Part shown: positions 1 through 64,000 of the stretch, piece by piece | Position numbering within the stretch: the stretch's first letter is position 1 | Layout of the letters: every line of letters starts with the position of its first letter | Origin: an uncultured Defluviitaleaceae bacterium | Lineage (GTDB): Bacteria > Bacillota > Clostridia > Lachnospirales > WRBF01 | DNA length: 64,000 bases | NCBI GenBank assembly: GCA_964533945.1 | Contig: CAZHPA010000006.1 | Coordinates: 157 to 64,156, forward strand | Reading direction: 5' to 3' | Notes under the pieces: generated by a model | The model's database searches: none | What the model saw: only the letters and a program-made list of their open reading frames with translations | Told to the model about the DNA's origin: nothing | Position numbers and translations under genes: made by a program

Positions 1-40
1 AACCCTTGCCCTTTAGGGATAGGGAGTGTCAGTCTAGCCA
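1..40 (+). mobile_element. Possible right-end / omega-RNA tail of a TnpB-type (IS200/IS605-superfamily) element whose body lies left of the window
   Basis: Bipartite G/C hairpin with a TTTA loop at 3-24 (CCC..GCCC-TTTA-GGG..GGG). Similar TTTAG-looped hairpins occur at 20094-20114 (+) and 33527-33546 (-), next to recognisable tnpB remnants. Only a few bases are visible here. Confidence 0.25.
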
Positions 41-3000
41 AATTTCCATATTCTGTCCGGTTTTTAAATAACGGTGTTTGTTAGCAGCCTCAATAATTTC
101 ATAGTAAGCTTTAAAATCCTTAGGTAAATCTATAAAATCAATTAAATTGCGATAGCTTTTTTTTATGAAGGCAATATCTGGATTGCGCCCAAGTACTTGA
201 TTGGATAGAGTTACAACATCGCCTCGTGTAATATAGTTTTCAGGACGGAAAGTACCATCGTTATAGGCTTTTAGCCAACCCCTTTTTACAGCCAATGATA
301 TTTCCCGAAAAGCCCAGTGAGTATTGGGTACATCGCTGAAACTAAGTGTAGCATCTCCTGTTAATCCGCTAAATGCTGATGCAAGCACGGCAAATTCAGC
401 ACGTGTTATAGGTTCGTTTGGACGGAAGTAATTGTTGTCGCCTTTAATTATTCCCCTTTGTTGCATAAATCCTATATAATTCGAGTACCACAAGCCCGGT
501 TTCACATCTACAAATGTGGAAGCATAGAACGGCAATTCCATTTTTTCTTCTATTAGGCGTGCAAATATTGATGCGGCTTCTGCTCTGGTTATATACCTTT
601 CTGCCCTAAACGATTTATCAGGATAACCAACTACATATGGCAAATGTTCGCCCTCAACATTTTGTTCAGGCTTGTCAGAATTTGCCGGGGGCGTTGTATG
701 CGCAGGCGTAGTGGTAGGTGTTGTTGTGGAAGAAGGCGTTGTGGTAGATTCGGGATTAGGAGTTAGTTCTGGTGTAAAGTTTACATCGGATTGCGGCTTC
801 CACTTTGCAATAAGCACCATATCGTTGTTTACACTGTCATTAAAGTTCCATAAACGCATTGAACCGCTTACATTAACTTCCCATCCCATAAAAACAAAGC
901 CCGAGCGAACAGGATTAGCAGGTTTTACTACCTTTCCACCCATAGGAATGCTTTGGCTTGAATATTGCGATAGTGGTCCAGTTCCGCCATTTAGGTTGAA
1001 TTGAACGGTATAAATTTTGTTTTGATAGGCTATGGCAAATGGACTAAAACTACTTACATCAAAAGCAATTCCATGTTCTAGATTTACAGCAATAAGAAAA
1101 TCAGGTTCAAATTTGGGGGTAAAATCTACTCCTCGGTTTACTTCTCTAAAGTGTAGCACAGTGAAACTTGTATTTTTATTTGTGCCTGTTGGATAAGGAT
1201 ATAGCACAGTTACAGGTTTGTCCGCCTGCACAATAATATTCCCGTCTGCGTGGTCAACTAAATTTAAGTAAACCGTTTCATGTGCCAATCCTTGCATAGC
1301 GGAAAGCTGGCTTATAGCGTTTTCTATGCCTTGTTGATTTTCGGGTAACAATGTATCTGACATTAAAGCCACATTGGTACTGGTAGACAATGGGTTGAGG
1401 TTTATGCCTGCTGAATTTTTGAATTGTGTATCTTTCGGCACAAAAGCAACGGGTGTTGATGGTTTATAATTCCCGGGTTTTCCTTCTAAAATCGGTGCAA
1501 AAGAAGTATGGGTTTCTTGGTTTTGGGCACGTATTTCTAAACTTGCATTTTGGTAAAAGCGAAAATCGTATACTTCATTCCCTCTAACGGCAGTTACATA
1601 ATACACTTTTCCTGAATTATCTTTTGTGGTCAGTTGAATATTATAAACACCCACGTCTTCCGATGAATATTCCTCTGATGGGTCGTAATGAGTAACGTTT
1701 GTTTCCTTATTTACGTAAACCGCTCTGAATGGAAGCTCATATATAAAGTACTCATGGTCACCTGGCACATGCACTTCTCCATCCATATAAAATGTAAATT
1801 CTTTTAATTCTTCGTCTGTTAACACGTGCCCGCTTTCGTCTTTAACTAAAAAATAAGGACGAGGAAAGCTATTACCCGAGGCTGATTGACCTCCTTGATA
1901 AGCAATCATATCCAATGGGTAAACAGTCAGATATTTTTTTAACATTGATGAAGTTCTGATTAAAGGCACTTCAAATTCTACCTGCTTTTTTGTTCCAGTG
2001 TTAATATGCTCGCCAACAAAATATTCTAATATAGTATTGTTATTAGTGGAGTAGGCAGTGTTGTTTTCTATACCTATATTATTTGATAAAAAAGAAACAT
2101 CGTAGGACAGACTATACTTATATTTGCCATTCTCAAATTCGGGTGTAATTTCCATATTCATTAAGTTCCAGCTAAGGGTACGGTCTGCAGAATTATAGAC
2201 TGCGCCGGGCTGTTCTTCAACAAAACCATCAAAGGTCATATAATCGGGAAAAGGGTCATTTATTATCCAAAGCCTTGTTTTATGAATAATATCATATTCA
2301 AGCTGATTAAACAAATCTGCAAGGTCGATAATGTTATGAATCTCGTGGTATTGTCCTTTTGTGGCAATATTAAGCATTGTGAATACTCCCGAGTCGTATT
2401 CAATATCGCTCAAATTGTTGTTTCTAAAAAATACAGTATAAATATTAATATTATCCTGTTCCCTGGCTATAATGCCCTCTGATATAGTTGGAATATAATG
2501 ATTATTAATATGAAATCCATTTAGGTTATAAAAAGGAAATGCTGTAATATCGTAATTAAAGTTACTAAGCTTAAAGTTCATGTCCATTACAGTACCATTT
2601 GAGGCTATGTGAGGGGTTATTGGTGTATCGTCTATAGGTTTGGCAACCCCGGCTTTATAAGAAAGATTTGCAGCGCCATCGCTAAAAAGCACGATATGTT
2701 TAGGATTATTACCTCCATAATTGTTCAAAACATTCCTTGCCTTATAAAGCCCAATTTGAATGTTTGTGCTATAGTTTGCCGGTTGAACCAAGTTAAGCAT
2801 ATTTAAAAAATAATCAAGGTCACTTGTTAAAGGCTGACCTTTTCCGTTTACATCTATCATTGCATTAAAAGCATCTTGGTCGTAAGCTATTAACCCTAGC
2901 AAACGATTTCCTTCCCCATTGCCTAAAAATTCTCTTGCAAATTTTTCAACAGCCAACTTTGCATGAAAAAAGATTGTGTTGCCGTCGGGAGCTATGTTCA

Positions 3001-3322
3001 ACATACTACCTGAAGTATCCAAAACTAGAACGACAGAAGCAGGTAGGCCTTTTACTGTTTCTATTTTGTTCTGCGCTAGTATATCGAACCTTATGTTGAA
3101 ACGGTCATTATCAATTTGTTTAATTGATTTTCTGTATTCAACAAGATTATCTTCCGAAATTTGCACTGAAGGGTTGTAGACAATCTGGTCAACTATATCT
3201 GCGGAGTCATTCAAAATAACACCATTTTGATATTCAATATTTTCATCTGCAAGTATGACTGTTGAAAATGAGATTATCAGCATAATGGGTATAATTATCA
3301 TTATAAAACAATATTTAATCAT
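29..3322 (-). CDS. Large secreted cell-surface protein: signal peptide, von Willebrand factor A domain, Listeria-Bacteroides (Flg_new) repeat, Thr/Pro-rich linker, three C-terminal SLH domains
   Basis: 1097-aa ORF with a hydrophobic N-terminus. MIDAS-like VVLVLDTSGSM. YTVQFNLNGG...GFVFMGWEV repeat. TTTPSSTTTPTTTP linker. Three SLH-like units (YITRAEAASIFARL, FRPNEPITRAEFAVLA, FRPENYITRGDVVTL). Confidence 0.85.
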   Translation of the reverse strand: MIKYCFIMIIIPIMLIISFSTVILADENIEYQNGVILNDSADIVDQIVYNPSVQISEDNLVEYRKSIKQIDNDRFNIRFDILAQNKIETVKGLPASVVLVLDTSGSMLNIAPDGNTIFFHAKLAVEKFAREFLGNGEGNRLLGLIAYDQDAFNAMIDVNGKGQPLTSDLDYFLNMLNLVQPANYSTNIQIGLYKARNVLNNYGGNNPKHIVLFSDGAANLSYKAGVAKPIDDTPITPHIASNGTVMDMNFKLSNFNYDITAFPFYNLNGFHINNHYIPTISEGIIAREQDNINIYTVFFRNNNLSDIEYDSGVFTMLNIATKGQYHEIHNIIDLADLFNQLEYDIIHKTRLWIINDPFPDYMTFDGFVEEQPGAVYNSADRTLSWNLMNMEITPEFENGKYKYSLSYDVSFLSNNIGIENNTAYSTNNNTILEYFVGEHINTGTKKQVEFEVPLIRTSSMLKKYLTVYPLDMIAYQGGQSASGNSFPRPYFLVKDESGHVLTDEELKEFTFYMDGEVHVPGDHEYFIYELPFRAVYVNKETNVTHYDPSEEYSSEDVGVYNIQLTTKDNSGKVYYVTAVRGNEVYDFRFYQNASLEIRAQNQETHTSFAPILEGKPGNYKPSTPVAFVPKDTQFKNSAGINLNPLSTSTNVALMSDTLLPENQQGIENAISQLSAMQGLAHETVYLNLVDHADGNIIVQADKPVTVLYPYPTGTNKNTSFTVLHFREVNRGVDFTPKFEPDFLIAVNLEHGIAFDVSSFSPFAIAYQNKIYTVQFNLNGGTGPLSQYSSQSIPMGGKVVKPANPVRSGFVFMGWEVNVSGSMRLWNFNDSVNNDMVLIAKWKPQSDVNFTPELTPNPESTTTPSSTTTPTTTPAHTTPPANSDKPEQNVEGEHLPYVVGYPDKSFRAERYITRAEAASIFARLIEEKMELPFYASTFVDVKPGLWYSNYIGFMQQRGIIKGDNNYFRPNEPITRAEFAVLASAFSGLTGDATLSFSDVPNTHWAFREISLAVKRGWLKAYNDGTFRPENYITRGDVVTLSNQVLGRNPDIAFIKKSYRNLIDFIDLPKDFKAYYEIIEAANKHRYLKTGQNMEIWLD

Positions 3323-3611
3323 AAAAATCCTCCTTTGGAAAATAAATAAACCATAGGTATCAATGCTATTTTAAGTTTTGTTGGGGTAAATATACTAAAT
3401 TTAATATGGTATATTTAGGAGGTTGTTCAAGCATGGGGAGAACTTTTTACCCTATACTATGCTTTGCTATGATAAAACTGGTGAAACAGGCTGAAAATGG
3501 CGTAAGGTTCGGCTTGAATGGATACGACTGCATATTGTGTCTACTACTAAAATATTAAAAGCCTTAACAAATAAATTAATTCACTTTAGTTATGTCAAAT
3601 AACATATATAA

Positions 3612-4268
3612 TTAGTATATTTCAAATATATTCTTTCTAAAACGAATCAAACCTTCATCACGCATTTTACAAAGCTCTCTTGACATAGCACTTCTGTCAA
3701 CACATAGATAGTGTGCCAATTCCTCACGATTATAAGGTATTATAACTTTAACGATACTGCTTGATATTTTATTCTCTGTACTTGTTTCGTTTACCTTATA
3801 TGAATTAAAAAACAGCAGCAACTTTTCACGAATAGTACGCCCTGCCATTATCTCGATTTTCTGACTGAGCATAATGCTTTTTTGGGCAATAATCCGTAGC
3901 ATGTTTGAAATGAGCTTTGGCTCATTATGAACTCTTTCAAAATCAATAAACAAAATCTCGCAATCAGTTGTAGCCTGCACTGTTACAGGGCTAATAATAA
4001 TGCCTGCGCATAAAAAAGCTTCGGCGAAAATTTGGCCTTTTGAAAGTTCCGATACTATGTTTATGTTACCGTTTATGTTTTCCTTAATAACCTTAATGTT
4101 GCCGTATAATACAATACCAATATCTTTCACCGTATTACCACTGAAAATTATATAATCATCTTGCTTAAACTGCACAACTCTTGATGCTAACTGTGGTAAT
4201 AACTTATCCAATGTATCACAACCGTTAAACAGCGGATTTTTTATTAAGTCATTAATACAATTTTTCAA
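3612..4268 (-). CDS. Crp/Fnr family transcriptional regulator (cNMP-binding domain plus C-terminal HTH)
   Basis: 218 aa. The N-terminal beta-roll-like region (FSGNTVKDIGIVLYGNIKV...GQIFAEAF) and C-terminal REELAHYLCVDRSAMSRELCKMRDEGLI HTH are typical of the family. Confidence 0.85.
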   Translation of the reverse strand: MKNCINDLIKNPLFNGCDTLDKLLPQLASRVVQFKQDDYIIFSGNTVKDIGIVLYGNIKVIKENINGNINIVSELSKGQIFAEAFLCAGIIISPVTVQATTDCEILFIDFERVHNEPKLISNMLRIIAQKSIMLSQKIEIMAGRTIREKLLLFFNSYKVNETSTENKISSSIVKVIIPYNREELAHYLCVDRSAMSRELCKMRDEGLIRFRKNIFEIY

Positions 4269-4283
4269 AATATCCTCCTTTTT

Positions 4284-4297
4284 GTTGCAAATGCAAC
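4284..4297. promoter_or_regulatory. Candidate operator palindrome GTTGCA-AA-TGCAAC between the divergent Crp/Fnr gene and the permease operon
   Basis: Perfect 6-bp inverted arms with a 2-nt spacer in the 86-nt divergent intergenic region. Assigning it to the Crp/Fnr protein is inference only. Confidence 0.3.
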
Positions 4298-4354
4298 TGA
4301 TTTATTTTTTTGATTTTAGTACAGTTAAGTTAATAAATCAATTGGGAGGAATGA

Positions 4355-4840
4355 ATGTTGGATATTTTTACAATTGGCTTTTTGGCTTTCGGCTTGATAC
4401 TCTTTGTTGTTTCTGTTATTAAAGATAAAAAGAAAACACTTGCTTCTATGAAAAAAAGCAAGGGTATGATGAGTAGTATGATGGGGGGAATTGTTGCCAT
4501 TATCTTTTTAATCGGAATACTTTTAGCATTTATACCGCCAGAAACAATCAAAAGTTTACTCGGAACATCAAACACGCTGCTATCAACACTTATTAGTGCA
4601 CTGGTGGGTGCAATAACGTTAATTCCTGCATTTGTAGCGTTTCCGCTTATTGGCTCGCTTATCAGCTATGGTGCAAGCATTATTCCTGCAGTGGCATTTC
4701 TTACAACACTAACAATGGTAGGTATCGTAACCTTTCCTCTTGAAAAGAAAGAGTTTGGGCTTAAATTTGCACTTGTCCGAAACGCCCTTAGCTTTGGTCT
4801 TGCAATGTTAATTGCACTTGCTATGGAGGTGGTTTTATGA
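4355..4840 (+). CDS. Predicted permease, small subunit of a two-piece membrane permease (ArsP_1/SMU_747c-like)
   Basis: 161 aa, polytopic and hydrophobic. Its stop overlaps the start of the next ORF (ATGA), which suggests translational coupling. Confidence 0.65.
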   Translation: MLDIFTIGFLAFGLILFVVSVIKDKKKTLASMKKSKGMMSSMMGGIVAIIFLIGILLAFIPPETIKSLLGTSNTLLSTLISALVGAITLIPAFVAFPLIGSLISYGASIIPAVAFLTTLTMVGIVTFPLEKKEFGLKFALVRNALSFGLAMLIALAMEVVL

Positions 4841-5580
4841 GTATATTTAAAGTGTTAAAGAAAAATAAGCTACTTGTATTTGTAGCACTATCTTATGTTG
4901 TTATATTTGTAATTGCCCCCAATAAAGGGCTTGTGGCAATCAAAAATAGCGGATATTATTTGTTTGAAATGTTTACCATTATGCCTGTGGTATTTTTACT
5001 TACAGTATTCATTGATGCTTGGATTCCGCAGGATATGATTGTGCGTCGGCTTGGCGAAAAGTCGGGAGTATTTGGGGGTGTATTTTCACTTTTGCTTGGA
5101 AGTCTTTCAGCAGGTCCGATTTATGCAGCTTTCCCAATATGCAAGCTGTTACTTAAAAAAGGAGCAAGTATAGGAAACATAGTTATTATATTAAGTTCAT
5201 GGGCGGTTATCAAGGTACCTATGCTTGCTAATGAAGCTAAATTTCTTGGTGTAAAGTTTATGGCGGTGCGTTGGGTATTTACAGTAGGGGCAATATTTCT
5301 TATGGCTTGGCTTTCGTCATTGTTTATTCGCAAACATGACATTCCTAATAATAAAATTACGGAAAATAATGCTTCGCTTGCTGTCGAAACTGTTTATTGT
5401 ATTGGGTGTAGTTTATGCGCAAGAGAACTTCCTAAATATTTTGGAATGGCTGATAAAAAAGCATTTGTTAAAGAAATTCAGGTAGATAAAGCCAACACGC
5501 AAGCTCTTGTACAAATATGCCAAAAGTGTCCAGTAAAAGCTATTGAAGTTAATTTTATTGATAATCCTTGCGAACAATAA
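4837..5580 (+). CDS. Predicted permease, large subunit, with a C-terminal 4Fe-4S ferredoxin-like cysteine cluster
   Basis: 247 aa with several TM segments. C-terminal CIGCSLCARELP...CQKCPVKAI resembles ferredoxin Cys motifs. Confidence 0.65.
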   Translation: MSIFKVLKKNKLLVFVALSYVVIFVIAPNKGLVAIKNSGYYLFEMFTIMPVVFLLTVFIDAWIPQDMIVRRLGEKSGVFGGVFSLLLGSLSAGPIYAAFPICKLLLKKGASIGNIVIILSSWAVIKVPMLANEAKFLGVKFMAVRWVFTVGAIFLMAWLSSLFIRKHDIPNNKITENNASLAVETVYCIGCSLCARELPKYFGMADKKAFVKEIQVDKANTQALVQICQKCPVKAIEVNFIDNPCEQ

Positions 5581-5654
5581 ATATAAAAGATACTCGCGAC
5601 ATGTTCGTCTGCCCATCTAAGACATAGGTGGAAGCTTTTTACTTAGTAGCTCTT

Positions 5655-5804
5655 TTGAAATATGGGGTGGTACCGAACTTATAAGCTTACCTATATTTTT
5701 GCCCTAAATGTAAGATGGAAACAACAATCAGTGTTAAACAACTAAATGTTTTAGTTATCAAAGAGCCAGACCATAAGATGCAAAGCAAAGCGATAAACTG
5801 GTAA
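5655..5804 (+). pseudogene. Degraded cysteine-rich KTR-domain small-protein gene (3' part only, in-frame stop)
   Basis: Translation ..NL*AYLYFCPKCKMETTISVKQLNVLVIKEPDHKMQSKAINW* matches the remembered family pattern ..NFPLYCPKCKQETLI..IKEPDAKTQSR. The N-terminal CxxC half is absent. Confidence 0.55.
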
Positions 5805-5828
5805 AGAACTTAGAAAAGGAGTATTAAA

Positions 5829-6506
5829 TTGAAAAGAATTTTAATTATTGAAGATGACGAAAACCTAAGTCGTGGAATTGGCTTTTCATTTGAAAGCGAT
5901 GGTCATTTGGTGGTAACGGCAAACACACTTAAAGACGGAGAATTTGCTTTTGATAAAGGTGGTATTGATTGCATCATTCTTGATATTGGTCTGCCAGACG
6001 GAAGCGGACTGGATTTATGCAAGTATATTCGCCAAAAATCTGAAGTTCCAATTATTATGCTAACTGCATGTGACCTTGAAACAGATGAGGTGCAGGGGCT
6101 TAAATCGGGAGCTGATGATTATATTACCAAGCCTTTTTCATTATCTGTTTTAAAAGCAAGAGTGGAAGCGCTTTTTCGCCGTTTGGGCAAAGTAAAAAGT
6201 AATGTGTTAGAAATTTCAAAATACCGCCTAGACACATCGCTCTGTAAGTTTTTTATTAGTGGCACAGAAATACCTATTAGTGCAACTGAGTTTCGTTTGC
6301 TTCATTATTTAATGTCAAATGCAGGGCAAATTTTATCAAAGGAACAAATTCTTGCGTCACTTTGGGATAATGAAGGCAATTTTGTAGACGAGAACACTTT
6401 GTCGGTAAACATAAGCCGCCTTAGAGGAAAATTAGAAACTGACCCCAAAGCCCCAAAAGCAATTAAAACGATACACGGTATGGGCTATGTTTGGGTAAAG
6501 GAGTAA
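5829..6506 (+). CDS. OmpR-family DNA-binding response regulator
   Basis: 225 aa. Receiver domain (ILIIEDDE, ILDIGLPDGSG, KP motif) plus winged-helix output (..IKTIHGMGYVW). TTG start after an AAAGGAG SD. Confidence 0.9.
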   Translation: MKRILIIEDDENLSRGIGFSFESDGHLVVTANTLKDGEFAFDKGGIDCIILDIGLPDGSGLDLCKYIRQKSEVPIIMLTACDLETDEVQGLKSGADDYITKPFSLSVLKARVEALFRRLGKVKSNVLEISKYRLDTSLCKFFISGTEIPISATEFRLLHYLMSNAGQILSKEQILASLWDNEGNFVDENTLSVNISRLRGKLETDPKAPKAIKTIHGMGYVWVKE

Positions 6507-6511
6507 ACAAA

Positions 6512-7429
6512 ATGACTTATGTTATTATTTCGATTATTGCCTTATTGTTCTGTGTGTTGACTGTCTTATTATGCCGCTTGTATGTAAAACGAGCATTTGA
6601 CACAATCGACAAAACTCTTGATGGTATTTTAAATAAAAAACTAATACTGCCATCTTCCAAACTTGCTGATAATCGGATTTCAAAACTTAACCACAAGGCA
6701 TATCGTATTTTGGATATGTATGTATCTGATGCCGCTATTGCTAAAAATGAAAAGGAAACCATACAAGGCTTTATTTCGGATATGTCGCATCAAATGAAAA
6801 CACCTCTTTCCGGTATTTCTATGTATTCTGAGCTTTTGCTAAATAATAGCTTGCCAGAAACAGAAAGAAAGGAATTTTTGCTTAGAATTAAAAAACTTTC
6901 AGATAAAATGAAGTGGATTATGGACTGCCTGATTAAACTATCAAGGTTAGAGGTTGGCGCAATAGAGCTTAATCCCACAAACGCACCTGTAAATAAAACC
7001 GTTAAGGATGCTATTGGTAGCGTACTATCTATGGCAGCAAAGAAAGACATTAATATTATTGTAACGGATTTTAAAGAGTTAGAGCTTTACCATGACACAA
7101 AATGGACGACAGAAGTAATTACTAATCTTTTGGAAAATGCAATCAAATATTCATTGCAGGGTAGTACAATTGACATATCGGTCGAGTCACTTTCGTTATA
7201 TACAAAAATTGTAATAACCGATAACGGTATTGGTGTGCCAAAAGATGAGTTAAACAAAATTTTTAAACGATTTTATAGAGGTAAAAACACAAAGGAAATT
7301 GAAGGCGCAGGGCTTGGACTTTATCTTGCTGCACTTATTATGGAAAAACAGGGTGGGTATATTGCAGTTGATTCAAAGCAAGGCGAATTTACCTCCTTTT
7401 CGGTTTTCTTACAATGTTGTAAGAAATAA
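6512..7429 (+). CDS. Sensor histidine kinase with a single N-terminal TM anchor and no extracytoplasmic domain (intramembrane/transporter-dependent type)
   Basis: H-box FISDMSHQMKTPL. N, G1 and G2 boxes (LLENAIKYS, DNGIGVP, GAGLGLYL). Only one hydrophobic segment before HisKA. ATG at 6512 follows AAGGAG. Confidence 0.85.
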   Translation: MTYVIISIIALLFCVLTVLLCRLYVKRAFDTIDKTLDGILNKKLILPSSKLADNRISKLNHKAYRILDMYVSDAAIAKNEKETIQGFISDMSHQMKTPLSGISMYSELLLNNSLPETERKEFLLRIKKLSDKMKWIMDCLIKLSRLEVGAIELNPTNAPVNKTVKDAIGSVLSMAAKKDINIIVTDFKELELYHDTKWTTEVITNLLENAIKYSLQGSTIDISVESLSLYTKIVITDNGIGVPKDELNKIFKRFYRGKNTKEIEGAGLGLYLAALIMEKQGGYIAVDSKQGEFTSFSVFLQCCKK

Positions 7430-7523
7430 ATGAGATTTTGTAAGGTAGTTGTAAGAATTACGTCTTATAATAAAAAATATAAAGTCAATTATATATTTGA
7501 CTTAACGAAAGGAGTTAATGGGT

Positions 7524-7925
7524 ATGGCAATTTTAAAAACACAGGGACTTAAGAAACACTACGGAAAAGAAAATATCGTCCGCGCGCTTGATGGTGTTGA
7601 CATTGAAATTCATGCAGGTGAGTTTGTGGCTGTTGTTGGGCAGTCAGGTTCAGGAAAAAGTACATTGCTTCATATGCTTGGCGGTTTAGACAAACCGTCC
7701 ACTGGCAAAGTAATTGTTGACGGAAACGAGTTGTCGCAGATGAGCGATGAACAACTTACAATTTTTCGCCGACGCAATGTGGGTTTTGTTTTTCAAAACT
7801 ACAATCTCGTTCCGATTTTAAATGTATATGAAAACATTGTCTTACCCATTGAACTTGATGGCAATGCGGTTGACAAGGCTTTTGTAGATGAAATCATTAA
7901 TACGCTTGGGTTGGATGAAAAGAGT
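7524..7925 (+). CDS. ABC transporter ATP-binding protein, 5' segment (Walker A, Q-loop) upstream of the IStron insertion
   Basis: GQSGSGKSTLLHMLGG Walker A; FVFQNYNLVP..ENIVLP; ends ..TLGLDEKS. After that the ORF runs into unrelated sequence and stops at 7973. Confidence 0.85.
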
Positions 7926-8340
7926 TATTTAATAGTTATCAAAAACACACTTAAATATATTAAAACATATTGATAATTATACAAAGCTCTCATAGTACGG
8001 TGACGTGCTATGTTAAAACCACATCAAATACTAGTAATCCCTAAAGCTGCACTAACTACAACGTAAAGATGAAATAAGCTTAAGCGTGAATGTTGCGAAA
8101 GTAGAAAAAATAGTGCAGATGGCATAAGGTTAAATCCTAAGTGCTATAAAACAATGGGTCTTTAGTAGGATATGCCCGAACAGGGTACTCCTCAACGACT
8201 ATCCCGGCAGGGAGTAGGGGAAAGTTCCTCGAAACGAGTGGCTCTCATAAAAATATGAGATGATGAAATAGTCTGTGCTTATGCGAAAGTATAAGGAGTT
8301 CGTAAGAGAACCGGCAGTGATTAACGACCTCTGTTGAACA
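7926..8340 (+). ncRNA. Group I intron ribozyme core (5' module of the IStron)
   Basis: No ORF. P1: exon AGAGU (7921-25) with GCUCU (7986-90), giving U7925-G7986 wobble. P2 hairpin 7991-8012. P4: 8047-54 with 8111-18, in P/Q-like contexts AAAGCUGCACUAAC / AAUAGUGCAGAU. P3 candidate: 8038-43 with 8215-20. P7: GACUAU 8197-8202 with AUAGUC 8268-73, in R/S-like contexts UCAACGACUAUC / GAUGAAAUAGUCUG. P9 hairpin 8278-95 with a GAAA tetraloop, plus further GNRA-type loops. Confidence 0.65.
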
Positions 8341-8381
8341 ATTACCAAAAAAATATATAATTTATATTTTGTTTATTATAA

Positions 8382-8407
8382 AAGGCACAAAATTACTTTT
8401 GCGCCTT
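8382..8407 (-). terminator. Hairpin overlapping the RHH stop codon; possible terminator of the RHH transcript
   Basis: On the minus strand, AAGGCGCAAAA-GTAA-TTTTGTGCCTT forms an 11-bp stem followed by TTATAATAAAC. The U-tract is weak. Confidence 0.4.
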
Positions 8408-8551
8408 AGCAGCAAAATCCTTTAGAACAGTAATAACTAAATTATTGAAGCTCCGGTTTTGTTCTTTGGCTATACTTTCTAAAGTAGCCTTTAATTCTTT
8501 TGGAATTGTAAGCATTGTACGAGTATTATGTTCTGCTATGCTTCCAGCCAT
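8393..8551 (-). CDS. Ribbon-helix-helix (CopG/Arc/MetJ-like) DNA-binding protein, 52 aa, encoded antisense inside the IStron. Below the ORF-track size cut-off.
   Basis: Translation MAGSIAEHNTRTMLTIPKELKATLESIAKEQNRSFNNLVITVLKDFAAKAQK. This shows a beta-strand (RTMLTIP) followed by helix-helix, the pattern typical of RHH proteins. GAGGTG SD sits 5 nt upstream of the ATG. Confidence 0.7.
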   Translation of the reverse strand: MAGSIAEHNTRTMLTIPKELKATLESIAKEQNRSFNNLVITVLKDFAAKAQK

Positions 8552-8569
8552 ATTGTCACCTCAAATGTT

Positions 8570-8597
8570 ATTATACCATAATAAAAACTGTTGTCAA
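8570..8597 (-). promoter_or_regulatory. Sigma-A type promoter for the RHH gene (TTGACA-N16-TGgTATAAT)
   Basis: On the minus strand, the -35 TTGACA is the reverse complement of 8592-8597. The -10 TATAAT is the reverse complement of 8570-8575 and is preceded by a TG extended element. Confidence 0.5.
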
Positions 8598-8619
8598 TAT
8601 TTAATATAACTATTGACAA
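8591..8619. promoter_or_regulatory. Perfect inverted repeat TTGTCAATA-N11-TATTGACAA covering both divergent -35 boxes; candidate RHH operator
   Basis: Arms at 8591-8599 and 8611-8619 are exact reverse complements, and each arm contains a TTGACA -35 hexamer. Direct repeats TATGATAT at 8620-27 and 8631-38 (11-nt period) lie in the PtnpB spacer. Confidence 0.5.
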
Positions 8620-8641
8620 TATGATATCAGTATGATATAAT
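8613..8641 (+). promoter_or_regulatory. Consensus sigma-A promoter for tnpB (TTGACA-N17-TATAAT) internal to the IStron
   Basis: TTGACA 8613-18, 17-nt spacer, TATAAT 8636-41. GAGGTG SD at 8654-59, ATG at 8666. Confidence 0.55.
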
Positions 8642-8665
8642 AAGTATAGAAAGTGAGGTGAAACA

Positions 8666-9874
8666 ATGATTAAAGGACACAAAGTAAGATTGCTTCCAAC
8701 TGAAGAACAAGAAAAGCTTTTGTGGAAAAGTGTTAATGCTTCAAGGTTTGTATGGAATTGGGGTTTAGCTTTTCAAATGGATAGGTTTTCTAACGGTGAA
8801 AGTCATTTAAGTGGGTATGATTTAAGGAAGGTTTTAGTTCCTTTAAAGAAAACAGAAAAATTCAACTGGTTAAATGAAGTTTCTTCAAAAGTGTGTTCGC
8901 AAGGTTTATTGGATCTAGACACAGCATATAAAAAGTTCTTTAAAATCCAAAAAACAGGCGAAAAATTCACTAAGAAAGCTATTCAAAAAGCTAAGCGTAA
9001 AGGTAGAAAGTTAACACCTTATGATTTAAACGGACACCCAAAGTTTAAGTCTAAAAGAAAGGCAAAGCCAAGTTTTTATGTTACAGTAGATAATTTTTAT
9101 TTTAAAGACGGCAATGCAATTCTTGAAAAAATAGGCAAAATGCCTTACCAAACAACATACGAGCTACCACAAGGCAGAAATACTTGTAAATTTACTAATC
9201 CAAGAGTTTCATACGAAAATGGTAAATGGATTTTATCATTTGGTATGGACAGCAAAAACCAAGCTGAAACACTCAAAGATTATTCAGTTGGAATAGATTT
9301 AGGCGTAAAAGACTTAGCTGTTATTAGCTGTAATGGTGAAAAAACTGTATTTAAGAATATTAATAAAACTAAACGTGTAAGAAAACTAAAGAAACGTTTA
9401 AAACAATCACAACATAATGTAAGTCGAAAATATCATGCTAATGGCAAATATGACAAAACAAGCAATATTCTTAAAGCAGAGCAAAAACAAAAACAGCTAT
9501 ACATTAAGTTAAAAAATATTCGCAAAGATTATGCTCATAAAGTCACAACCAAGATAGTTAGGCTTCTTCCAAAAACGATTGTTATGGAAGACTTAAATGT
9601 ACAAGGTATGATGAAAAATGAACATCTTGCAGAAGCTATACAAGAACAATTGTTTTATGAGTTTTTACGGCAAATAGAATACAAATGCAGAGCTAAAGGC
9701 ATTACATTAATTCAGGCTAATAGATTCTACCCTAGTAGTAAAAAGTGTAGCCAATGCGGAAGTATTAAGCATAATCTAAAACTTAAAGACCGTAAATACA
9801 TATGCGAGCATTGTAATCTTGCTATAGACAGAGATTTTAACGCCGCAATCAATCTTGAAAAGTTAGCTTATTAA
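8666..9874 (+). CDS. tnpB: RNA-guided endonuclease TnpB (IS200/IS605-superfamily OrfB), apparently intact
   Basis: 402 aa. N-terminus KGHKVRLLPTEEQEKLL..RFVWNW. RuvC triad contexts GIDLGVKDLAV, IVMEDLNVQGM, AIDRDFNAAINL. Zinc ribbon CSQCGS..CEHCN. Confidence 0.92.
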   Translation: MIKGHKVRLLPTEEQEKLLWKSVNASRFVWNWGLAFQMDRFSNGESHLSGYDLRKVLVPLKKTEKFNWLNEVSSKVCSQGLLDLDTAYKKFFKIQKTGEKFTKKAIQKAKRKGRKLTPYDLNGHPKFKSKRKAKPSFYVTVDNFYFKDGNAILEKIGKMPYQTTYELPQGRNTCKFTNPRVSYENGKWILSFGMDSKNQAETLKDYSVGIDLGVKDLAVISCNGEKTVFKNINKTKRVRKLKKRLKQSQHNVSRKYHANGKYDKTSNILKAEQKQKQLYIKLKNIRKDYAHKVTTKIVRLLPKTIVMEDLNVQGMMKNEHLAEAIQEQLFYEFLRQIEYKCRAKGITLIQANRFYPSSKKCSQCGSIKHNLKLKDRKYICEHCNLAIDRDFNAAINLEKLAY

Positions 9875-10025
9875 AATTTTGAGAGTAAGTTAATTTTTGT
9901 GTAGGAAATTGCTATATCCGAATTTAAGCCTGTGGATAGCTATACCAAACACTATTAGCTACGCGAATGTGGGTTTTTTGAAACAGGAAATAAACAAAAC
10001 ATATATTTCTATATGTTTTTGGTAG
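9875..10025 (+). ncRNA. Omega-RNA-like scaffold / right end of the TnpB element (probably starts inside the tnpB 3' end)
   Basis: Lies directly 3' of tnpB. Conserved block GAATTTAAGCCTGTGGA..AGC..GAAACAGGAA is shared with the relic at 14430-14500. Terminal hairpin AAACATATA-TTTC-TATATGTTT at 9997-10018. Position and homology only; no covariance model was run. Confidence 0.5.
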
Positions 10026-10308
10026 CAGAAATAATCTCCCCAATATGCTTTCAGGCGGTCAACAACAGCGTGTGGCAATTGCAAGAGCTTTGGCAACAAA
10101 GCCGTCTATTATCCTAGCTGATGAACCGACTGGTAATCTCGACAGCAAAACAAGTCAAGATGTTTTAGGTGTTCTAAAAATGACTTCGAAAAAGTTTAAT
10201 CAAACCATTGTGATGATTACCCATAATGAGCAGATTGCTCAACTTGCCGACCGCGTTATTCATATTGAGGATGGCAAAGTAAAGGGCGGTGCAAATAATG
10301 AGAAATAA
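10026..10308 (+). CDS. ABC transporter ATP-binding protein, 3' segment (signature, Walker B, H-loop) downstream of the IStron
   Basis: In-frame (S)RNNLPNMLSGGQQQRVAIARALATKPSIILADEPTGNLDS...MITHN. It has no start codon or SD of its own in a sensible position. Confidence 0.85.
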
Positions 10309-12829
10309 CAATGCCGCCATTATACGAAAAATTGCAGGGCGCACCCTGTCTTCTGATAAAAAGCGTAATATCATGGCTATTTGTGCAATTACCCTCACGG
10401 CTGTGCTGTTTACTACCTTATTTACTCTGGGTATCGGCAGCATAGATATGTTCCAAAAGGCTACCATGCGACAGTCAGGTTCAAGCGCTCATGCAGTGAT
10501 AAATTATATTGATGATGAAGAATTTGAAAAAATAAGCAAACACCCTCTGGTAAAGGAAATTGCCTATACACGTATCTTGAGCGACAGCGTAGATAACCCA
10601 GAACTGCTAAAGAGACATGGCGAACTCTGGTACATGGACGATAACGGACTAAAGCAAGGTTTTTATGAGCCTATTGCAGGGAATAGACCTGTTGCTGAAA
10701 ACGAAATCATGATGGACACAAAAACAATGCTATTGTTGAAACTACCCCAACAAATCGGTGCAAAGGTAAAGCTTGTATTAACGATACATGGAAATCAAAT
10801 TGAGAGAGACTTTGTGCTATCTGGCTGGTGGGAAAGCGACCCAGCCTTCAATGCGAGTATTTTAATTACTTCAAAAGCATATATTGACAGGCATATCAAG
10901 GAACTTGTCGTTACTTATGATGATGACTATTCCCTTGTTGGTTTAATTAACGCAAATATACGTTTTAGTAATTCATTTAATATGCAAGCAAAACTTGATC
11001 GTGTAATATTGGAAAGCGGCTTTGATGGAGTGAACAAGAATGCCCCAAACTATGTTGACGGTAATATAAATTGGGCTTATCTTTCAACAACCACGGGAGG
11101 CGACCCCATAACTACAGCTGCCATGTTTGTTGCCCTTATGTTGGTAGCTTTTACAGGATATTTAATTATTTACAATATATTTCAAATTTCAGTATTGCGT
11201 AATATTCGTTACTATGGATTACTGAAAACCATCGGAGCCACAGGGCGACAAATTAAAAACATCATCACCTTGCAAGCAACAGTACTTTCTCTGATTGGCA
11301 TACCAATTGGGCTTGCGTTGGGATATACTGTAGGTACCAAGCTTGTTCCAATGGTTTTGGCACAAACAGATTTTACAGGAACGACTTCAGAATTATCGGC
11401 AAACCCCATTATTTTTATAGCCTCTGCCGTATTTGCATGGATAACTGTGTGCATTTCCACACGCAAGCCTGGGAAAATTGCTGCAAAGGTTTCGCCTATG
11501 GAAGCAATACGATACACCGATTCCGATGTGGGCAACAAAAGAACAATGAAACGCTCTACTAATGGTGGAAAGCTTTACAAAATGGCGCTATTTAATTTGG
11601 GAAGGACTAAAAAACGCACTGCTTTGGTATTCATCTCCTTGTCATTAAGTTTAGTATTACTAAACTGCGTATTTACCTTATCTCAAGGTATGGATATGGA
11701 CAAATTTTTATCCAAATTTGTTGACAATGATTTTTTAATTGCTCATGCTAATTATTTTAATAGCCATTATTTTGGTACTGAAAGTGCCGTGGAAGAAAGT
11801 ATAATTACAAATATGGAAGCGCAGCCGGGGTTTGAGGCTGGTGGAAGACTTTACAAAACTAACAATGAATATTTTACAGTAGAGGACTCTAACAATCAGA
11901 ATAAATATAATCAAGGCCATGACAGCCACCAAATTGCTGATGTTTACGGTCTAGATGACCTACCGCTTGAACGGTTAGAAGTTATAGAAGGAGAGCTTGA
12001 TATTGAGAAGTTAAAATCCGGCGGCTATATCTTAGTAGGAGTTAACATCGATGATTTTGGTAAACCAGAAGCAGCCAAATTTAATGTAGGCGATACAGTT
12101 ATTTTACACAATTACCACATGCAAAGCTCTAACATATTAGATAAGGAGTATACGACCCAAGTATATGAGGTGCTTGCTATCGTGAAGATTAACTACTTTT
12201 CCAATTCAAATCGAACATGGAGTAGTTACACATTTTACATGCCATCAAGTATTTATCTTCCTCTCACGTACGAAAAAACAATTATGAGTTATACGTTCAA
12301 TGTCGCAGATGAATTAGAAGAGCATGTGGAGTCATTCTTGAAGTATTACACAGAAAATGAAGAACCGCTGATGCATTACGAATCAAAAGAGACCCATGTA
12401 AAAGAATTTATGGGTATGCGAAACTTAATTCTTTCTATTGGCAGCATATTGAGCGGTATTATTGGATTAATTGGTATACTGAATCTTATAAACACTGTGT
12501 TCGCCAGCGTAATCACGCGTCGTCAAGAGTTTGCTATGTTACAGAGTATTGGCATGACGAAAAGACAGCTTAGAAATATGCTCTGTTTAGAGGGGCTTTA
12601 CTATGCAGTTGGAACAATAATTGTTTCGTTTGTGTTAGGGGTTTTAAGTTCACATTTCATTATCCGAATATTAATGAGTGGATTGTGGTTTGTAACCTAT
12701 CAGTTTATTGTTTTGCCGCTTATAATATGTTGGCCAATTTTTTTCCTAATATCATTGTTTATTCCTATTATAATTTTTAACGGAAGTATGAAAGAAAGTG
12801 TAGTGGAGCGTTTGAGGGAAGTAGAATGA
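10298..12829 (+). CDS. FtsX/MacB-type ABC transporter permease with large extracytoplasmic domains
   Basis: About 843 aa. N-terminus MRNNNAAIIRKIAGRTL is typical of this permease family. Two FtsX-like TM bundles (..YGLLKTIGATGRQI.. and ..FAMLQSIGMTKRQL..). Its start overlaps the ATPase stop. An alternative GTG lies at 10289. Confidence 0.85.
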   Translation: MRNNNAAIIRKIAGRTLSSDKKRNIMAICAITLTAVLFTTLFTLGIGSIDMFQKATMRQSGSSAHAVINYIDDEEFEKISKHPLVKEIAYTRILSDSVDNPELLKRHGELWYMDDNGLKQGFYEPIAGNRPVAENEIMMDTKTMLLLKLPQQIGAKVKLVLTIHGNQIERDFVLSGWWESDPAFNASILITSKAYIDRHIKELVVTYDDDYSLVGLINANIRFSNSFNMQAKLDRVILESGFDGVNKNAPNYVDGNINWAYLSTTTGGDPITTAAMFVALMLVAFTGYLIIYNIFQISVLRNIRYYGLLKTIGATGRQIKNIITLQATVLSLIGIPIGLALGYTVGTKLVPMVLAQTDFTGTTSELSANPIIFIASAVFAWITVCISTRKPGKIAAKVSPMEAIRYTDSDVGNKRTMKRSTNGGKLYKMALFNLGRTKKRTALVFISLSLSLVLLNCVFTLSQGMDMDKFLSKFVDNDFLIAHANYFNSHYFGTESAVEESIITNMEAQPGFEAGGRLYKTNNEYFTVEDSNNQNKYNQGHDSHQIADVYGLDDLPLERLEVIEGELDIEKLKSGGYILVGVNIDDFGKPEAAKFNVGDTVILHNYHMQSSNILDKEYTTQVYEVLAIVKINYFSNSNRTWSSYTFYMPSSIYLPLTYEKTIMSYTFNVADELEEHVESFLKYYTENEEPLMHYESKETHVKEFMGMRNLILSIGSILSGIIGLIGILNLINTVFASVITRRQEFAMLQSIGMTKRQLRNMLCLEGLYYAVGTIIVSFVLGVLSSHFIIRILMSGLWFVTYQFIVLPLIICWPIFFLISLFIPIIIFNGSMKESVVERLREVE

Positions 12830-12854
12830 TGATTCGGCTCAATAGAAAAAGCAA

Positions 12855-13030
12855 ATTGGATATTATGCCCTATCTGCAAGAGTAAACCGCATACTAAAAT
12901 TCGAGATGATATGTAACTTATAAACTTCCCTCTGCTTTGCCCAAGTAACAAGCAGGAAAACCTTATTAGTGTTCAATAGCTAAATATTTTAATTATCAAA
13001 GAGCGGGGCGCTAAGACACAGAACCTATAA
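12855..13030 (+). pseudogene. Degraded cysteine-rich KTR-domain small-protein gene (multiple in-frame stops)
   Basis: Translation WILCPICKSKPHTKIRDDM*LINFPLLCPSNKQENLISVQ*LNILIIKERGAKTQNL retains the CPxC..KIRxD..NFPL.CP..IKE..AKTQ pattern, but with stops and lost cysteines. Confidence 0.6.
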
Positions 13031-13202
13031 CCAGTGAACAAATTCACGGTTGTTGGTTCTTTCCTTCTTAAGAGTGGTTGCTTTAATGAGTATACAAACG
13101 TGTATACATGTCATTCTGTCAGAATAACTGTACCATATAAGCGGTAAAAATTTTTATCTCCTGAGCAAACGGCACAGTATTATGCCAATTTAATTTTGTC
13201 AA

Positions 13203-13561
13203 TTACTCCAAGATGATAATTTCATAATTAAAGTATTTCATACAAAAAACTTTCACATCTTATGATGGAGTTTATACATATGTACGAACCACACTCTGTA
13301 CGTGAAGATACTGTAGTTTTTCCAACTTTTCATCGGTTAATATCAACTACAGAATTTATTGCATTAGGCAAGAAATTTGAAAGTATTGAAGAACAGAAAT
13401 TCGGAGAAAACGGATTTGAAAAAATTGTAGAACAAATATCACAGATTGAAAAAGCCCTGAATATATTTGATTTGAAAAAGTTTACAATTGATTGCAAATA
13501 TCAAGCGAAAGCAATACAGGGGCAAAATAATTCTTTGCATGACTTATTAAAAAATGGATGA
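13203..13561 (+). pseudogene. Hemerythrin-like (HHE cation-binding) domain protein, N-terminally truncated
   Basis: ..FIHMYEPHSVREDTVVFPTF...FESIEEQKFGENGFEKIVEQISQIEKALNI resembles the C-terminal half of hemerythrin-domain proteins. The upstream half is absent. Confidence 0.45.
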
Positions 13562-14035
13562 TACATTTTATATTCAAGACATGGTGAAGCAAACATAGGA
13601 GAAGATTTGCCAAACTTAGACTTAAACAACTGCAATACACAAAGAAATCTTTCGCAAAAAGGAAAAAAGGAAGCTACTGAATACGGAAAAAGGCTTCGTT
13701 CGTTACAAATTCCAATAAATTACCCAGTAATTGTAAGCCCATTATGTAGAACTATTGAAACAGCGGCGTTGGCTTTTGGAAAGCAAAATGTTACAGTCGA
13801 TTCATTTTGGTATGATGTTTATCGTTTGAGCGAAAACTTATCTTTAAATGAGCAAAATAAAATATTGAATAATATGCAGTCCAAATTAGAAAAACAGCCA
13901 CCCAAAGGAATGAATACTGTAATTATTGCTCACGCTTTACCAAAAGGAATTAGCTTTGGTGTGATTGATGATATGGGAAATAAAACTGTTATAATAAATT
14001 TAAACAAAACTATACAAATATGTATAGAAATATAG
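13554..14035 (+). pseudogene. Histidine phosphatase (phosphoglycerate-mutase-like) family gene with an apparent frameshift at the extreme 5' end
   Basis: The RHGEA catalytic motif (YILYSRHGEANIGEDLP..QRNLSQKGKKEA..SPLCRTIETA) reads in one frame. The only ATG (13554, MDDTFY) is in another frame, and the RHG frame has no start codon. Confidence 0.5.
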
Positions 14036-14270
14036 ATTTGCAATTTCATTGATAAGACTAAGCATAAGACTTATAATGTTCTCATGAACCTTGATAAGTA
14101 GATATATGGGTTATGCCAACAAAACTAAAAGCGAAAACCAAGCTAAATCCCTTGGCACGTAAAATATCTAAGGAAATAAGAGGGATTAACTGTTAATACA
14201 AATATAGTAAATTTAAGAAAAAGTAGCCTAAATTTCTATAAAATAAGGAGAGTAATCTGTTACTGAAAAT

Positions 14271-14585
14271 ATTTACAATACTTTGTATTGACTTTTGTTT
14301 TGCTAATTATTATAATAATTATTAGGCAAAAACCAAGCCTTAAAAAATGTTTTATCAACAGTTTGTTCTGTTGTATAGCTAGAATATCACAATAAAAGAT
14401 ACTAGCTATGTGTACGCAACGATACTGCGGAATTTAAGCCTGTGGAGCGTTATAACAAATGAGAGTAGCTTTGGCAAAACCAGACGCATTGAAGCAGGAA
14501 GGTACAGAACGAAAAACCGAAAGGTATAAGTCGTATCACAGTATAAATGTCTACATTTTGTTAGAAATGTATGTGTTTTTCGTAT
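14271..14585 (+). mobile_element. Relic mini-derivative of the 8.6-10.0 kb element: operator/promoter remnant plus omega-RNA-like scaffold, no tnpB
   Basis: CAATAC-TTT-GTATTGAC (14276-14292) resembles the CAATA..TATTGAC operator. TTGACT-N17-TATAAT at 14288-14316. TGTGTA..GAATTTAAGCCTGTGGAGCG..AGTAGCT..GAAGCAGGAAG (14410-14500) parallels 9922-9990. The end GTGTTTTTCGTAT parallels ATGTTTTTGGTAG. Confidence 0.45.
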
Positions 14586-14780
14586 CGGAACGGTTATTAT
14601 AAAGCCGCTTGGCGAAGGAAATGGCTACGAAATAGTCGATAAATTACAACTAAATAATATAACATAATTATATAATTAAATGCTTTATATAAGACAAGGC
14701 GCTTTAAACCTTGTCTTTTTTGTTTAGTTCTTCTAAAAAACTGCTACACCAAATTTGCTGTTAAGCATTAGAAGCGGCGG

Positions 14781-15365
14781 CTATTTTAATTGCTGTGTGT
14801 TTTCTTTAATTTTAGGGTTACCATTTAGTAAAAACTTTTCATCTGTCATGCCATTCGAACATACACCACACCAGCCATCAGTTCTAACTTCTTTTGCTTC
14901 TTCAAGAGTTCCATAATAAACTTCATAAACAAATGTCCTGCAATCTGGAACTAGATGTATTTTGTTTCCCGTTGTTCCCCAAAACACTGTAAATTTGTCT
15001 TTAATTTCATCTTTTGATACTTGATTGTTTAAATCTGCTGATTTTAATATTAATATGTTATTGTTTACAGTTTGGGAAGTGTTAATATTTACTTCTACTT
15101 TAGGAGAATTTATGTAAGCTGTTTCGGTTAAATGGTCATAGTCAACTTCTTTTCCAAAAGCTTCGGCCGCAGCTCTTAAAGGAATATATGTTGTGCCTTC
15201 GTATAGTAACGTTTCTTTATCCATTTGCTGCCCGTCTACAACAAGTTTTATTTTTCCGAATATTGCGTCAATAGTTTTCATAGTTTCAGCGTATGTTATT
15301 GTTGATGTTGTTAAAATTGCAGTAACAGTGCAGCCTAATATGAAGCTTAGAAAGTGTTTTTTCAT
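14781..15365 (-). CDS. Secreted protein with copper-amine-oxidase N-terminal-like (stalk) domain and a C-terminal Cys-rich region
   Basis: Signal peptide. IKLVVDGQQMDKETLLYEGTTYIPLRAAAEAFGKEV matches the Cu_amine_oxidN1 pattern. The C-terminus has HLVPDCRTF..GWCGVCSNG. Confidence 0.6.
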   Translation of the reverse strand: MKKHFLSFILGCTVTAILTTSTITYAETMKTIDAIFGKIKLVVDGQQMDKETLLYEGTTYIPLRAAAEAFGKEVDYDHLTETAYINSPKVEVNINTSQTVNNNILILKSADLNNQVSKDEIKDKFTVFWGTTGNKIHLVPDCRTFVYEVYYGTLEEAKEVRTDGWCGVCSNGMTDEKFLLNGNPKIKENTQQLK

Positions 15366-15788
15366 ACTATATAACCCTTTCGTATATTAATTATATATTT
15401 TACTTATATAACTTTATAAGATTTAACTTTATATTTCTTTCATTATAAGTTAGTTTAATTAATATTGCAATATTTTTTAAAGAATTGATTTTAACATATG
15501 CTAATTAATACATAAATTTTATTTAAATACCAACAATTTTGGTACTTCAACTTGAACAAGTTTTTACAACAAAGCATTATAAAAATGTTTATCTACATTC
15601 GATTTTATATTAATGCATATAACAAAAAATATAAATATATAATGACTTAAAGTACATAACGATAAAATAATTAATATGTGCAAAATGTAGTAATTTCAAG
15701 AAGTTGAATATTATGGAAATAATTGTATTGACTATAGTTAAAGCAGAATGTATTATTATAAAATAACACCTTGGAGGTTTGATACAAA

Positions 15789-17045
15789 TTGTTAGTAAAT
15801 ATAGCAGCGCTTATAGCTCTTGCGATACTAAATATAGTTTTTTCAGCGGCAGAAACTTCCCTTTTTTCAGCAAATATAAGCAAAGTTAAGGAAAAAGCCA
15901 AAGAAGGAAACAAAAAAGCTATTATTTTTAAAGAAGCGTTAAAAAATAAATCAAAATTTTTAACAGTTACCAGCGCAGGAATGTTTTTAACAAGCTTGCT
16001 TTTTACTTTATGTACTATTTTTAGCTCTATTGAAATTGCAGCTAAAATTGCAGCAAGCATTTTACACGTTGTTTTAATATTCGTTGTTGCTTCATACATA
16101 TTTTTTATTTTGGGGCAAATTACTGCTAAACGTGTTGCTTTAAAAAATTGCGAAAATGTTGGCTATGCTTTAATTGGCTTTGTTGTTGCATGTTCTAAAA
16201 TATTATTTCCAATTACTGCTATTTCTTCTTTTATTTCAAATTTAATTATTAAAGCAGTTGGCGTTAACATGGAAGACAAAAAAATGAAAGAAGAAGAATT
16301 TTATTTGCCAAATTCTCTAATTACAGAGATTACAGAAAGCAGAATTGAAATGATTAACAATGTTTTTGAATTTGATGATAAAATAGTAGGCGATATTGCA
16401 ATCCATAGAAAAGATATAGTTGCGCTTGATGTTTCATCAACAATGGAAGAAATAACAACAATTATTAAAGAGCAAAAATATTCAAGAATACCCATATATG
16501 AAGAAAATATAGACAACATAATCGGCATACTTCATATTAAAGACTTTTTGCAATATATTTTAAACAATAATGGCAAACTTGAAGCTGTTAATTTACGTAA
16601 AATGTTGTATAAGCCGTATTTTTTCCCAATTTCAAAAAAGACCGACGAACTGTTTAATGAGATGAAATTAAATAAAACTCATATAGCTATAATAATAGAT
16701 GAATACGGCGGAACAGCGGGTTTGGTTACTATGGAAGACTTAATAGAAGAAATTATGGGCAACATACTTGATGAATATGACGATGAGGAATTGCCCGATA
16801 TAAATAAAATAGACGAAAACACATATGAAATTAATGGTACGGCAAGCCTTGAAGCTGTTTCGGATGTTCTTGATATAAGCTTGCCAACAGACCAATTTGA
16901 TACGTTGGGTGGGTTTTTAATAGGGCAAATAGGGCATATTCCAAAAGATGGAGAAAAACCAGAAATTGAATTTGGAGGTATGTTATTTAAAGTTAACAAA
17001 TCAGAAGGAAAAAGAATTGGAACGGTTTTAGTTTGCAAAATATAG
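15789..17045 (+). CDS. CNNM/HlyC-CorC family membrane protein (DUF21 + CBS pair + CorC_HlyC)
   Basis: N-terminal DUF21 (..FSAAETSLFS..), a CBS pair region, and C-terminal ..DTLGGFLIGQIGHIPKDGE... typical of TlyC/CorC-like proteins. Confidence 0.85.
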   Translation: MLVNIAALIALAILNIVFSAAETSLFSANISKVKEKAKEGNKKAIIFKEALKNKSKFLTVTSAGMFLTSLLFTLCTIFSSIEIAAKIAASILHVVLIFVVASYIFFILGQITAKRVALKNCENVGYALIGFVVACSKILFPITAISSFISNLIIKAVGVNMEDKKMKEEEFYLPNSLITEITESRIEMINNVFEFDDKIVGDIAIHRKDIVALDVSSTMEEITTIIKEQKYSRIPIYEENIDNIIGILHIKDFLQYILNNNGKLEAVNLRKMLYKPYFFPISKKTDELFNEMKLNKTHIAIIIDEYGGTAGLVTMEDLIEEIMGNILDEYDDEELPDINKIDENTYEINGTASLEAVSDVLDISLPTDQFDTLGGFLIGQIGHIPKDGEKPEIEFGGMLFKVNKSEGKRIGTVLVCKI

Positions 17046-17066
17046 TTTGTAAGATACAAAAGGAGA

Positions 17067-17753
17067 ATGAAAATGGTAACAGCAATAATACTTGCTGCTG
17101 GCAAAGGAATGCGAATAAATTCTGTAGTTCCAAAACAATTTATTGAAATATATGAAACACCAATACTTGCGTATACGCTTAAAACTTTCCAACAATGTGA
17201 TATAATAGACGAAATTATTATAGTAACTTCAAGAGAGTTTGCAGATTATTGCGGCTACGAAATAGTTGACAAATATAACATAACAAAAGTTCAAGGTAAA
17301 ATAATAGTAGGTGGCAGTGAGCGCCAAGCTTCTGTATATAAAGGGCTTGAACAAACTGAAACCGAAGCTGTTGTAATACATGATGGCGTTCGCCCATTTG
17401 TAACCCAAAAAAATATTTACGATGTTGTTAATTGCCTTGATTTTAATGGCTTTGGCGGGGCAGATGCCTCAACACTTGCTGTAAAACCTAAAGATACAAT
17501 AAGAACAAATAGCCAAACACTTGATAGAAGCAACTTATGGGTAGTTCAAACGCCACAAGCTTTTAAAACAAGCATTCTTAAAGAAGCGCACGAAAAAGCT
17601 ATTAAAGATAAGTTTTTAGCAACAGACGATATTCAACTAGTAGAACGCATTGGAGCTAAAATTGAAATTATTGAAGGAAGCTACAAGAATATTAAAATTA
17701 CAACAGAAGATGATTTGGCGTTTGCACAACTCCAATTATTAAAATCACATTAA
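17067..17753 (+). CDS. ispD: 2-C-methyl-D-erythritol 4-phosphate cytidylyltransferase
   Basis: AIILAAGKGMRINSVVPKQF, GGSERQASVYKGL, VIHDGVRPF, VQTPQAF motifs. Confidence 0.9.
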   Translation: MKMVTAIILAAGKGMRINSVVPKQFIEIYETPILAYTLKTFQQCDIIDEIIIVTSREFADYCGYEIVDKYNITKVQGKIIVGGSERQASVYKGLEQTETEAVVIHDGVRPFVTQKNIYDVVNCLDFNGFGGADASTLAVKPKDTIRTNSQTLDRSNLWVVQTPQAFKTSILKEAHEKAIKDKFLATDDIQLVERIGAKIEIIEGSYKNIKITTEDDLAFAQLQLLKSH

Positions 17754-17784
17754 AAACAATATTAAAAATAAAGGAAGAATAAAT

Positions 17785-18441
17785 ATGACTAAGATTTCAC
17801 CCTCCATATTAACAGCAAACTTTGCATATATCGGAGATGCTATTATGCAGCTTAATAATTCAGAGGCAGATTATATTCATTGTGATATTATGGATGGTAT
17901 TTTTGTTCCGAACATTTCGTTTGGTTTGCCCGTTATTAAAGATATTAGACCGTTAACAAATAAAGTTCTTGACGTTCATTTAATGATACAAGAACCACTT
18001 AATTATATTGATGAATTTTCAAGCTGCGGAGCAGATATTATAACAATACACGCCGAATGCCAATCTGCAACGCATCTTCAACGTGCGCTATCTAAAATTA
18101 AAGCAAACGGCAAAAAAGCTGGTGTTGCATTAAACCCTGCAACAAACCCATATGTTTTGGATTATGTTTTTGGCGACATTGATTTAATTTTAATAATGTC
18201 TGTTAATCCCGGATTTGGAGGGCAAAAATTTATACCACAAGTGCTTTATAAAATAGAGGAAGTTGCAAATAAAGTCTCAAAACTTTCACTTCCTATAGAA
18301 ATAGAAGTTGATGGCGGAGTTAATTTTGAAAATGCACGCTTAATAAAAGATGCCGGAGCTAATGTTTTAGTTGCCGGAAGTGCTGTTTTTAATGGAAATA
18401 ATATTATAGACAACGTTAGTAAACTAAAAAGCTCTTTATGA
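17785..18441 (+). CDS. rpe: Ribulose-phosphate 3-epimerase
   Basis: ISPSILTANFAYIG..HCDIMDGIFVPNISFG..DVHLM..MSVNPGFGGQKFI..VDGGV. Confidence 0.9.
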   Translation: MTKISPSILTANFAYIGDAIMQLNNSEADYIHCDIMDGIFVPNISFGLPVIKDIRPLTNKVLDVHLMIQEPLNYIDEFSSCGADIITIHAECQSATHLQRALSKIKANGKKAGVALNPATNPYVLDYVFGDIDLILIMSVNPGFGGQKFIPQVLYKIEEVANKVSKLSLPIEIEVDGGVNFENARLIKDAGANVLVAGSAVFNGNNIIDNVSKLKSSL

Positions 18442-18520
18442 CAAAAAATAACTTTACTTTTTTTGGAATAGTATGTATAATAAATTGGGAAATATACACA
18501 TAAAGTAAAGGTGCTTAAAA

Positions 18521-19072
18521 ATGAGAGTAATTGCCGGATATGCAAAGGGAATGAAATTAATTTCTAAAAGCGGAAATAAAACCCGACCAACTACCGATAG
18601 ATTAAAAGAAACACTTTTTAATATAATTGCCAACGAAATATTTGAACGTTCTTTTTTAGATATTTTTAGCGGCAGCGGCGCAATTGGCATTGAAGCACTT
18701 AGCCGTGGAGCAAGTGAAGCAACCTTTATAGAAAATTGCAAAGAATGCGTTTCAATTATAAATAAAAATTTAACCGCGACTAATTTAGCAGAAAAATCTA
18801 ATGTCTTTTGCGGAGATTTTGCATTAATGTTAAAGCTGCTTTATAAAAAGGGAAAAAAATTTGATGTTATATTTTTAGACCCACCATATTACAAAGGGCT
18901 TGCATATGAAACGCTTTGTCTTATTGATAAATTCCAGCTTTTAAGTGAAGATGGCATAATTATTACCGAACAAGGAAGCTTGGAAAAGTTACCAAAAATA
19001 AACGGTTTATTAATATATAGAGAAAAAGTATTAAAAACAACTACTTTTGTATTTTTAAAGAAAGAATCTTGA
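18521..19072 (+). CDS. rsmD: 16S rRNA (guanine966-N2)-methyltransferase RsmD
   Basis: MRVIAGYAKGMKL...TRPTTDRLKETLFNII, DIFSGSGAIGIEALSRGA, FLDPPY motif. Confidence 0.85.
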   Translation: MRVIAGYAKGMKLISKSGNKTRPTTDRLKETLFNIIANEIFERSFLDIFSGSGAIGIEALSRGASEATFIENCKECVSIINKNLTATNLAEKSNVFCGDFALMLKLLYKKGKKFDVIFLDPPYYKGLAYETLCLIDKFQLLSEDGIIITEQGSLEKLPKINGLLIYREKVLKTTTFVFLKKES

Positions 19073-19081
19073 GGTGTTGCA

Positions 19082-19561
19082 ATGATTGCGCTTTATCCGG
19101 GAAGTTTCGACCCTGTTACAAACGGGCATATGGATATTATTAAAAGAGTTGCTAAAATAGCACAAAAATTAATTATTGCAGTATTAATAAATTCTTCCAA
19201 ACAACCTTTTTTCAGTATAGAAAAAAGACTCGAACACCTTAAAATCTTAACAAAAGATTTTAAAAATGTTGAGGTTAACTCATTTAATGGGTTAACTGCC
19301 GAATTTGCAAAAGAAAAGGGCGTTAATGTAATTGTTAAAGGACTTAGAAATGTTTCAGACTTTGAGCTTGAAGCTGTAACTGCATCTGTAAACCGGCATT
19401 TATCAAGCAATAAATTGGAAACGTTTTTTATTCCGGCAAGCTCTGAAAATATGTTTTTAAGTTCAAGCGTTGTTAAAGAAATTGTGCGTTATGGAAACAG
19501 CGTTAAAGGGCTTGTGCCTGACATAATTGAAGCGGAGCTTTCTGCCGCTAAATGGAGGTGA
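19082..19561 (+). CDS. coaD: Phosphopantetheine adenylyltransferase
   Basis: YPGSFDPVTNGHMDII; ..VKGLRNVSDFELE..; ..SSSVVKEI.. Confidence 0.92.
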   Translation: MIALYPGSFDPVTNGHMDIIKRVAKIAQKLIIAVLINSSKQPFFSIEKRLEHLKILTKDFKNVEVNSFNGLTAEFAKEKGVNVIVKGLRNVSDFELEAVTASVNRHLSSNKLETFFIPASSENMFLSSSVVKEIVRYGNSVKGLVPDIIEAELSAAKWR

Positions 19562-19565
19562 TTTT

Positions 19566-20072
19566 GTGGAGTCTTTCATGGAATATATAGATGAACTGGA
19601 AGACATACTTGATGCCGGACGTGGGCGGCCGTTTACCAGTAAAATATCAATAGATAAAGAAAAAGCGTATGACATTATTGGTGAAATGCGTTTAAATTTA
19701 CCTCAAGAAATTAGACAAGCTCAAAAAATAATTGAAGACCACGATAGAATTATTGAAGATGCAAAAAACAAAGCAACTTCAATAATTAAAGAAGCGGAAA
19801 TGCGTGCAGATGAAATAACGGGCGACCATGAAATATATAAATTGGCAACGGAAGCCGCCGAAAAGCTTGTTGACGAAGCTAAGAAATATTCTCGTGATGT
19901 TAGAATTGGAACTATGAACTATGTGGAAGAAATTTTAACCAAAACAGAAAAGGTTGTTAAATTAACTCTTGAAAACGTTTCTAAAAGCTTTAGAGATGCA
20001 GAAGACGATTTAAATAACACAGTCGGAAGAATTCATGAAAATAAGCAAGAAATAAGAGGGAGAAAAGAATAA
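19566..20072 (+). CDS. Conserved coiled-coil protein of unknown function (often annotated ATPase/V-ATPase-H-like) downstream of coaD
   Basis: ORF with GTG 19566 placed 7 nt after GGAGG (alternative ATG 19578). Charged helical sequence. Function not recognisable. Confidence 0.55.
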   Translation: MESFMEYIDELEDILDAGRGRPFTSKISIDKEKAYDIIGEMRLNLPQEIRQAQKIIEDHDRIIEDAKNKATSIIKEAEMRADEITGDHEIYKLATEAAEKLVDEAKKYSRDVRIGTMNYVEEILTKTEKVVKLTLENVSKSFRDAEDDLNNTVGRIHENKQEIRGRKE

Positions 20073-20075
20073 TTA

Positions 20076-20368
20076 TTAGATGTGGCGTAAAAACCCCCGG
20101 CTTTAGCCGCGGGGATATAAGCTGCTGTTTTCAAAATTTAGTTAAGGTGTTTAGTAAAAGCAGTTAGGCGCGGTTTGTATCAAAGCAAAAACGGAATAAC
20201 TATAAACGCCGATGTTAACGGTGCTTTAAATATACTTCGTAAAAGTAAGCAGAAGTTCAATTACGAACAATTGCGTATAGGGCTTTTGGCTAGCCCTCAA
20301 AGAATAAGGGTAGCTTAAGTTACCAAACTTCTTTTAAAGAATTCCCTAATTTCAGATATGGGAAGAAG
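20076..20368 (+). mobile_element. TnpB-element relic filling a convergent intergenic gap (hairpin + C-terminal tnpB remnant + tail hairpin)
   Basis: Hairpin at 20094-20114. 20172-20318 translates to GLYQSKNGITINADVNGALNILRKSKQKFNYEQLRIGLLASPQRIRVA*, a TnpB C-terminus with its zinc-ribbon cysteines lost. Hairpin TTCCC..GGGAA at 20342-64. Confidence 0.55.
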
Positions 20369-21538
20369 TTAATCCCTTTCCCAAAAATAAAAAATTAAAA
20401 CAACTATAAACATAACCGCAATCGAAGCAACAAAATTAACAGACGAAAAGGCAAGCTTTTCAACTATTTTGTTACTATATGCCACAGCTGAAATTTCGGG
20501 CTTAAATTTGAAAAACGGAAACAATATGCTTGCAACAACAACGCTAATTAGCGAATGAAGTGCTTTTGAAGCTATGTATATAAATGGGTTTATGTCTGCC
20601 TTATGCAAAAAGCTAATTGCTTGCGCATGAATTGAAAATCCACCAAAAGACAAAACAGAAACCGCCGCTAACAATTGGGCTTTTGAAGGCACTGTTTCGG
20701 ATATAATTTTTGTTCCATTGGTTATTTCCATAATCCCAACAAAAAAGCCTTTATAAACTTCATCGCTAATGCCAAAAAAGCTAAGTGCTTCCGAAAATAT
20801 ATAATTTGTTGCACCAACAACATTAGTAATTTCAAGTACTTCAACAATGACGCAAAACAAAATTATAAATCCGCCAACAACTAATATTGTTTCCATGGCA
20901 TTTCTAACGCTATCCCCCAATATTTGTCCGAGGCTGCGTCCATCTTGATTTCTTGCAATTTTCATGCTGTTAAGTGCATTTTTGGCTGTGTTTTTTGATT
21001 TAATTTGTTTTTCTGTTTTGTGTTCGTATTTATAATATTTCATAACAACGCCGGTTACTATGGCAGATATGTAATGGGAAAACATAAAAAAATAGCCAAT
21101 TGCTTTTGAATTAAACATTGAAACGCCAACTGCTCCAAGCATAAATAGTGGACCCGAATTGTTTACAAACCCAACAAGTCTTTGAGCCTCTGTTTTGGAT
21201 AGCAAGTTTTTTTGTTTTAAATCGGATACGGTTTTTGCCCCCATAGGGTAGCCAGACATCATTCCCGTTATTAATGCAAAGCCGCCGCAACCAGGAACGC
21301 CGAAAACAGGGCGCATTACAGGTTCTAAAAGCGTTCCTAAAAAGCTAACAAACCCAAGCCCAACCAATATGTTCGTTCCAATTATAAAAGGCAAAAGCGA
21401 AGGCAAAACATTGTTGAACCAAAGGCCAAGCCCTTGCCTTGAAGCCGCAATCATTTGGGTTGGAAATAAAATGATTAGTATATTGAAAATTGCTACTGCA
21501 ATTGGTATAATGAAAGATATATAATTTTTTGGCTTCAC
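20369..21538 (-). CDS. ylbJ: Sporulation integral membrane protein YlbJ (nucleoside-recognition domain)
   Basis: Polytopic protein with a Gate/nucleoside-recognition-like sequence. Conserved position next to coaD/rsmD, as in Bacillus. I prefer the GTG at 21538 (GGAG 10 nt upstream); the ORF track extends to 21625. Confidence 0.75.
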   Translation of the reverse strand: MKPKNYISFIIPIAVAIFNILIILFPTQMIAASRQGLGLWFNNVLPSLLPFIIGTNILVGLGFVSFLGTLLEPVMRPVFGVPGCGGFALITGMMSGYPMGAKTVSDLKQKNLLSKTEAQRLVGFVNNSGPLFMLGAVGVSMFNSKAIGYFFMFSHYISAIVTGVVMKYYKYEHKTEKQIKSKNTAKNALNSMKIARNQDGRSLGQILGDSVRNAMETILVVGGFIILFCVIVEVLEITNVVGATNYIFSEALSFFGISDEVYKGFFVGIMEITNGTKIISETVPSKAQLLAAVSVLSFGGFSIHAQAISFLHKADINPFIYIASKALHSLISVVVASILFPFFKFKPEISAVAYSNKIVEKLAFSSVNFVASIAVMFIVVLIFYFWERD

Positions 21539-21608
21539 CTTGACCAAACTCCTTTTAGCATTAATTATATTCAAGTTGTTCCAATTTATGAATAGGAGCG
21601 AACAGGAA

Positions 21609-23120
21609 ATGATAAAAAAACCCAAAAGACAAATACGGCGTGTTGTTAAAAAGCCTTCTAAAAAGCAATCAGTTAATTATTCAGGTGTTATTTTGGTGTT
21701 TTTAATTTTCCTTACTGTTTTTGCATATATATTTCGTGCTATAGTTGACTACGTTAATAAGCCTGATATATCTTTTGGGTTAGTAGCTTATGGAACAGTT
21801 GACATTCCACATGAAATAAATGCTTTAATAGTTAGAGACGAGCAAGTATATAAAGCTAATGCTTCAGGAAAATTAAGCTTTAATTATAACGAATATGATA
21901 AAATTAGAAAATCTTCTACAGTTTGCAATATTTTAGATGAACAAGCCGCTTTAGAAATTGCTGCAGGAATGTCTAAAATAGACCAAAAGATTTTAAATAT
22001 ACAGCAAAATATGAGAGGCGATATTTCTGTTTTTTATGAAGATGCACAGCTTAAAAACAAGCAAATTAAAAAAGCAGTCGATTCCAACATACCAAAGTTT
22101 CTAGCAACAGATACTTCAACTTTATACAATTTTAAAGAAACGGTTTCCCAAAATGTAAATATTAGAAACCAAATTCTTCTATCCGAAAACAGAGGAAGCA
22201 TTGAAGGTATGGTTGATGAAAGAGAACGGTTTGATGTTGAACTTAGTAAAACAAAATCAACAATTGTTGCTGAAAAAGGCGGCATATTATCATATTTTGT
22301 TGATGGGTTTGAGGAAGTTTTAACAATTGAAAGCATTGACAAAATAACGCCCGAACATCTTAGAATGACTTTTGAACAAAAAGACACCAGCACCAACAAA
22401 AACGTTCAAGCAGAAGATAAAGTTTTTAAAATTGTGCAGTCAAACGATTGGCTTATTGCCTCATATATTCCAAACAACTTGTCTTATGAATTTAAAGAAG
22501 GCGATTTTAGAACAATTTATGTTAGCCAAAATAAAAATTTTATACCGCTTGAAATGGAAATTGTTAAAATAGTTAAAGGCGAACAGGAAGACTTTGTTGT
22601 TTTTAAGTGCAGCAGAGATATTATAGACTTTTTAGCAGTTAGAAATATTAAAATTAAAACAGTTGATACTAAACATAAAGGATATAAAATTGCTAAGGCG
22701 GCAGTAGTTGACAAAACACTTTTAAAAATCCCAAACGAATATGTGTATGAAACAAACAGCGGAGCTACTATTATAAAGCGAAGCGATATACTCGACGAAC
22801 CTATTATTATAGATATTAACTCTAAAGATGAAATATATACATATTTGCTGCTTGATTACAAAAACTTAAATATTGGTGATATTTTAGTTTTGCCTGAAGA
22901 TAGGGAAAAGACATTTTCAGTTTCCGAAATTGAAAATGTTAAAGGTGTATATAAAGTTAATAAAGGTTATGCTAAGTTTACCAAAATTATAATTGACGAA
23001 AATACACCCGAAACAAACGGCTACTATATACTAGACCCCGCAATTAACAAAACAATTATGATTTCTGATAGAATTATAACAGATGCTAAAAATATTATTG
23101 AAGGTCAAATTGTTTATTAG
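21609..23120 (+). CDS. Membrane-anchored protein of unknown function (HlyD-like annotations are common for this family)
   Basis: ATG 21609 after AGGAG. Basic N-terminus, one TM segment, then a long soluble domain. No motif I can assign. Confidence 0.55.
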   Translation: MIKKPKRQIRRVVKKPSKKQSVNYSGVILVFLIFLTVFAYIFRAIVDYVNKPDISFGLVAYGTVDIPHEINALIVRDEQVYKANASGKLSFNYNEYDKIRKSSTVCNILDEQAALEIAAGMSKIDQKILNIQQNMRGDISVFYEDAQLKNKQIKKAVDSNIPKFLATDTSTLYNFKETVSQNVNIRNQILLSENRGSIEGMVDERERFDVELSKTKSTIVAEKGGILSYFVDGFEEVLTIESIDKITPEHLRMTFEQKDTSTNKNVQAEDKVFKIVQSNDWLIASYIPNNLSYEFKEGDFRTIYVSQNKNFIPLEMEIVKIVKGEQEDFVVFKCSRDIIDFLAVRNIKIKTVDTKHKGYKIAKAAVVDKTLLKIPNEYVYETNSGATIIKRSDILDEPIIIDINSKDEIYTYLLLDYKNLNIGDILVLPEDREKTFSVSEIENVKGVYKVNKGYAKFTKIIIDENTPETNGYYILDPAINKTIMISDRIITDAKNIIEGQIVY

Positions 23121-23164
23121 TATTTTTTATTATTTATTACTTATAGATGTAAGGAGAAATTTAT

Positions 23165-23848
23165 TTGTTTGATAAAATACAAGAAAACCTTAAGCAAATT
23201 AACTATAATATAGAAAAGGCAGCAGAAAAAAGCGGCAGAAAACCCGAAGAAATAATGCTTTTAGGTGTTACAAAAACAATAGAACCCGAAAATATAAACC
23301 ATTTAATTTCTCTTGGGGTTAAAAATTTGGGGGAAAATAGAGTTCAGGAATTTTTAGAAAAATACTCTGTTTTAGGTAATTGTGCAAACTGGCATCATAT
23401 TGGGCAACTGCAAACAAATAAAGTTAAATATATTATAGATAAAGTTGTTTTAATTCATTCTGTTGATAGCGAAAAGCTTGCGGCTGAAATTGACAGGCAG
23501 GCAAAAAAGCATAATAAAATTATGGATATTTTAATAGAAGTTAACGTTGCAGAAGAACAAACAAAAGCGGGAATTTCTCTTTCAGAAGTTGAGTCATTAA
23601 TTCAAAAAGTTAAGGAATTTGACAATATTTCAATAAAAGGTTTAATGACTATAGCGCCTTTTGTCGAAAAAGCTAGAGAAAACAGGATAATTTTTAAAAA
23701 ATTGTATCAAAAGTTTATTGACATTAAGGAAAAATACAATAATAATATAAACATGCAATATTTATCTATGGGCATGACTAATGACTATGAAGTTGCCATT
23801 GAAGAAGGAGCTAATATCATTAGAGTTGGCACAGGTATTTTTAAATAG
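23165..23848 (+). CDS. yggS: YggS/YlmE family pyridoxal-phosphate homeostasis protein
   Basis: ..LLGVTKT.., NLGENRVQE, WHHIGQLQTNKVKY, HSVDS, ..MGMTNDYEVAIEEGANIIRVGTGIF. Confidence 0.88.
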   Translation: MFDKIQENLKQINYNIEKAAEKSGRKPEEIMLLGVTKTIEPENINHLISLGVKNLGENRVQEFLEKYSVLGNCANWHHIGQLQTNKVKYIIDKVVLIHSVDSEKLAAEIDRQAKKHNKIMDILIEVNVAEEQTKAGISLSEVESLIQKVKEFDNISIKGLMTIAPFVEKARENRIIFKKLYQKFIDIKEKYNNNINMQYLSMGMTNDYEVAIEEGANIIRVGTGIFK

Positions 23849-23896
23849 ATTTATAATTTAATGTAACAAGAAATAAAACACATCGGGGGAATAAAC

Positions 23897-24409
23897 ATGG
23901 GTGGTTTACTAAAGAAAATTCAAAATGCTATGCTTGGAGCACAATTTGAAGACGAAGAAGACAGCTTGGACTACATTGATGAAGAATATGAAGAAAGAGA
24001 ATATGTCCCCAAGACTGAACGGGAAAAAACTGATTTACCCATAAATCGTGCAGCTAAAAAGCCGGCAAGCAAAGAATCGAATTTATTAACTATGCCAAAT
24101 GCTGCTATTTTTGAAAACAATGTTGTCATTTGCAAGCCAAAGTCTGTTGATGATGCATCGGGTATTTGCAGGCAATTTAGAGAATCTTGCATATGTATCG
24201 TTTCCCTTGAAGGACTTGAAAATATGGAAGCTCAAAGAATAGCAGACGTTTTAAGCGGTGCTGCATTTGTGCTTGACGGAATTATAGAAAGAATTACCAA
24301 TTCCGTTTTTGTAATGGCACCTATAGGTTATAGAGTTTCAAGTGAATTAAGAGAACAAATTAAATCTGGCTCCTCATTTTTGCCATGGCTTCTTTCAGGT
24401 CAAAAATAA
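23897..24409 (+). CDS. sepF: Cell division protein SepF
   Basis: Acidic N-terminus, then ..VVICKPKSVDDASGICRQFRESCICIVSLEGLENMEAQRIADVLSGAAFVLDG... Sits in the ylm cluster. Confidence 0.85.
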   Translation: MGGLLKKIQNAMLGAQFEDEEDSLDYIDEEYEEREYVPKTEREKTDLPINRAAKKPASKESNLLTMPNAAIFENNVVICKPKSVDDASGICRQFRESCICIVSLEGLENMEAQRIADVLSGAAFVLDGIIERITNSVFVMAPIGYRVSSELREQIKSGSSFLPWLLSGQK

Positions 24410-24502
24410 TTAAATAGCTTAGTTGTGCCTTTTTAAATTAGAAGTTAAATTTTGTTGCCTTATTATTTGTATTTAAATAAATAGCTAGGGTTTTACATAC
24501 AT

Positions 24503-24790
24503 ATGGAGTTGTCACAAATGAATATTTTAATAATATCTATAGACGTTTTTGCCAGAGTTTTAAATACTTTAATTTTTATTAGAGTTGTTGCATCATGGTT
24601 GTCGTTACCAAATGACAACCCAATTATGCAGCTTTTATACACTTTAACTGAGCCTATTTTATACCCAATACGCAGATTGCTTCAAAATTCGCCAATTGGA
24701 GGGCCGGGAATGGTACTTGATTTTTCCCCTATTATTTCCTTTGTATTAATTGAGGTTGCTAAAAATGTTTTAATTGGAATACTGAAATGA
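24503..24790 (+). CDS. yggT: YggT (YlmG) family membrane protein
   Basis: 95 aa with two TM segments. ..IFIRVVASWL..LYTLTEPILYPIRR.. is the family pattern. Confidence 0.8.
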   Translation: MELSQMNILIISIDVFARVLNTLIFIRVVASWLSLPNDNPIMQLLYTLTEPILYPIRRLLQNSPIGGPGMVLDFSPIISFVLIEVAKNVLIGILK

Positions 24791-25581
24791 ACAGGGAAAA
24801 GATGCTGAAAGCTTTTAAATTGCCTGAAGAACGCTTGCTTTTTGCAAAAACGCTTGACGTTGCTTTATTATGCCAAAAGCAGCATATTAATACTTATACA
24901 GATTTTTTAGACCCAGTAAAAACAGCGCAATTTTTAGCTATGCTTAAAGAAGTTGATATTTTTGCGTCTGCTTTTGGTGGTAACGATTTTTGCGAACGTA
25001 AAATTATAGGGTTTTCATTGGAAAAAGATTTATATAAAGAAACTTTCCCTATCGCAAAACTAGAAGTAAAATATAATGAAAAATTTAGCAAGTCTTTAAC
25101 TCATAGAGATTTTCTAGGTTCTATTTTAGGACTTTCAATTGCACGCTCGAAAGTTGGAGATATAATAATTTCAAAAAGCAGTGCTTTTGTATACGTTTCA
25201 AAAGATATATCGCAATTTATTTGTCTAAATCTTTTAAAAGTTTCCAAAACATCTGTTACTGTAACTGAAAGCAACAACTTTTTAGAACAAGATGAGCAAA
25301 ACGAACAAGAAGAAAAAATTAAAAGTAATGCAATAACCGTTTCTTCTTTAAGATTAGATGCAGTTTTAAGTGTTGCTTTTAAAATTTCAAGAAGTAAGTC
25401 ATCGCAACTTGTAGATTCTGAGAAAGTTTTTGTTAATTGGGTTTTGGTAAAAAACGGAACTAAACAAGTTGCGGAAAACGATGTAATAACAGTTCGTGGA
25501 ATTGGAAGAATAACAATTAACGGTTTTTCTGGCAAAAGCAAAAAGGACAAATTTATAATTAATATTTCTTCAACGTTTTAA
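24787..25581 (+). CDS. ylmH: YlmH-like RNA-binding (S4 domain) protein
   Basis: Position after yggT. C-terminal S4-like ..LRLDAVLSVAFKISRSKSSQLVDSEKVFVNW... Confidence 0.75.
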   Translation: MNREKMLKAFKLPEERLLFAKTLDVALLCQKQHINTYTDFLDPVKTAQFLAMLKEVDIFASAFGGNDFCERKIIGFSLEKDLYKETFPIAKLEVKYNEKFSKSLTHRDFLGSILGLSIARSKVGDIIISKSSAFVYVSKDISQFICLNLLKVSKTSVTVTESNNFLEQDEQNEQEEKIKSNAITVSSLRLDAVLSVAFKISRSKSSQLVDSEKVFVNWVLVKNGTKQVAENDVITVRGIGRITINGFSGKSKKDKFIINISSTF

Positions 25582-26025
25582 TAGTTTTTTTGAGCATAAA
25601 CAGCTTAAAAAGACTATTATTTTATTTGGCAGCGATAAAACAATCATAATGCCAACAGAAATTGCACCTGCTATTGCAAATGTTGCTATTCCGTTTGATG
25701 TTGCCGTATTTAAGCTTCCGGTTATTGTGTCAAGCATAGTTTCGTATAAAAAAGCCCCCGGAACAAGGGGAATTATTCCAGACGTTAAAAAAACCGTTAT
25801 TGGCATTTTACGCACTCTTGCTAAAACCCGGCAAATTAGTGTAATTAACATAGCTGCAATAAATGTTGAAAACGTTATTGTAAAATTGTTGTTTACTGCA
25901 ATTAAATAAAAAAACCAGCTAATTGAGCCTGTTATTCCGCAGGCAATTATTTCAGAACGTGGAGCATTCATTAAAGCTGCAAATGCAAGCGTTGCACAAA
26001 ATGCCATAATTATTTGCACAATCAT
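25570..26025 (-). CDS. Threonine/serine exporter family protein, small subunit (ThrE_2/DUF3815)
   Basis: Hydrophobic, about 151 aa. ATG 26025 lies 2 nt after the stop of the upstream partner. Confidence 0.75.
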   Translation of the reverse strand: MIVQIIMAFCATLAFAALMNAPRSEIIACGITGSISWFFYLIAVNNNFTITFSTFIAAMLITLICRVLARVRKMPITVFLTSGIIPLVPGAFLYETMLDTITGSLNTATSNGIATFAIAGAISVGIMIVLSLPNKIIVFLSCLCSKKLLKR

Positions 26026-26027
26026 AT

Positions 26028-26804
26028 TTATATAGCGCCTCCAAAAAGCCAAAACCATGTTTTTAAAACAAACCCAACGCCGCTTGCTATGCAAACTGCA
26101 ACAAGCGTTGCATCAACAATTCTGCTTGTTCCCGATAAAAAGTCTCCGCCCAAAACGTCACGTATTGCATTTGTTATTGAAACTCCCGGCAAAAGTGGCA
26201 TTATAGAACCTATTATAACTTTATCTAAATAATCTAAAGAGCTTATTTTTAAATACGAGAAGCAAAGAGCAATTATTGTTATTATACAGCCAGAAAATAT
26301 ATTTATTAAAAAGCTTGAAACTTCCTTTTTTCTAAGGTGCGCTTGAAAAATGTTAGAAGCAACACCAATTATTAAGGCGTTTGAACAGGCGGCAATGTTT
26401 CCTCCAAACATATAGGCGAAACAAAAGCACGAAACGCCTGAAGCAATTGTTTGAACATGGAAACTGTTGCCTTTTAATTCATCTATTTTTTGAAGAAATT
26501 TCATAGTTTCTTCTATAGTAATTTTATTTTCAACAAATTCACGGGAAAGACTGTTTACCATTGCAACTTTTCCTAAATTATATGTTCTTTTTGTAATGCG
26601 TTTAATAATTGTTATCATACCGTCTTTTTCATCTTCTATCGTTGCAAAAATACCTGTTGTTGTAACAAAAGCTTCAATAGTTTTAAAGCCGCCTTTTTCT
26701 AAGATACGACACATTGTATCTTCAACTCTGTGAGTTTCAGCGCCACTTGATAACATTATAGAACCTGCAAATACAGCAGTTTTTAAAAATTGCCTCGAAT
26801 CCAT
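26028..26804 (-). CDS. Threonine/serine exporter family protein, large subunit (ThrE/DUF1212)
   Basis: ..LSSGAETHRVEDTM.. is a hallmark of the family. ATG 26804 follows AAGGAAG. Confidence 0.8.
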   Translation of the reverse strand: MDSRQFLKTAVFAGSIMLSSGAETHRVEDTMCRILEKGGFKTIEAFVTTTGIFATIEDEKDGMITIIKRITKRTYNLGKVAMVNSLSREFVENKITIEETMKFLQKIDELKGNSFHVQTIASGVSCFCFAYMFGGNIAACSNALIIGVASNIFQAHLRKKEVSSFLINIFSGCIITIIALCFSYLKISSLDYLDKVIIGSIMPLLPGVSITNAIRDVLGGDFLSGTSRIVDATLVAVCIASGVGFVLKTWFWLFGGAI

Positions 26805-26912
26805 TTTTAACTTCCTTAAAATATATTCATTTTCATTATATACCAATGTTCTCACAAAAACAACTGCCTGTTAATATAATAAAGCAAAAAGTTTGCAAGC
26901 GGAGGTATTTTT

Positions 26913-27644
26913 ATGTTATTTGGATTTAATAGATTCGGTAAACCTACAAATAACCAATATAGCAATCAATCCGGACAGCAAAATCGGCAAAATAATAATC
27001 AATATCCGGCGGTACAACAGCAAAATATGCAACAAAACGGGCAGCTAACACAACAACAGCAAGTTGAACAACATAAAGCTTTTGAAGAAGCAAACCGTGA
27101 AGCAATTCAAGAGTTAATTAAATCTTTTAACAATCAAGGTGATAAGCTGCAAGAAAATACTAAAAAAGAAAATATTAAAACTGAAAATGTTAAAAAAGAA
27201 AATACTAAAACCGAGCAAAAACCTAAAGTAGAACAAATCTCTAAAAGCCCAATTGAATCAAAACAATTAAAAATTACAGAATTTGCACAAGGCGAAAGCA
27301 ATGGGGAAAGCTATTATAAACATCTTTCAAGTATTGCCCCAACGCCTTATTTTAAATCGTTGCTTTTAGAAATTAGCGAAAACTGCACAAAGCGAAAGCA
27401 AGCGTTTTGCGAAATACATAAAGAATTTTATAATTCTACAATTGAAATACAGCAACTTTCAATTAATAAGGCAGAAAGCTTTTCTGAAGGAATTGAATAT
27501 GCAATAGTAGAAGAAGCAAAAAGCATTGCAGAACTTAGCGGCTTTTTCTCTGAAATTAAGCTTAAAGACCAAAGCAATTTAACATGCCAAATTTTTAAGA
27601 AAATTGCTGATTTGAGTTTCCTTAATTTAATGCTTCGCTATTAA
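26913..27644 (+). CDS. Hypothetical protein with Gln/Asn-rich and Lys/Glu-repeat N-terminal half and a helical C-terminal domain
   Basis: 243-aa ORF. Low-complexity QQNRQNNNQYPAVQQQNMQQNGQ and KKENIKTENVKKENTKTEQK. No recognisable motif. Confidence 0.45.
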   Translation: MLFGFNRFGKPTNNQYSNQSGQQNRQNNNQYPAVQQQNMQQNGQLTQQQQVEQHKAFEEANREAIQELIKSFNNQGDKLQENTKKENIKTENVKKENTKTEQKPKVEQISKSPIESKQLKITEFAQGESNGESYYKHLSSIAPTPYFKSLLLEISENCTKRKQAFCEIHKEFYNSTIEIQQLSINKAESFSEGIEYAIVEEAKSIAELSGFFSEIKLKDQSNLTCQIFKKIADLSFLNLMLRY

Positions 27645-27647
27645 ACA

Positions 27648-27676
27648 TTGACGCTTAAAATTAGCCATGATATAAT
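27648..27676 (+). promoter_or_regulatory. Sigma-A type promoter upstream of leuA (TTGACG-N17-TATAAT)
   Basis: TTGACG at 27648-53, 17-nt spacer, TATAAT at 27671-76. Confidence 0.5.
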
Positions 27677-27709
27677 ATGAAACAATAATTTAAGTATGGA
27701 GGGGAAAAT

Positions 27710-29365
27710 TTGAATTACAAAAAGTATAAACCATATCCTAAAATGAATATGGCAAATAGAAAATGGCCCGACAACATAATTACTAAAGCTCCTATTTGGT
27801 GTAGCGTTGATTTAAGAGATGGTAATCAAGCGCTTGAAGTTCCAATGACATTAGACCAAAAAATTGAATTCTTTAATTTTTTAGTTAAAATAGGGTTTAA
27901 ACAAATAGAAATAGGCTTTCCGGCAGCTTCGGAAACAGAATTTAAGTTTACAAGGGAATTGATTGAAAAAAATTTAATTCCCGATGATGTAATAGTTCAA
28001 GTTTTAACACAATCCAGAGAACACATAATTAAGAGAACATTTGAAGCGCTTGATGGTGTTAAAAAAGCTGTTGTTCATTTATACAATTCAACATCAAAGC
28101 TTCAGCGAGAAGTTGTTTTTGAAAAAGGCGAATCGGAAATAATTGACTTGGCAGTCTATGGCGCTAATACAATGAAGGAATTAGCCAAAAAATATGGGGA
28201 AGAACGCTTTATTTTTGAATATTCGCCGGAAAGCTTTACAGGAACAGAGCCAGAATTTGCAGTTTCAATATGTAATGCTGTTTTAGATGTTTTAAAACCT
28301 GCAAGTCAAAATAAAGTAATAATAAATTTGCCTGCAACGGTTGAAATGTCTACGCCTAATATTTTTGCAGACCAAATAGAATATATGTGTTCTAAGCTAA
28401 AGTATCGTGACAACATAATTGTTAGCGTTCATGCCCATAACGACAGGGGAACAGCAGTTGCGGCAACAGAGCTTGGAATTATGGCAGGAGCAGACAGAGT
28501 TGAAGGAACGCTTTTTGGAAACGGCGAAAGAACGGGAAATGCTGATATTTTAACTTTATCAATGAATTTATATTCACAAGGAATTGACCCTTTAATAGAT
28601 TTATCTAAAATTGACCAAGTTGTTGAAATATATGAACGCTCAACAGGATTAAGTGTTCACGAGCGGCATCCATATGCTGGGGAATTGGTATATACAGCTT
28701 TTTCCGGTTCTCATCAAGATGCAATAAGCAAAGGGCTTGCAAAATTAAAAGGCGACATTTGGGAAGTTCCATATTTGCCTATAGACCCTATTGACGTTGG
28801 AAGAACATACGACCCCATAATTAGAATTAACAGCCAATCGGGCAAAGGTGGAATTGCTTTTATATTACAGCAAGGCTTTGGATTGCAAGTTCCTAAAAGA
28901 ATGCTTGCAGATTTTAGCATTGCCGTTAAAAACGCATCCGACCAAAACAATCAAGAATTAACTTCTGAAAATGTTTCTTTGCTGTTTAAAAACGAATATA
29001 TAAATTTAAATAACTATATTTCGCTAATAAAATATGATGAAAGTGCAAACGGTGAAACAAGAATTTCAGCTGAAATAGCAGTTGAAAGTAAGCTACGCCA
29101 AATAGCAGGCGTTGGAAACGGGCTTATTAGCGCTTTTTGCAACGCATTAAAAGAAAGCCTTTCTATTGAATTTGAAGTTGTTAATTATAGTGAACATTCA
29201 TTAGATTATGCATATGGCACAAAATCAAGAGCGATAACATATATAGAAATTGTTGACCAAAACAAAGTATCATATTTTGGAGCCGGCATTAGCCGAAATA
29301 TTAGCAAATCTTCAATTAGAGCCGTTGTTAGTGCAGTTAACAGAATGATAAAATCTTCTAACTAA
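27710..29365 (+). CDS. leuA: 2-isopropylmalate synthase, long (LeuA type 2) form
   Basis: ..WCSVDLRDGNQAL.., ..HAHNDRGTAVA.., and a C-terminal LeuA dimerisation/regulatory domain. TTG start after GGAGGGG. Confidence 0.9.
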   Translation: MNYKKYKPYPKMNMANRKWPDNIITKAPIWCSVDLRDGNQALEVPMTLDQKIEFFNFLVKIGFKQIEIGFPAASETEFKFTRELIEKNLIPDDVIVQVLTQSREHIIKRTFEALDGVKKAVVHLYNSTSKLQREVVFEKGESEIIDLAVYGANTMKELAKKYGEERFIFEYSPESFTGTEPEFAVSICNAVLDVLKPASQNKVIINLPATVEMSTPNIFADQIEYMCSKLKYRDNIIVSVHAHNDRGTAVAATELGIMAGADRVEGTLFGNGERTGNADILTLSMNLYSQGIDPLIDLSKIDQVVEIYERSTGLSVHERHPYAGELVYTAFSGSHQDAISKGLAKLKGDIWEVPYLPIDPIDVGRTYDPIIRINSQSGKGGIAFILQQGFGLQVPKRMLADFSIAVKNASDQNNQELTSENVSLLFKNEYINLNNYISLIKYDESANGETRISAEIAVESKLRQIAGVGNGLISAFCNALKESLSIEFEVVNYSEHSLDYAYGTKSRAITYIEIVDQNKVSYFGAGISRNISKSSIRAVVSAVNRMIKSSN

Positions 29366-29400
29366 ATATATTAGAAAATTTGCTTTAAAAATAAAACTCG

Positions 29401-29446
29401 CAAACCCTACAGTACGATATATGTCGTATTTGTGGGGTTTGTTTTG
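29401..29446 (+). terminator. Rho-independent terminator after leuA
   Basis: CAAACCCTAC...GTGGGGTTTG 10-bp stem followed by TTTTG. Confidence 0.6.
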
Positions 29447-29557
29447 TTAATGTGTCTTATTTTTGCCCATTAAAAATAAAATTTTGTTTGCGTTATGTAA
29501 AAAGTTATGCCAAAATAAAAGTATAATTATAAACTAAAGATAGCGAGCTGATTAAAA

Positions 29558-31273
29558 ATGTTATTAAAAAATTTAATTGACGTTGCTTCAGGAAGAAAAA
29601 AAGCAGCGCTTGTTTTAAAAAATTGTCAAGTTGTTAATGTTTTTACACAAGAAATTTTGAAAGGAGATATTGCCATTGAACAAGGATTTATTGCCGCAAT
29701 TGGCAACTATGACGGCGAAACTTGCATTGATATGCAAAATAAATACGTTTGCCCTGGCTTTATAGACAGCCATGTTCATATAGAATCATCAATGGTAATA
29801 CCGTCGCAATTTGCAAAAGCAATTGTTCCTCGTGGAACTACAACAATAATTGCAGACCCTCACGAAATTGCCAATGTTTGCGGAATTGAAGGCATAAACT
29901 TTATTTTGGAAGACAGCAAAGACTTGCCGCTTGACGTTTATATTATGCTTCCGTCTTGTGTTCCGGCTACACCTTTTGAAGATTCGGGCGCTGTGCTTGA
30001 TGCAGAACACCTTAAAACTTTAATTCAAAATGAACGTGTTAAAGGCATTGGCGAATTTATGAATTATCCGGGAGTAATTAATGCAGCAAGCGACGTTATG
30101 GAAAAGCTTGAAATTGCAAACGGCAAAATTATAGACGGACACGCCCCACGAATTAGCGGACAAGATTTAGCGGCATACGTTGCTTCTGGAATTAAAACAG
30201 ACCACGAATGCACAACAGCTGAAGAAATGCTTGAAAAATTGCGTCTTGGAATGTATATTCAAATTAGAGAAGGAACAACAACAAAAGATGTTAAGCAATT
30301 AGTTAGAGTTATAACCCCGCAAAATTTAAGAAGATGTCTATTTTGCACAGATGATAGACATGCCGAAGACATTTTAGAACATGGGCATATAGATAATAAC
30401 ATTCGTGTTGCAATTAAAAGCGGACTTGAACCCATTGCCGCAATAACTGTTGCAACGCTTAATGTTGCCGAATGCTATGGCTTAAAAGACAGAGGGGCAA
30501 TTGCATCAGGATATAAAGCAGATTTAGTTGTAATAGACGATTTACAGCAATTTAATGTTTTAGAAGTTTATAAAAATGGCGTAAAAGTTTGTGATGAATC
30601 GTTTAATGTATCAGCACAGCAACAAAACATTCGCAACTCCGTTTTAAATACAGTAAACTTTAAGCAGCTTTCTCTTGAATCGTTAAAGCTTAAAATTTCA
30701 TCTAATGATGCTAAAGATAAAGCTTTAGTAATTGGGGAAATTAAACCGGGCAGTTTAATTACACAAGGAGTAATGCGTCAAGTTAAAACTAATAACGGCT
30801 TTTTTGAATACGACAAAGACAGCGATGTTTGCAAAATTGTAGTTGTTGAAAGGCACAAAGCAACAGGCAAAATAGGTCTTGGGCTTATAGAAGGGTTTGG
30901 CATTAAAAACGGAGCAATTGCTTCAACTATTGCTCACGATTCCCATAACATAATTGCCGTATCAGATAACGACAATGACTTACTTTTAGCAATAAACACA
31001 CTTAAAGGCGACGGAGGAATTGTAATTGTTGGAAACGGAGTTGTTTTGGGGCATTTACCACTTCCTATTGCAGGGCTTCTTTGTGCTAAATCTATTGAAG
31101 AAGTTAGTCAAATTACTGAAAATATGCTAAAAACGGCATATTCGCTTGGGGTTAACAAAAATATTAGCCCATTTATGTTTTTGTCTTTTATGGCTTTGCC
31201 CGTTATTCCTTCTTTAAAAATTACTTGCCGTGGGCTATTTAATGTTGAAAAATTTGAGTTTGAAAGTATTTAA
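29558..31273 (+). CDS. ade: Adenine deaminase
   Basis: 571 aa. ..PGFIDSHVHIESSM.., ..IADPHEIANV.., ..HAPRISGQDL.., ..FCTDDRH... Confidence 0.9.
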   Translation: MLLKNLIDVASGRKKAALVLKNCQVVNVFTQEILKGDIAIEQGFIAAIGNYDGETCIDMQNKYVCPGFIDSHVHIESSMVIPSQFAKAIVPRGTTTIIADPHEIANVCGIEGINFILEDSKDLPLDVYIMLPSCVPATPFEDSGAVLDAEHLKTLIQNERVKGIGEFMNYPGVINAASDVMEKLEIANGKIIDGHAPRISGQDLAAYVASGIKTDHECTTAEEMLEKLRLGMYIQIREGTTTKDVKQLVRVITPQNLRRCLFCTDDRHAEDILEHGHIDNNIRVAIKSGLEPIAAITVATLNVAECYGLKDRGAIASGYKADLVVIDDLQQFNVLEVYKNGVKVCDESFNVSAQQQNIRNSVLNTVNFKQLSLESLKLKISSNDAKDKALVIGEIKPGSLITQGVMRQVKTNNGFFEYDKDSDVCKIVVVERHKATGKIGLGLIEGFGIKNGAIASTIAHDSHNIIAVSDNDNDLLLAINTLKGDGGIVIVGNGVVLGHLPLPIAGLLCAKSIEEVSQITENMLKTAYSLGVNKNISPFMFLSFMALPVIPSLKITCRGLFNVEKFEFESI

Positions 31274-31290
31274 TTATTAAAGTTAAGGCT

Positions 31291-31317
31291 GAACGGCTTG
31301 TAGCCGTTCTTCTTTTG
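31291..31317 (+). terminator. Rho-independent terminator after ade
   Basis: GAACGGC-TTGTA-GCCGTTC followed by TTCTTTTG. Confidence 0.65.
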
Positions 31318-31350
31318 CTATAGTTAAGTAAACGCTAAAGGAGAATAAAA

Positions 31351-32226
31351 ATGGAACCACTTATACTTAAAAACGTAAGCAAGAAGTACAAAGACTTTGC
31401 GTTTGACAACGTAAGCTTTTCTGTTTCAAGTGGGGCAATAATGGGGTTTGTTGGGGAAAACGGAGCAGGAAAAAGCACGGCAATAAATTTAATTTTAAAT
31501 TTAATTAAAAGAGATAGCGGGGAAATTTTTGTTTTGGGGAAAGAAAGCAAAACACAGCTAGAAAGCGCAAAAGAAAATATCGGTGTTGTTATGGATACGT
31601 GCTATTTCCATGATTGCCTAAATGCTAAAAGCGTTAATGCTATACTAAAAAGTATTTACAAAACATGGAATGAATCTAAGTTCAAAAAATATTTAAAAGA
31701 ATTTTCGCTGCCCGAAAACAAAACCGTTAAAGAATATTCTAAGGGCATGAAAATGAAGCTTTCAATTGCCGCTGCCCTTTCCCATGACAGCAAGCTATTA
31801 ATTTTAGATGAAGCAACAAGCGGACTTGACCCCATTGTAAGAGATGAAATATTAGACATTTTGCTCGAATTTGTTGAAAATAAAACTAATTCAATTTTAA
31901 TTTCGTCCCATATAATAAGCGATTTAGAAAAAATATGCAATTACATTACTTTTATACATAAAGGTAAAGTTATTTTCACATCTCAAAAAGATGAACTTCT
32001 TAACAGCTATGGAATAATTAAATGTTCGGAGCAAGACTTAGTGCAAATAAGCAGCGAATACATAGTTGGCGTTCGCAAAGGCTTGGTTAATTCTAATAAT
32101 TCTAATATAGAAGCATTAGTTTTAAAAGATAAAATTAGCAAAATGTTGCCCGAACCCGAAAAAATAGCAATTCAAAAAGCAACGATTGAAGAAATAATGC
32201 TATATCACATTAAAAAGAAGGTGTAG
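31351..32226 (+). CDS. ABC transporter ATP-binding protein (ABC-2 subtype)
   Basis: GENGAGKST Walker A, YSKGMKMKLSIAAAL signature-like, LLILDEATSGLD Walker B. Confidence 0.85.
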   Translation: MEPLILKNVSKKYKDFAFDNVSFSVSSGAIMGFVGENGAGKSTAINLILNLIKRDSGEIFVLGKESKTQLESAKENIGVVMDTCYFHDCLNAKSVNAILKSIYKTWNESKFKKYLKEFSLPENKTVKEYSKGMKMKLSIAAALSHDSKLLILDEATSGLDPIVRDEILDILLEFVENKTNSILISSHIISDLEKICNYITFIHKGKVIFTSQKDELLNSYGIIKCSEQDLVQISSEYIVGVRKGLVNSNNSNIEALVLKDKISKMLPEPEKIAIQKATIEEIMLYHIKKKV

Positions 32227-32229
32227 GAT

Positions 32230-32850
32230 ATGAAAGGGCTAATTTATAAAGATTTATTAATTATAAAAAAACACTCTGGTATTTTTATAGCACTATCATT
32301 ATTTTATATTATTATGGGAATTATGAATGAAAGCGTTTCGACGTTTGCCGGATTTGTTTCTATTATTTGCGCAACATTTCCAATAACAACACTAAGCTAT
32401 GATGAAAAGGCGTATTGGGATAGGTACGCACTAACAATGCCTATTTCGCGTAAAAATTTAGTTCTTTCTAAATATATTTTAGGTATTTCATTGTCTTTTG
32501 CGGCTTTTGCTTTAAATGTTATATTTCAGCTTATATTAGGCACACAAACAATACAAGAAACTTTGCTAACTTCTGGTTTGTTTTTTGCCATTGGTTTAAT
32601 AATTTTAGATATTAATTTAGTAATTATTTTTAAGTACGGAGTTGAAAAGGGAAGGATTTTAATGCTAGGTGTACTGCTTGCCCCAACGGCGATTGTAATG
32701 TTTGTATCAAAATTAAATAAAGTAACCCCGCAAAATTTGGAACAAATATTTAAATTGTTGCCTTTTATTGTGCCTGTTGGGCTTATTTTATTAACAATTG
32801 CTTCAATTGCAGCATCTATACATGTATACAATAACAAGCAAATATCATAG
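32230..32850 (+). CDS. ABC-2 family transporter permease
   Basis: 206 aa with six hydrophobic segments, immediately after the ATPase. Confidence 0.7.
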   Translation: MKGLIYKDLLIIKKHSGIFIALSLFYIIMGIMNESVSTFAGFVSIICATFPITTLSYDEKAYWDRYALTMPISRKNLVLSKYILGISLSFAAFALNVIFQLILGTQTIQETLLTSGLFFAIGLIILDINLVIIFKYGVEKGRILMLGVLLAPTAIVMFVSKLNKVTPQNLEQIFKLLPFIVPVGLILLTIASIAASIHVYNNKQIS

Positions 32851-33590
32851 AGCAGCCAACCACCCCAAACTTAGCTAGAAGCTTGTAGCTAATATTTAAA
32901 TTACCGCGTACGGCTAATTGACTGCAGCCCTTCGGATATTTTAAGAAGCAGTGTTGTCTGCAGATGCGAAGTATCTACAAGCAACACAAATAAACTTATT
33001 ACGAGTTTTACGATTCTTTTTATCTATATGCCCACAATTTGGGCAAGTTCTTGAAGTGTTTCTAGGGTCTACAAAAACAATAGGCACTCCTATTATTTTT
33101 GCTTTATATTCTATAAACTGACGCAATTGATAAAATGCCCAAGAAGAATGTTTTAATCTCTGCGCCTTTTTAACCGTTTTCTCAGTACGTGTGCGTATTC
33201 CTTTTAAATCTTCTAAAGGCTATACCACATTGAGTGCCTTTGGCTTTTAAAACAATCTTTTTTGATATGATATGGTTAATATCTTTAGCAAAACTTTTTT
33301 CTTTTTTACTTCTCTTTTTAAGAAGACGTTTTGCAGATTTTGTACCTTTAGCTTGAAGCTTTTGGCGAAGTTTATTATGTCTTTTGCGAATAGAATTTAG
33401 TTTACTTCCCGAAAATACTTCTTCTGTGCTGTCAACAGAGCTTCTAATAAAATTTTAAAAATATTACGGCTTCCTCCTTGCGGCTAAAGATTGGGCTTTA
33501 GCTGTTGAAATGTTGTGGTAACATATTCGCCCACCTAAAGGGGCGAGAGAATTCCTCACGGTGGTTAAAACCATTTAAGTTAATACCTTG
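32851..33590 (-). pseudogene. tnpB: Decayed TnpB element: 3' half of tnpB with frameshift and in-frame stops, its tail, and an upstream TTTAG-loop hairpin
   Basis: Minus-strand translation ..GIALEDLKGIRTRTEK..(frameshift)..SSWAFYQLRQFIEYKAKIIGVPIVFVDPRNTSRTCPNCG..FICVACRYFASADNTAS*NIRRAAVN*. The N-terminal half is missing. Hairpin at 33527-46. Confidence 0.7.
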
Positions 33591-33674
33591 ACAACAACAA
33601 TCGACAAATGTATGCTATAAGTAACTAAATTCGATTTGTGAAAAATTTATAAAAAACTGAAGCAAGGTGTTAAA

Positions 33675-36600
33675 ATGAAACCTATAACTTTGAAAATAAT
33701 GGGATTAAATAGCTTCGAGGAACAGCAAACAATTGACTTTGAAAAACTTGCTGCCGCAAAGCTTTTTGGAATATTCGGTTCAACGGGAAGCGGGAAATCA
33801 ACTATAATAGATGCAATAACTTTAGCTTTATACGGTGAAATTGCAAGAAGTGACTCTTTAAAAAGCAAGAAGCAATTTATTAATGCAAACAAGCAATCGG
33901 CATATGTTTATTTTGAATTTGCGCTGCACGATAAAACATATGTTATAGAACGAAGCTATAAATATAAAAAGAATGAAGCTACGTTAAGCATTATTAGGTT
34001 TTATGAAAAAGGCGGCAATGTTATTGCAGATAAAGCGACGGATGCCAAAAAACAAGTTGAAAAAATAATCGGGCTTGAATACAAAGAATTTTTGCGCTCT
34101 GTAATTTTGCCCCAAGGAAAATTCCACGAATTTTTATTTTTAGAAGGCACCGAAAGACGCAAAATGCTTGAGAATATTTTTGATTTAGAGCTTTACGGAG
34201 AAGCTCTTAGAAGTAAAGTCTCAGAAGTTTATAAAAAAAATTATGAAAAACTTGAATCTTGCCGAGAAAGGCTTGAAGAACTTAAATGCATTTCGGAAGA
34301 TGAAATTGAATCAAAAAAGATTCAACTTGAACAAAAGCTTGAACTTTGCAAAGATTTAAATAATAAACTAAAATCGCTTTCAAGCGAAGAAGAAAAACTT
34401 GTCAGCTTAAACAGTGCATTAGAAGAACTTAACACTCTGTTTGAGCAAATGATAGAGCATAAAAGCCAGCAGCAATATATATGCAAACTAGAGGAAGATA
34501 TAAAAAAATCTGAAATTGCTTCCAAAATTAAGCCAATAGCAGATGAAGTTTTATCAATAAAAGAAAGGCTTGAAAACAATATTAAAAGCTTTGAGCAACA
34601 AAATAACATTTTAGACCAACTTAACATTCAAAATAACAAGCTTTCGCAAAAATTAGAGGAAGCAAGGAAATTAAGGGAACAACAACAGCCCGTTTTAATA
34701 AAAAAAATAACAGATTTGCAATCTGTTTTAAAGCTAGACGAGCAAAAGCAAAAAGTCGAAAAACAACTTAACACTTTAATGTCAAGTTATAGTAAATGTA
34801 AAACTAGAAGCGGCAACTTAGATAAAGAAGTTAAAAAATCAGAAGATGAAATAGACCCAATTGTAAAAAAACTAGAAAGCATTAAAAATCGCAAAATCCA
34901 AATTAAAGTTTCCTATGAGTATAGAACGCAAGTTAATGATGCGCTAAATATTAGCAAAAAGATTTTAGAATTAGAGCAATCTATAAACAAGAAGCAACAG
35001 CTAATTAAACCCGAATTGCTTGAACAAATTTCTATTTTGGAAAAAGAAGCCGAACAAAAAAATGCTTTAATTAAACATTTGCAAATGGAGCAAGGAGCAG
35101 CATTTTTAGCGGCTCAATTAAGCCAAGGGGATACATGCCCTGTTTGTGGTTCAACTATATTAAAAAATATTGCTAAACTTGACCAAGATTTTAGCAAGCT
35201 TTTGCAAAAAGAACAAGAGGAATTAAACCAAATTAATAAAAAGCTTCAAGAACAAAAAGTTAATTCTGAAATTTCAAAGCAAACCGAACAGCTTTTACAT
35301 AGCGATTATGAACAGCTTAAAGAATTAAAAGAAGCTTTAAGTAACATTAATCTTCCGGCTTGCGGAATAGAAAATATAGAAAATATAAGCCGTCAAATAA
35401 TTAACCAAGACAAAGAACTTGCAAAACTTGAAACCGAACAAGCCAAGCAAGAAGAATTAATTTTATGCAAGGAAAAAGAACTTAGAGTTAAAATGCAAAA
35501 TCAAAACGAAATTACAACAGAAATGCTCATTTTAGAAGCAAATATGGAAAACAAAAAAGAGGAAATTAAAAGCCTGGAACATAAAATTAAGGAAATAACA
35601 GGGCAGCCTAATTATTCTATTAAAGAACTTTTAGATATGGCAGAAAGCGAACTTTTAAGTATAAAACAAAATGCCGAAAACTTAGAAAGCAAGTTTAAAA
35701 AATCGCAAACCGAACTGCAACTTCACCAAACATCAAAAGCAACGTTAAATACAACAATTAATATTTTAGAAGAAACATACGCAAAACAGCAGCAGCAACT
35801 TGACTTAGCACTACATGAAACAGAATATAGCGATGCTAACTTAGTTATTTCCTTTTTACTTGACAACGTGGAAATTTTGCGTCAAAATGTTAAAAAACAC
35901 TTTGAAAAAGAAAGCTTTATAAAAAACAATATAGAAAGAGTTACTGAAATACTCAATTCAAAAGATTTTGAAATAAACTCCGAAAACATAAAATCAAAAC
36001 TTGCAGATGTTAGTTTAAATGTTTGGAAATTAAAAAACAGCATTTTGGAAATTAATAAAAAAATTAAAGATACAGATAAAGAAGCAATAATTTTAGAAGC
36101 AAATATTAATGATATGATAAAAAAGCTTGAAACCAAAAAAGAACTTGAAGAAAAAAGAAAAACTCTTGAAAATAAAACTAACTTACTAAAACAGCTTGAT
36201 AGTTTGTTAAAAGGCGGAAAATTTATTAAGTTTGTTGCACAACAGCATTTAAAATATGTTGTTTTTGAAGCTTCTACCAGACTTATGAATATGACCGCTA
36301 ATAGATATTCTATAAAAACTAACAGTGAATCGGATTTTTTGATATGCGACTACATGAATGGAGGAAAAGAACGTTCGCCGAAAACGCTATCCGGCGGCGA
36401 AATATTTATGACATCGTTGTGTTTGGCATTGGCTCTTTCTTCAAAAGTTCAGCTTAAAAATAATGCGCCCCTTGAGTTTTTCTTTATGGATGAAGGTTTT
36501 GGGTCGCTTGATGAAAAGCGACTTAATGTTGTTTTAAATTGCCTTGAAAGCCTAAAGCACGAAAACATGACTATAGGCGTTATTAGTCATGTTGAAGAAT

Positions 36601-36680
36601 TAAAAGAGCGCATACCTTCAAAGTTAATTGTTGAAGAAGCGGTTTTGGGCAAATGCGGCACAAAAGTTAGCTATTATTAG
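33675..36680 (+). CDS. sbcC: SbcC/Rad50-like AAA ATPase (exonuclease SbcCD subunit C family)
   Basis: 1001 aa. N-terminal FGIFGSTGSGKSTIIDAITLALYG Walker A. Long coiled coil with a CPVC zinc hook (GDTCPVCGS). C-terminal LSGGEIFMTSLCLALAL signature and FFFMDEGFGSLD Walker B. Confidence 0.8.
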   Translation: MKPITLKIMGLNSFEEQQTIDFEKLAAAKLFGIFGSTGSGKSTIIDAITLALYGEIARSDSLKSKKQFINANKQSAYVYFEFALHDKTYVIERSYKYKKNEATLSIIRFYEKGGNVIADKATDAKKQVEKIIGLEYKEFLRSVILPQGKFHEFLFLEGTERRKMLENIFDLELYGEALRSKVSEVYKKNYEKLESCRERLEELKCISEDEIESKKIQLEQKLELCKDLNNKLKSLSSEEEKLVSLNSALEELNTLFEQMIEHKSQQQYICKLEEDIKKSEIASKIKPIADEVLSIKERLENNIKSFEQQNNILDQLNIQNNKLSQKLEEARKLREQQQPVLIKKITDLQSVLKLDEQKQKVEKQLNTLMSSYSKCKTRSGNLDKEVKKSEDEIDPIVKKLESIKNRKIQIKVSYEYRTQVNDALNISKKILELEQSINKKQQLIKPELLEQISILEKEAEQKNALIKHLQMEQGAAFLAAQLSQGDTCPVCGSTILKNIAKLDQDFSKLLQKEQEELNQINKKLQEQKVNSEISKQTEQLLHSDYEQLKELKEALSNINLPACGIENIENISRQIINQDKELAKLETEQAKQEELILCKEKELRVKMQNQNEITTEMLILEANMENKKEEIKSLEHKIKEITGQPNYSIKELLDMAESELLSIKQNAENLESKFKKSQTELQLHQTSKATLNTTINILEETYAKQQQQLDLALHETEYSDANLVISFLLDNVEILRQNVKKHFEKESFIKNNIERVTEILNSKDFEINSENIKSKLADVSLNVWKLKNSILEINKKIKDTDKEAIILEANINDMIKKLETKKELEEKRKTLENKTNLLKQLDSLLKGGKFIKFVAQQHLKYVVFEASTRLMNMTANRYSIKTNSESDFLICDYMNGGKERSPKTLSGGEIFMTSLCLALALSSKVQLKNNAPLEFFFMDEGFGSLDEKRLNVVLNCLESLKHENMTIGVISHVEELKERIPSKLIVEEAVLGKCGTKVSYY

Positions 36681-36689
36681 GAGGGCTTA

Positions 36690-38024
36690 ATGGAAATTCC
36701 AGAACAATTTTCTATTAGTATGCAAAATTTATTGGGCAACCAATATTCGCAATTTATAAATTCAATATTAAATGATGAACCGGTTGTTGGCTTACGTGTT
36801 AATACGTTAAAATTAAGCCCCAACAAGCTTAAAGCTTTGCTTCCTTTTGAACTTTTGCCTGTTAATTGGTGTTTGGAAGGCTTTTACCATCCTCAAGACG
36901 TTCGCCCGTCTAAAAGCCCTTTTTATAGCGCAGGGTTATATTATATTCAAGAGCCAAGTGCAATGTCGGCTGCTTCTGTTTTAGAAATTTGCCCAAACGA
37001 CAAAGTGCTTGATTTATGCGCTGCACCCGGCGGAAAAACAACACAACTTGCGGCAAAGTTAAATAATACAGGGCTTCTTGTTGCTAACGACATTAGTGCT
37101 TCAAGATGCAAAGCGCTGCAAAAAAATATTGAACTTTTTGGAATTACAAACGCAGTTATAACAAGCGAAAGTCCAAAAAAATTAGCAACAGCGTTTTCGG
37201 GCTTTTTTAATAAAATTTTAATTGATGCTCCTTGTTCGGGGGAAGGAATGTTTAGAAAGCTTAAACAATGGGATAAACACCCAAACGAATACTACAACAA
37301 CATTCAAAAGCAAATTATACAAGAAGCTTCAGCACTTCTTGCAGATGGCGGCAAAATGGTTTATTCAACTTGCACGTTTGCCGCAGAAGAAAATGAACAG
37401 GTTATACAGCACTTTTTAAGCAACAATCCCAATTTCAAGCTATTGAATATAGAGCATAGTAAATTTAATTTTGAAAAAGGCTTTAATCTTGAAAGTTGTG
37501 CAAGAATTTTACCCCATAAGCAAAAAGGAGAAGGACATTTTATTGCTTATCTTGCCAAGGAAACTAAAAAAGAATCTAGACAAACAAACAACAATATTCA
37601 AAGTTACCCAAAAATACAAAATATTAATTATTACTTTGACTTTTGTAAAAAATATTTAAACAAAACACTTCATCCTAATTTTAATTCTAACTTTTTGCTA
37701 CACGGCAGTTCTTTGTTTTTAGTTCCAAACGGCGTTCCTTGCTTAAAAGGAATTAGAGTTGCAAGAAGCGGTTTTCATTTAGGCGAAATGAAAAAGGGAA
37801 GGTTCGAGCCATCGCAAGCTTTAGCTATGGCGCTAACAGCAGAAGATGCAAAAAATGTTGTTAATTTAAAAGCAGATAGCAAAGAAGTTCTGCAGTATTT
37901 AAACGGAGAAAGCCCAGATATTGATTCAAGCTGTGAAGGTTATGCTTTAGTTTGTGTTGAAAATTTTCCTTTGGGCTTTGGGAAGGTTCAAAACGGAAGG
38001 CTTAAAAATAAAAGGACGTGGTAA
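36690..38024 (+). CDS. RsmB/RsmF (NOL1/NOP2/Sun) family rRNA m5C methyltransferase
   Basis: DLCAAPGGKT SAM motif. ILIDAPCSGEGMFRK and YSTCTF catalytic Cys motifs. C-terminal PUA-like extension. Confidence 0.8.
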   Translation: MEIPEQFSISMQNLLGNQYSQFINSILNDEPVVGLRVNTLKLSPNKLKALLPFELLPVNWCLEGFYHPQDVRPSKSPFYSAGLYYIQEPSAMSAASVLEICPNDKVLDLCAAPGGKTTQLAAKLNNTGLLVANDISASRCKALQKNIELFGITNAVITSESPKKLATAFSGFFNKILIDAPCSGEGMFRKLKQWDKHPNEYYNNIQKQIIQEASALLADGGKMVYSTCTFAAEENEQVIQHFLSNNPNFKLLNIEHSKFNFEKGFNLESCARILPHKQKGEGHFIAYLAKETKKESRQTNNNIQSYPKIQNINYYFDFCKKYLNKTLHPNFNSNFLLHGSSLFLVPNGVPCLKGIRVARSGFHLGEMKKGRFEPSQALAMALTAEDAKNVVNLKADSKEVLQYLNGESPDIDSSCEGYALVCVENFPLGFGKVQNGRLKNKRTW

Positions 38025-38026
38025 AA

Positions 38027-38755
38027 ATGAAATATATAACGATAACAACGCCAAACAATTTAGAACTTGAATATCGTCTTGCAGGCATTGGCTCAAGGCT
38101 TGCTGCTTTTGTTATCGACATGGTTATACAAGCTATTATATTTGTCATTACCGGAATTGCGCTTTTTTATTTTGTTTTTATGGATAGAGGCGTACCTATC
38201 AATAACTTTGACAATGTTGTAGTATTTATTGCTGCCATTTTTTATTTTATAGTTTTCTTTGGGTACTTTATAATTAGCGAAATGCTTACAAACGGGCAAT
38301 CTATAGGGAAGAAAGTTTTTGGGCTTCGTGTTATTCGTGAAAACGGTATGCCTGTTGGCTTTATCCATTCTTTAATTAGAAATTTATTTAGATACTTTAT
38401 TGATGCTTTGGGAATTGGTGTTGTTTCAATAGCGCTTTCTAAAAAGTGCAAAAGAATTGGGGATTTTGTTGCCTCAACTGTTGTTGTTTCAGAAAACCCA
38501 ATGAAATTCACAACCGAAACCTTTAAACCTAAAAATTTGGGTTTTGAAGCGGCTGAAATTTTGGGATTTGAAACTTTTGAAATTTCGGAGCAAGAATATT
38601 ACTTGCTTGATGAATATTTTAAAAGGAGAACAAGTTTTACAGATGGAGGAAAAAGCGTTCTTGAAACTTTAATTAGATACTTTTCAAGCAAAAATAAAAT
38701 AAGTTCTCAAACACTAACAGAAGACGACTTATACAAAATGTATCATATGTATTAG
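38027..38755 (+). CDS. RDD family membrane protein
   Basis: ..AGIGSRLAAFVIDMVI.., ..GQSIGKKVFGLRVI.., ..RIGDFVASTVVV.. are the RDD pattern. Confidence 0.75.
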   Translation: MKYITITTPNNLELEYRLAGIGSRLAAFVIDMVIQAIIFVITGIALFYFVFMDRGVPINNFDNVVVFIAAIFYFIVFFGYFIISEMLTNGQSIGKKVFGLRVIRENGMPVGFIHSLIRNLFRYFIDALGIGVVSIALSKKCKRIGDFVASTVVVSENPMKFTTETFKPKNLGFEAAEILGFETFEISEQEYYLLDEYFKRRTSFTDGGKSVLETLIRYFSSKNKISSQTLTEDDLYKMYHMY

Positions 38756-38836
38756 AAATTAACAATTTTACCTTCTTCTGCATAAGTTAAAGTAAATGTT
38801 AAAACGAAAGCTTACTTATTTGCAGGAGGTGGTTTT

Positions 38837-39253
38837 ATGTTTCGTTATAGAAATAGTTATTGGGATATTGAAAGTCTTAGTAGAAATTTTAACGATAATC
38901 AGGAAGAATACGCTTTTTCGCCAGAAATTGAGCAATATTCTCCAAGACCTAGTTTCCCAGATTTTCCGGATTTTCCGGATAATGAAGGCAGGCATAAAGG
39001 CAACAAACCTATGGGTTCTCCCCCAAGAGGCGTTCCTGAAAAACCTTCATCATTACGTAGAATTGAAGCTGGCGCAATTAGAGGTTGCCTGTATAATTAC
39101 ACATATGTTTGGCTAACAAACGGAAGCTCTTTCTGGTTCTATCCAACATTTATAGGCAGAGAATCAATATCAGGTTACCGTTTTACAAGGCGAGGTTGGG
39201 TTTATTTGGGATTTGATTTAAGAATGATAGAATCATTTTATTGTGCCGGCTAA
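38837..39253 (+). CDS. Conserved hypothetical protein (Pro-rich N-terminus, C-terminal ..YTYVWLTNGSSFWFYPTFIGRESISGYRF..WVYLGFDLRMIESFYC module)
   Basis: 138-aa ORF with a GGAGGTGG SD. The C-terminal module resembles a small Firmicutes family I cannot name. I prefer this over the overlapping 38796-39116 ORF. Confidence 0.5.
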   Translation: MFRYRNSYWDIESLSRNFNDNQEEYAFSPEIEQYSPRPSFPDFPDFPDNEGRHKGNKPMGSPPRGVPEKPSSLRRIEAGAIRGCLYNYTYVWLTNGSSFWFYPTFIGRESISGYRFTRRGWVYLGFDLRMIESFYCAG

Positions 39254-39271
39254 ATAATAAATTGTGTTAAA

Positions 39272-39308
39272 AAGCTTTAAGGTTAAAACTCTTAAAGCTT
39301 TTTTATTT
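39272..39308 (+). terminator. Rho-independent terminator
   Basis: AAGCTTTAAG...CTTAAAGCTT 10-bp stem followed by TTTTATTT. Confidence 0.65.
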
Positions 39309-39453
39309 GTGTTTTTGCTTGTGCATACATAAAAACCATACGAAAATATGCAAAAGGGAATTATTTGCATTAAAATATTAAACGAAGTATAATTATAAAT
39401 TATGTGTGCAACCAAAGCTAAAAAAATACGTATTATTTTGAAAGGTTGATTTT

Positions 39454-40026
39454 ATGATTTCCTTTATTTCAGGTACAATCGAGAATGTTTTTGATAATTC
39501 CTTTATAATTAATAATAACGGCATAGGATATGCAATATACGCAACATCAAACACAATTAAAAACCTTCCAAGTAAGGGGGAAAACGCTAAAATACATATA
39601 CACATGAACGTTAAGGAAGGGGATATTTCGCTTTTTGGATTTTTGCAAGAAGAAGAACAAGCTATGTTTAATATGCTAATTACAGTTTCGGGTATAGGTC
39701 CCAAAGGGGCAATAGGACTTCTTTCTTCAATGGAATCTAAAGCTTTAAAGCTTGCAATTGCAACAGAAGATGTTTTGGCATTGTCAAAAGCAAGAGGAAT
39801 TGGCAAAAGAACCGCCCAACGTTTAGTTTTGGAATTAAAGGACAAAATAAAAACAACAAATGCAATAGTAGCAACTCATAATTCAACCGAAAGGCAAGAC
39901 GCTATAGAAGCGTTAATTGCGCTTGGATATAGCAAAAATGAAAGTGTTAAAGCTGTGCTTAATGTTGCTAAAGATAATATGCCTGTTGATTTAATTATAA
40001 AGCTTGCAATGAAGCATCTTAATTAA
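39454..40026 (+). CDS. ruvA: Holliday junction branch migration complex subunit RuvA
   Basis: MISFISGTI...GIGYAIY.., HhH ..VSGIGPKGAIGLL.., ..ARGIGKRTAQRLVLELKDK... Confidence 0.9.
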   Translation: MISFISGTIENVFDNSFIINNNGIGYAIYATSNTIKNLPSKGENAKIHIHMNVKEGDISLFGFLQEEEQAMFNMLITVSGIGPKGAIGLLSSMESKALKLAIATEDVLALSKARGIGKRTAQRLVLELKDKIKTTNAIVATHNSTERQDAIEALIALGYSKNESVKAVLNVAKDNMPVDLIIKLAMKHLN

Positions 40027-40054
40027 GGTTTATTAAGATTTAAGGGGATTAAAT

Positions 40055-41044
40055 ATGGAGCATGAAAGAATTATAACAACGGCATTTAGGCGTGAAGACG
40101 CTATGCTTGAACCAACATTGCGCCCTTCATCTTTCGATGAATATATTGGGCAAGAACACGTTAAAAGCAATATGAAAATTTATATTGAAGCAGCCAAAAT
40201 GCGAAAAGAATCGCTAGACCATGTATTGCTTTACGGCCCACCCGGTTTGGGTAAAACAACACTTTCAAACATTATAGCAAAAGAAATGGATTCAAAGCTT
40301 AAAATAACTTCAGGCCCTGCAATTGAATATCAAAAAGATATGGCAGCTATATTAAGCGATTTAAATGAAAGCGATATTCTTTTTATTGACGAAATTCACA
40401 GGCTAAATAGAATTGTTGAAGAAATGTTGTATTCGGCTATGGAAGACTATGTTTTAGACATAATAATCGGAAAAGGAACGGGAGCCAAAAGCATTAGATT
40501 AACCCTCCCTCCTTTTACTCTTGTTGGCGCAACAACAAGAATTGGGCTTTTAACAGCACCATTAAGAGATAGATTCGGTGTCATACATAGACTTGAACCA
40601 TACACAATTACAGAACTTAGAAAAATTATTGTTAGGTCGGCAAAAGTTTTAAATGTTGAAATAGAAGCTTCAGGAGCAGAAGAAATTGCAAGACGCTCAA
40701 GAGGAACTCCTCGTATTGCAAATAGGCTTTTAAAAAGAGTTCGTGATTTTGCACAAGTTAAATACGATGGCGTTATAACTCACGAAATAGCCAAAACTTC
40801 CCTTGATTTATTAGAAGTTGATAGAATGGGGCTAGACTTAATAGACCGCAAAATGCTAACCGTTATGATTGAAAACTTTGGCGGAGGGCCTGTTGGGCTT
40901 GAAACTTTAGCAGTTTCAATAGGAGAAGAAGCAGAAACTATAGAAGACGTATATGAGCCATATTTAATTCAGCTTGGCTATATAAAACGAACACCAAGAG
41001 GTAGGGTTGTTACGGAAATATGCAGGCAGCACTTCCAAAATTAA
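40055..41044 (+). CDS. ruvB: Holliday junction branch migration DNA helicase RuvB
   Basis: [71 protein letters not shown]. Confidence 0.95.
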
Positions 41045-41067
41045 AGAAATTAGAGGGGGAAACATTT

Positions 41068-41850
41068 ATGAAAAATGAATTCGACAGTAACGAAACGTAT
41101 AAAGTAGTTACAGAAAATACAAAGCCTTTAAAATTTACAGAACGTATTGCTTCTCTTTTTGTTTCACCGGCTAAATTAATGGAAAATATAGCAGACAATC
41201 CTAAAGTTGCTGCTGCATTTATAGTTAATATTATTTTATGCCTTTTAGTTTTGCCATTTTCACAAAGTGCAACACGCATAATTCTTGAGCAACAAGCTTT
41301 AGTTTTTACAGAACGCTATGGCCCAAGCTTTTATGAAGTTTATCAAATGCAACAAGCAAAACAGCTAACGGGTGTGCTTAATTACGTAACAACATTCGGA
41401 ATATCATTAGTCGGGGTTTTAATTGCAATTGTTTTTGATGCCATCCTTTTAATTATTTTAACAAAAATATTTAAAGGAACAGCTAAGTTTTTACAATATG
41501 TTTCAATGCTTTTTCATATAAGCATTATTTCGGCAATTGGTCTTTTAGTTTATTATATAGGAATTGTAGTTTTAAAAACATCACTCAACATCACATCACT
41601 TGCGGCAGTTTTAATGCCAAACGGTAATTTAACTGTGTTTTTATATAATATTTTATCGTCGATTACTATATTTACCATCTGGAAATACTTTTTAGTTTTT
41701 TTAGGTGTTAAAATAACTAACGGATTTAATGCGGTAAAGTCTGCTGTTATAGCTATAATATCATTTTTGATAGCATTAATAACCGCAGCTATTTTGGCAA
41801 GTGTTGTTGTTTGGGGATATGATGCAATATTTGGGCAAATGATTAGATAA
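41068..41850 (+). CDS. Yip1-domain family membrane protein
   Basis: ATG 41068 after GAGGGGG. Soluble N-terminus, then five hydrophobic segments. Immediately upstream of the MacAB-like genes. Confidence 0.6.
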   Translation: MKNEFDSNETYKVVTENTKPLKFTERIASLFVSPAKLMENIADNPKVAAAFIVNIILCLLVLPFSQSATRIILEQQALVFTERYGPSFYEVYQMQQAKQLTGVLNYVTTFGISLVGVLIAIVFDAILLIILTKIFKGTAKFLQYVSMLFHISIISAIGLLVYYIGIVVLKTSLNITSLAAVLMPNGNLTVFLYNILSSITIFTIWKYFLVFLGVKITNGFNAVKSAVIAIISFLIALITAAILASVVVWGYDAIFGQMIR

Positions 41851-41884
41851 TATAACAACACATTAAGAAAGAGGGATTTAAAAA

Positions 41885-43855
41885 ATGCGTAAAAAAGCTT
41901 TAATAACAGCAGGCATTGTTGGCGTTGCTGCAATTTTTATAGGAATTGGAGTTTTTAATACTTTAAGGCAACAGCAAGCTTCAAAAACTCCTAAAAATGC
42001 TTTTCCGGTTGAAATTGAACAACCACACAAAGAAGACATTGTAACAAAGGTTACAGCAAAAGGAGCCGTCGAGCTTGTTAAGAAAAATACAGTTTATGCA
42101 ACATCGCAAGGGAAAATTAAAACGCTCTTTGTTAAAGTGGGAGATGGCGTTAAAAAAGGTCAAGTTCTTTTAGAATATGATGAAAAAGGGCTTGAAGATT
42201 TAAATAATCAGCTTGAAGAAGCAAATTTATCGCTAAAAGCTGCCGAGCTTTCTCTTGAATCTGTAACGCTTCCTCCAACTCAAGCGGAAATTACAGCTGC
42301 CGAATCTAAAGTTAAAACAGCGGAAAAAAACGTTTCCGATTTAGAATATCAAAGAACGCAGCAAATTACAACTATAGACCAACTAAACCGTGACATTAAA
42401 GCGGCAGAAAAAAAACACGAAGAAGCTTTAGCCAAAAAAGAAACAACAACGAAAAAAGCAGTTGAAGATGTTGAATATCAAATATCTTTACAAGACACAC
42501 AAATAGCACAACTTAAACGTGACATTGAATCAACGCAAAAGAAGTATGATGAAACGTTAGTTAAAAAAGAAACAACAATGAAAAAAGCTGTTGAAGATGT
42601 CGAATATCAAATATCACAGCAAGACGCTCAAATAGCACAAACCGAGCGTGATGTTGAGTTAACAGAAAGCAAATACAACGATACAAAAGCACTTGTTGAA
42701 AAAGGAGTTTTAGCAAAACGTGAGCTTGACAGCTTAGAGCAATCGCTTACAGCTTTAAAAGATAAATTGGAAACAACACAAACGCAACGCCTTAAAACAT
42801 TAAAAATGCTTAATGATAAAGAAGAACTTGATGCTGTTTTGATAGTTAAGAAAGAACTTGACAGCTTGAGCGAAACGCTTAAAACCCTTAAAGACAATTT
42901 AGGAACAGCCCAAAAGCAAAGAGATAAAGCTGCAAAATCGCTTAATGACAAAGAAGAACTTGATGCCGTTTTAGTAGTTAAAAGAGAAATTGACACTTTA
43001 GCTGATACAATTAAAACATTAAAAGACCAACTAAACTCGGCACAGTTGCAGCTTAATAAAGTTATAGAATCAATTCAATCTGCAAGAGAAACTGTTGATT
43101 CTGCAAAAAAAGAATATAATTCACTATCAAATAAGCAAACAGAACCAACTGTTGTTAATCGCACAGAACAACAACAAATTCAAGTTGACCAAGCTACATT
43201 GAGAGTTGAGCAAATTAAAAAGAAAATCGACGAGTTTAAATTACAAGAAGTTTCAGATGTTGAAGGAGCAATAATGCAAATATATACACAAGAAGGCGAC
43301 AATTCTGTTGTTGGAAAGCAACTTATGGAAGTTGCTGATTTATCATTCGGAAACCTTGTAATTAAAGTTAACATTCCCGAAAACAGAACATCTTCAATAG
43401 CAGCAGGGCAAAAAGTTGAACTTAGCGGAGAGGCATTAGGAAAAAATACTTATGAAGGCGTAATTAGCAAAGTATACCCTATTGCAGAAAAGAAGCAAAT
43501 TGGTAATTCTGTAGAAACCGTTACAACTGTTGAAGTTTCGCTTTTAGAAGAAAACGAACATATTAAGCCAGGCTATAATATCGAAACATCAATTGTAACA
43601 AATACTTTGCAAGATGCTGTTGTTATTCCAATTATGGCAACACGAACAGATGAAGACGGAAAAGACTTTGTGTATGTTATGAACGAAGACTTCAGCGTTT
43701 CTAAGCGTGAAATTACATTAGGGGAATATTCAAACATCTACGTTCAAGCTTCAGGAATCGAATTGGAAGACAAAGTTATTATAACTAACGCCCCTCAAGT
43801 TGTTGAAGGCTCGTATGTTAGACCTATGACGATGCCGGGCGAAGAGGGGAAATAG
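41885..43855 (+). CDS. Efflux transporter periplasmic-adaptor (MacA/HlyD family) protein with a greatly expanded coiled-coil hairpin
   Basis: N-terminal TM. Lipoyl/barrel motifs (..VKVGDGVKKGQVLLEYD.., ..GQKVELSGEALG..YEGVISKVYP..). Internal triplicated 42-aa and 43-aa repeats (see findings). Confidence 0.8.
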   Translation: MRKKALITAGIVGVAAIFIGIGVFNTLRQQQASKTPKNAFPVEIEQPHKEDIVTKVTAKGAVELVKKNTVYATSQGKIKTLFVKVGDGVKKGQVLLEYDEKGLEDLNNQLEEANLSLKAAELSLESVTLPPTQAEITAAESKVKTAEKNVSDLEYQRTQQITTIDQLNRDIKAAEKKHEEALAKKETTTKKAVEDVEYQISLQDTQIAQLKRDIESTQKKYDETLVKKETTMKKAVEDVEYQISQQDAQIAQTERDVELTESKYNDTKALVEKGVLAKRELDSLEQSLTALKDKLETTQTQRLKTLKMLNDKEELDAVLIVKKELDSLSETLKTLKDNLGTAQKQRDKAAKSLNDKEELDAVLVVKREIDTLADTIKTLKDQLNSAQLQLNKVIESIQSARETVDSAKKEYNSLSNKQTEPTVVNRTEQQQIQVDQATLRVEQIKKKIDEFKLQEVSDVEGAIMQIYTQEGDNSVVGKQLMEVADLSFGNLVIKVNIPENRTSSIAAGQKVELSGEALGKNTYEGVISKVYPIAEKKQIGNSVETVTTVEVSLLEENEHIKPGYNIETSIVTNTLQDAVVIPIMATRTDEDGKDFVYVMNEDFSVSKREITLGEYSNIYVQASGIELEDKVIITNAPQVVEGSYVRPMTMPGEEGK

Positions 43856-43857
43856 GC

Positions 43858-44556
43858 ATGGCTATAATACAAATTGAAAATTTAACAAAAGTTTATCGCA
43901 ACGGAAAAATTGAAGTTATGGCATTAAGGGGAGTTAATCTTTCTATAGAAAAAGGCGAATATGTTTCAATTATGGGTGCTTCTGGTTCAGGAAAGTCAAC
44001 GCTTATGAACATTTTGGGCTGCCTTGATTCATTAACAACAGGAATGTATTTTTTAGATGAAGAAGATGTTTCAAAGCTAACAGGCAAAAGCCTTGCCAAA
44101 ATAAGAAATAGAAAAATTGGCTTTGTATTTCAATCTTTTAATCTTTTGCCAAAATTAACAGCGCTTCAAAACGTTGAGCTTCCAATGGTGTACGCAGGCG
44201 TTTCCAAAAAAATAAGACGTTCTGCCGCTATGGAAGCGCTTGAAAAAGTTGGGCTTACAGAAAGAGTTAAACACAAGCCAAACGAACTATCTGGTGGGCA
44301 AAGGCAGCGTGTTGCAATTGCCCGTGCATTAGTTAATAAGCCGTCGCTACTACTTGCAGATGAACCAACAGGAAACTTAGATAGCCGTTCTGGAGAAGAA
44401 ATTATGGAAGTTTTCCAAAAACTGCACGATGAAGGCTCAACTATTGTTATGGTAACACATGAAGATGATATTGCACAGCACACTAAACGCATTGTTATGT
44501 TTCGTGATGGCTTAATTGTTTCAGATGATGTTGTTAAAAATCGTATAATACTATAA
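43858..44556 (+). CDS. MacB/LolD-type ABC transporter ATP-binding protein
   Basis: GASGSGKSTLMNILG, FVFQSFNLLP, LSGGQRQRVAIARAL, LLLADEPTGNLD, VTHE. Confidence 0.9.
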   Translation: MAIIQIENLTKVYRNGKIEVMALRGVNLSIEKGEYVSIMGASGSGKSTLMNILGCLDSLTTGMYFLDEEDVSKLTGKSLAKIRNRKIGFVFQSFNLLPKLTALQNVELPMVYAGVSKKIRRSAAMEALEKVGLTERVKHKPNELSGGQRQRVAIARALVNKPSLLLADEPTGNLDSRSGEEIMEVFQKLHDEGSTIVMVTHEDDIAQHTKRIVMFRDGLIVSDDVVKNRIIL

Positions 44557-44624
44557 AGGAGGCGGCAGTTATAAATATAATAGAAAGTATTTTTTCGGCA
44601 TTTTCCAGCGTTTTATCTAATAAA

Positions 44625-45767
44625 ATGCGTTCAATTTTAACAATGCTTGGAATAATTATAGGTATTAGCTCTGTTATAATGATAACATCAATAGGCGCAG
44701 GCTTCCAACGATCAACACAAGAAGGGTTTTCGAAATTAGGGTTTGAACGTATACAAATTAACGTTAAATACGACGAAGAACTTAAAATGAGCGACTATTT
44801 AACGCTTGAGGATATTAAAACAGTTCGCTCACATCCCGAAGTTAAATATGCTTCTTCAATATGGCAAACAGGCGGAAACGTTAAATTAAAGGGGGAGGAA
44901 GAAACCGAAAGGTGCTATTTTATAGGAAGCGACGAACAATACCGTTATGTTCAACCGGTTGAATTAAAGTATGGGCGCTTTATAACAGAACAAGATGTTG
45001 ACAATAAAAGCTATGTTGCCGTAATTGATGAAGAACTTTCAAAAAAAGCATTAGGAAGGTCTAATGGCGTTGGAGGAAAAATTAAAGTTTCTTTTTGGAG
45101 CGGTTCGGCAGAACTAACTGTTATTGGTGTAGTTAAAACAGAAGAATTTAACCCGCTTTTTTCTATGCCAAGCTATGTTTATTTACCTGTTTCTGCTATA
45201 ATGGACGTATACAATACAGATATTGTTGACGGCTTTTATGTAACAGCAAAAGACAGAAGTAAAATGGATAGAATGGCAGTTGAATTAGTTAAATTGCTTG
45301 AAGCTAACCATGGAAACCAAAATAAGTACCGTGCAGAAAACTTGATGAACCAAATTGATGAAATTAATCAGATTGTTTCAGGCATAACCGGTTTTGTTGG
45401 GCTTGTTGCGGCAATTTCTTTAGTTGTTGGTGGGATAGGCGTTATGAACATTATGCTTGTTACCGTTACAGAAAGAACAAGAGAAATTGGAATTAGAAAA
45501 TCATTGGGAGCAACAAACGGAAATATTAACTTCCAATTTTTAATTGAGGCTATGATTTTAACAGCACTTGGTGGTATAATAGGAATTGTACTCGGTTATG
45601 TTGGAGGGTTTGCTTTGGGCGGTTTCATTAAAGTTAAAGCGATAGTGTCAATTCCAACAGTTATAGCAACTGTTTTAGCATCTAGTGCAATTGGTATTGT
45701 ATTTGGCGTTTATCCGGCAGGAAAAGCGGCAAAGCTAGACCCTATCGAAGCATTGCGATACGAATAA
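44625..45767 (+). CDS. MacB/FtsX-type ABC transporter permease (true start probably upstream of the listed ATG)
   Basis: ..MRSILTMLGIIIGISSV.. TM1, a periplasmic domain, and C-terminal FtsX (..TREIGIRKSLGAT..). The in-frame upstream sequence VINIIESIFSAFSSVLSNK looks like the family N-terminus but has no ATG/GTG/TTG. Confidence 0.85.
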   Translation: MRSILTMLGIIIGISSVIMITSIGAGFQRSTQEGFSKLGFERIQINVKYDEELKMSDYLTLEDIKTVRSHPEVKYASSIWQTGGNVKLKGEEETERCYFIGSDEQYRYVQPVELKYGRFITEQDVDNKSYVAVIDEELSKKALGRSNGVGGKIKVSFWSGSAELTVIGVVKTEEFNPLFSMPSYVYLPVSAIMDVYNTDIVDGFYVTAKDRSKMDRMAVELVKLLEANHGNQNKYRAENLMNQIDEINQIVSGITGFVGLVAAISLVVGGIGVMNIMLVTVTERTREIGIRKSLGATNGNINFQFLIEAMILTALGGIIGIVLGYVGGFALGGFIKVKAIVSIPTVIATVLASSAIGIVFGVYPAGKAAKLDPIEALRYE

Positions 45768-45796
45768 GCAAATTTTATTGTAGGGAAGGTGCTAAT

Positions 45797-47413
45797 ATGG
45801 CAACACCAACATTTGTCTTCGGGCATAAAAACCCCGATACAGATTCAATATGCTCTGCTATAGCATATACAGAGCTAAAGAAAAAACTAGGTTATGAAGA
45901 TATTTACGCCTATCGGTTAGGAGAAGTTAATAAGGAAACGCAATTTGTACTTGACTATTTTGGTGTTAAAGCACCTCCTCTTTTAACCGATATTAAAGTT
46001 AAGCTAAAAGATTTAGGGTTGTATAACCCGGTGCCGCTTGCCGAAACAGACCCAATAATTAAAGCTTGGTCAACACTTAAAGCTTCAATCGGTTCAAGAA
46101 TTATGCCTGTTGTTGACAGCAAAGGTATGCTTTTGGGTGTTATTTCAAATAGCGATATTTCAAAAGTCTTTATGGAAGTAAACTATGAAGATATTTTGCA
46201 AAAATACGAAGTTGGCTATGAAAGCTTGCTAAAAGTTTTAAATGCTGAAGTTTTTTGTGGCGAATATGGCTATGACTATTTAATGGGCAAATTGTTTTTA
46301 GGTATTAGCAATGAAAATCTTGCAAGCCTAACAGACAAAGATGTTGTAATTACAGAAAATATCGAAGAAGCTAAAAAAATTGCAGAAAGTTCTAATTGCG
46401 GATTAATTATTTTAACAAATGGCGTAAAGCCTATCGAAAAAACAAAAACACCAATTGTTTGCGTTAAACACAAAACTTTTAAAGCTGTAACGCTTATAAA
46501 TCATGCGGTAACTGTTCGTTCTATTTTGAAAAAACAAAAGATTACAGCTTTTTCAACAGAAAATAATATTGAAGATATTTCGGGAATAATGAAAACATCA
46601 ACCCATAGAAACTTTCCTGTTGTTAATAGAGATGGGCGGCTTGTTGGAGTTATTTCAAGGCGACACTTAATCGAAAATACACAAAGACAGGTAATTTTGG
46701 TAGATCATAACGAACGCAGCCAATCTGTTGCCGGTCTTGAACAAGCAAATATAATCGAAGTTATAGACCACCACAGATTTGCAGATATTCAAACAGACTC
46801 TCCGCTTTTCATTCGTTCAGAACCAATTGGAAGTACGGCAACTATAATTTATAAAATGTATGTTGAAAATAGCATTAAACCAACAATTAAAATGGCAGGA
46901 ATTATGCTTTCTGCAATAATATCAGATACGCTGCTATTTACATCACCCACTTGCACATCAGCAGACCGTTCTGCAGCAGAACGCCTTGCTAAAATAGCAG
47001 GGGTTAAAATTGAAGAATACGCAAGCAAAATGTACAGCACAAGTACATCTATGGCAAATTACGAACCGGCGCAAATTTTGGAATTAGATAGAAAGCAATT
47101 TTCTTTCGACAAATATTTAGTATACATATCGCAAATTATTTCTTTAGACTTTAAATCTATTGTAGAAAAACGTGAAGAATTAATTAAGGCTATGGAAACT
47201 TTTGCAAGAAAAAATAAATGCGACCTTGTAATTTTAATGGTAACAGATATAGTGCTTGGCGGAAGTGAATTTATAGTAGTTGGTAAAGCTAAAGAACTTG
47301 CAGCCAAAGCTTTTGGCATGGAATATGATGAACTAAGCATATTTTTGCCCGGGGTTATATCGCGCAAAAAACAAGTTGTTCCAAAACTTAGCGTTGCAAA
47401 TCAAATGCTATAG
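45797..47413 (+). CDS. CBS-domain-containing DHH-family (family II) inorganic pyrophosphatase
   Basis: GHKNPDTDSICSA (DHH motif I), a CBS pair, VDHNE, DHHRF, and a DHHA2 C-terminus. Confidence 0.8.
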   Translation: MATPTFVFGHKNPDTDSICSAIAYTELKKKLGYEDIYAYRLGEVNKETQFVLDYFGVKAPPLLTDIKVKLKDLGLYNPVPLAETDPIIKAWSTLKASIGSRIMPVVDSKGMLLGVISNSDISKVFMEVNYEDILQKYEVGYESLLKVLNAEVFCGEYGYDYLMGKLFLGISNENLASLTDKDVVITENIEEAKKIAESSNCGLIILTNGVKPIEKTKTPIVCVKHKTFKAVTLINHAVTVRSILKKQKITAFSTENNIEDISGIMKTSTHRNFPVVNRDGRLVGVISRRHLIENTQRQVILVDHNERSQSVAGLEQANIIEVIDHHRFADIQTDSPLFIRSEPIGSTATIIYKMYVENSIKPTIKMAGIMLSAIISDTLLFTSPTCTSADRSAAERLAKIAGVKIEEYASKMYSTSTSMANYEPAQILELDRKQFSFDKYLVYISQIISLDFKSIVEKREELIKAMETFARKNKCDLVILMVTDIVLGGSEFIVVGKAKELAAKAFGMEYDELSIFLPGVISRKKQVVPKLSVANQML

Positions 47414-47529
47414 GTTTAAAATTAAGGTTAAAAGGGACGCTTCTATTTCAAAGAGCGTCCCATAAAATATAAAAATGTAGTGTTAATTATCAAATGACCA
47501 AATCGCAAAATCATTAAATGCAATAAAGA

Positions 47530-48108
47530 ATGGAGTTTGATTTTATGAACAAAATTCAATATAACTCTCCTGTCGTAATTACATATGCTTTAATTTCTTT
47601 GGCAGCGCTAGGCTTAGGGATTTTAACGGAAGATGTTTCAACATATTACTTGTTTAGCGTATACAAAAGCTCCTACACAGACCCTTTAACCTACATTAGA
47701 ATTTTCACCCATGTTTTAGGGCATATTAACTTTGAACATTATTTCAATAATATGATGTTGCTTTTGCTTTTAGGGCCAATACTAGAAGAAAAATACGGCT
47801 CTAAAATATTGCTTTTAACAATTGCGGCAACAGCGTTAATAACAGGAGCTTTGAATGTAGCGCTTTTCGATAATAGGTTACTAGGAGCCAGTGGCATAGT
47901 TTTTATGTTTATACTTTTAAGTTCTTTTGCAAACGTGCAAAAAGGGCGCGTACCTTTAACGTTAATATTGGTTGCTATAATTTTTATAGGCAAAGAAATT
48001 GCAGCAGGCATTTTGCTAAGCGACAACGTATCACAAATTACCCATATAGCAGGCGGATTTTGTGGCGCAGTAATTGGATTTTTAGTTAACAAAAAGCAAG
48101 CTTGCTAA
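47530..48108 (+). CDS. Rhomboid family intramembrane serine protease
   Basis: Six TM segments. ..HVLGHINFEHYFNNM.. and the GASGIVF catalytic Ser motif. A distal ..ITHIAGGFCG.. supplies the His. Confidence 0.8.
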   Translation: MEFDFMNKIQYNSPVVITYALISLAALGLGILTEDVSTYYLFSVYKSSYTDPLTYIRIFTHVLGHINFEHYFNNMMLLLLLGPILEEKYGSKILLLTIAATALITGALNVALFDNRLLGASGIVFMFILLSSFANVQKGRVPLTLILVAIIFIGKEIAAGILLSDNVSQITHIAGGFCGAVIGFLVNKKQAC

Positions 48109-48144
48109 ATCTAACATCTAAGTTCAAGAGGGAGAAGATTTGGT

Positions 48145-48960
48145 ATGAGCATAAGCAATGAAAATATTAGAGTAAATACAACTATACCAAGCCTTAAAGA
48201 TAAAATTAAGCTTGATGTTGATGTTCCAACCGATAAGGTGTATTGGTATATAAGATTTAATACTCCTCTTGACAAAACATCTGTTTCTAAAGACACTATG
48301 AACGTAACAGACACCGAAGGCTATATTATGCGAACATATATTAGCTATGACGAAACAGAAAACTTAATTGTTATAGTTCCAAAAGATTCGTACCAGCAAA
48401 ACAGATACTATTTATTAAATATTTCAAAAGAAGTTCGTTCTGAAAAAGGGCAAGGCCCAAAGCATGAAATGCATATTTTATTTAAACTTATAAATAACAG
48501 AATTTCTGAATTTGAAGTTTTAAAAAAGAATGTAAAAGTTCCATATCCTCGCCCACGCCCTTCAGATTATGACGAAAAAAATACTGTATTTAAAGTTTAC
48601 ACACCTGAAAGCAGAGAATTAATTAAATCAACTTCGCTAGATGTTTTGCCGTTTGGGGAAATGAAAATTAACATTATTTTAGGAGTTTTAGGGCTTTTAC
48701 TTATTATTATTAGCGTTTTTGTAAACATTCCGGTTTTTACGTTTGTTAGTATTGGCATTTGTTTGTTTGGAGTTTTGCATATTTTTTACCAGCTTTCAAA
48801 GAAAAGCTTGCGTTCAACAATAACCTACAATAGAGGAGTAATGCATTTTAATTCAGAAAATTACAAAAAAGCAAACATTTTATTTAAAAAAGCGTTAAGC
48901 ATTGATGAAAAAAACGAACTTGCAGAGTTTGCGCTTAGCAAGAGCAGTTTTTATATTTAA
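48145..48960 (+). CDS. Hypothetical membrane protein (N-terminal Ig-like/SbsA-like domain, two TM segments, C-terminal TPR-like segment)
   Basis: 271-aa ORF. Domain guesses come from the sequence pattern only. Confidence 0.45.
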   Translation: MSISNENIRVNTTIPSLKDKIKLDVDVPTDKVYWYIRFNTPLDKTSVSKDTMNVTDTEGYIMRTYISYDETENLIVIVPKDSYQQNRYYLLNISKEVRSEKGQGPKHEMHILFKLINNRISEFEVLKKNVKVPYPRPRPSDYDEKNTVFKVYTPESRELIKSTSLDVLPFGEMKINIILGVLGLLLIIISVFVNIPVFTFVSIGICLFGVLHIFYQLSKKSLRSTITYNRGVMHFNSENYKKANILFKKALSIDEKNELAEFALSKSSFYI

Positions 48961-48985
48961 TACCAAAGATAAAGGAGGTTCTCCT

Positions 48986-50686
48986 ATGCACATGACGCAA
49001 AGGAAAACGGCAATTTTAACTTTAGTTTTAACCTTATCTTTTTCAATAACTACTTTTGCCGCTGATGCTTCACAGGCAGCGGCAAATGCTTCAAGATTTG
49101 GCATTTTCACAATTCTACCCCCTCTAATTGCTATAGCATTGGCATTTATTACTAAAAATGTAATTATTTCACTCTTTCTTGGTTCTCTCACAGGTTTCTT
49201 CATAATTAATATCGCCGACAAAAATATTTTTTCCGCATTAATAGGTTCATTTCTAAGTTTTATTCAAGCAGCGCTTTATTCACTGGCAGATAGCTGGAAC
49301 GCCGGAATTATTTTGCAAGTTTTAGTAATAGGCGGTGTTGTTGCGCTTGTTTCAAAAATGGGCGGTGCTAAAGCTGTTGCAGAAGCAATTGTTAAAAAGG
49401 CAAAGTCTCCCGTTAGCACTCAAATTGCAACATTTTTACTAGGGCTTTTAGTTTTCTTTGATGATTACGCAAATGCTTTAATTGTTGGACCTATAATGCG
49501 CCCAATATATGATAAAATGAAAATCTCAAGAGAAAAACTTGCATTTGTTGTTGATGCAACAGCTGCTCCAATTGCCGGAATTGCAATTATTTCAACGTGG
49601 ATTGGATTAGAAATTAGCTTAATTCGTTCGGCATATGCTTCAAGTGGACAAGAGGTTGACGCTTTCGGTATTTTCCTTAAAACAATACCATACAGATTTT
49701 ATAACATATTTATGCTTGTTTTTGTAGTTTTAACAGCTGTTATGATGCGTGAATTTGGACCTATGCTTAAAGCAGAAATTAGAGCAAGAAAAGGCGAAAA
49801 ATCTAAAACGCCGGCAATCGGTCAAGGCGACTTTCAAGATATGGAGCCAAAAGAAGGCATTAAACCAAGCATATTAAATGCAGTTATTCCAATTGGAACG
49901 CTTATTGTTGCATCCCTTTTAAGCTTCTATTTTTCAGGGCGCGAGGCGCTTTTTGCAGAAGGTGATGAAGCACTTATTGCTCTTGTTACACAAAATCCGT
50001 TTTCGTTGCGCGCATTGCAAGAATGTGTTGGAATGGCAGATGCTTCGGTTGCGCTTTTTCAATCGGCGTTGTTTGCAGCTATAGTTGCTATTATTATGGC
50101 AATATCCAAAAAAATATTTACACTTACAGAAAGTATAGAAGTTTTTATTAGCGGCATGAAGAATTTGCTTGTTACAGGCGTTATTTTAATTTTGGCGTGG
50201 AGTTTAAGTTCTGTAATTAAGGAATTGGGAACAGCAGCGTTTTTAGTTGAAAATTTATCGGATAAAGTGCCGTATTTCATATTGCCGTCGTTTATATTTG
50301 TTTTAGGCTCTATTATATCGTTTTCAACGGGTACTGCCTATGGAACAATGGGCATTATGATGCCGCTTGCCGTGCCGTTTGCAATAGCTATTAACCCTGA
50401 TTTAAGTTACACAGTTGTTTGCACTTCGGCTGTTTTAACAAGCGCTATTTTTGGCGACCATTGTTCTCCTATTTCAGACACAACAATTTTATCTTCAATG
50501 GGCTCTTCTTGCAACCATATGGACCACGTTAATACACAAATGCCATATGCACTATTTGTTGCAGGAGTTGCAATTACTTTAGGATATTTACCAGCGGGGT
50601 TTGGCATTTCGTGGTTTATACTTTTACCTGTTGGAATATTAGCTTTAATTGGGCTTTTAAGAGTGTTTGGGAAGAAAGTTGTTTAA
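48986..50686 (+). CDS. Na+/H+ antiporter NhaC family protein
   Basis: ATG 48986 after AAAGGAGG. Polytopic, with ..FFDDYANALIVGP.. and ..GDHCSPISDTT.. motifs typical of NhaC-type transporters. Confidence 0.85.
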   Translation: MHMTQRKTAILTLVLTLSFSITTFAADASQAAANASRFGIFTILPPLIAIALAFITKNVIISLFLGSLTGFFIINIADKNIFSALIGSFLSFIQAALYSLADSWNAGIILQVLVIGGVVALVSKMGGAKAVAEAIVKKAKSPVSTQIATFLLGLLVFFDDYANALIVGPIMRPIYDKMKISREKLAFVVDATAAPIAGIAIISTWIGLEISLIRSAYASSGQEVDAFGIFLKTIPYRFYNIFMLVFVVLTAVMMREFGPMLKAEIRARKGEKSKTPAIGQGDFQDMEPKEGIKPSILNAVIPIGTLIVASLLSFYFSGREALFAEGDEALIALVTQNPFSLRALQECVGMADASVALFQSALFAAIVAIIMAISKKIFTLTESIEVFISGMKNLLVTGVILILAWSLSSVIKELGTAAFLVENLSDKVPYFILPSFIFVLGSIISFSTGTAYGTMGIMMPLAVPFAIAINPDLSYTVVCTSAVLTSAIFGDHCSPISDTTILSSMGSSCNHMDHVNTQMPYALFVAGVAITLGYLPAGFGISWFILLPVGILALIGLLRVFGKKVV

Positions 50687-50892
50687 TACATAAAAACAAA
50701 AAACCTATCGGATTTTAAAATTACAATGCTTTTGTTTGCTGAATCTTAAGTTTTTAAAAGTATTTGGGGGAAAAGTTGTTTAATACATAAAAGCAAAAAA
50801 CTTATTGGGTTTTAAAGTTGTAGTGCTTTTGCTTGTTTGGAAAAAAGATTTAACACATAAAAATAATGCTGTCGGGTTTATCGACAGCATTT
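50664..50892 (+). repeat. Three degenerate tandem copies of the nhaC 3' end plus terminator region
   Basis: TTTGGGaAgAAAGTTGTTTAATACATAAAAaCAAAAAAC.. at 50664 recurs at 50762 and, truncated, at 50833. Each copy ends in a hairpin. Confidence 0.6.
50865..50891. terminator. Bidirectional Rho-independent terminator between nhaC (+) and the rny operon (-)
   Basis: AATGCTGTCG-GGTTTAT-CGACAGCATT. T-rich tracts follow on both strands (ATTATTTTTAT on the minus strand). Confidence 0.65.
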
Positions 50893-50930
50893 AAATTATT
50901 TTGCATAATCAGCCGCTATTCTTTTATATT

Positions 50931-51308
50931 TCATATCATATACCATGTTTCTATTTTGCTATGCTGTATCGTTCTTTTTGTTGTTTCCATAGGTTTGTTT
51001 TGCATATGTTTGATGTGCGAACAAGCCCTAAACTCCTCGTTTTCTATGCGGCGCAATAAATCTTTTGCAGCAATAACTGCTTGCGGATTTTTTCTTGCAA
51101 CTCTGTTTGATGCAATTACAATTTTCAAGGCTTCGATTTCTCTGTCGGAATTAATAATGCGATAAAGCGAACATACTCGTGTTTGTGTGCCACTAATTTT
51201 GGCATCAAAAGTATTATTGCCGTTATTGAAAATCTCATCAATAAGTTTTCTTTTTGAATCAACATTCTCAAGTTCATTAAGTCTTAACAAGAAAGTTTCC
51301 ATATACAT
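50931..51308 (-). CDS. Hypothetical protein downstream of rny
   Basis: 125-aa ORF between rny and the bidirectional terminator. No recognisable motif, and the coding status is unverified. Confidence 0.4.
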   Translation of the reverse strand: MYMETFLLRLNELENVDSKRKLIDEIFNNGNNTFDAKISGTQTRVCSLYRIINSDREIEALKIVIASNRVARKNPQAVIAAKDLLRRIENEEFRACSHIKHMQNKPMETTKRTIQHSKIETWYMI

Positions 51309-51443
51309 TCCAACAAACCATAACCCAGCCGACCTATATGCTCTAACAAATTGCGCATCGATTATTAGTTCTTTTCAAGAAGCTTACCCCCTTGATTCCG
51401 ACAATGCTATACCATGAAAAGTGATGCTTTAAGATTTTTTAAA

Positions 51444-53006
51444 TTATTTAGCATAATCAACCGCTCTTGTTTCCCTAATTAAATTAACTTTAATTTGACC
51501 CGGATATTCAAGCTCGTTTTCAACTCGTTTTGCAATATCATGTGCCAAAGCCGCAAGCATATTTTCTTCAACTTCTTCCGAAATAATAATAACCCTAAGT
51601 TCACGCCCTGCTTGAATCGCAAATGATTTTTCAACGCCTTTGTAACTGTCTGCAATAGCTTCAAGCTTTTGAAGGCGCTTAATATATGCTTCAAGCGTTT
51701 CACGCCTTGCCCCTGGTCTTGAAGCTGAAATCGCATCTGCTGTTTGTGTTATAATAGAGATTATATTTGTTGGTTCAACATCTCCGTGATGCGATTCAAC
51801 AGCATTTATAATAATGTCAGACTCACGGTATTTTCTGCACAGTGCCGCACCTATTGAAATATGGGAACCGTCCATGTCGTGGTCTACAGATTTTCCTATG
51901 TCATGTAATAATCCGGCACGCCTTGCAACCGTAACGTCTGCGCCAAGTTCGGCAGCAATCATTCCGCACAAATGCGACACCTCTATAGAATGTTTAAGGA
52001 CATTTTGCCCGTAACTTGTTCTAAATTTCATTTTTCCAAGTAGCCTTATAATATCAGGGTGAAGCCCATGTACTCCTGTTTCAAAAGTTGCAGCTTCTCC
52101 TTCTTCACGAATTGTTACTTCAACTTCTTTTTTTGCTTTTTCAACCATTTCTTCAATTCTTGCAGGGTGCACCCTGCCGTCAACAATTAATTTTTCTAAT
52201 GCAATTCTTGCAATTTCACGCCGCATTGTATCAAATCCCGATAAAATGACAGCTTCTGGTGTATCATCAATAATAAAATCAATGCCTGTTAAAGATTCAA
52301 GCGTTCTAATATTTCTACCTTCGCGCCCGATTATTCGCCCTTTCATCTCGTCGTTGGGCAGTGTTACTACAGAAACTGTTGTTTCGGCAACGTGGTCAAC
52401 GGCGCAGCGTTGTATTGCACTTGCCAAAATTTCTCGTCCTCTTTTTTCACATTCAAGTTTTGCTTTTGCTTCATAGTCTTTAATCATTCTGCCGGTATCT
52501 GCTTTTATTTCTTCTCTAACATTTGAAAGCAAAATTTCTTTTGCCTGTTCAGTTGTAAGCCCTGAAATGCGTTCCAGTTCTAAAGAATGAAGTTCCATAA
52601 CTTTAGCAATTTCATTTTTTTGAAGCTCTACAGCTTCTAATTTAGTTTGCAAAACTTCTTCTTTTTTCTCAATAGCTTCCGACTTTTTGTCAAGAGATTC
52701 TTCTTTTTGAAGAAGTCTTCTTTCAAGCCTCTGAACTTCTCCCCGTCGTTCTTTTGCTTCCTTTTCGGCTTCATTTTTTGTTTTAATACTTTCTTCTTTG
52801 GCTTCTAAAAGCAATTCTTTTTTTAGCGCTTCTGCAGCCCGTCTTGCTTCTTCGATTATAAATACAGCTTCTTTTTCAGCGCTGCCAAGTTTAGATTCGG
52901 CAATTTTCTTTCTATAGGTAATGCCGACATAAAAGCTTACTGTAATAATTCCTATTGCAACCAATATAATGGCTAATGTAATGATGATTAAATCCAGAAG
53001 TAACAC
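51444..53006 (-). CDS. rny: Ribonuclease Y
   Basis: N-terminal TM, coiled coil, KH domain (..[12 protein letters not shown]..), HD domain (..LLHDIGK..). Confidence 0.95.
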
Positions 53007-53206
53007 CTCCTTCTATGCTAATTATATATTAAAGTGATATGCTTTTTAATCCTCAATATTTATTTAATAATTTAAAGAAGAAATAATTTTAAGCAAACAC
53101 TTAAAACATTGTATAACTTTTTAAAAACTATGTCAAGCGTATGGGAAATGAACAGCAACATTAACAAAAATATTATGCACAATTCGCTATTAAATGTGGA
53201 TTTTAT

Positions 53207-54184
53207 TCAAATGCTGTACTTCATAATTAAAGTTTCGACAGCAGTTCTATCATTAATTTTGCCTGTTTTTATATTAACGTCAGTAATTAAGCAATCTTTA
53301 ATTGCACCAATAAGGGTTTTTATATCATAGATTTTACCTTGTTTAATACATTCGTTTGCAACAAAGCTTCTAATGCCAAGCGTGCTTGCGGCATCTTGGT
53401 TTTGCTCTGCTAAAATTTTGCATTGCAAAATAAGCCTAAACTGTCTTGCTATCATGCTAACTATCATTAACGGCGACTCTTTCATCTGTACTAAATTATT
53501 AAAAATTTCAAGTGCGGCAGCCGGTTTTTTTGTTGAAACAGCGTCAACTAAGTCGAATATTTTAGTTTCCAGAGATTTTACACATAAGTTGTTAATGTCT
53601 TCTTTTGAAATTTGCTTAACTGTTTGTGCGAATGAAATTAATTTTTGTGTTTCGCCTTCAATAGTTTCCATATTGTATTCAACGGTTCTAAGCAAATGTA
53701 TTATAGATTCGTTTTCTATGGAAATATTAGCATTTATAAACTTCTTTTTGCACCAAATAGCAAGCTGATGTTCGGACGGCATTTTAAATTCGCAGCAATA
53801 GCCAACTTTTGAAATTGCCTTAAACAATTTGCTTCTTTTATCAACGCTAATTTCATTAAATATAATAGTGCAACTATCTAAAGTCGAAGTATTGTTATTT
53901 AAAAAGTTTATAATATTATTGTTATCACTTTCACTTTTTTTGTTTAAAGAAAAAAGCCCCGAATTTCGTACAATTATCACTCTTTTTTCATCGAAAAATG
54001 AAAGTGTTGTTGCTATATCAATTAGTTTTAAAGCTTCATCTTCCAAAACATCTATGTTTACATAATTTTGAGTAACTGCATCGCATAGCTTTTTTTCATA
54101 TAATTTGACCAAATATGCTTCCCCATACAGCAAATAAACCGGAACTAATGTTTTGCTTGCTATGTGTTTAATAATAGTTTGCAT
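53207..54184 (-). CDS. holA: DNA polymerase III subunit delta
   Basis: 325 aa. N-terminus ..PVYLLYGEAYL... Located immediately downstream of comEC, as in other Firmicutes. Confidence 0.85.
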   Translation of the reverse strand: MQTIIKHIASKTLVPVYLLYGEAYLVKLYEKKLCDAVTQNYVNIDVLEDEALKLIDIATTLSFFDEKRVIIVRNSGLFSLNKKSESDNNNIINFLNNNTSTLDSCTIIFNEISVDKRSKLFKAISKVGYCCEFKMPSEHQLAIWCKKKFINANISIENESIIHLLRTVEYNMETIEGETQKLISFAQTVKQISKEDINNLCVKSLETKIFDLVDAVSTKKPAAALEIFNNLVQMKESPLMIVSMIARQFRLILQCKILAEQNQDAASTLGIRSFVANECIKQGKIYDIKTLIGAIKDCLITDVNIKTGKINDRTAVETLIMKYSI

Positions 54185-54187
54185 AAC

Positions 54188-56545
54188 TTACCGCCTTTCA
54201 AGCATAGCTTTAACCGTCACTTGCTTTCCATCTTTACCTATAGTTATTATAACAGAACCACTTTCGGCAGTGTTATATAGTTTTATGCCTTTTTCCTTAA
54301 ATCTTTCGACAACGTTAGGGTTTGGGTGGTTATATGCGTTGTTTTTGCCTGTGCTAACAATTGCAAACTGTGGGTTAACCGCTTTTATAAATTCATTTCC
54401 GCTTGAATATTTAGACCCATGATGTCCAAGCTTTAAAATATTTGCAGAAACGTCAATTCCAAGATTTAGCATAGCTTCTTCTTGCGGCATTCCACTATCG
54501 CCTGTAAATAAAGCACTAACACCTTTAATTTTTGCTTTTAAAATAACCGACTGGTCGTTTGCAGTTTTTACTTCATAGTGATAAGATTGGTTTGTTGGTG
54601 GTGGAAAAAGGCACTCGAATTCAAAGTCTCCTATTTCTATAATATTTCCTGCCGAAATATATTCAATTAAAACCCCTTTTCTTGAAGCAAGTTTTTGCAA
54701 TTCGTTTTCAAGGCTGCTTTTAACATTACTTTCTGCTAAAAATATTTTTTCAATATTTTTATTGCTTTTAATGAGTTCTAAAGTTCCAAATGCATGGTCA
54801 TAGTCGGTGTGTGATAAAAATATAGCGTTAATATTACTTATTCCATAATAATCTAAATAGGGTTTAATTACAGAGTTTCCAGTATTTTCACCAATATCTT
54901 TTCCATATATTCCGCCGCTGTCTATTAAAATTGTTTTGCCACCGCTTTTCAAAATAAAGCAATCGCCTTGTGAAACGTCAAGCATAGTAATAGTTGATTC
55001 CTTTTTAACGTAAGCATCGTATATATTTGAAGCATAAATGCTTGCAATAAATAACAATCCTGTTACAACAGCGCAAGCTTTATAAAACTTCTTTTTATTA
55101 ACTTTGCTTCCTAATGCCAAAACTAAAAATACCCCAAAAACATACCAAAGCACTATTGTATGTATGGCAGGTTTTCCCACCAAAATCATTGAAAACGGAA
55201 GAGAAGCAATAAAGCTGCATATAAATTCGTATGTTTTTAAAAGTGAAAACAAAACGCCTGAAAAAAGCGTTGCAATATTAATGCTGAAAAGTCCTAAAAC
55301 TCCAACTATAAAGCCAAAAGCAACTATAACTGAAACAGTTGGAACAATTAAAGCATTTCCGATAACGCTATATGTTGTGAAATAGTAGAAAAACGACAAT
55401 ATAATAGGTATGCTGAAAAAAGTTGCCGATATAAAAGGAGCTAATATTTTAGAAAATTTCTTCATAACATCGGCACTAAATGCCAATCCAAAAACAGCAG
55501 CAAATGATAAAAGAAAGCCTATGTCCCATAAATACAGTGGTTGGTAAATTAAAAACACAATGCACACAAATGCCGCACATGATAATAAATCGCTATCTTT
55601 TGACAAAAACTTAGAAAAAGCACTAATAGCAAACATAGCAACGGCTCTTATAGTTGAAATGCTACCGCCTGTTAAAATGCAATATGAAATTAATATTAAA
55701 AGCGTTGTTATTTCGGAACTTTTCTTGCTTAAAAATAAAGACAGGGTTCTTCTTAGCCCTAAGCCAAAAATTGCAACATGAAGCCCCGAAATTGCAAGGA
55801 TATGATATACCCCGGCAATTCTAAATGTTTCGGCGATATTTTCATCAATCGAAGACTTGTCGCCAAGCATTATTGCTTTAATAATTCCGGCTTCTTCTTT
55901 TGGCAATGTTTCATCATATATATTCAAAATTTTATTTTTAAGGCGAACCAATGCGGTGTTTAATATGATTATTTTATTGCCTTCAATAGCTTCTTCAACA
56001 AACATTTTGTAATGAATGCCTCTTGACTTAAAATAGTTAAATTCATCAAAGCCGCCATCATTTCTTTTGCCATCTAAAAGTGAAATTTTGCCTTTTAAAG
56101 CAGCTTCCTTTCCAATTTCAAGATTTTGACCCTCTTTTAAATATGCAACAACATTTACATTTGCGGAAATTTTAGTATTTTCATAGTTTAGTAGTTTAAC
56201 TTTAAATATTACTTTTTGGCGATTAGATTTAGATATAGAAGCATCTTTAACAAAACCTGAAACAAAAACAACGCTATCTTTTTGCGCAAGGTGTTCGATT
56301 CTAATATTTTTAGGCTGTATACTGCTTTTAAAGCTTAAAAACCCTATAGCTAAAAACAAGCACAAAACAAATATAGGGCGATATTTATATATAAAGTACA
56401 TTAATAAAACAACTAAAAAGCCACCAAAAAAGAATATGGCAGCACCAAATAATTCAGGAATATATTTTGAAATAAGTATTCCATATATTAAAAATACAAG
56501 ACAAAAAAGCATTGGACGCTTCATTGCAAACACCCCATTAAACAT
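54188..56545 (-). CDS. comEC: DNA internalization-related competence protein ComEC/Rec2
   Basis: Competence domain (..AGVYHILAISGLHV..), many TM segments, and a C-terminal metallo-beta-lactamase domain (..MLDVSQGDCF.., ..SHTDYDH..). The likely start is ATG 56524. Confidence 0.9.
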   Translation of the reverse strand: MFNGVFAMKRPMLFCLVFLIYGILISKYIPELFGAAIFFFGGFLVVLLMYFIYKYRPIFVLCLFLAIGFLSFKSSIQPKNIRIEHLAQKDSVVFVSGFVKDASISKSNRQKVIFKVKLLNYENTKISANVNVVAYLKEGQNLEIGKEAALKGKISLLDGKRNDGGFDEFNYFKSRGIHYKMFVEEAIEGNKIIILNTALVRLKNKILNIYDETLPKEEAGIIKAIMLGDKSSIDENIAETFRIAGVYHILAISGLHVAIFGLGLRRTLSLFLSKKSSEITTLLILISYCILTGGSISTIRAVAMFAISAFSKFLSKDSDLLSCAAFVCIVFLIYQPLYLWDIGFLLSFAAVFGLAFSADVMKKFSKILAPFISATFFSIPIILSFFYYFTTYSVIGNALIVPTVSVIVAFGFIVGVLGLFSINIATLFSGVLFSLLKTYEFICSFIASLPFSMILVGKPAIHTIVLWYVFGVFLVLALGSKVNKKKFYKACAVVTGLLFIASIYASNIYDAYVKKESTITMLDVSQGDCFILKSGGKTILIDSGGIYGKDIGENTGNSVIKPYLDYYGISNINAIFLSHTDYDHAFGTLELIKSNKNIEKIFLAESNVKSSLENELQKLASRKGVLIEYISAGNIIEIGDFEFECLFPPPTNQSYHYEVKTANDQSVILKAKIKGVSALFTGDSGMPQEEAMLNLGIDVSANILKLGHHGSKYSSGNEFIKAVNPQFAIVSTGKNNAYNHPNPNVVERFKEKGIKLYNTAESGSVIITIGKDGKQVTVKAMLERR

Positions 56546-56556
56546 TTACGGTGCTA

Positions 56557-57543
56557 TTAATCGTTAATTATTAGACTTTCATCACGGCTTAAAGGTTTTG
56601 TTAAATCAAACCCTCCGTTAAAATTCGTTATTTTTTCCGATTCTATAAGAAACTGAACCTTTTTAACATTTTTAACGTTCGAAGGCTCTGTTAGCGAATT
56701 AACTATAGAATATATTGTAATCTTTTGCGCTGTTGCATCTCCTGTGTGTTTTAAAACAAAATCGTTGCTTAAATTAACATAGCAAGTTGATGTTGTTTCA
56801 TCAAGCTTAATATCTCTTACAACCGTTTCATGGGGAATTGTAGGAAGCAAACCTTCTTTTGTTGGGCCTTTTATCAATTCTTCAATAATACACGTTTCAA
56901 CGGAAAGTTCTTTAACTTCAACAGGGCGTTCTTCAAAAGTTAAAAGTTTATTATTGCTATTTGCAAAATATAGTTTAAGCCATTGCGTTTCAACTTTTTC
57001 AGAAGAAATTTTGGCATCAATAATTACATTTTGCCTATTTAGCAGCCCTATAGGTTTACCTGTGTCATTTAAAAGTTCTTTTCCGCCAACATAAATGTGG
57101 ACATTATCAATAAAGCTTAAATCGGTCATTGTCCATACAAGGCTTCCTCTAAAAAAAAGCTCGGTCATAGGCAATATATTTTTATATTTTTCAGAAAATT
57201 CAACTTCCAACAAAGAGTCGTTAACAATTCTAATTTTTTCTATTTCATCTTTTATGTCATTTGGCAATGTTTTAACCAAGGAAGTGTTTTTAGGCCCTTC
57301 ATACAGTAAATTTAAAACGCTTCTGGCAATATCTGTATTTTCGCCTTTTTCAACATATCTTGTTTCGGGTTCGATTTTATTTGTTATAGAATTTAAATAG
57401 TATACCGAAACGGCAAGCTTATTTTCGTTTGTATTGCTAATAGTAGGAAAAAGAAGCATTGCTGCAACATAAATGCATAGCAAAAGTAAAATTATTATAC
57501 TAAGCAAGCGAATAGCTTTTTTGTTGTTCAATAGCGGCTTCAC
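56557..57543 (-). CDS. GerMN-domain (germination protein M-like) lipoprotein/secreted protein, two GerMN repeats
   Basis: N-terminal TM/signal. Twice-repeated pattern ..VYY..(E)..L.PE.R.V......A....L..L..GP.. typical of GerMN. Confidence 0.65.
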   Translation of the reverse strand: MKPLLNNKKAIRLLSIIILLLLCIYVAAMLLFPTISNTNENKLAVSVYYLNSITNKIEPETRYVEKGENTDIARSVLNLLYEGPKNTSLVKTLPNDIKDEIEKIRIVNDSLLEVEFSEKYKNILPMTELFFRGSLVWTMTDLSFIDNVHIYVGGKELLNDTGKPIGLLNRQNVIIDAKISSEKVETQWLKLYFANSNNKLLTFEERPVEVKELSVETCIIEELIKGPTKEGLLPTIPHETVVRDIKLDETTSTCYVNLSNDFVLKHTGDATAQKITIYSIVNSLTEPSNVKNVKKVQFLIESEKITNFNGGFDLTKPLSRDESLIIND

Positions 57544-57549
57544 CTCCTT

Positions 57550-58980
57550 TTATTTTTGATAATGTATAGGCAATCGTACTAAAAAAATGCTTCCTTCATT
57601 TTCCTTACTTGTTAGCCTAATGCTTCCATTGTGCAAAAGAATTGTTGAATGGGTTATAGAAAGCCCAAGCCCTGTTCCGCCTGTTTCTCTATCTCTTGTT
57701 TTATCAACCCTGTAAAACCTATTAAAAACTTTTGCCTGATGCTCTTCGTTAATGCCAATGCCCGTATCTTGAACGGTTATAAAAGCGTTTTGATGGTCGC
57801 AATCTAAAATTATTCTAACAGTTCCGCCTTCAGGTGTATATTTAATGCCGTTTTCAATTAAATTTGATATTGCAAGACTAAGCTTAACTTCATCTGCTTC
57901 TACAACAATCGTTTTAATTTCTTCAAAAATCAATTCAATGTTTTTTTGCTCTGCTAAAGGGTTAAGGCGTTTTAATATATCGAAAACAACCTCGCTAATA
58001 TCAGTTTCTCTTATATTTAAGCCAATTTCTCGCTGGTCTAGCTTAACAAGGTTTAATAAATCGTTTACGATATTTGTCATTCGGTCTATTTCTGAATTAA
58101 TATCTTGCAAAAATTCACGATACATTTCAATTGGAACAGTTTGTTCTAAAAGTATTGATTCTGTTAAAACCTTTATTGAACTTAAAGGCGTTTTTAATTC
58201 ATGAGAAACGTTAGAAACAAATTCTTCCCTTGTTTTTTCAACTTGCTCAAGCTTTTGAGTCATATTGTTAAAAGCAATACCAAGTTCTGAAAATTCATCT
58301 TTGCCTTTAACTGTTATTCTTTGATTTAAATGTCCGTCGGACATTTTTTGAACAACTTTTAAAACGTTGTTAAGTGGGTCTAACAAAAATTTAGAGCCAA
58401 TAAACGATAAAAAGACAAGCAATATAACCGTTAAAACTATAAATAAAAGAAGTATTTTTTCTATTTTATCAAGTGCCGAATATATGTCTTTAAGCGATGC
58501 AACTATAAGTACAACGCCTATTTTTTGGGAATCTTTATTAAAAATAGAAACAGAAACGTATAAAATATCACCTTTTGCAGAAATTTTGCTGTTTTTTTGC
58601 AGCCCTTCAACCATTTCAGGCGTTACATAAGTTTTGCCTATTTCTGTTTTGCTTGAATCATTAATAACAATGCCTTTTGTATCTAACACAAGTATTCTAA
58701 TTGAGTTTTCTTTGCTTTTAATATTTATTTCGCCTTCAAGCATTTGGCGTTTTGCTTCATCGGATAGGAAGTTGTTTTGCGAAATGCTGCCTGCTATTAT
58801 ATTTGCTGTTGTTAAAAGCTTAAGTTCTCGTTCGTTTTTATAGTATGTTTCCATAGAAGTTAAAATTGTGTTAAAAAATAGCAAAATAGGCACAAAGCTA
58901 ATAAATATAAAGCTACAAAACAGCTTTAACCTAAGGCTATGATACCAGCGCTTTTTGGTGTTATTTAAAATAATAACCAA
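57550..58980 (-). CDS. Sensor histidine kinase (two TM segments, extracytoplasmic domain, HAMP, HisKA, HATPase_c)
   Basis: H-box FVSNVSHELKTPL. N box NLIENGIKYT. G boxes DTGIGI and GTGLGLSI. Confidence 0.85.
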   Translation of the reverse strand: MVIILNNTKKRWYHSLRLKLFCSFIFISFVPILLFFNTILTSMETYYKNERELKLLTTANIIAGSISQNNFLSDEAKRQMLEGEINIKSKENSIRILVLDTKGIVINDSSKTEIGKTYVTPEMVEGLQKNSKISAKGDILYVSVSIFNKDSQKIGVVLIVASLKDIYSALDKIEKILLLFIVLTVILLVFLSFIGSKFLLDPLNNVLKVVQKMSDGHLNQRITVKGKDEFSELGIAFNNMTQKLEQVEKTREEFVSNVSHELKTPLSSIKVLTESILLEQTVPIEMYREFLQDINSEIDRMTNIVNDLLNLVKLDQREIGLNIRETDISEVVFDILKRLNPLAEQKNIELIFEEIKTIVVEADEVKLSLAISNLIENGIKYTPEGGTVRIILDCDHQNAFITVQDTGIGINEEHQAKVFNRFYRVDKTRDRETGGTGLGLSITHSTILLHNGSIRLTSKENEGSIFLVRLPIHYQK

Positions 58981-59656
58981 CTCCCCATTTTGTGTGTATA
59001 TACTTAGGTTCGCTGGGGTTTTCTTCTATTTTTTCACGTAGCCTTCTAATATGAACGTCAACTGTTCTAATATCTCCGGGGTAATCGTATCCCCAAACTG
59101 TATTTAATAGGCTTTCACGGCTATATACCTTAGATTGATGTTCCATTAAAAGCTGAACTAAATCAAATTCTTTAGCAGTTAAATTAATTTCATTGTTATC
59201 TATAAATGCGCGGCGAGAATCAAGTTCTATCATAAGCCCTCTAACTTTCAGGGCATTTTTTCTTTGTTCAAATTCATCCATTTTTGGAGTGCTGCGGCGA
59301 AGTATTGCCTTAATTCTTGCTTTAAGCTCAAGTATATTAAATGGCTTTGTAATGTAGTCATCGGCTCCATATTCAAGCCCCATTATTTTATCCATATCGT
59401 CGCCTTTTGCCGTTACCATAATTACAGGTACTTGACTAAAGCCTCTTATTTGCTGGCAAACTTGAAGTCCGTCGATTTTAGGAAGCATAACATCTAAAAC
59501 AACTAAATTGTATTCGTACATTTTCGCAAGCCTTAACGCTTCTTCGCCGTCAAATGCAACATCAACAGTCATTCCGTCTTGTTCTAAACTGAATTTTATT
59601 CCTTTAACAATTAATCTTTCATCATCAACTACCAAAATACGAACGCCCAAAAACAC
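58961..59656 (-). CDS. OmpR-family response regulator
   Basis: ILVVDDE, VVLDVMLPKIDG, ITKPF. Winged helix ..TVWGYDY..RTVDVHIRRLREKIE..IHTKWGVGY. Confidence 0.9.
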   Translation of the reverse strand: MFLGVRILVVDDERLIVKGIKFSLEQDGMTVDVAFDGEEALRLAKMYEYNLVVLDVMLPKIDGLQVCQQIRGFSQVPVIMVTAKGDDMDKIMGLEYGADDYITKPFNILELKARIKAILRRSTPKMDEFEQRKNALKVRGLMIELDSRRAFIDNNEINLTAKEFDLVQLLMEHQSKVYSRESLLNTVWGYDYPGDIRTVDVHIRRLREKIEENPSEPKYIHTKWGVGYYFK

Positions 59657-59685
59657 ACACTCCTTTAGCCATATTGTTTTAGCAA

Positions 59686-60399
59686 TTATTCCAAAATAAC
59701 TTTATCCTTTATAAGTTCAAAAGTTTTTTCTCCAATATTGCGTACATTTTTTAGTTGTTCTTTTTCTGTAAATTTTCCGTTTTCTTCTCGATAGTCAATT
59801 ATAGCTTGTGCTGTTGAAGGTCCGATTTTAGGCAAAAGTATTAGTTCTTCCAATGTTGCCGTATTTATATTAACGGATACGGAAGCTTCTGAGCCATTTT
59901 CTTCATCTTCAGGGCTTTGTTCATTGGAAGGGGAAGGGGTGTTTTTCGGTTTATTTTGTTCTTTAATAGAATTTTCAACATATTCTTCGCCGACAGCAGG
60001 TATTACAATATGTTCTCCATCTTCAACTACACGTGCTAAATTAATTTTGCTTAAATCGGCAGAATCTTTGCTTCCTCCGGCAAGTCTTAATAAATCTGAA
60101 ATTCTCCCGTCTAAATTAAGTTCATATACGCCGGGTGTTTCAACTTCGCCTGTAATATATGCTTTAACAGATTTAGCTTCTTCTTCAATTTCTTCCAAAT
60201 TTTCTAAAGGCTGTTCTAAACTTGAAGTTCCGTTTTTAATTTCATTAAACGTTAAAAGTTCTTCTTCTGGATTTTGCGTCGAAAAAGCTTGGGAATTGCC
60301 GGCCCCACGGTAAATATAATAAACTAAGCTACAAGTTAAAACTGCTACTGCAATAATAGCTGCTGCGTATATTACGTTTTTATTTTTCAAAAAAATCAC
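59686..60399 (-). CDS. comEA: Competence protein ComEA (SLBB domain plus helix-hairpin-helix DNA-binding domain)
   Basis: N-terminal TM. ..VKAYITGEVETPGVYEL..GRISDLLRLAGG... C-terminal ..VNINTATLEELILLPKIGPSTAQAIIDYREENGKF... Confidence 0.85.
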   Translation of the reverse strand: MIFLKNKNVIYAAAIIAVAVLTCSLVYYIYRGAGNSQAFSTQNPEEELLTFNEIKNGTSSLEQPLENLEEIEEEAKSVKAYITGEVETPGVYELNLDGRISDLLRLAGGSKDSADLSKINLARVVEDGEHIVIPAVGEEYVENSIKEQNKPKNTPSPSNEQSPEDEENGSEASVSVNINTATLEELILLPKIGPSTAQAIIDYREENGKFTEKEQLKNVRNIGEKTFELIKDKVILE

Positions 60400-60857
60400 C
60401 CCTTTTTAGGTGTGTTATTGCTTTTGTATTTATTTAAAATATAACTTTTAGAAGCTTTTAAAGCGTGTATTTTAGGCTTATTACGAACTTTTGAAGCAAG
60501 CTCTTTATTTTTTTGTTCTTGAAGCCTAATTTTAACATCTACATCAATTACGCTTTTAATTTGTTCTTGAAGCTTCTTAACTTGTTCACCGTATTGATTT
60601 GCATTTTTATCAAACCATTCCGACATTTCGTTAAATGTTGATTGAAAAAAGTTGTCGGCATTTATAACTTCATCAATTAATTTTTGTTTTTCTTTGCTCA
60701 TCTCGTTGAAAAAGACGTTTAATTCAGGAGTTTCTTCGTTAGAAAGTAAAACAGTTTCCTGATTAATAGTTAAATTCAAAATTTGAGATAAAGCTTCTTT
60801 TTTCTTTGAAAGAATATCAAATAGTAAATTAAATTTAGCTTCCATAAAGCCATGCAC
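60396..60857 (-). CDS. Hypothetical helical protein (FlgN-like appearance)
   Basis: 153-aa ORF whose stop overlaps the comEA start. Coiled-coil-like composition only. Confidence 0.4.
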   Translation of the reverse strand: MHGFMEAKFNLLFDILSKKKEALSQILNLTINQETVLLSNEETPELNVFFNEMSKEKQKLIDEVINADNFFQSTFNEMSEWFDKNANQYGEQVKKLQEQIKSVIDVDVKIRLQEQKNKELASKVRNKPKIHALKASKSYILNKYKSNNTPKKG

Positions 60858-60885
60858 CCGCTTGTTGTAAATTAATTAAAACCAA

Positions 60886-61626
60886 TTAAAACCAAGGAAG
60901 AAATTTTTTGCTGTTAATTTTAACGTCAAGATGACGATACATAAAAATATTTGCAGCTTTAGTTAAATTTTGCTGCGCATTATCCGAAAGTGTAAAGCAA
61001 AATAAATTTTTAAGTTCGTCTTTTGAAATTGAAAGTATGTAATTTATAGCACAAAGCGTTGCCTTTGATATAGTGATTATTGATTTTTTATAGTTTTTTG
61101 CACAATTTTCACATAAAACGCCATATGCTGCAAAATGAAAGTATTCTAAAAAAAACTCGCCGCAAACAAAACAACAATCCATTTGCGGCAAATATCCGTT
61201 ATACTCCATAAACTTAAATTCAAAAACACTGCAAACAAGTTGTGGCGAAATGGTAGATAACGCTTTTAAACTTTTTAAAAGCAAAAGCAAAATGTCATCG
61301 CAGCAAACATCTTCCAAAACTACTTTATCGCATAATTCTAAAAGGTAGCTTGAAACACACAGTTTATCGTAATCTTTTGTTATGTTTGAAAAATTTTCTA
61401 TTAAATCTGCTTGAGAAATAAAATATAAATTTCCTTTTTTGTTAATAACAAAGTCTGAATAGGCGAAAAGCTGAGTTGTTGCTAAAAGTTTGCCCGAAGT
61501 TTTTCGTCCTGCTTTTGCCATAGCGGAAATTTTGCCATATTCTTTTAAAAACAATGTTACAATTTTATCCGATTCTAAAACGGAAGTTTCTTTTAAAACT
61601 ATTCCGCGGCATTTAAAAATTCCCAT
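60886..61626 (-). CDS. recO: DNA repair protein RecO
   Basis: N-terminal OB fold (..GIVLKETSVLESDKIVTLF..) and a zinc motif C..C....C..C (CFVCGE...CENC). Located after era-yqzL. Confidence 0.85.
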   Translation of the reverse strand: MGIFKCRGIVLKETSVLESDKIVTLFLKEYGKISAMAKAGRKTSGKLLATTQLFAYSDFVINKKGNLYFISQADLIENFSNITKDYDKLCVSSYLLELCDKVVLEDVCCDDILLLLLKSLKALSTISPQLVCSVFEFKFMEYNGYLPQMDCCFVCGEFFLEYFHFAAYGVLCENCAKNYKKSIITISKATLCAINYILSISKDELKNLFCFTLSDNAQQNLTKAANIFMYRHLDVKINSKKFLPWF

Positions 61627-61715
61627 TATTCTTTCCTAAACTCTTTATATCCTAAATATGCGTCAACAGAACCGAACTTCTCAAAAATTTTCCAATAAAT
61701 TTCATCGTATGACAT
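61626..61715 (-). CDS. yqzL: YqzL-family small protein (29 aa), missing from the ORF track
   Basis: MSYDEIYWKIFEKFGSVDAYLGYKEFRKE. Its stop overlaps the recO ATG (TAATG). The era-yqzL-recO order is conserved, as in Bacillus. Confidence 0.6.
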   Translation of the reverse strand: MSYDEIYWKIFEKFGSVDAYLGYKEFRKE

Positions 61716-61840
61716 ACAAGTTCCCCCCATTTGTCATATTTTTGGCTACTTTAATATTTTTCTTAGCTTTAAATTTTTTTATACTATTTAAAAACTGGAA
61801 ACGCTTTATAAGCTTATAGTAGCACTAGCAATAATACAAG

Positions 61841-62728
61841 TCAAGGGGAAAATTCATAACCTAAGGTTCTAAGCAAAAAGTCGCTATCACGCCAATCTTT
61901 TTTAACTTTAACCCAAAGTTCTAAGAAAATTTTACTTCCTAGTATACGTTCAATATCAGTTCTTGACCATGTTCCAATTTGTTTTAGGGTTGCCCCTTTT
62001 TTGCCGATTATTATACCTTTATGCGAATCTTTTTCACAAAAAATTGTTGCACAAATATCAACAACATCGCTGTTTTGGCGTTCCTTCATAGAATCTATAT
62101 AAACGGCAACCCCATGTGGCACTTCATCTTCCAAAATTTTTAACGCTTTTTCACGTATTATTTCAGAAACAATTTGGCGTTCTGGCTGGTCTGTTATTAT
62201 ATCGTCTGGAAAATATTTTGGGCCTTTAGGCAAATAATTTTTAATTGCATTTAAAAGCGTTTGGGTGTTTTGTGATTTTAAAGCCGAAACGGGTATTATT
62301 TCTTTAAAATCATATAGTGTTCTGTAGTTATCTATAGTTTTTAAAATTTGTTCTTTTGGTATAGTATCAATTTTATTTATAACTAAAAACACAGTTTGAT
62401 TTTTAAATTTTTCTATAATGTCTAAATCGCCTTTTAAAACTTTATCGGTTGGGTCTGTTAAAAAAAGCAAAACGTCTACTTCGCTAAAAGTTGAAGCAGA
62501 CGTTTTAATCATAAACTCGCCAAGCTTCGACTTAGGTATGTGTATACCAGGCGTGTCAATAAAAACAACTTGAGCGTCGTCGGTTGTTAAAATGGTTTGA
62601 ATTTTATTTCTTGTTGTTTGGGGCTTATTTGAAACTATTGCTATTTTTTCTCCTATTAAGGAGTTCATAAGCGTTGATTTTCCGACGTTAGGCCGCCCAA
62701 CTAAAGAAACAAACCCCGACTTAAACAT
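61841..62728 (-). CDS. era: GTPase Era
   Basis: [20 protein letters not shown] (G1), DTPG (G3), NKID (G4), C-terminal KH domain. The ORF-track N-terminal extension overlaps rplT and is not credible. Confidence 0.93.
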
Positions 62729-63071
62729 TTTTAGCTTTTTGAACAAGCTGTGCAAAAGCGTCGCTATCGTTAACAGCAAGTTCTGCAAGCATCTTTCTAT
62801 TAATATTAATTCCTGCTGTTTTTAAGCCATTCATAAATTTACTATATGAAATGCCATGCACTCTTGCAGCAGCGTTAATTCTTGTAATCCATAATCTTCT
62901 ATATTCACGCTTAATTTGTTTTCTTCCTCTGAAAGCATGAGCCATAGCACGCATTACGGATTGTTTAGCAACTCTGTATTGTTTGCTTCTAGAGCCTCTA
63001 AAGCCTTTTGCAAGCTTTAAAACTTTCTTATGTTTTTTTCTGGCGTTTAACGCCCCTTTAACTCTTGACAC
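62721..63071 (-). CDS. rplT: 50S ribosomal protein L20
   Basis: [37 protein letters not shown]... Confidence 0.95.
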
Positions 63072-63085
63072 AAAAAGCCCTCCTT

Positions 63086-63283
63086 CTACATATAAGGTAA
63101 CATTAATCTAACCTTTTTCATATTTGTTTTGTCTACAACTCCGCGTAAACGTAGTTTTCTCTTACGTTTAGGACTTTTTTTGCCTAAAATATGTTGCTTA
63201 TTTGCTTTTGAATATTTAACTTTGCCTGTTGCTGTTTTTGTAAAGCGCTTTTTTGCAGCTTTTCTTGTTTTTAACTTAGGCAT
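63086..63283 (-). CDS. rpmI: 50S ribosomal protein L35
   Basis: [33 protein letters not shown]... Confidence 0.95.
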
Positions 63284-63321
63284 CTTTGCATCTCCTTCTG
63301 TATTTTAATGCCTGACTATAT

Positions 63322-63828
63322 TTAAGCACGAGGTGACAAAAACATAGCCATACTCTTCGCCTCCATTTTCGGTGGTTTTTCCACTACGCCATAATCTGAG
63401 ACTTTTTGTGCAAACTCGTCCAGCATTTTATATGCAACGTCCGTGTGTCCCAGTTCTCTCCCTCGAAAACGAACAGTGATTTTAACTTTATCTCCTTTAG
63501 ATAAAAATTCAATAGCTTTTTTAAGCTTAACAGAAACGTCATGAGTATCAATGTTAGGAGATAATCTTAGCTCCTTAATTTCAATGTTTTTCTGCTTTTT
63601 GCGTGCTTCCTTTTCTTTTTTAGACTGGTCAAATTTAAATTTGCTATAGTCCATAATTTTGCAAACCGGCGGTTTTGCTGTTGGAGAAATTTTAACTAAG
63701 TCAAGCCGCTTCTCATCGGCAAGCCTTGCCGCCTCTTTTCCGGAAACAATGCCAAGCTGTGTTCCGTCCGAATCAATGAGCCGCACTTCCCTGTCACGAA
63801 TTTGTTCATTAATCATTAAATCTGTAAT
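63322..63828 (-). CDS. infC: Translation initiation factor IF-3 (probable non-ATG ATT start)
   Basis: ..INEQIRDREVRLIDSDGTQLGI..AKPPVCKIMDYSKFKF..KELRLSPNIDTHD... ATT at 63828 lies 8 nt after GGAGGTG (alternative ATG 63816). The ORF-track N-terminus is leader sequence. Confidence 0.9.
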   Translation of the reverse strand: MTDLMINEQIRDREVRLIDSDGTQLGIVSGKEAARLADEKRLDLVKISPTAKPPVCKIMDYSKFKFDQSKKEKEARKKQKNIEIKELRLSPNIDTHDVSVKLKKAIEFLSKGDKVKITVRFRGRELGHTDVAYKMLDEFAQKVSDYGVVEKPPKMEAKSMAMFLSPRA

Positions 63829-63993
63829 GGCAATAGCACCTCCTAAAATATTGGTAGAGCAAAAAAATAAAGGGCATAAAAATTCCACCCTTTAGAACCC
63901 AAAGCTTTCAGCAGTTAGGTGAGAAGTGGAACTTCTACTTCCTTAATTATGTTCAATTATCCATATTGTATCATACATAAAAAATTGTGTCAA
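63829..63993 (-). promoter_or_regulatory. infC-rpmI-rplT promoter and L20-leader-like attenuator
   Basis: Minus strand TTGACA-N17-TACAAT (63993-63965). The ~130-nt leader holds the hairpin GAAGU..ACUUC. An intrinsic terminator AAAGGG..CCCTTT + ATTTTTTTG lies at 63893-63860, just upstream of the infC SD. This matches the Firmicutes L20 autoregulation layout. No covariance model was run. Confidence 0.45.
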
Positions 63994-64000
63994 GATAGTT

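Follow-up and report, generated by a model that had tools for sequence, protein, structure and literature searches.

Introduction

The described systems closest to the locus reported here are the group B IStrons (Tourasse et al. 2014, PMC4227781), in which splicing takes place after a G, the U.G pair is shifted by one position, the inverted-repeat stem is long and AU-rich, and a direct repeat is found on the 3′ side. Splicing after G has been demonstrated for BcISt1, and both the group B target rule and the exception represented by CsISt1 have been described; many group B IStrons are without ORF A, which is not needed for membership (PMC4227781). For CboIStron, from C. botulinum BKT015925, splicing, TnpB homing and an antagonism between splicing and omegaRNA are known (Zedaveinyte et al., bioRxiv 10.1101/2023.11.20.567912; PMC13521648). 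RAGATH-18 RNAs are the guides of IS607 TnpB proteins, with AGGAG or GAGGG as TAM (PMC11061315).

The locus lies in a 64,000 nt stretch of DNA from an uncultured Defluviitaleaceae bacterium, referred to here as the window. The segment 7925-10028 is read as a non-autonomous group B (IS607-family) IStron in sense orientation, which would splice out of the ATPase RNA and whose TnpB would serve homing and maintenance; we put the probability of this reading at about 85%. It is based on anatomy, homology, covariation and exact boundaries, from which splicing, nuclease activity and repression are inferred. The element is a further, CsISt1-like member of the established group, and its target, end and splice features are already published. 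Shared with group B IStrons are the 5′ IA2-like intron with P7.1/P7.2 and an extended P9, a co-oriented ORF B (TnpB), co-orientation with the host gene, a G-ending 5′ exon and insertion site together with a one-position shift of the U.G pair, the CAG right end, the absence of a target duplication, and a long AU-rich stem around the ORFs whose 3′ arm is closely preceded by a direct repeat (PMC4227781). Compared by description, CsISt1 likewise carries ORF B only, follows AG, ends in CAG and measures about 2.1-2.4 kb (PMC4227781). The element in the window differs in having an antisense Arc-like gene, which is not described in the 2014 survey (PMC4227781). With CboIStron the element shares the order of its parts.

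Results

The split ATPase gene

A clean insertion interrupts the ABC ATPase gene. Its two pieces are co-linear, both on the + strand, and correspond to Pfam ABC_tran positions 1-96 and 106-136 (Table 1). The 3′ end of exon 1 reads ...GAT GAA AAG AG. In alignment, uninterrupted homologues (up to 87% identity) read ...LGLDEK-RNNLPNMLSGGQQQRV, and across the junction they show LGLDEK-RNNLPNM, without an extra Ser. When 7924 is joined to 10029, a 228-codon ORF results, with a junction sequence identical to that of the uninterrupted homologues. The closest uninterrupted gene found, L087, has the site sequence GATGAAAAGCG followed directly by AAACAATCTCCCCAATATGC, and its synteny, RR-HK-ABC-FtsX, is that of the window.

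The insertion point is AAGAG/AAATAAT, inside the ATPase gene of the RR-HK-ABC-FtsX cassette. An earlier note on this DNA had also described an ATPase in two pieces, cleanly interrupted by a co-oriented insert, and the Pfam split, the homologue alignment and the restored ORF agree with it. Its junction (7925/10026, 2101 nt removed) deviates by 1-3 nt and would introduce an additional Ser; the true insert is 7925-10028, 2104 nt. Alignment of the flanks to uninterrupted homologues does join the two halves, with one residue fewer than in the earlier join. Because AG is present at both junctions, the insert can equally be written as 7923-10026. The boundary is further supported by two copies from C. 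lentum, whose sequences part precisely after ...CACCAG. The downstream permease and both ATPase exons are intact ORFs, and since removal of the insert restores the ATPase frame, the cassette would, as proposed before, be functional if the intron splices. A second copy of the IStron and a same-species empty site were sought and none was found; the element is a singleton.

Table 1. Features of the IStron and its flanks, in window coordinates
Feature	Position	Strand	Basis
Exon 1, ABC ATPase (Walker A, Q-loop)	7524..7924 (start 7524/7518)	+	Pfam ABC_tran; homologue alignment
Target/TAM-like motif AAGAG, adjoining the left end; the core dinucleotide AG, in its final two positions, recurs at the right end	7920..7924	+	
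P1 (predicted), exon-end AGAG and UU (7921-7926) with AGCUCU (7985-7990)	7921..7990	+	unconstrained MFE; mini-IStron
Whole IStron, 2104 nt, co-oriented with host gene	7925..10028	+	homologue alignment; left- and right-end alignments to related elements
Predicted subgroup IA2-like group I ribozyme	7925-~8340	+	homology, covariation, folding
P2 hairpin, 9 bp, GUGA tetraloop	7991..8012	+	fold; aligns with first hairpin of RF00028
Ribozyme core, P3 to P9.1	8019..8311	+	blastn homology, RNAalifold consensus, MFE, RF00028
P3	8019-8025/8236-8241	+	ribozyme core helix
P4	8029-8034/8162-8167	+	ribozyme core helix
P7	8197-8201/8269-8273	+	ribozyme core helix
P7.1 and P7.2 hairpins, between P7 and P3′	8202-8213 and 8217-8230	+	consensus helices 12, 13
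P8	8243-8260	+	ribozyme core helix
P9, GAAA loop	8278-8295	+	ribozyme core helix
P9.1	8298-8311	+	ribozyme core helix
AU-rich inverted-repeat stem, 5′ arm (UACCAAAAAAAUAUA), encloses IS genes	8343..8357	+	RNAduplex -23 kcal/mol; mini-IStron MFE
Arc-like ribbon-helix-helix ORF, 52 aa, antisense to intron and tnpB	8393..8551	-	PHROG, Pfam
Divergent promoters, each 12/12 consensus with TG extension	8570..8641	tnpB 8613-8641 (+), arc 8597-8570 (-)	
tnpB, 402 aa, intact	8666..9874	+	Pfam, NCBIfam, PDB match
omegaRNA/reRNA scaffold, ends GCAG	9885..10028	+	Rfam, right-end alignment, folds
RAGATH-18 core (Rfam RF03064)	9929-9989	+	48.0 bits vs gathering 44.9
3′ direct repeat AAACAAAACAUAUA	9992-10005	+	
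Terminal stem-loop of omegaRNA	9995-10021	+	folds
Inverted-repeat stem, 3′ arm	10010-10024	+	
Putative omegaRNA guide, first 20 nt of exon 2	10029..10048	+	TnpB/omegaRNA biology (PMC11061315; bioRxiv 10.1101/2023.11.20.567912)
Exon 2, ABC ATPase (LSGGQ signature, Walker B, H-loop)	10029..10308	+	Pfam; homologue alignment

TnpB and the missing transposase

The full-length tnpB ORF, already recognised as intact, has the Pfam domains HTH_OrfB_IS605, OrfB_IS605 and Cas12f1-like_TNB, and matches NCBIfam guided_TnpB with 283 bits. Its best PDB match is 8iaz (E 2e-54), which we take to be the ISFba1 IS607 TnpB. The catalytic motifs align with 8iaz, and the RuvC residues D211, E308 and D388 and the zinc finger CSQCG/CEHCN (CxxC...CxxC) are intact. 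The nearest non-self match in the protein collection shows 65% identity, and identity with the CboIStron TnpB is 40%. The ISFba1-type IS607 TnpB is similar to that of the window in its RuvC residues and zinc finger, as well as in a RAGATH-18 located downstream and outside the ORF, and its TAM class also ends in AG (AGGAG, with AAGAG as the window flank) (PMC11061315); ISFba1 differs in not being reported as intron-associated.

Neither the element nor the rest of the window contains a serine TnpA (TnpA_S; best tblastn E 0.9), and no tyrosine (Y1) transposase is found in the window, the ORFs of the element being arc and tnpB only. This copy is thus non-autonomous, as had been noted earlier. Among related loci with at least 600 nt upstream, serine TnpA adjoins tnpB in 79 of 134, and among more distant relatives in 77 of 109. 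In the subclade of the window (TnpB identity at least 50%), an intron is found in 21 of 25 loci and TnpA_S in only 2.

The subclade counts, the lack of a TnpA_S match in the window, and the frequent loss of ORF A among still-spreading group B IStrons (PMC4227781) are what would be expected if the element were no longer a transposon. It would then be a group I intron with TnpB-omegaRNA as its homing endonuclease, spreading by empty-allele cleavage and recombination with no role for TnpA. We consider this possible, if somewhat unlikely. The left end retains the IS607-type motif AATAGTTATCAAAAAC, and the ends still follow the core-dinucleotide rule, as expected for recognition by a serine recombinase; related elements lie in many unrelated genes, which calls for transposition to new sites and not for homing only; in addition, a TnpA may be encoded in the genome outside the window.

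The right end and its omegaRNA

RAGATH-18 starts 55 nt past the tnpB stop codon on the same strand and scores above the Rfam gathering score, in agreement with the omega-RNA-like tail of the earlier note. The 5′ limit of the scaffold (~9885) is approximate and set by analogy with ISFba1 (PMC11061315); the right-end alignment includes L004, L005, L006, L070, L085 and L086. The omegaRNA stretch alone folds no better than shuffled sequence (z -0.4). From the sequence, G10028 is the predicted 3′ splice site and would be the terminal G of the intron. As in CboIStron, an omegaRNA occupies the right end, the 3′ splice site falls at the boundary of scaffold and guide, and a G at -3 of the target stands against a C in the scaffold (TGGG/TCGG in CboIStron, AGAG/GCAG in the window). 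The terminal stem-loop is shorter in the window, with 39 nt after RAGATH-18 versus about 55-90 nt in CboIStron. CboIStron also differs in encoding TnpA_S and in having a GG core and a TGGG TAM, whereas the window has no TnpA, an AG core and AAGAG. The putative guide sequence occurs once in the window. A separate orphan CboIStron-like omegaRNA is found 4.4 kb downstream, at 14408-14588.

The group I intron and its guide

Homology and covariation identify the 5′ ~420 nt as a probable subgroup IA2-like group I ribozyme, which would be capable of splicing; this corresponds to the ~415 nt of ORF-free, structured RNA with group I hallmarks previously noted. By blastn, homologues of the region are Twort-like phage introns, the C. 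botulinum IStron and IStron loci. The Twort-like IA2 introns of Staphylococcus and Bacillus phages share 72-80% core nucleotide identity over 150-330 nt and the P3-P9 architecture, and are recognised by RF00028. However they are short, free-standing or with homing endonucleases, lack IS ends, tnpB and omegaRNA alike, and splice after U.

The hallmarks present are the P3-P8 core, the P3/P7 pseudoknot, J8/7 (GAUGAAAUAGUC), P7.1/P7.2 and the extended P9, together with P5, its extension and P6. The single-sequence MFE gives the same helices as the RNAalifold consensus. In that consensus (9 sequences, 79 pairs) 95.8% of pair cells are paired, a value that drops to 34-43% when partners are slid and that 0 of 500 shuffles reach; compensatory changes occur at 49 of the 79 pairs. 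The window retains 76 of these pairs (71/74, and 5/5 in P7) and all conserved core motifs. P7 covaries in L004 (GAUCA/UGAUC).

The Rfam RF00028 search proposed in the earlier note gave a divided outcome. A standard scan of 2.2 kb returned nothing at the gathering score and nothing at E<=10, but a targeted search with 386 nt alone (7960-8345) aligned over the full model length at 32.7 bits (E 9.5e-7), below the gathering score of 50. Among the controls, the phage introns reach 95-104 bits and L003 reaches 70 bits. The model also misses L001, an IStron-like locus on a C. botulinum plasmid, and the weak score is thus a problem of model sensitivity.

The internal guide CUCU (7987-7990) pairs with the 5′ exon end AGAG, and within P1 lies an AU-rich extension hairpin (7932-7942 with 7970-7980). 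G7924 would be the last nucleotide before the 5′ splice site, with the U7925.G7986 wobble shifted by one. The left end of CboIStron shows the same layout: target, ~10 nt, extension hairpin, internal guide, and P2 with a GUGA loop. Guide and target covary in 17 related elements (GGAG/CUCC, GAGG/CCUC, GGG/CCC; AGAG/CUCU in the window), which also obey an AG-CAG/GG-CGG rule. Eleven of them, re-sampled copies counted, follow NGGAG and end in CAG; the other 6 follow NNGGG or NGAGG, and the 5 with the right end in hand end in CGG.

The window target AAGAG, with its matching guide change, departs at -4 from the NGGAG of all 11 CAG-ending relatives and, by this one mismatch, from the AGGAG TAM class. 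In ISFba1 cleavage is abolished by any single TAM change (PMC11061315), so the window TnpB may not recognise this site. At the TAM contacts of 8iaz, the window TnpB has Ser as the equivalent of Lys83, and the alignment does not include the Asn61/62 pair (numbering offset +3).

An antisense gene with divergent promoters

The Arc-like ORF and the two internal promoters are absent from the earlier note. The ORF matches PHROG 582, 'Arc-like repressor' (E 3.8e-9), and Pfam RHH_5 with E 6e-4 and 20 bits, below the 26-bit cut-off. Homologues lie upstream of tnpB in L005, L019 and L116, and the ORF is a known IStron accessory ORF (bioRxiv 10.1101/2023.11.20.567912, section 5). The -35 boxes of both promoters are inside a dyad (8591-8603/8607-8619), and the motif ATATTGTCA/TGACAATAT occurs three times, at 8550, 8592 and 8614. 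Analogous dyads are found between arc and tnpB in L005 and L019. The dyad and the triple motif are likely an Arc operator, to judge from their position, and the Arc-like protein most likely binds the dyad over both -35 boxes, and would thereby repress itself and tnpB. With a convergent gene on the antisense strand and a strong promoter lying inside the intron, read-through and splicing could be lower.

Discussion

In the proposed mechanism, transcription of the operon would allow the 5′ ~420 nt to fold into the IA2-like ribozyme, with the exon end AGAG and the internal guide CUCU forming P1. The stem between the two inverted-repeat arms would loop out 1.65 kb of IS genes and bring G10028 to the core. 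Guanosine-initiated self-splicing would then join ...GAAAAGAG to AAAUAAU..., giving the predicted RNA junction GAAAAGAG/AAATAATC and restoring the ATPase frame (LGLDEK/RNNLPNMLSGGQ). The tnpB transcript, from its own consensus promoter, would carry the RAGATH-18 omegaRNA, with the first ~20 nt of exon 2 as guide, and TnpB would cut the empty site AAGAG plus AAATAATCTCCCCAATATGC, where recombination would re-install the element (homing, maintenance). These DNA-level steps are modelled on the homologous ISFba1 and CboIStron, and transposition to a new site would need a serine-recombinase TnpA in trans. Splicing at the 3′ site would separate scaffold and guide, which would make it mutually exclusive with omegaRNA maturation; the right-end U-run may pair either within the terminal stem-loop of the omegaRNA or with the 5′ inverted-repeat arm of the intron.

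It should also be considered that the insertion may be dead, i.e., that the IStron anatomy is present with little or no splicing in this host, the ATPase being a functional pseudogene and the cassette off. The off-consensus target, antisense arc transcription, or occlusion of the 3′ splice site by TnpB/omegaRNA could be responsible. Published IStron copies vary widely in splicing efficiency, down to ~2% (bioRxiv 10.1101/2023.11.20.567912), TnpB and a stable omegaRNA repress splicing (bioRxiv 10.1101/2023.11.20.567912; PMC13521648), the internal promoters of the window are strong, and the element is a singleton. We regard a dead insertion as unlikely, however, given the near-complete set of consensus pairs and the conserved core motifs of the ribozyme, the intact exons, permease, tnpB and arc, and a guide whose change to CUCU lets it pair again with the unusual AGAG, as expected under selection for splicing.

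The earlier assignment to an IStron carrying TnpB stands, on homology, covariation, domains and boundaries, but its IS200/IS605 affiliation does not. The IS part is of the IS607 family, as indicated by RAGATH-18, the 8iaz match, relatives with serine TnpA, the AG/CAG ends and the AU-rich inverted-repeat stem. A CdISt1-like IStron of group A, moved by a Y1 TnpA acting via single-stranded hairpin ends, is hardly credible: TnpB proteins are common to both IS families, NCBIfam IS200_TnpB outscores IS607_TnpB (both below cut-offs) and the intron subgroup is identical in both IStron groups (PMC4227781), but reports of RAGATH-18 are confined to IS607 TnpBs (PMC11061315), 8iaz comes first among relatives of solved structure, relatives have serine and not Y1 TnpA, the 5′ exon ends in G rather than the U of group A, the long AU-rich stem is like this G a group B trait, and AAGAG and GCAG contrast with the group A targets TTGAT, ATTAT or TTTAT and TCAG ends (PMC4227781). 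Group A identity was accordingly rejected, as contradicted by the target AAGAG, the end GCAG, the G-ending exon and the absence of a Y1 TnpA.

Within the group B IStron reading, Arc and its back-to-back promoters might further constitute a switch inside the intron, by which the element's own regulator, and not RNA stability alone, decides expression of the host transporter; this is a speculative extension that we hold to be rather improbable. In a weaker variant, the orphan omegaRNA at 14408-14588 would be loaded in trans by the window TnpB. If the switch exists, then at low Arc strong tnpB/omegaRNA transcription and antisense arc transcription over the 5′ inverted-repeat arm would favour the nuclease/guide state and block splicing. 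At high Arc the internal promoters would be shut, and the host read-through transcript would fold and splice.

The interrupted ATPase gene

The ABC ATPase gene lies in two pieces on the + strand, between the histidine kinase and FtsX-type permease genes; the first piece covers positions 1-96 and the second positions 106-136 of Pfam ABC_tran. A search with the joined protein proposed in the earlier note returned thousands of uninterrupted homologues, with a top identity of 87%. All 16 aligned homologues read LGLDEK-RNNLPNMLSGGQQQRV, one residue fewer than that join. L087, the closest uninterrupted homologue with DNA in hand, has the same RR-HK-ABC-FtsX order and reads GATGAAAAGCG / AAACAATCTCCCCAATATGC across the site. 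When 7924 is joined to 10029, the resulting 228-codon ORF matches the family sequence exactly; the insert is therefore 2104 nt (7925-10028), and an AG dinucleotide is found at both junctions (7923-7924 and 10027-10028). The split, its orientation and the clean insertion had been read correctly, and the boundary, put at 2101 nt with an added Ser, was 3 nt off.

Two other boundaries were rejected. Excision of 2101 nt would add a Ser found in 0 of the 16 aligned homologues. If exon 1 ended with U7925, at the canonical U.G position, all terminal-G 3′ sites would lead to a frameshift or stop, and the extra bases are also excluded by the homologues.

The top-scoring match to the joined ATPase, P0001 (an NCBI protein of 350 aa from a 3.6-kb contig), has internally duplicated ATPase segments, for which mis-assembly or a tandem duplication of the gene may account. 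At 7410-7460, just upstream of the TATAAT box before the ATPase gene, there are CTTACA/TGTAAG repeats (cttacaatgttgtaag ... tgtaaggtagttgtaag). These are probably a response-regulator binding site, which would make the operon and the IStron-containing transcript inducible. In addition, an 81-nt direct repeat (70% identity; 5698-5778 and 12936-13016) flanks the RR-HK-ABC-FtsX cassette on both sides. Both copies translate as C-terminal halves of small Cys-rich ORFs (CPxC...CPKCK...VIKEPD), with a stop in the downstream copy, and have the look of small paralogous genes, not of the ends of an element.

Features of the element and of the genes around it
Feature	Position	Strand	Matches
Response regulator	5829-6506	+	
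Histidine kinase	6491-7429	+	
Arc-like ORF, 52 aa	8393-8551	-	PHROG 582 'Arc-like repressor', E 3.8e-9; weak Pfam RHH_5 match
tnpB, intact	8666-9874	+	three Pfam domains; NCBIfam guided_TnpB, 283 bits
omegaRNA, RAGATH-18	9929-9989	+	Rfam, 48 bits
FtsX-type permease, 846 aa	10289-12829	+	

The group I ribozyme

Rfam detected no group I intron at the gathering score in the whole window, and none at E<=10 in 7850-10100. When 7960-8345 was searched alone (386 nt), RF00028 aligned end to end with 7987-8295 at 32.7 bits (E 9.5e-7), below threshold; the model hit anticipated in the earlier note was thus obtained only in this targeted form. As controls, Staphylococcus phage introns scored 95-104 bits and a Paenibacillus IStron 70 bits, and L001, a C. 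botulinum plasmid IStron-like locus, was missed. Since that locus was missed too, the failure in the window is a problem of sensitivity.

In blastn searches, 7995-8355 shows homology with Twort-like phage introns and with the intron stretches that precede tnpB in loci of C. botulinum, C. difficile, Paenibacillus and others; nhmmer with the core alignment served as the profile search of the intron. An RNAalifold consensus of nine aligned sequences contains P3, P4, P5 with a long extension, P6, P7.1, P7.2, P8, P9 and P9.1. P7 was entered by hand in the pair counts, and with it standard pairs occupy 95.8% of pair cells in the nine sequences, against 34-43% with the partners slid. Compensatory changes occur in 49 of 79 pairs, and 0 of 500 shuffles reached the observed values. 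The window sequence keeps 71 of 74 consensus pairs and all 5 in P7, a helix that has a double compensatory change in the related locus L004. An unconstrained single-sequence fold of the mini-element gives the same helices as the consensus. All IStrons are reported to have P7.1/P7.2 and an extended P9, which are hallmarks of IA2 (PMC4227781). Homology, consensus structure, covariation and the single-sequence fold thus bear out the proposal of a group I ribozyme in the 5′ part.

Element ends, P1 and the internal guide

The right end of the window copy, ...AUAUGUUUUUGGUAGCAG, aligns with the termini ...UUUUUAGCA(U/C)CAG or ...UUUU(U/A)(A/U)G(C/U)AACGG of related elements, and two copies in Clostridium lentum part exactly after CACCAG. 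Among 17 related elements, a number in which some copies recur because they were sampled from more than one collection, those inserted after NGGAG end in CAG, and those after NNGGG or NGAGG end in CGG in every case with a right end in hand. Serine-recombinase IS607 elements share a core dinucleotide at their ends (bioRxiv 10.1101/2023.11.20.567912, section 6), and CsISt1, which is ORF-B-only, is inserted after AG and ends in CAG (PMC4227781).

The guide consists of the four bases directly 5′ of P2, complementary to the target (GGAG/CUCC, GAGG/CCUC, GGG/CCC). The window element alone among those compared has an A at -4 (AAGAG), and its guide is CUCU. Judged from these sequences, the CUCU guide is a compensatory change to the off-consensus target. 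In the MFE fold, P1 is formed by 7921-7926 with 7985-7990 and encloses the extension hairpin, the same layout as in the validated CboIStron of C. botulinum BKT015925. Under this model the splice point must lie after G7924, with the U7925.G7986 pair one position inside the intron. Splicing after G with a shifted U.G has been described and experimentally shown for group B IStrons (PMC4227781).

The IS genes lie between the two arms of an AU-rich stem (8343-8357 with 10010-10024, -23 kcal/mol), and a partial direct repeat at 9992-10005 can alternatively pair with the 3′ arm of this stem, forming the last stem-loop of the omegaRNA. The arrangement is the one published for group B, and the antagonism between splicing and guide has its structural basis in it (PMC4227781; PMC13521648). 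Pairing of the start of the left end (7934-7946) with the right end as an inverted-repeat stem was also considered. It is weaker (-18.6 kcal/mol), and the 8343-8357 arm was preferred as it matches the published position as well.

In the mini-element fold the exons are complementary near the junction (7907-7916 with 10034-10042; UGGG..GGAU with AUCU.CCCA), which may be chance or an aid to bringing the exons together. The C. lentum NSJ-42 loci L006 and L070 are two copies of one related IStron. One interrupts a PAP2 phosphatase gene within the conserved SR...H...D motif, which becomes whole again when the element is precisely removed; in the other, tnpB is split and the left end contains a short duplication.

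TnpB, omegaRNA and IS family

D211, E308, D388 and both CxxC pairs of TnpB align to the catalytic motifs of the top PDB match, 8iaz (E 2e-54), which we take to be ISFba1 TnpB, although the PDB record names the chain just 'Transposase'. These residues and the domain matches confirm an intact tnpB, and the Rfam match agrees with the omega-RNA-like tail already noticed. RAGATH-18-derived RNAs are guides of IS607 TnpBs, with TAM AGGAG or GAGGG (PMC11061315). Folded alone, the omegaRNA is no better than shuffles (z -0.4), and therefore the covariance-model match was relied on. The scaffold end GCAG and the target AGAG differ at -3; CboIStron likewise has UCGG against TGGG, a difference that prevents self-cutting (bioRxiv 10.1101/2023.11.20.567912, section 7).

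No serine recombinase was found in the window by tblastn (best E 0.9), as the earlier note had it. Among loci with enough upstream DNA whose TnpB is at least 50% identical, 21 of 25 have the intron and 2 of 25 TnpA_S; with more distant TnpB relatives the counts are 6 and 77 of 109, respectively. This distribution places the element in the IS607 family, in a subclade where TnpB-only IStrons are the norm. In the protein collection the window TnpB has one identical entry, and the next relative is 65% identical. TnpB-based locus searches gave no further copies or relatives beyond 65% (protein) or 59-63% (loci), and a search of metagenome and viral contigs with the exact right-end 23-mer likewise revealed neither another copy nor a closer relative.

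The antisense Arc-like gene

The Arc-like ORF, overlooked in the earlier note, has homologues in the same place in the related loci L005, L019 and L116. Arc-like ORFs of this kind have been described as an accessory gene new to IStrons, with no role assigned (bioRxiv 10.1101/2023.11.20.567912, section 5). The gap between arc and tnpB holds two divergent promoters, each matching the consensus at 12 of 12 positions and with a TG extension. Both -35 boxes lie inside a dyad, and ATATTGTCA is present three times; L005 and L019 have dyads of their own between arc and tnpB. We infer that the Arc-like protein is a putative repressor of itself and of tnpB.

Other element remnants and repeats in the window

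An orphan IS607 right end/omegaRNA is found at 14408-14588 (+), with 14288-14316 (RAGATH-18 match, 71.6 bits). Over 181 nt it shares 83% identity with the CboIStron omegaRNA and, like it, ends in ...TATCGG. No tnpB or left-end homology was found upstream of it; about 90 nt upstream there is a promoter-like site, TTGACT-17-TATAAT. The sequence that would serve as its guide (AACGGTTATTATAAAGCCGC) is matched nowhere else in the window. The orphan may be what is left of a decayed element, or a stand-alone guide usable in trans by the TnpB of the IStron.

A second, different TnpB is present in fragments (...GVPIVFVDPRNTSRTCPNCGHIDKKNRKTRNKFICVACRY...) at ~32900-33400 (-), with frameshifts and stops; on one side lies an ABC-2-type permease ORF and on the other an SbcC-like gene. 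These fragments have no RAGATH-18 motif next to them. The repeat scan also revealed a tandem 132-nt repeat at 42722-42985 (73% identity) and two 84-nt repeats, 97 nt apart, at 50655-50835 (83% identity).

Proposed life cycle and significance

The best-supported reading, by analogy, is that the window copy would follow the published IStron life cycle. The ribozyme would remove the element from the ATPase mRNA, with a predicted spliced junction of GAAAAGAG / AAATAATCTCC; TnpB-omegaRNA would cut empty sites and so maintain the element; and new insertions would depend on TnpA supplied in trans. As far as one window can tell, the element may still transpose or may only home, the latter being somewhat less likely. 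A dead insertion without splicing is unlikely, for the ribozyme core is intact, the guide is compensated to the target and the flanking ORFs are intact. The IS200/IS605 identity proposed earlier is contradicted by every end and guide feature, which point to the IS607 family instead.

Among natural examples of a single RNA that has to act as ribozyme, guide RNA and transposon end, IStrons are the clearest. The window copy leaves the current understanding of them unchanged. Precedents are published for every architectural feature, including splicing after G, the AG/CAG ends, the AU-rich stem, the Arc-like ORF, the RAGATH-18 guide and the ORF-B-only state. For annotation, what is called as two fragments of a pseudogene may be a working transporter gene, and such introns escape the Rfam group I model at the gathering score. 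The copy is a divergent IStron member (in the protein collection, no non-self match exceeds 65% identity to its TnpB) from a subclade in which intron and TnpB without transposase are the rule. What this single, divergent copy adds is the compensation between target and guide and a clean promoter/operator module: AAGAG and CUCU form a natural compensatory pair, and the Arc-like gene with its divergent promoters is an unusually clean module for probing the role of Arc-like ORFs.

Follow-up and report, generated by a model that had tools for sequence, protein, structure and literature searches.

IStrons are group I introns fused to a transposon of the IS605 or IS607 type (Tourasse et al., 2014, PMC4227781; Zedaveinyte et al., bioRxiv 10.1101/2023.11.20.567912). 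The stretch of bacterial DNA analyzed here (64,000 nt, hereafter the window) holds an ABC-transporter ATPase gene that starts at position 7518 and is interrupted after ...LGLDEK, with the signature motif LSGGQQQR reappearing near position 10045. A preliminary description of the locus recognized the core of a group I ribozyme within the interruption and reported that the canonical splice rules and the restoration of the ATPase reading frame disagree by one nucleotide. The question is therefore where the intron begins and ends, and whether its removal would give back the ATPase. The reading favored in this analysis, with a probability of roughly 85%, is that positions 7925-10028 form a group B (IS607-type) IStron that is cut after G7924, has G10028 as its terminal G and leaves a restored ATPase. 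All positions refer to the window, and features lie on the forward (+) strand unless stated otherwise.

The element is 2,104 nt long and lies inside the ATPase gene in the sense orientation. Its extent (7925-10028) was fixed by homologue spacing, right-end alignment, left-end comparison and the restoration of open reading frames in relatives; the 5' end reads TTATTTAATAG, the 3' end reads TTTTTGGTAGCAG and the AU-rich tail terminates as GGTAGCAG. From left to right, it consists of the group I core, an Arc-like gene, tnpB, an omega RNA scaffold and the right end, and it is this order of a structured RNA, a 52-aa gene, tnpB, a RAGATH-18 motif and an AU-rich tail that defines the layout as that of an IStron. 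The serine-recombinase TnpA (IS607 ORF A) is absent from this copy, which is consequently non-autonomous, and no second IStron copy turned up when the element was compared with the window by self-BLAST. According to the ORF listing, the 5' exon of the ATPase (7518-7924) ends with ...GAT GAA AAG AG, and the 3' exon (10029-10308) begins with A AAT AAT CTC CCC; the element is inserted downstream of the Q-loop region and upstream of the ABC signature motif. The neighboring genes are a response regulator (5829-6506), a histidine kinase (6491-7429) and, beyond the split ATPase, an 846-aa permease (10289-12829), the counterpart of which has an FtsX domain in L081, the locus with the best intact ATPase gene. 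The arrangement of this region (5829-12829) corresponds to the layout of a two-component-regulated ABC export module.

The ribozyme core spans 8019-8311, with all helices from P3 to P9.1, and was delimited from pair counts on an alignment of the window with five relatives (L001, L067, L003, L002 and L082; alignment A2), on which the structure was built by hand, together with the Rfam group I model RF00028. Over the ten core helices (53 pairs), 96.7% of the alignment cells are paired, and compensatory changes affecting both sides are found in 32 of the 53 pairs. None of 500 shuffled controls paired as highly, and structures slid by 1-3 columns paired in 34-43% of cells; because the pairing lies far beyond both controls, the core is considered to be real. 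The helices follow the group I order, including the P3/P7 pseudoknot: P3 (8019-25 with 8236-41), P4 (8029-34 with 8162-67, in a P/Q sequence context), P5 (8039-41 with 8156-58), P5a (8047-54 with 8111-18), P6 (8174-77 with 8183-86), P7 (8197-8202 with 8268-73), P7.1 (8203-05 with 8210-12), P8 (8244-49 with 8254-59), P9 (8278-84 with 8289-95) and P9.1 (8298-8301 with 8308-11). The positions of P4 and P5 were carried over from the Rfam alignment of L082 via alignment A2. The P7 described previously was recovered as a perfect 6 bp helix with two covarying pairs, as was the P9 capped by a GAAA tetraloop. The helix previously labeled P4 (8047-54 with 8111-18) also exists, as a perfect 8 bp with covariation in seven of its eight pairs, but the label does not hold, since it is nested inside P5 and is P5a-like.

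The minimum-energy fold of the element with the ORF region removed recovered P1, a P1 extension hairpin, P2-P6, P7.1, P8, P9 and P9.1. No match to RF00028 was obtained in scans of the whole window or of the 2.25 kb segment 7850-10100. With 7985-8300 alone, the score was 26 bits (E = 7.5e-5), below the gathering score of 50, with the 3' half of the core (the R/P7 strand, P8, S and P9) well aligned. The relative L082, which has the same core as the window, scored 51.7 bits and thus exceeded the gathering score, and L001, L067 and L002 gave no RF00028 match at E<=1. Phage group I introns share 70-80% identity with the core over P3-P9, and the helix order of the core, P7.1 included, is that of the Twort-like IA2 introns of Staphylococcus and Bacillus phages. 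By its sequence and predicted structure, the intron is IA2-like (Twort-like).

Upstream of the core, P2 is a hairpin (7991-8012; 7991-99 with 8004-12, loop GUGA) that was present in the minimum-energy fold, and equivalent hairpins are visible in relatives. Directly 5' of it lies the internal guide sequence AGCUCU (7985-7990), the 3' strand of P1, which occupies the same place relative to P2 in L001, L067 and L002. The P1 proposed in the preliminary description, AGAGU (7921-25) with GCUCU (7986-90) and U7925 facing G7986, is present, and the minimum-energy fold lengthens it to 7921-26 with 7985-90; its 5' strand (7921-7926), supported by duplex and minimum-energy folds, therefore comprises the exon bases AGAG and the intron bases U7925 and U7926. 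The P1 loop is 58 nt long, in agreement with the earlier estimate of about 58 nt. The suggestion that it houses the left end of the transposon appears reasonable, as it contains the extension hairpin of the left-end region (7932-7980; 7932-42 with 7970-80 in the minimum-energy fold) as well as a stretch that can pair with the right end (7934-61 with 10000-27, -18.6 kcal/mol). A further long-range pairing joins the arms of an AU-rich inverted-repeat stem around the ORF region, the 5' arm of which (8342-8377) coincides with the inverted repeats I3 and I5; 8342-77 with 9989-10025 forms about 35 bp, with a duplex energy of -22.6 kcal/mol. A long AU-rich stem enclosing the ORFs is a hallmark of group B IStrons (Tourasse et al., 2014, PMC4227781). 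In another predicted fold, the right end forms a local terminal hairpin (9996-10019, -6.6 kcal/mol) that is part of the guide-RNA scaffold. These modeled alternative folds of the right end match the published competition between splicing and the guide RNA.

The 3' end of the intron was determined from relatives. Through the TnpB protein, 80 genome loci were gathered, about ten of which have a related intron upstream of tnpB. The right ends of eight relatives align gaplessly as ...TAT(A/G)(T/A)GTTTTT(A/G)G.A.C(A/G)G, and the flanks diverge straight after the final G, which is invariant and corresponds to G10028 in the window. G10025, taken as the terminal G in the preliminary description, falls 3 nt too early, in a column that holds G, T, C or A. 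Near-identical sibling copies, sought in order to define the ends precisely, were not found: the exact TnpB occurs on one contig of the protein collection, and the next best is 65% identical. The element and its nearest relatives (L001, L067 and L003) end with CAG, and L002, L074, L083, L084, L085 and L098 end with CGG, which is the published ending of group B or IS607 elements (Tourasse et al., 2014, PMC4227781; Zedaveinyte et al.). From this alignment, the terminal G of the intron is predicted to be G10028, within a terminal CAG at 10026-28. A P10-like pairing had been put forward in favor of G10015; this candidate was dropped, since G10015 lies within the conserved right-end hairpin. No convincing P10 was found between the start of the 3' exon and the bases that precede the guide, the best candidate consisting of 4-5 AU pairs that compete with the P1 extension hairpin. 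As a separate observation, 10021-10028 reads GGUAG/CAG/, with two Gs 3 nt apart and an A before each. This tandem UAG/CAG might provide two in-frame 3' sites, of which the upstream one would add a serine.

Joining 7924 to 10029 (written 7924/10029, the slash marking the cut) gives the DNA sequence GAAAAGAG/AAATAAT, with the codons GAT GAA AAG AG/A AAT AAT CTC CCC, and the in-frame translation DEK/RNNLPNM. The two closest intact ATPase homologues read LGLDEKRNNLPNM and have no additional residue. The spacing between two anchor motifs is 40 residues in 102 of the 102 ATPase homologues having both; it is 40 for 7924/10029 as opposed to 41 for the in-frame junctions 7925/10027 and 7924/10026, and 7924/10029 is the only candidate with a spacing that fits the homologues. 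The spliced DNA aligns with the intact L081 gene without a gap across the junction, and the spliced product of 228 aa shares 84-87% identity with its nearest intact homologues, with the exons conserved over their full length. Two of the ATPase homologues, P0001 (350 aa) and P0010 (270 aa), contain internal repeats, for example of the Walker A region, and look like assembly or gene-call artefacts and not genuine longer proteins. The exact empty-site allele was not found, the best intact ATPase gene (L081) being 76% identical in DNA, and for this reason the junction rests on the conservation of length and sequence together with the homology of the ends. The predicted sequence of the uninterrupted site is GATGAAAAGAGAAATAATCTCCCC, and AAGAGCAGAAAT or AAGAGTAGAAAT would be at odds with the proposed junction.

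The earlier frame arithmetic was correct in that 7925/10027 and 7924/10026 are in frame and 7925/10026 gives KSQK followed by a stop. However, 7924/10029 was not among its candidates; it is preferred here on account of the spacing and the alignment of the terminal G. Comparison of proteins is blind to the difference between 7924/10026 and 7925/10027, as AGC and AGT both encode Ser, whereas 7924/10029 is distinguished by length. The joins 7922/10027, 7923/10028 and 7924/10029 yield an identical sequence, AG being found at both sides, and only in the last of these does a G precede the 3' cut. A cut after U7925 with joining to A10029 would read AGU/AAA UAA, out of frame. With G10028 as the terminal base and the frame restored only by an exon that ends with G7924, U7925 becomes the first base of the intron, and we infer a 5' splice site between G7924 and U7925. 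As judged from these comparisons, the ATPase gene is not a pseudogene, and 7924/10029 is its predicted true exon junction.

The best surviving alternative, although improbable, is that G10025 is the terminal G and the 5' exon ends with G7924, the product then being DEK-S-RNN with an extra serine. Such a junction, which would read AAGAGCAGAAAU, is in frame, UA precedes G10025 much as CA precedes G10028, and published libraries of mutant IStrons use G-ending alternative 3' sites no more than about 10 nt from the native one. However, the added codon is missing from 102 of 102 homologues, and G10025 occupies a variable alignment column, whereas G10028 is invariant. Furthermore, the boundaries of the RNA and the DNA would differ, unlike those of every studied IStron. 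It is also quite improbable that the intron no longer splices, so that the element is a DNA transposon or a relic and the ATPase a pseudogene. The missing tnpA, the single copy in the window, the occurrence of the exact TnpB on a single contig of the protein collection and the Rfam score under the threshold would agree with such decay; however, every core helix is intact, the changes specific to the window are compensatory, and both exons, like tnpB, the Arc-like gene and the omega RNA, are open and conserved.

The favored cut after G7924 differs from the practice of canonical group I introns, in which the last exon base is U (Tourasse et al., 2014, PMC4227781). In the window, the last base of the 5' exon, G7924, is paired to C7987, and the U7925-G7986 pair lies one base within the intron; inspection by eye found no P1 register that would give G7924 a wobble pair. 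The same shift has been described for group B IStrons, in which the last exon base is G, the next U is intronic and the U-G pair is one base off (Tourasse et al., 2014, PMC4227781), and the G junction was confirmed for BcISt1 by sequencing ligated exons and intron circles after RT-PCR (Tourasse et al., 2014, PMC4227781). For the CboIStron, in which the rule likewise has experimental backing, splicing and excision of the transposon were shown to leave one and the same junction (Zedaveinyte et al., bioRxiv 10.1101/2023.11.20.567912). The relatives with fixed boundaries (L001, L003, L067, L002, L074 and L098) conform to this pattern: the 5' exon ends with G, the intron starts with U or C and ends with CAG or CGG, and joining the flanks regains long ORFs in a single frame only. 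In L003, the joined flanks contain the exact PAP2 motif SRLYLG/VHYPKDV, in L067 they form a DapF-like gene and in L098 the H-box of a histidine kinase. The exon end and the guide covary among relatives (AGAG with CUCU, GGAG with CUCC, GAGG with CCUC and GGG with CCC), and the base before the cut is a G paired to C throughout. The first intron base of the window element, L002, L082, L074 and L098 forms a U-G pair, that of L001 and L053 a U-A pair and that of L067 and L003 a C-G pair.

These comparisons bear on the reading in which the cut follows U7925 in the canonical manner and the spliced transcript is frameshifted, so that the ATPase is inactivated and splicing is unproductive. The U7925-G7986 pair does look like a textbook wobble within P1, but both exons are intact and 84-87% identical to their closest homologues over the full length, the relatives place the cut between G and U or C and restore their ORFs, the wobble is not conserved (C-G in L067 and L003; U-A in L001 and L053), and the equivalent U has been experimentally excluded for BcISt1 (Tourasse et al., 2014, PMC4227781); this reading is thus very unlikely. 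An assembly or sequencing error of 1 nt at one junction, which nothing but the conflict itself would suggest, is hardly credible, as independent elements in at least seven other assemblies share the pattern of G followed by U or C and an end of ...C(A/G)G, and correction of the 3' site is enough to close the frame, with every base left as it is. The one-nucleotide conflict noted in the preliminary description is therefore real even after correction of the 3' end, but it is not unexplained, being the published habit of group B IStrons to splice after G. Of the three outcomes that had been offered, non-canonical splicing stands; an unproductive copy and a sequence error are unnecessary, because the relatives and the group B IStrons of Tourasse et al. 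(2014) share the one-base shift.

In the Clostridium lentum IStrons L067 (cut at 2330/2331) and L003 (2342/2343), the first intron base forms a C-G pair and the host ORFs are exactly restored. In L001 (1032/1033), as in L053, it forms a U-A pair. None of these elements has a wobble at or beside the 5' splice site, yet exact restoration of the host ORFs is seen. It is conceivable, although rather doubtful, that this clade chooses its 5' splice site independently of a U-G wobble, by a rule unlike that accepted for group I introns. The rule of a G-ending cut might be imposed by a requirement of the transposase or TnpB for a G-ending target.

Taken together, the proposed sequence of events is as follows. 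The 5' part of the transcript (about 420 nt) would fold into an IA2-like (Twort-like) group I ribozyme, and the AU-rich stem (8342-77 with 9989-10025) would loop out the Arc-like gene and tnpB, bringing the terminal GCAG beside the core. The AGAG at the end of the exon would pair with the guide at 7987-90, cleavage would follow G7924, one base upstream of the canonical-type U7925-G7986 pair, and G10028 would act as the terminal G. The ligated mRNA would read GAAAAGAG/AAAUAAUC and encode ...LGLDEK/RNNLPNMLSGGQQQR, an intact ATPase. At the DNA level, the same ends would be those of the transposon, with the AG of the target and the AG of the right end as the shared core dinucleotide, and the right end and the 3' exon as RNA would form the guide RNA of TnpB, in competition with splicing. 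The boundaries, helices and homology come from the present analysis; that this copy splices, in which order the steps occur and that TnpB is active are deduced by analogy with relatives studied by experiment.

The tnpB gene (8666-9874) encodes 402 aa with Pfam matches to HTH_OrfB_IS605, OrfB_IS605 and the Cas12f1-like TNB domain, and GIDLG, MEDL and DRDFNAAINL were read by eye from its translation as candidate RuvC motifs. The omega RNA scaffold and right end (9929-10028) were assigned from RF03064, the right-end alignment and the fold; RAGATH-18 (RF03064) matched 9929-9989 with 48 bits against a gathering score of 44.9, and the fold adds the terminal hairpin (9996-10019) at the right end. The AGAG at 7921-24 presumably serves as the transposon target and the target-adjacent motif of TnpB. 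By analogy, the first ~16-20 nt of the 3' exon would double as the omega RNA guide, the predicted sequence of which is AAATAATCTCCCCAAT. The Arc-like ribbon-helix-helix gene (8393-8551, reverse strand) encodes 52 aa with a weak match to Pfam RHH_5. It has 82 homologues; in three of the three contexts examined, the gene is divergent from tnpB, and homologues beside tnpB are also found in L002, L016 and L098. For both IStrons and IS605-family elements, an Arc-like repressor has already been published as an accessory (Moon et al., 2026, preprint; Zedaveinyte et al.), and the gene was accordingly dropped as a novelty. Between this gene and tnpB, a putative divergent promoter pair (8570-8641) comprises two back-to-back sites that match the consensus at 12 of 12 positions and have a TG extension; the one at 8613-8641 (+) faces tnpB and the one at 8597-8570 (-) faces the Arc-like gene. 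Both overlap a palindrome at 8591-8619 (I21; 13 nt, TTGTCAATATTTA/TAACTATTGACAA); the promoter function of 8570-8641 is suggested by these motifs.

Among known systems, the element was likened to CsISt1 of Clostridium sporogenes (group B, IS607 family) by the published description of the latter, an IA2-type element with an AG insertion site, a CAG end and tnpB without tnpA (Tourasse et al., 2014, PMC4227781). The window element is similarly inserted after AAGAG, ends with GCAG and carries tnpB only; CsISt1 and CbISt4 are non-autonomous in the same way. CsISt1 is 2,369 bp in length compared with 2,104 bp here, and no Arc-like gene is mentioned for it in Tourasse et al. (2014), whereas the window element has one. 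With its G-ending site, first base U and CAG end as in CsISt1, the element carries these signs of group B. BcISt1 of Bacillus cereus ATCC 10987 resembles it in the exon-final G, the intron-initial U and the AU-rich stem enclosing the ORFs; however, the target of BcISt1 is AGGG and its end CGG (GG core), as opposed to AG and CAG, and its U-G pair is directly followed by an internal loop (Tourasse et al., 2014), whereas the window adds the pair U7926-A7985. The CboIStron of Clostridium botulinum is of the IS607 type with splice sites equal to the transposon ends, and its omega RNA, which extends across the 3' splice site, is in competition with splicing (Zedaveinyte et al.). An Arc-like ORF was noted in IStrons in the same study, as is present here. 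The CboIStron differs in its target motif TGGG, its scaffold end UCGG and the existence of autonomous copies with a serine-recombinase tnpA. On the C. botulinum plasmid p1BKT015925, an IStron (L098) has an intron, an Arc-like gene, tnpB and omega RNA in the layout of the window. CdISt1, or CdiIStron, of Clostridioides difficile (group A, IS605-type) shares the combination of an IA2 intron, tnpB and omega RNA, but it has the target TTGAT, a canonical exon-final U with a flanked U-G pair, a TCAG end, a short balanced stem and a tyrosine-type TnpA. Another element on a C. botulinum plasmid (L097) resembles this group A type, with TTGAT and TCAG, and was rejected as a close comparator.

In L074 and L052, an IS607-type tnpA encoding a MerR domain plus resolvase lies directly upstream of tnpB, which supports the IS607 assignment; for the window copy, this assignment is drawn from its relatives and end sequences only. 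A scan of viral contigs for the core motif found 63 loci, 12 of them with tnpB downstream, and no more AG-core members with clear ends among the 63. Loci L084, L085 and L086, the tnpB genes of which are 60-61% identical to that of the window, have no intron; an upstream gene is located within ~30-90 nt of tnpB, and the right-end tail is the same (...GTTTTTA.CAA(C/T)GG). Since these intronless elements share the tail, gain or loss of the intron has occurred between close relatives, in line with the literature.

The splice-after-G puzzle has already been published and experimentally verified for relatives of this element, and the present data establish no new principle. What is new is an AG-core member of the IS607-type IStrons, for which CsISt1 is the only other one named in the literature examined. 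The window and its relatives further indicate that the base after the cut can be Watson-Crick paired in place of a wobble, and such +1 pairs sharpen the question raised in 2014 of how these ribozymes choose a 5' splice site after G. For annotation, RF00028 at its gathering score misses such introns, with the result that genes split by IStrons will often be called broken, and Rfam-based annotation will find too few introns of this subgroup.

Elsewhere in the window, a second and stronger match to RAGATH-18 (71.6 bits) was found at 14439-14500 (+); it is intergenic, and neither tnpB nor an intron lies close to it. One possibility is an orphan scaffold of a guide RNA, another a relic of the right end of a transposon. 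The match has just a 30-nt stretch in common with the scaffold of the IStron copy, at 86.7% identity.

Follow-up and report, generated by a model that had tools for sequence, protein, structure and literature searches.

An Arc-like ribbon-helix-helix gene divergent from tnpB in a non-autonomous IStron, and its likely operator

A small open reading frame that would encode 52 aa lies on the minus strand between a ribozyme module and tnpB in the stretch of DNA shown above. What protein does it specify, on which DNA might that protein act, and does the gene belong to a type already known from such elements? A preliminary description of the locus took it for an unannotated ribbon-helix-helix (RHH) repressor gene, called arc below, whose product would control the divergent tnpB through a palindrome shared by two promoters. 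We examined the gene within the whole 64-kb stretch of DNA (hereafter the window) and among related loci, and find that the locus is a further unannotated example of a published, transposon-encoded Arc family of IS605 elements and IStrons.

The limits of the element can be set from the gene that it interrupts. A host gene for an ABC-transporter ATPase appears in the list of open reading frames as two pieces, 7518-7973 and 10045-10308. Joining position 7922 to 10027 gives LGLDEKRNNLPNMLSGGQQQ and a 228-aa ATPase that aligns without gaps across the joint to a paralogue encoded at 43858-44556. As drawn here, exon 1 (7518-7924, from the open reading frame list) and exon 2 (10029-10308, from that list and the paralogue alignment) flank an insert of 2,104 nt at 7925-10028, all on the plus strand, with predicted splice sites and G as the last nucleotide of the insert. 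An AG dinucleotide stands at both junctions and may hint at the core dinucleotide of a serine recombinase. Within this repeat the comparison with the paralogue cannot place the joint more closely, such that the end of exon 1 is ambiguous by 2 nt (7922-7924) and boundaries of 7923-10026 would serve equally well. No combination satisfies at once the rules that the exon ends in U and the intron in G and the canonical length of the protein.

The left part of the insert contains the putative catalytic core of a group I intron (7987-8295, plus strand), recognized as a match to positions 1-253 of Rfam model RF00028. Over the full length of the model this match scores 32.7 bits (E=1.3e-6), short of the gathering score of 50; it was recovered only in a 521-nt scan with laxer filters, and an Rfam scan of 7000-11000 at E≤1 gave no intron. 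A homologous structured module of ∼370 nt is present 3′ of arc in many tnpB-linked loci. The record of C. botulinum phage D-1873, compared for layout only, has the same gene order of tnpB, a 49-aa hypothetical protein and a feature annotated as “Group I catalytic intron”. A P1 helix could form between a candidate internal guide sequence, GCUCU (7986-7990, plus strand), and the last nucleotides of exon 1, AGAG(U) at 7921-7925; sibling elements carry matching exon-end and guide pairs, such as GAGGU with GCCUC.

To the right of arc, tnpB (8666-9874, plus strand) encodes a 402-aa RNA-guided endonuclease. Its product matches Pfam HTH_OrfB_IS605, OrfB_IS605 and Cas12f1-like_TNB as well as NCBIfam guided_TnpB (282.8 bits against a cutoff of 100), and the translation contains the motifs GIDLG, MEDL and DRDFNAAINL together with a CxxC...CxxC zinc finger. 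A look-up of the exact 402-aa protein found no record. Downstream lies a RAGATH-18 motif (9929-9989, plus strand; Rfam RF03064, 48 bits against a gathering score of 44.9, E=1.8e-7), which presumably belongs to the omega RNA scaffold. The list of open reading frames offers neither tnpA nor any other plausible gene between 7925 and 10028. We conclude that the element is a non-autonomous IStron, composed of a predicted group I intron, arc, tnpB and omega RNA and devoid of tnpA, that sits in frame in the ABC-transporter ATPase gene. The boundaries set by restoration of the host gene enclose arc.

The arc reading frame (8393-8551, minus strand) begins with ATG and is found where the preliminary description placed it, with the protein sequence quoted there. 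Its Shine-Dalgarno sequence, GAGGTG (8557-8562, minus strand; the reverse complement of CACCTC), precedes the ATG by 5 nt, and a comparison of promoters reveals that GAGGTGA is kept at this site across related loci. The exact 52-aa protein is present in the sequence collection by way of an NCBI genome and carries no protein accession there, which fits its description as unannotated. We found 82 homologues of about 50 aa with 60-80% identity. An alignment of 25 sequences contains 19 invariant positions and the core NTRTxITIPKELK...NRSFNNLVIT. Copies linked to tnpB have a median pS of 0.73, at which synonymous sites are saturated, and a pN of 0.27, with dN/dS of 0.09-0.30 where it could be estimated. 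A chance reading frame is ruled out by this conservation and by the dN/dS values; the 52-aa reading frame is a coding gene under purifying selection.

The protein is also a true RHH factor. The window Arc alone scores 20 bits against Pfam RHH_5, which is under the gathering score of 26, and no NCBIfam model matches it; it does match PHROG 582, “Arc-like repressor”, at E=3.8e-9. Among its aligned relatives, all 25 match Pfam RHH_5 (best E-value 2.3e-8) and 14 of the 25 match Pfam Arc. An AlphaFold2 model of the window protein has a mean pLDDT of 84 and helices at residues 18-30 and 35-51, such that the 52 aa comprise the RHH core only. When this model was searched with Foldseek, the top PDB matches were all RHH proteins (ORF56, CopA, CopG, Arc, AmrZ and PutA), with TM scores of 0.65-0.9 and rmsd values of 0.7-1.7 Å. 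The RHH fold proposed from the sequence is therefore borne out by both structure and family matches.

The preliminary description had recognized no such module in described IStrons, and this part of it cannot be upheld. An Arc-like IStron reading frame was reported by Zedaveinyte et al. (bioRxiv 10.1101/2023.11.20.567912; Science 385:eadm8189, 2024), with WP_003367503.1 of C. botulinum as the seed, and the same authors found homologues beside TnpB, homing endonucleases and other mobile elements. Over 49 aa, the window Arc and this seed are 61% identical in a pairwise comparison (E=1e-23). A tblastn match on plasmid p1 of C. botulinum BKT2873 coincides with the annotated WP_003367503.1, which is encoded there divergently from TnpB; the promoter at that site, TTGACAAGCTGATATCAACTTGTTATAAT, has the same design as that in the window. 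The two proteins are about the same size, both genes diverge from tnpB, and both loci use the arrangement TTGACAAG..TGATATCA..TATAAT; moreover, related loci, like the window, carry a putative group I intron module on the 3′ side of arc. The two loci differ in the length of TnpB (402 aa in the window and 415 aa in the plasmid), in the host gene, in residue 13 of Arc (Met in the window and Leu in the seed), and in the -35 boxes, of which the window has two that are 22 bp apart whereas the plasmid locus has one that is shared. A 2014 survey of IStrons and a 2026 NAR paper on IStron mutagenesis both leave the small reading frame unmentioned.

Function has been addressed for homologues by Moon et al. 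(bioRxiv 10.64898/2026.09.24.754181, 28 Sept 2026). In that work, Arc homologues gave ChIP-seq peaks on the bidirectional intergenic promoter, the strength of which equals that of J23119 in E. coli, and Arc specifically repressed a reporter driven by the tnpB promoter. Mutations in the beta-strand or in the binding site relieved this repression. Some homologues had no detectable binding, and autoregulation and repression of tnpA “remain proposed extensions”. The IS605 Arc proteins of Petroclostridium xylanilyticum and C. botulinum resemble the window Arc in predicted function and layout, and some members likewise have 50 aa or fewer and are absent from annotations. The main elements that were tested are autonomous, with arc-tnpA on one side and tnpB on the other, whereas the window element is an IStron that lacks tnpA; the word IStron is absent from the paper, and copies borne on IStrons were not explicitly tested. 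Nonetheless, the core proposal for the window, an RHH repressor of the divergent tnpB, agrees well with these results, as homologues bind the bidirectional promoter and repress the tnpB promoter. More distant RHH proteins, such as P22 Arc, pMV158 CopG and pSM19035 omega, have the fold in common with the window Arc; however, they are only 20-26% identical to it in sequence, and their DNA boxes and genetic contexts differ.

We then considered how widely the gene arrangement recurs. Contigs from metagenomes, genomes and viruses yielded 117 occurrences of the family. The RHH gene has tnpB divergently upstream, across a gap of 84-147 nt, in 41 of these 117 loci, which is the layout seen in the window (arc on the minus strand, tnpB on the plus strand). 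The TnpB partners at these loci are 32-53% identical to the window TnpB or belong to another subfamily. Most of the remaining loci have partners that look like GIY-YIG or HNH homing endonucleases, as judged by eye from sequence, and in a few the RHH gene stands beside recombinase-like genes.

Between the start codons of arc and tnpB lies a gap of 114 nt (8552-8665) that contains two opposed predicted promoters. The arc promoter, Parc, has the form TTGACA-N16-TATAAT on the minus strand (8570-8597), and the tnpB promoter, PtnpB, has the form TTGACA-N17-TATAAT on the plus strand (8613-8641). Each carries a TG before the -10 element and is a consensus match of the sigma-A type at 12 of 12 positions. 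The window has no further perfect TTGACA/TATAAT promoter; shuffled versions are expected to contain 0.12, and 1 of 100 shuffles reached two. The tnpB gene also has a GAGGTG Shine-Dalgarno sequence (8655-8660, plus strand), read from the sequence. Bidirectional promoters in the gap are conserved in relatives, and the 17-nt spacing of PtnpB is invariant across 19 related lineages.

The same region contains a perfect inverted repeat with arms of 9+9 nt, TTGTCAATA-N11-TATTGACAA (8591-8619), the arms of which are the two opposed -35 boxes. It is unique in the window, with 0 expected by chance. Direct repeats of TATGATAT begin at 8620 and 8631, 11 nt apart, where 0.01 would be expected. The length of the gap, the two back-to-back promoters, the inverted repeat and the direct repeats had all been noted in the preliminary description and were confirmed in our analysis. 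The region 8591-8619 can alternatively be read as a direct repeat of TTGWCAATAT spaced by 22 bp.

Whether the inverted repeat serves as the operator is a separate matter. Dimers of classical RHH repressors bind short repeated boxes that overlap promoter elements and recur about every helical turn. In an alignment of tnpB promoters from 19 distinct lineages, the spacer of PtnpB has the consensus TTGACAAGnTGnTAnCAnTATGnTATAAT and a high information content, and the spacers of Parc are not conserved beyond a generic TRTG. In the window, the conserved part of the PtnpB spacer includes a palindromic TGRTAYCA box, TGATATCA (box 1, 8622-8629), which is the predicted core of the Arc operator on the basis of this conservation. 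Box 1 corresponds to the first of the two TATGATAT repeats. A second box, TGATATAA (box 2, 8633-8640, plus strand), is 11 nt past box 1 and overlaps the PtnpB -10 element, and a third, TGGTATAA (box 3, 8571-8578, minus strand), overlaps the Parc -10 element; boxes 2 and 3 are inseparable from the generic extended -10 element of Firmicutes (TRTGnTATAAT).

The strict TGRTAYCA box is strongly concentrated near RHH genes, with a density of 9.9 per kb over the 150 nt that precede them compared with 0.07 per kb elsewhere in the loci (∼140-fold), even though a strict copy is present in only 27 of 62 distinct loci. RHH loci whose partner is a homing endonuclease carry TGRTAYCA in multiple copies spaced ∼11 nt apart, and the box thus appears to travel with the RHH gene. 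For DNA-facing strand residue 13, the window Arc has Met, 24 other aligned relatives have N, L, Q or T, and some further loci have I or V; a comparison of these residues (N/L/Q/T/I/V/M) with the flanks of the box across related loci gave no clear co-variation.

An alternative that would leave the repression itself unchanged is that the operator is the palindrome TTGTCAATA-N11-TATTGACAA, with one Arc tetramer spread over both -35 boxes to give symmetrical co-repression and autoregulation. The perfection of the repeat, its singularity in the window and its absence from chance expectation speak for this arrangement, as does the conservation of the base that follows the -35 hexamer (TTGACAA) in related lineages. 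In addition, the text of Moon et al. (bioRxiv 10.64898/2026.09.24.754181), as far as it describes the sites, puts motifs over the -35 element of PtnpB and the -10 element of the arc/tnpA promoter, a placement that matches the boxes described here only partly. However, 13 of the 19 lineages have no such palindrome, as their arc and tnpB promoters share a single -35 region, with TTGACAAG on one strand and CTTGTCAA on the other. Two separate -35 boxes, and hence a duplicated -35/box module, occur in only 6 of the 19, the window element included, and in these the copies stand at differing distances from each other (loops of 11 to 29 nt) and the N11 spacer is not conserved. The TTGACAA/TTGTCAA symmetry is automatic once two promoters stand back to back, and the published binding-site mutations that spared the -35 element still relieved repression (Moon et al.). 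We therefore consider an operator at this inverted repeat unlikely and read the shared palindrome of the preliminary description as a pair of opposed -35 hexamers. The likely operator, put forward with moderate confidence from these comparisons, would instead be formed by the boxes.

Taken with the published assays, these observations make it very likely that the small gene encodes an Arc-type RHH repressor, carried by a non-autonomous IStron, that keeps tnpB expression low, probably by binding the TGRTAYCA box in the spacer of PtnpB. For this locus the mechanism is based on fold, family, synteny, promoter consensus, box conservation, selection and the recurrence of a hairpin described below, and binding and repression are carried over from homologues. 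In this mechanism, two strong sigma-A-type promoters would fire outward from the 114-nt gap, Parc leftward and PtnpB rightward. Arc dimers would bind TGATATCA in the PtnpB spacer and probably also TGATATAA, one helical turn downstream, where the site overlaps the -10 element. Arc on these boxes would exclude RNA polymerase, and element-driven transcription of tnpB, along with that of omega RNA, would remain low. The gene might also repress itself, by way either of TGGTATAA, a weaker box that overlaps the Parc -10 element, or of a degenerate left copy of the -35/box module. This self-repression is less certain in the window element because it has two -35 boxes separated by 22 bp in place of a shared one. 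Within this mechanism, the precise operator, the stoichiometry, the autoregulation and the end of the arc transcript at the hairpin are the parts that we infer.

Another conceivable target of Arc is the TnpB protein or its RNA complex instead of DNA, in which case Arc would chiefly inhibit the nuclease in the manner of an antitoxin. Altae-Tran et al. (PNAS 2023, PMC10691335) proposed from co-folding that archaeal RHH/MazE-TnpB pairs form a toxin-antitoxin system, Moon et al. cite a proposal that Arc contacts the TnpB-omega RNA complex, and the best PDB sequence match of our family profile is an antitoxin, EndoAI (E=0.007). The archaeal pairs resemble the window in that a small RHH protein adjoins tnpB. 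They differ in that the genes are co-directional with the RHH gene upstream, RuvC-III is rearranged and TnpB is immobile, none of which is true of the window, as is also the case for the proposed toxin-antitoxin function. The window genes are divergent rather than operonic, the 52-aa RHH core in the AlphaFold2 model has no C-terminal tail for toxin binding, and the window TnpB keeps the canonical DRD motif of RuvC-III where the archaeal clade has a D-to-H change. Furthermore, members of this RHH family also stand beside unrelated nucleases (GIY-YIG and HNH) and keep the same DNA boxes there, which fits recognition of DNA and not of a particular protein. An inhibitor of this type is accordingly very improbable for the window Arc. 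A role as the antitoxin of a toxin-antitoxin pair was rejected on gene order and the missing tail.

Other functions known for the RHH class are activation, as in AlgZ/AmrZ, and partition, and there are weak matches to PHROG families with the annotation partition protein ATPase. Arc could thus be imagined to act in transposition (excision or integration) or partition, or to activate rather than repress. Against such roles, no strict TGRTAYCA box is present near the ends of the element, and the sole other copy in the 64 kb is at 58940, a number within chance. The boxes reside within the promoter core, which is the geometry of a repressor, and homologues repress in reporter assays (Moon et al.). 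We give these possibilities hardly any weight, and repression of tnpB by Arc from the PtnpB spacer remains the reading that we favor.

The preliminary description further suggested that arc transcription runs antisense into the ribozyme core and might interfere with splicing. On the minus strand, a terminator-like hairpin at 8382-8407, AAGGCGCAAAA-GUAA-UUUUGUGCCUU followed by UUUAUAAU, folds into an 11-bp stem and holds the arc stop codon in its loop. A consensus terminator scan did not call the window hairpin, because its U-run is weak. An equivalent hairpin and U-run straddles the stop codon in nearly all of 22 related loci that we folded, despite divergence in sequence, and this recurrence argues against an antisense run into the ribozyme. 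The arc transcript probably ends at the stop-codon hairpin, before the ribozyme is reached. Antisense interference with the ribozyme was set aside on the same grounds.

Since the existence of the family (2023-24) and its repressor function (2026) have already been published, the locus changes little in the general picture. Its modest additions are a likely operator obtained by comparison, TGRTAYCA in an invariant 17-nt spacer, that accompanies the RHH gene irrespective of the nuclease with which it is paired; a recurrent hairpin and U-run at the arc stop codon; and an IStron delimited to 2,104 nt. These could aid the design of binding-site mutants and the annotation of small arc genes that gene callers miss.

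A broader and more speculative idea is that of a portable “governor” cassette, made up of Arc and its TGRTAYCA boxes, that passes from one selfish nuclease to another, unrelated one (TnpB and the GIY-YIG and HNH homing endonucleases). Because arc is antisense to the transcript of the host gene and intron, read-through from the host could collide with Parc and lower Arc levels, which in IStrons would de-repress tnpB specifically when the host gene is highly expressed. The duplicated and separated -35/box module found here and in five other lineages would on this view represent a variant in which autoregulation of arc is uncoupled from repression of tnpB. We regard this scheme as improbable; if it were true, nuclease expression would be coupled to host transcription. 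An Arc protein identical to that of the window occurs on one other contig only, a 3.9-kb assembly that ends inside tnpB.

In viral contigs L088-L116, the divergent partners of the RHH (ribbon-helix-helix) homologues, which have 57-59% identity, are by appearance GIY-YIG homing endonuclease-like proteins. In the intergenic regions of these contigs, boxes of the form (A)GTGGTATCA or AGATACCA occur three to five times, pointing either way and often spaced 11 nt apart; relative to the RHH gene at 2498, the box region lies some 150 nt upstream. Given GIY-YIG-like partners and repeated boxes upstream of RHH genes, the pairing of Arc with its box, the predicted core operator, looks like a cassette common to TnpB and homing-endonuclease genes.

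The RHH protein of the Acetoanaerobium noterae type (loci L001-L008) is very abundant, occurring in 353 contigs. These loci keep a perfect palindromic box, AAGTTGATATCAACTT, and have GCTCTC at the -10 position of tnpB. Because of this hexamer, the tnpB promoter in these copies may be dead, while arc and its predicted operator persist.

Two features of the arc transcript can be proposed from sequence. Only 6-7 nt separate the -10 element of the predicted arc promoter from the GAGGTG ribosome-binding site, both in the window (8563-8570) and in most relatives, and thus the arc mRNA would be almost leaderless, starting at or just before the Shine-Dalgarno sequence. At the other end of the gene, a hairpin followed by a U-run (window 8382-8407) places the arc stop codon in or beside its loop. 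This arrangement recurs across diverged loci (L009, L017, L021, L022, L038, L039, L044, L054, L061, L080 and others), and resembles a conserved intrinsic terminator that lies within the last part of the arc coding sequence.

An identical AG dinucleotide is present at both junctions of the IStron insert (window 7923-7924 and 10027-10028). IS607-type elements, which use a serine TnpA, have a core dinucleotide repeated at their ends, and the AG junctions resemble this repeat, although the TnpB of the window scores higher with the IS200/IS605 model (231 bits) than with the IS607 model (175 bits), and tnpA is absent from the 2,104-nt insert. The host-gene cluster of the window (5829-12829) comprises a response regulator, a histidine kinase, the ABC ATPase and a large permease-sized ORF. 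On a Clostridium botulinum BKT015925 plasmid (L117), the gene interrupted by a related IStron encodes a sensor histidine kinase and adjoins a response regulator. Both host loci are involved in signalling or transport, which may be coincidence.

L012 carries two identical RHH genes in inverted orientation (3151-3306, minus strand, and 4001-4156, plus strand) with mirrored flanking genes. Either the region is duplicated in inverted form, or the assembly has produced a palindrome. The only other contig encoding an Arc protein identical to that of the window is L036, a 3,966-nt Logan contig from SRR10912416. It ends within tnpB (183 aa), where the assembly may have broken because the sample contained several tnpB copies.
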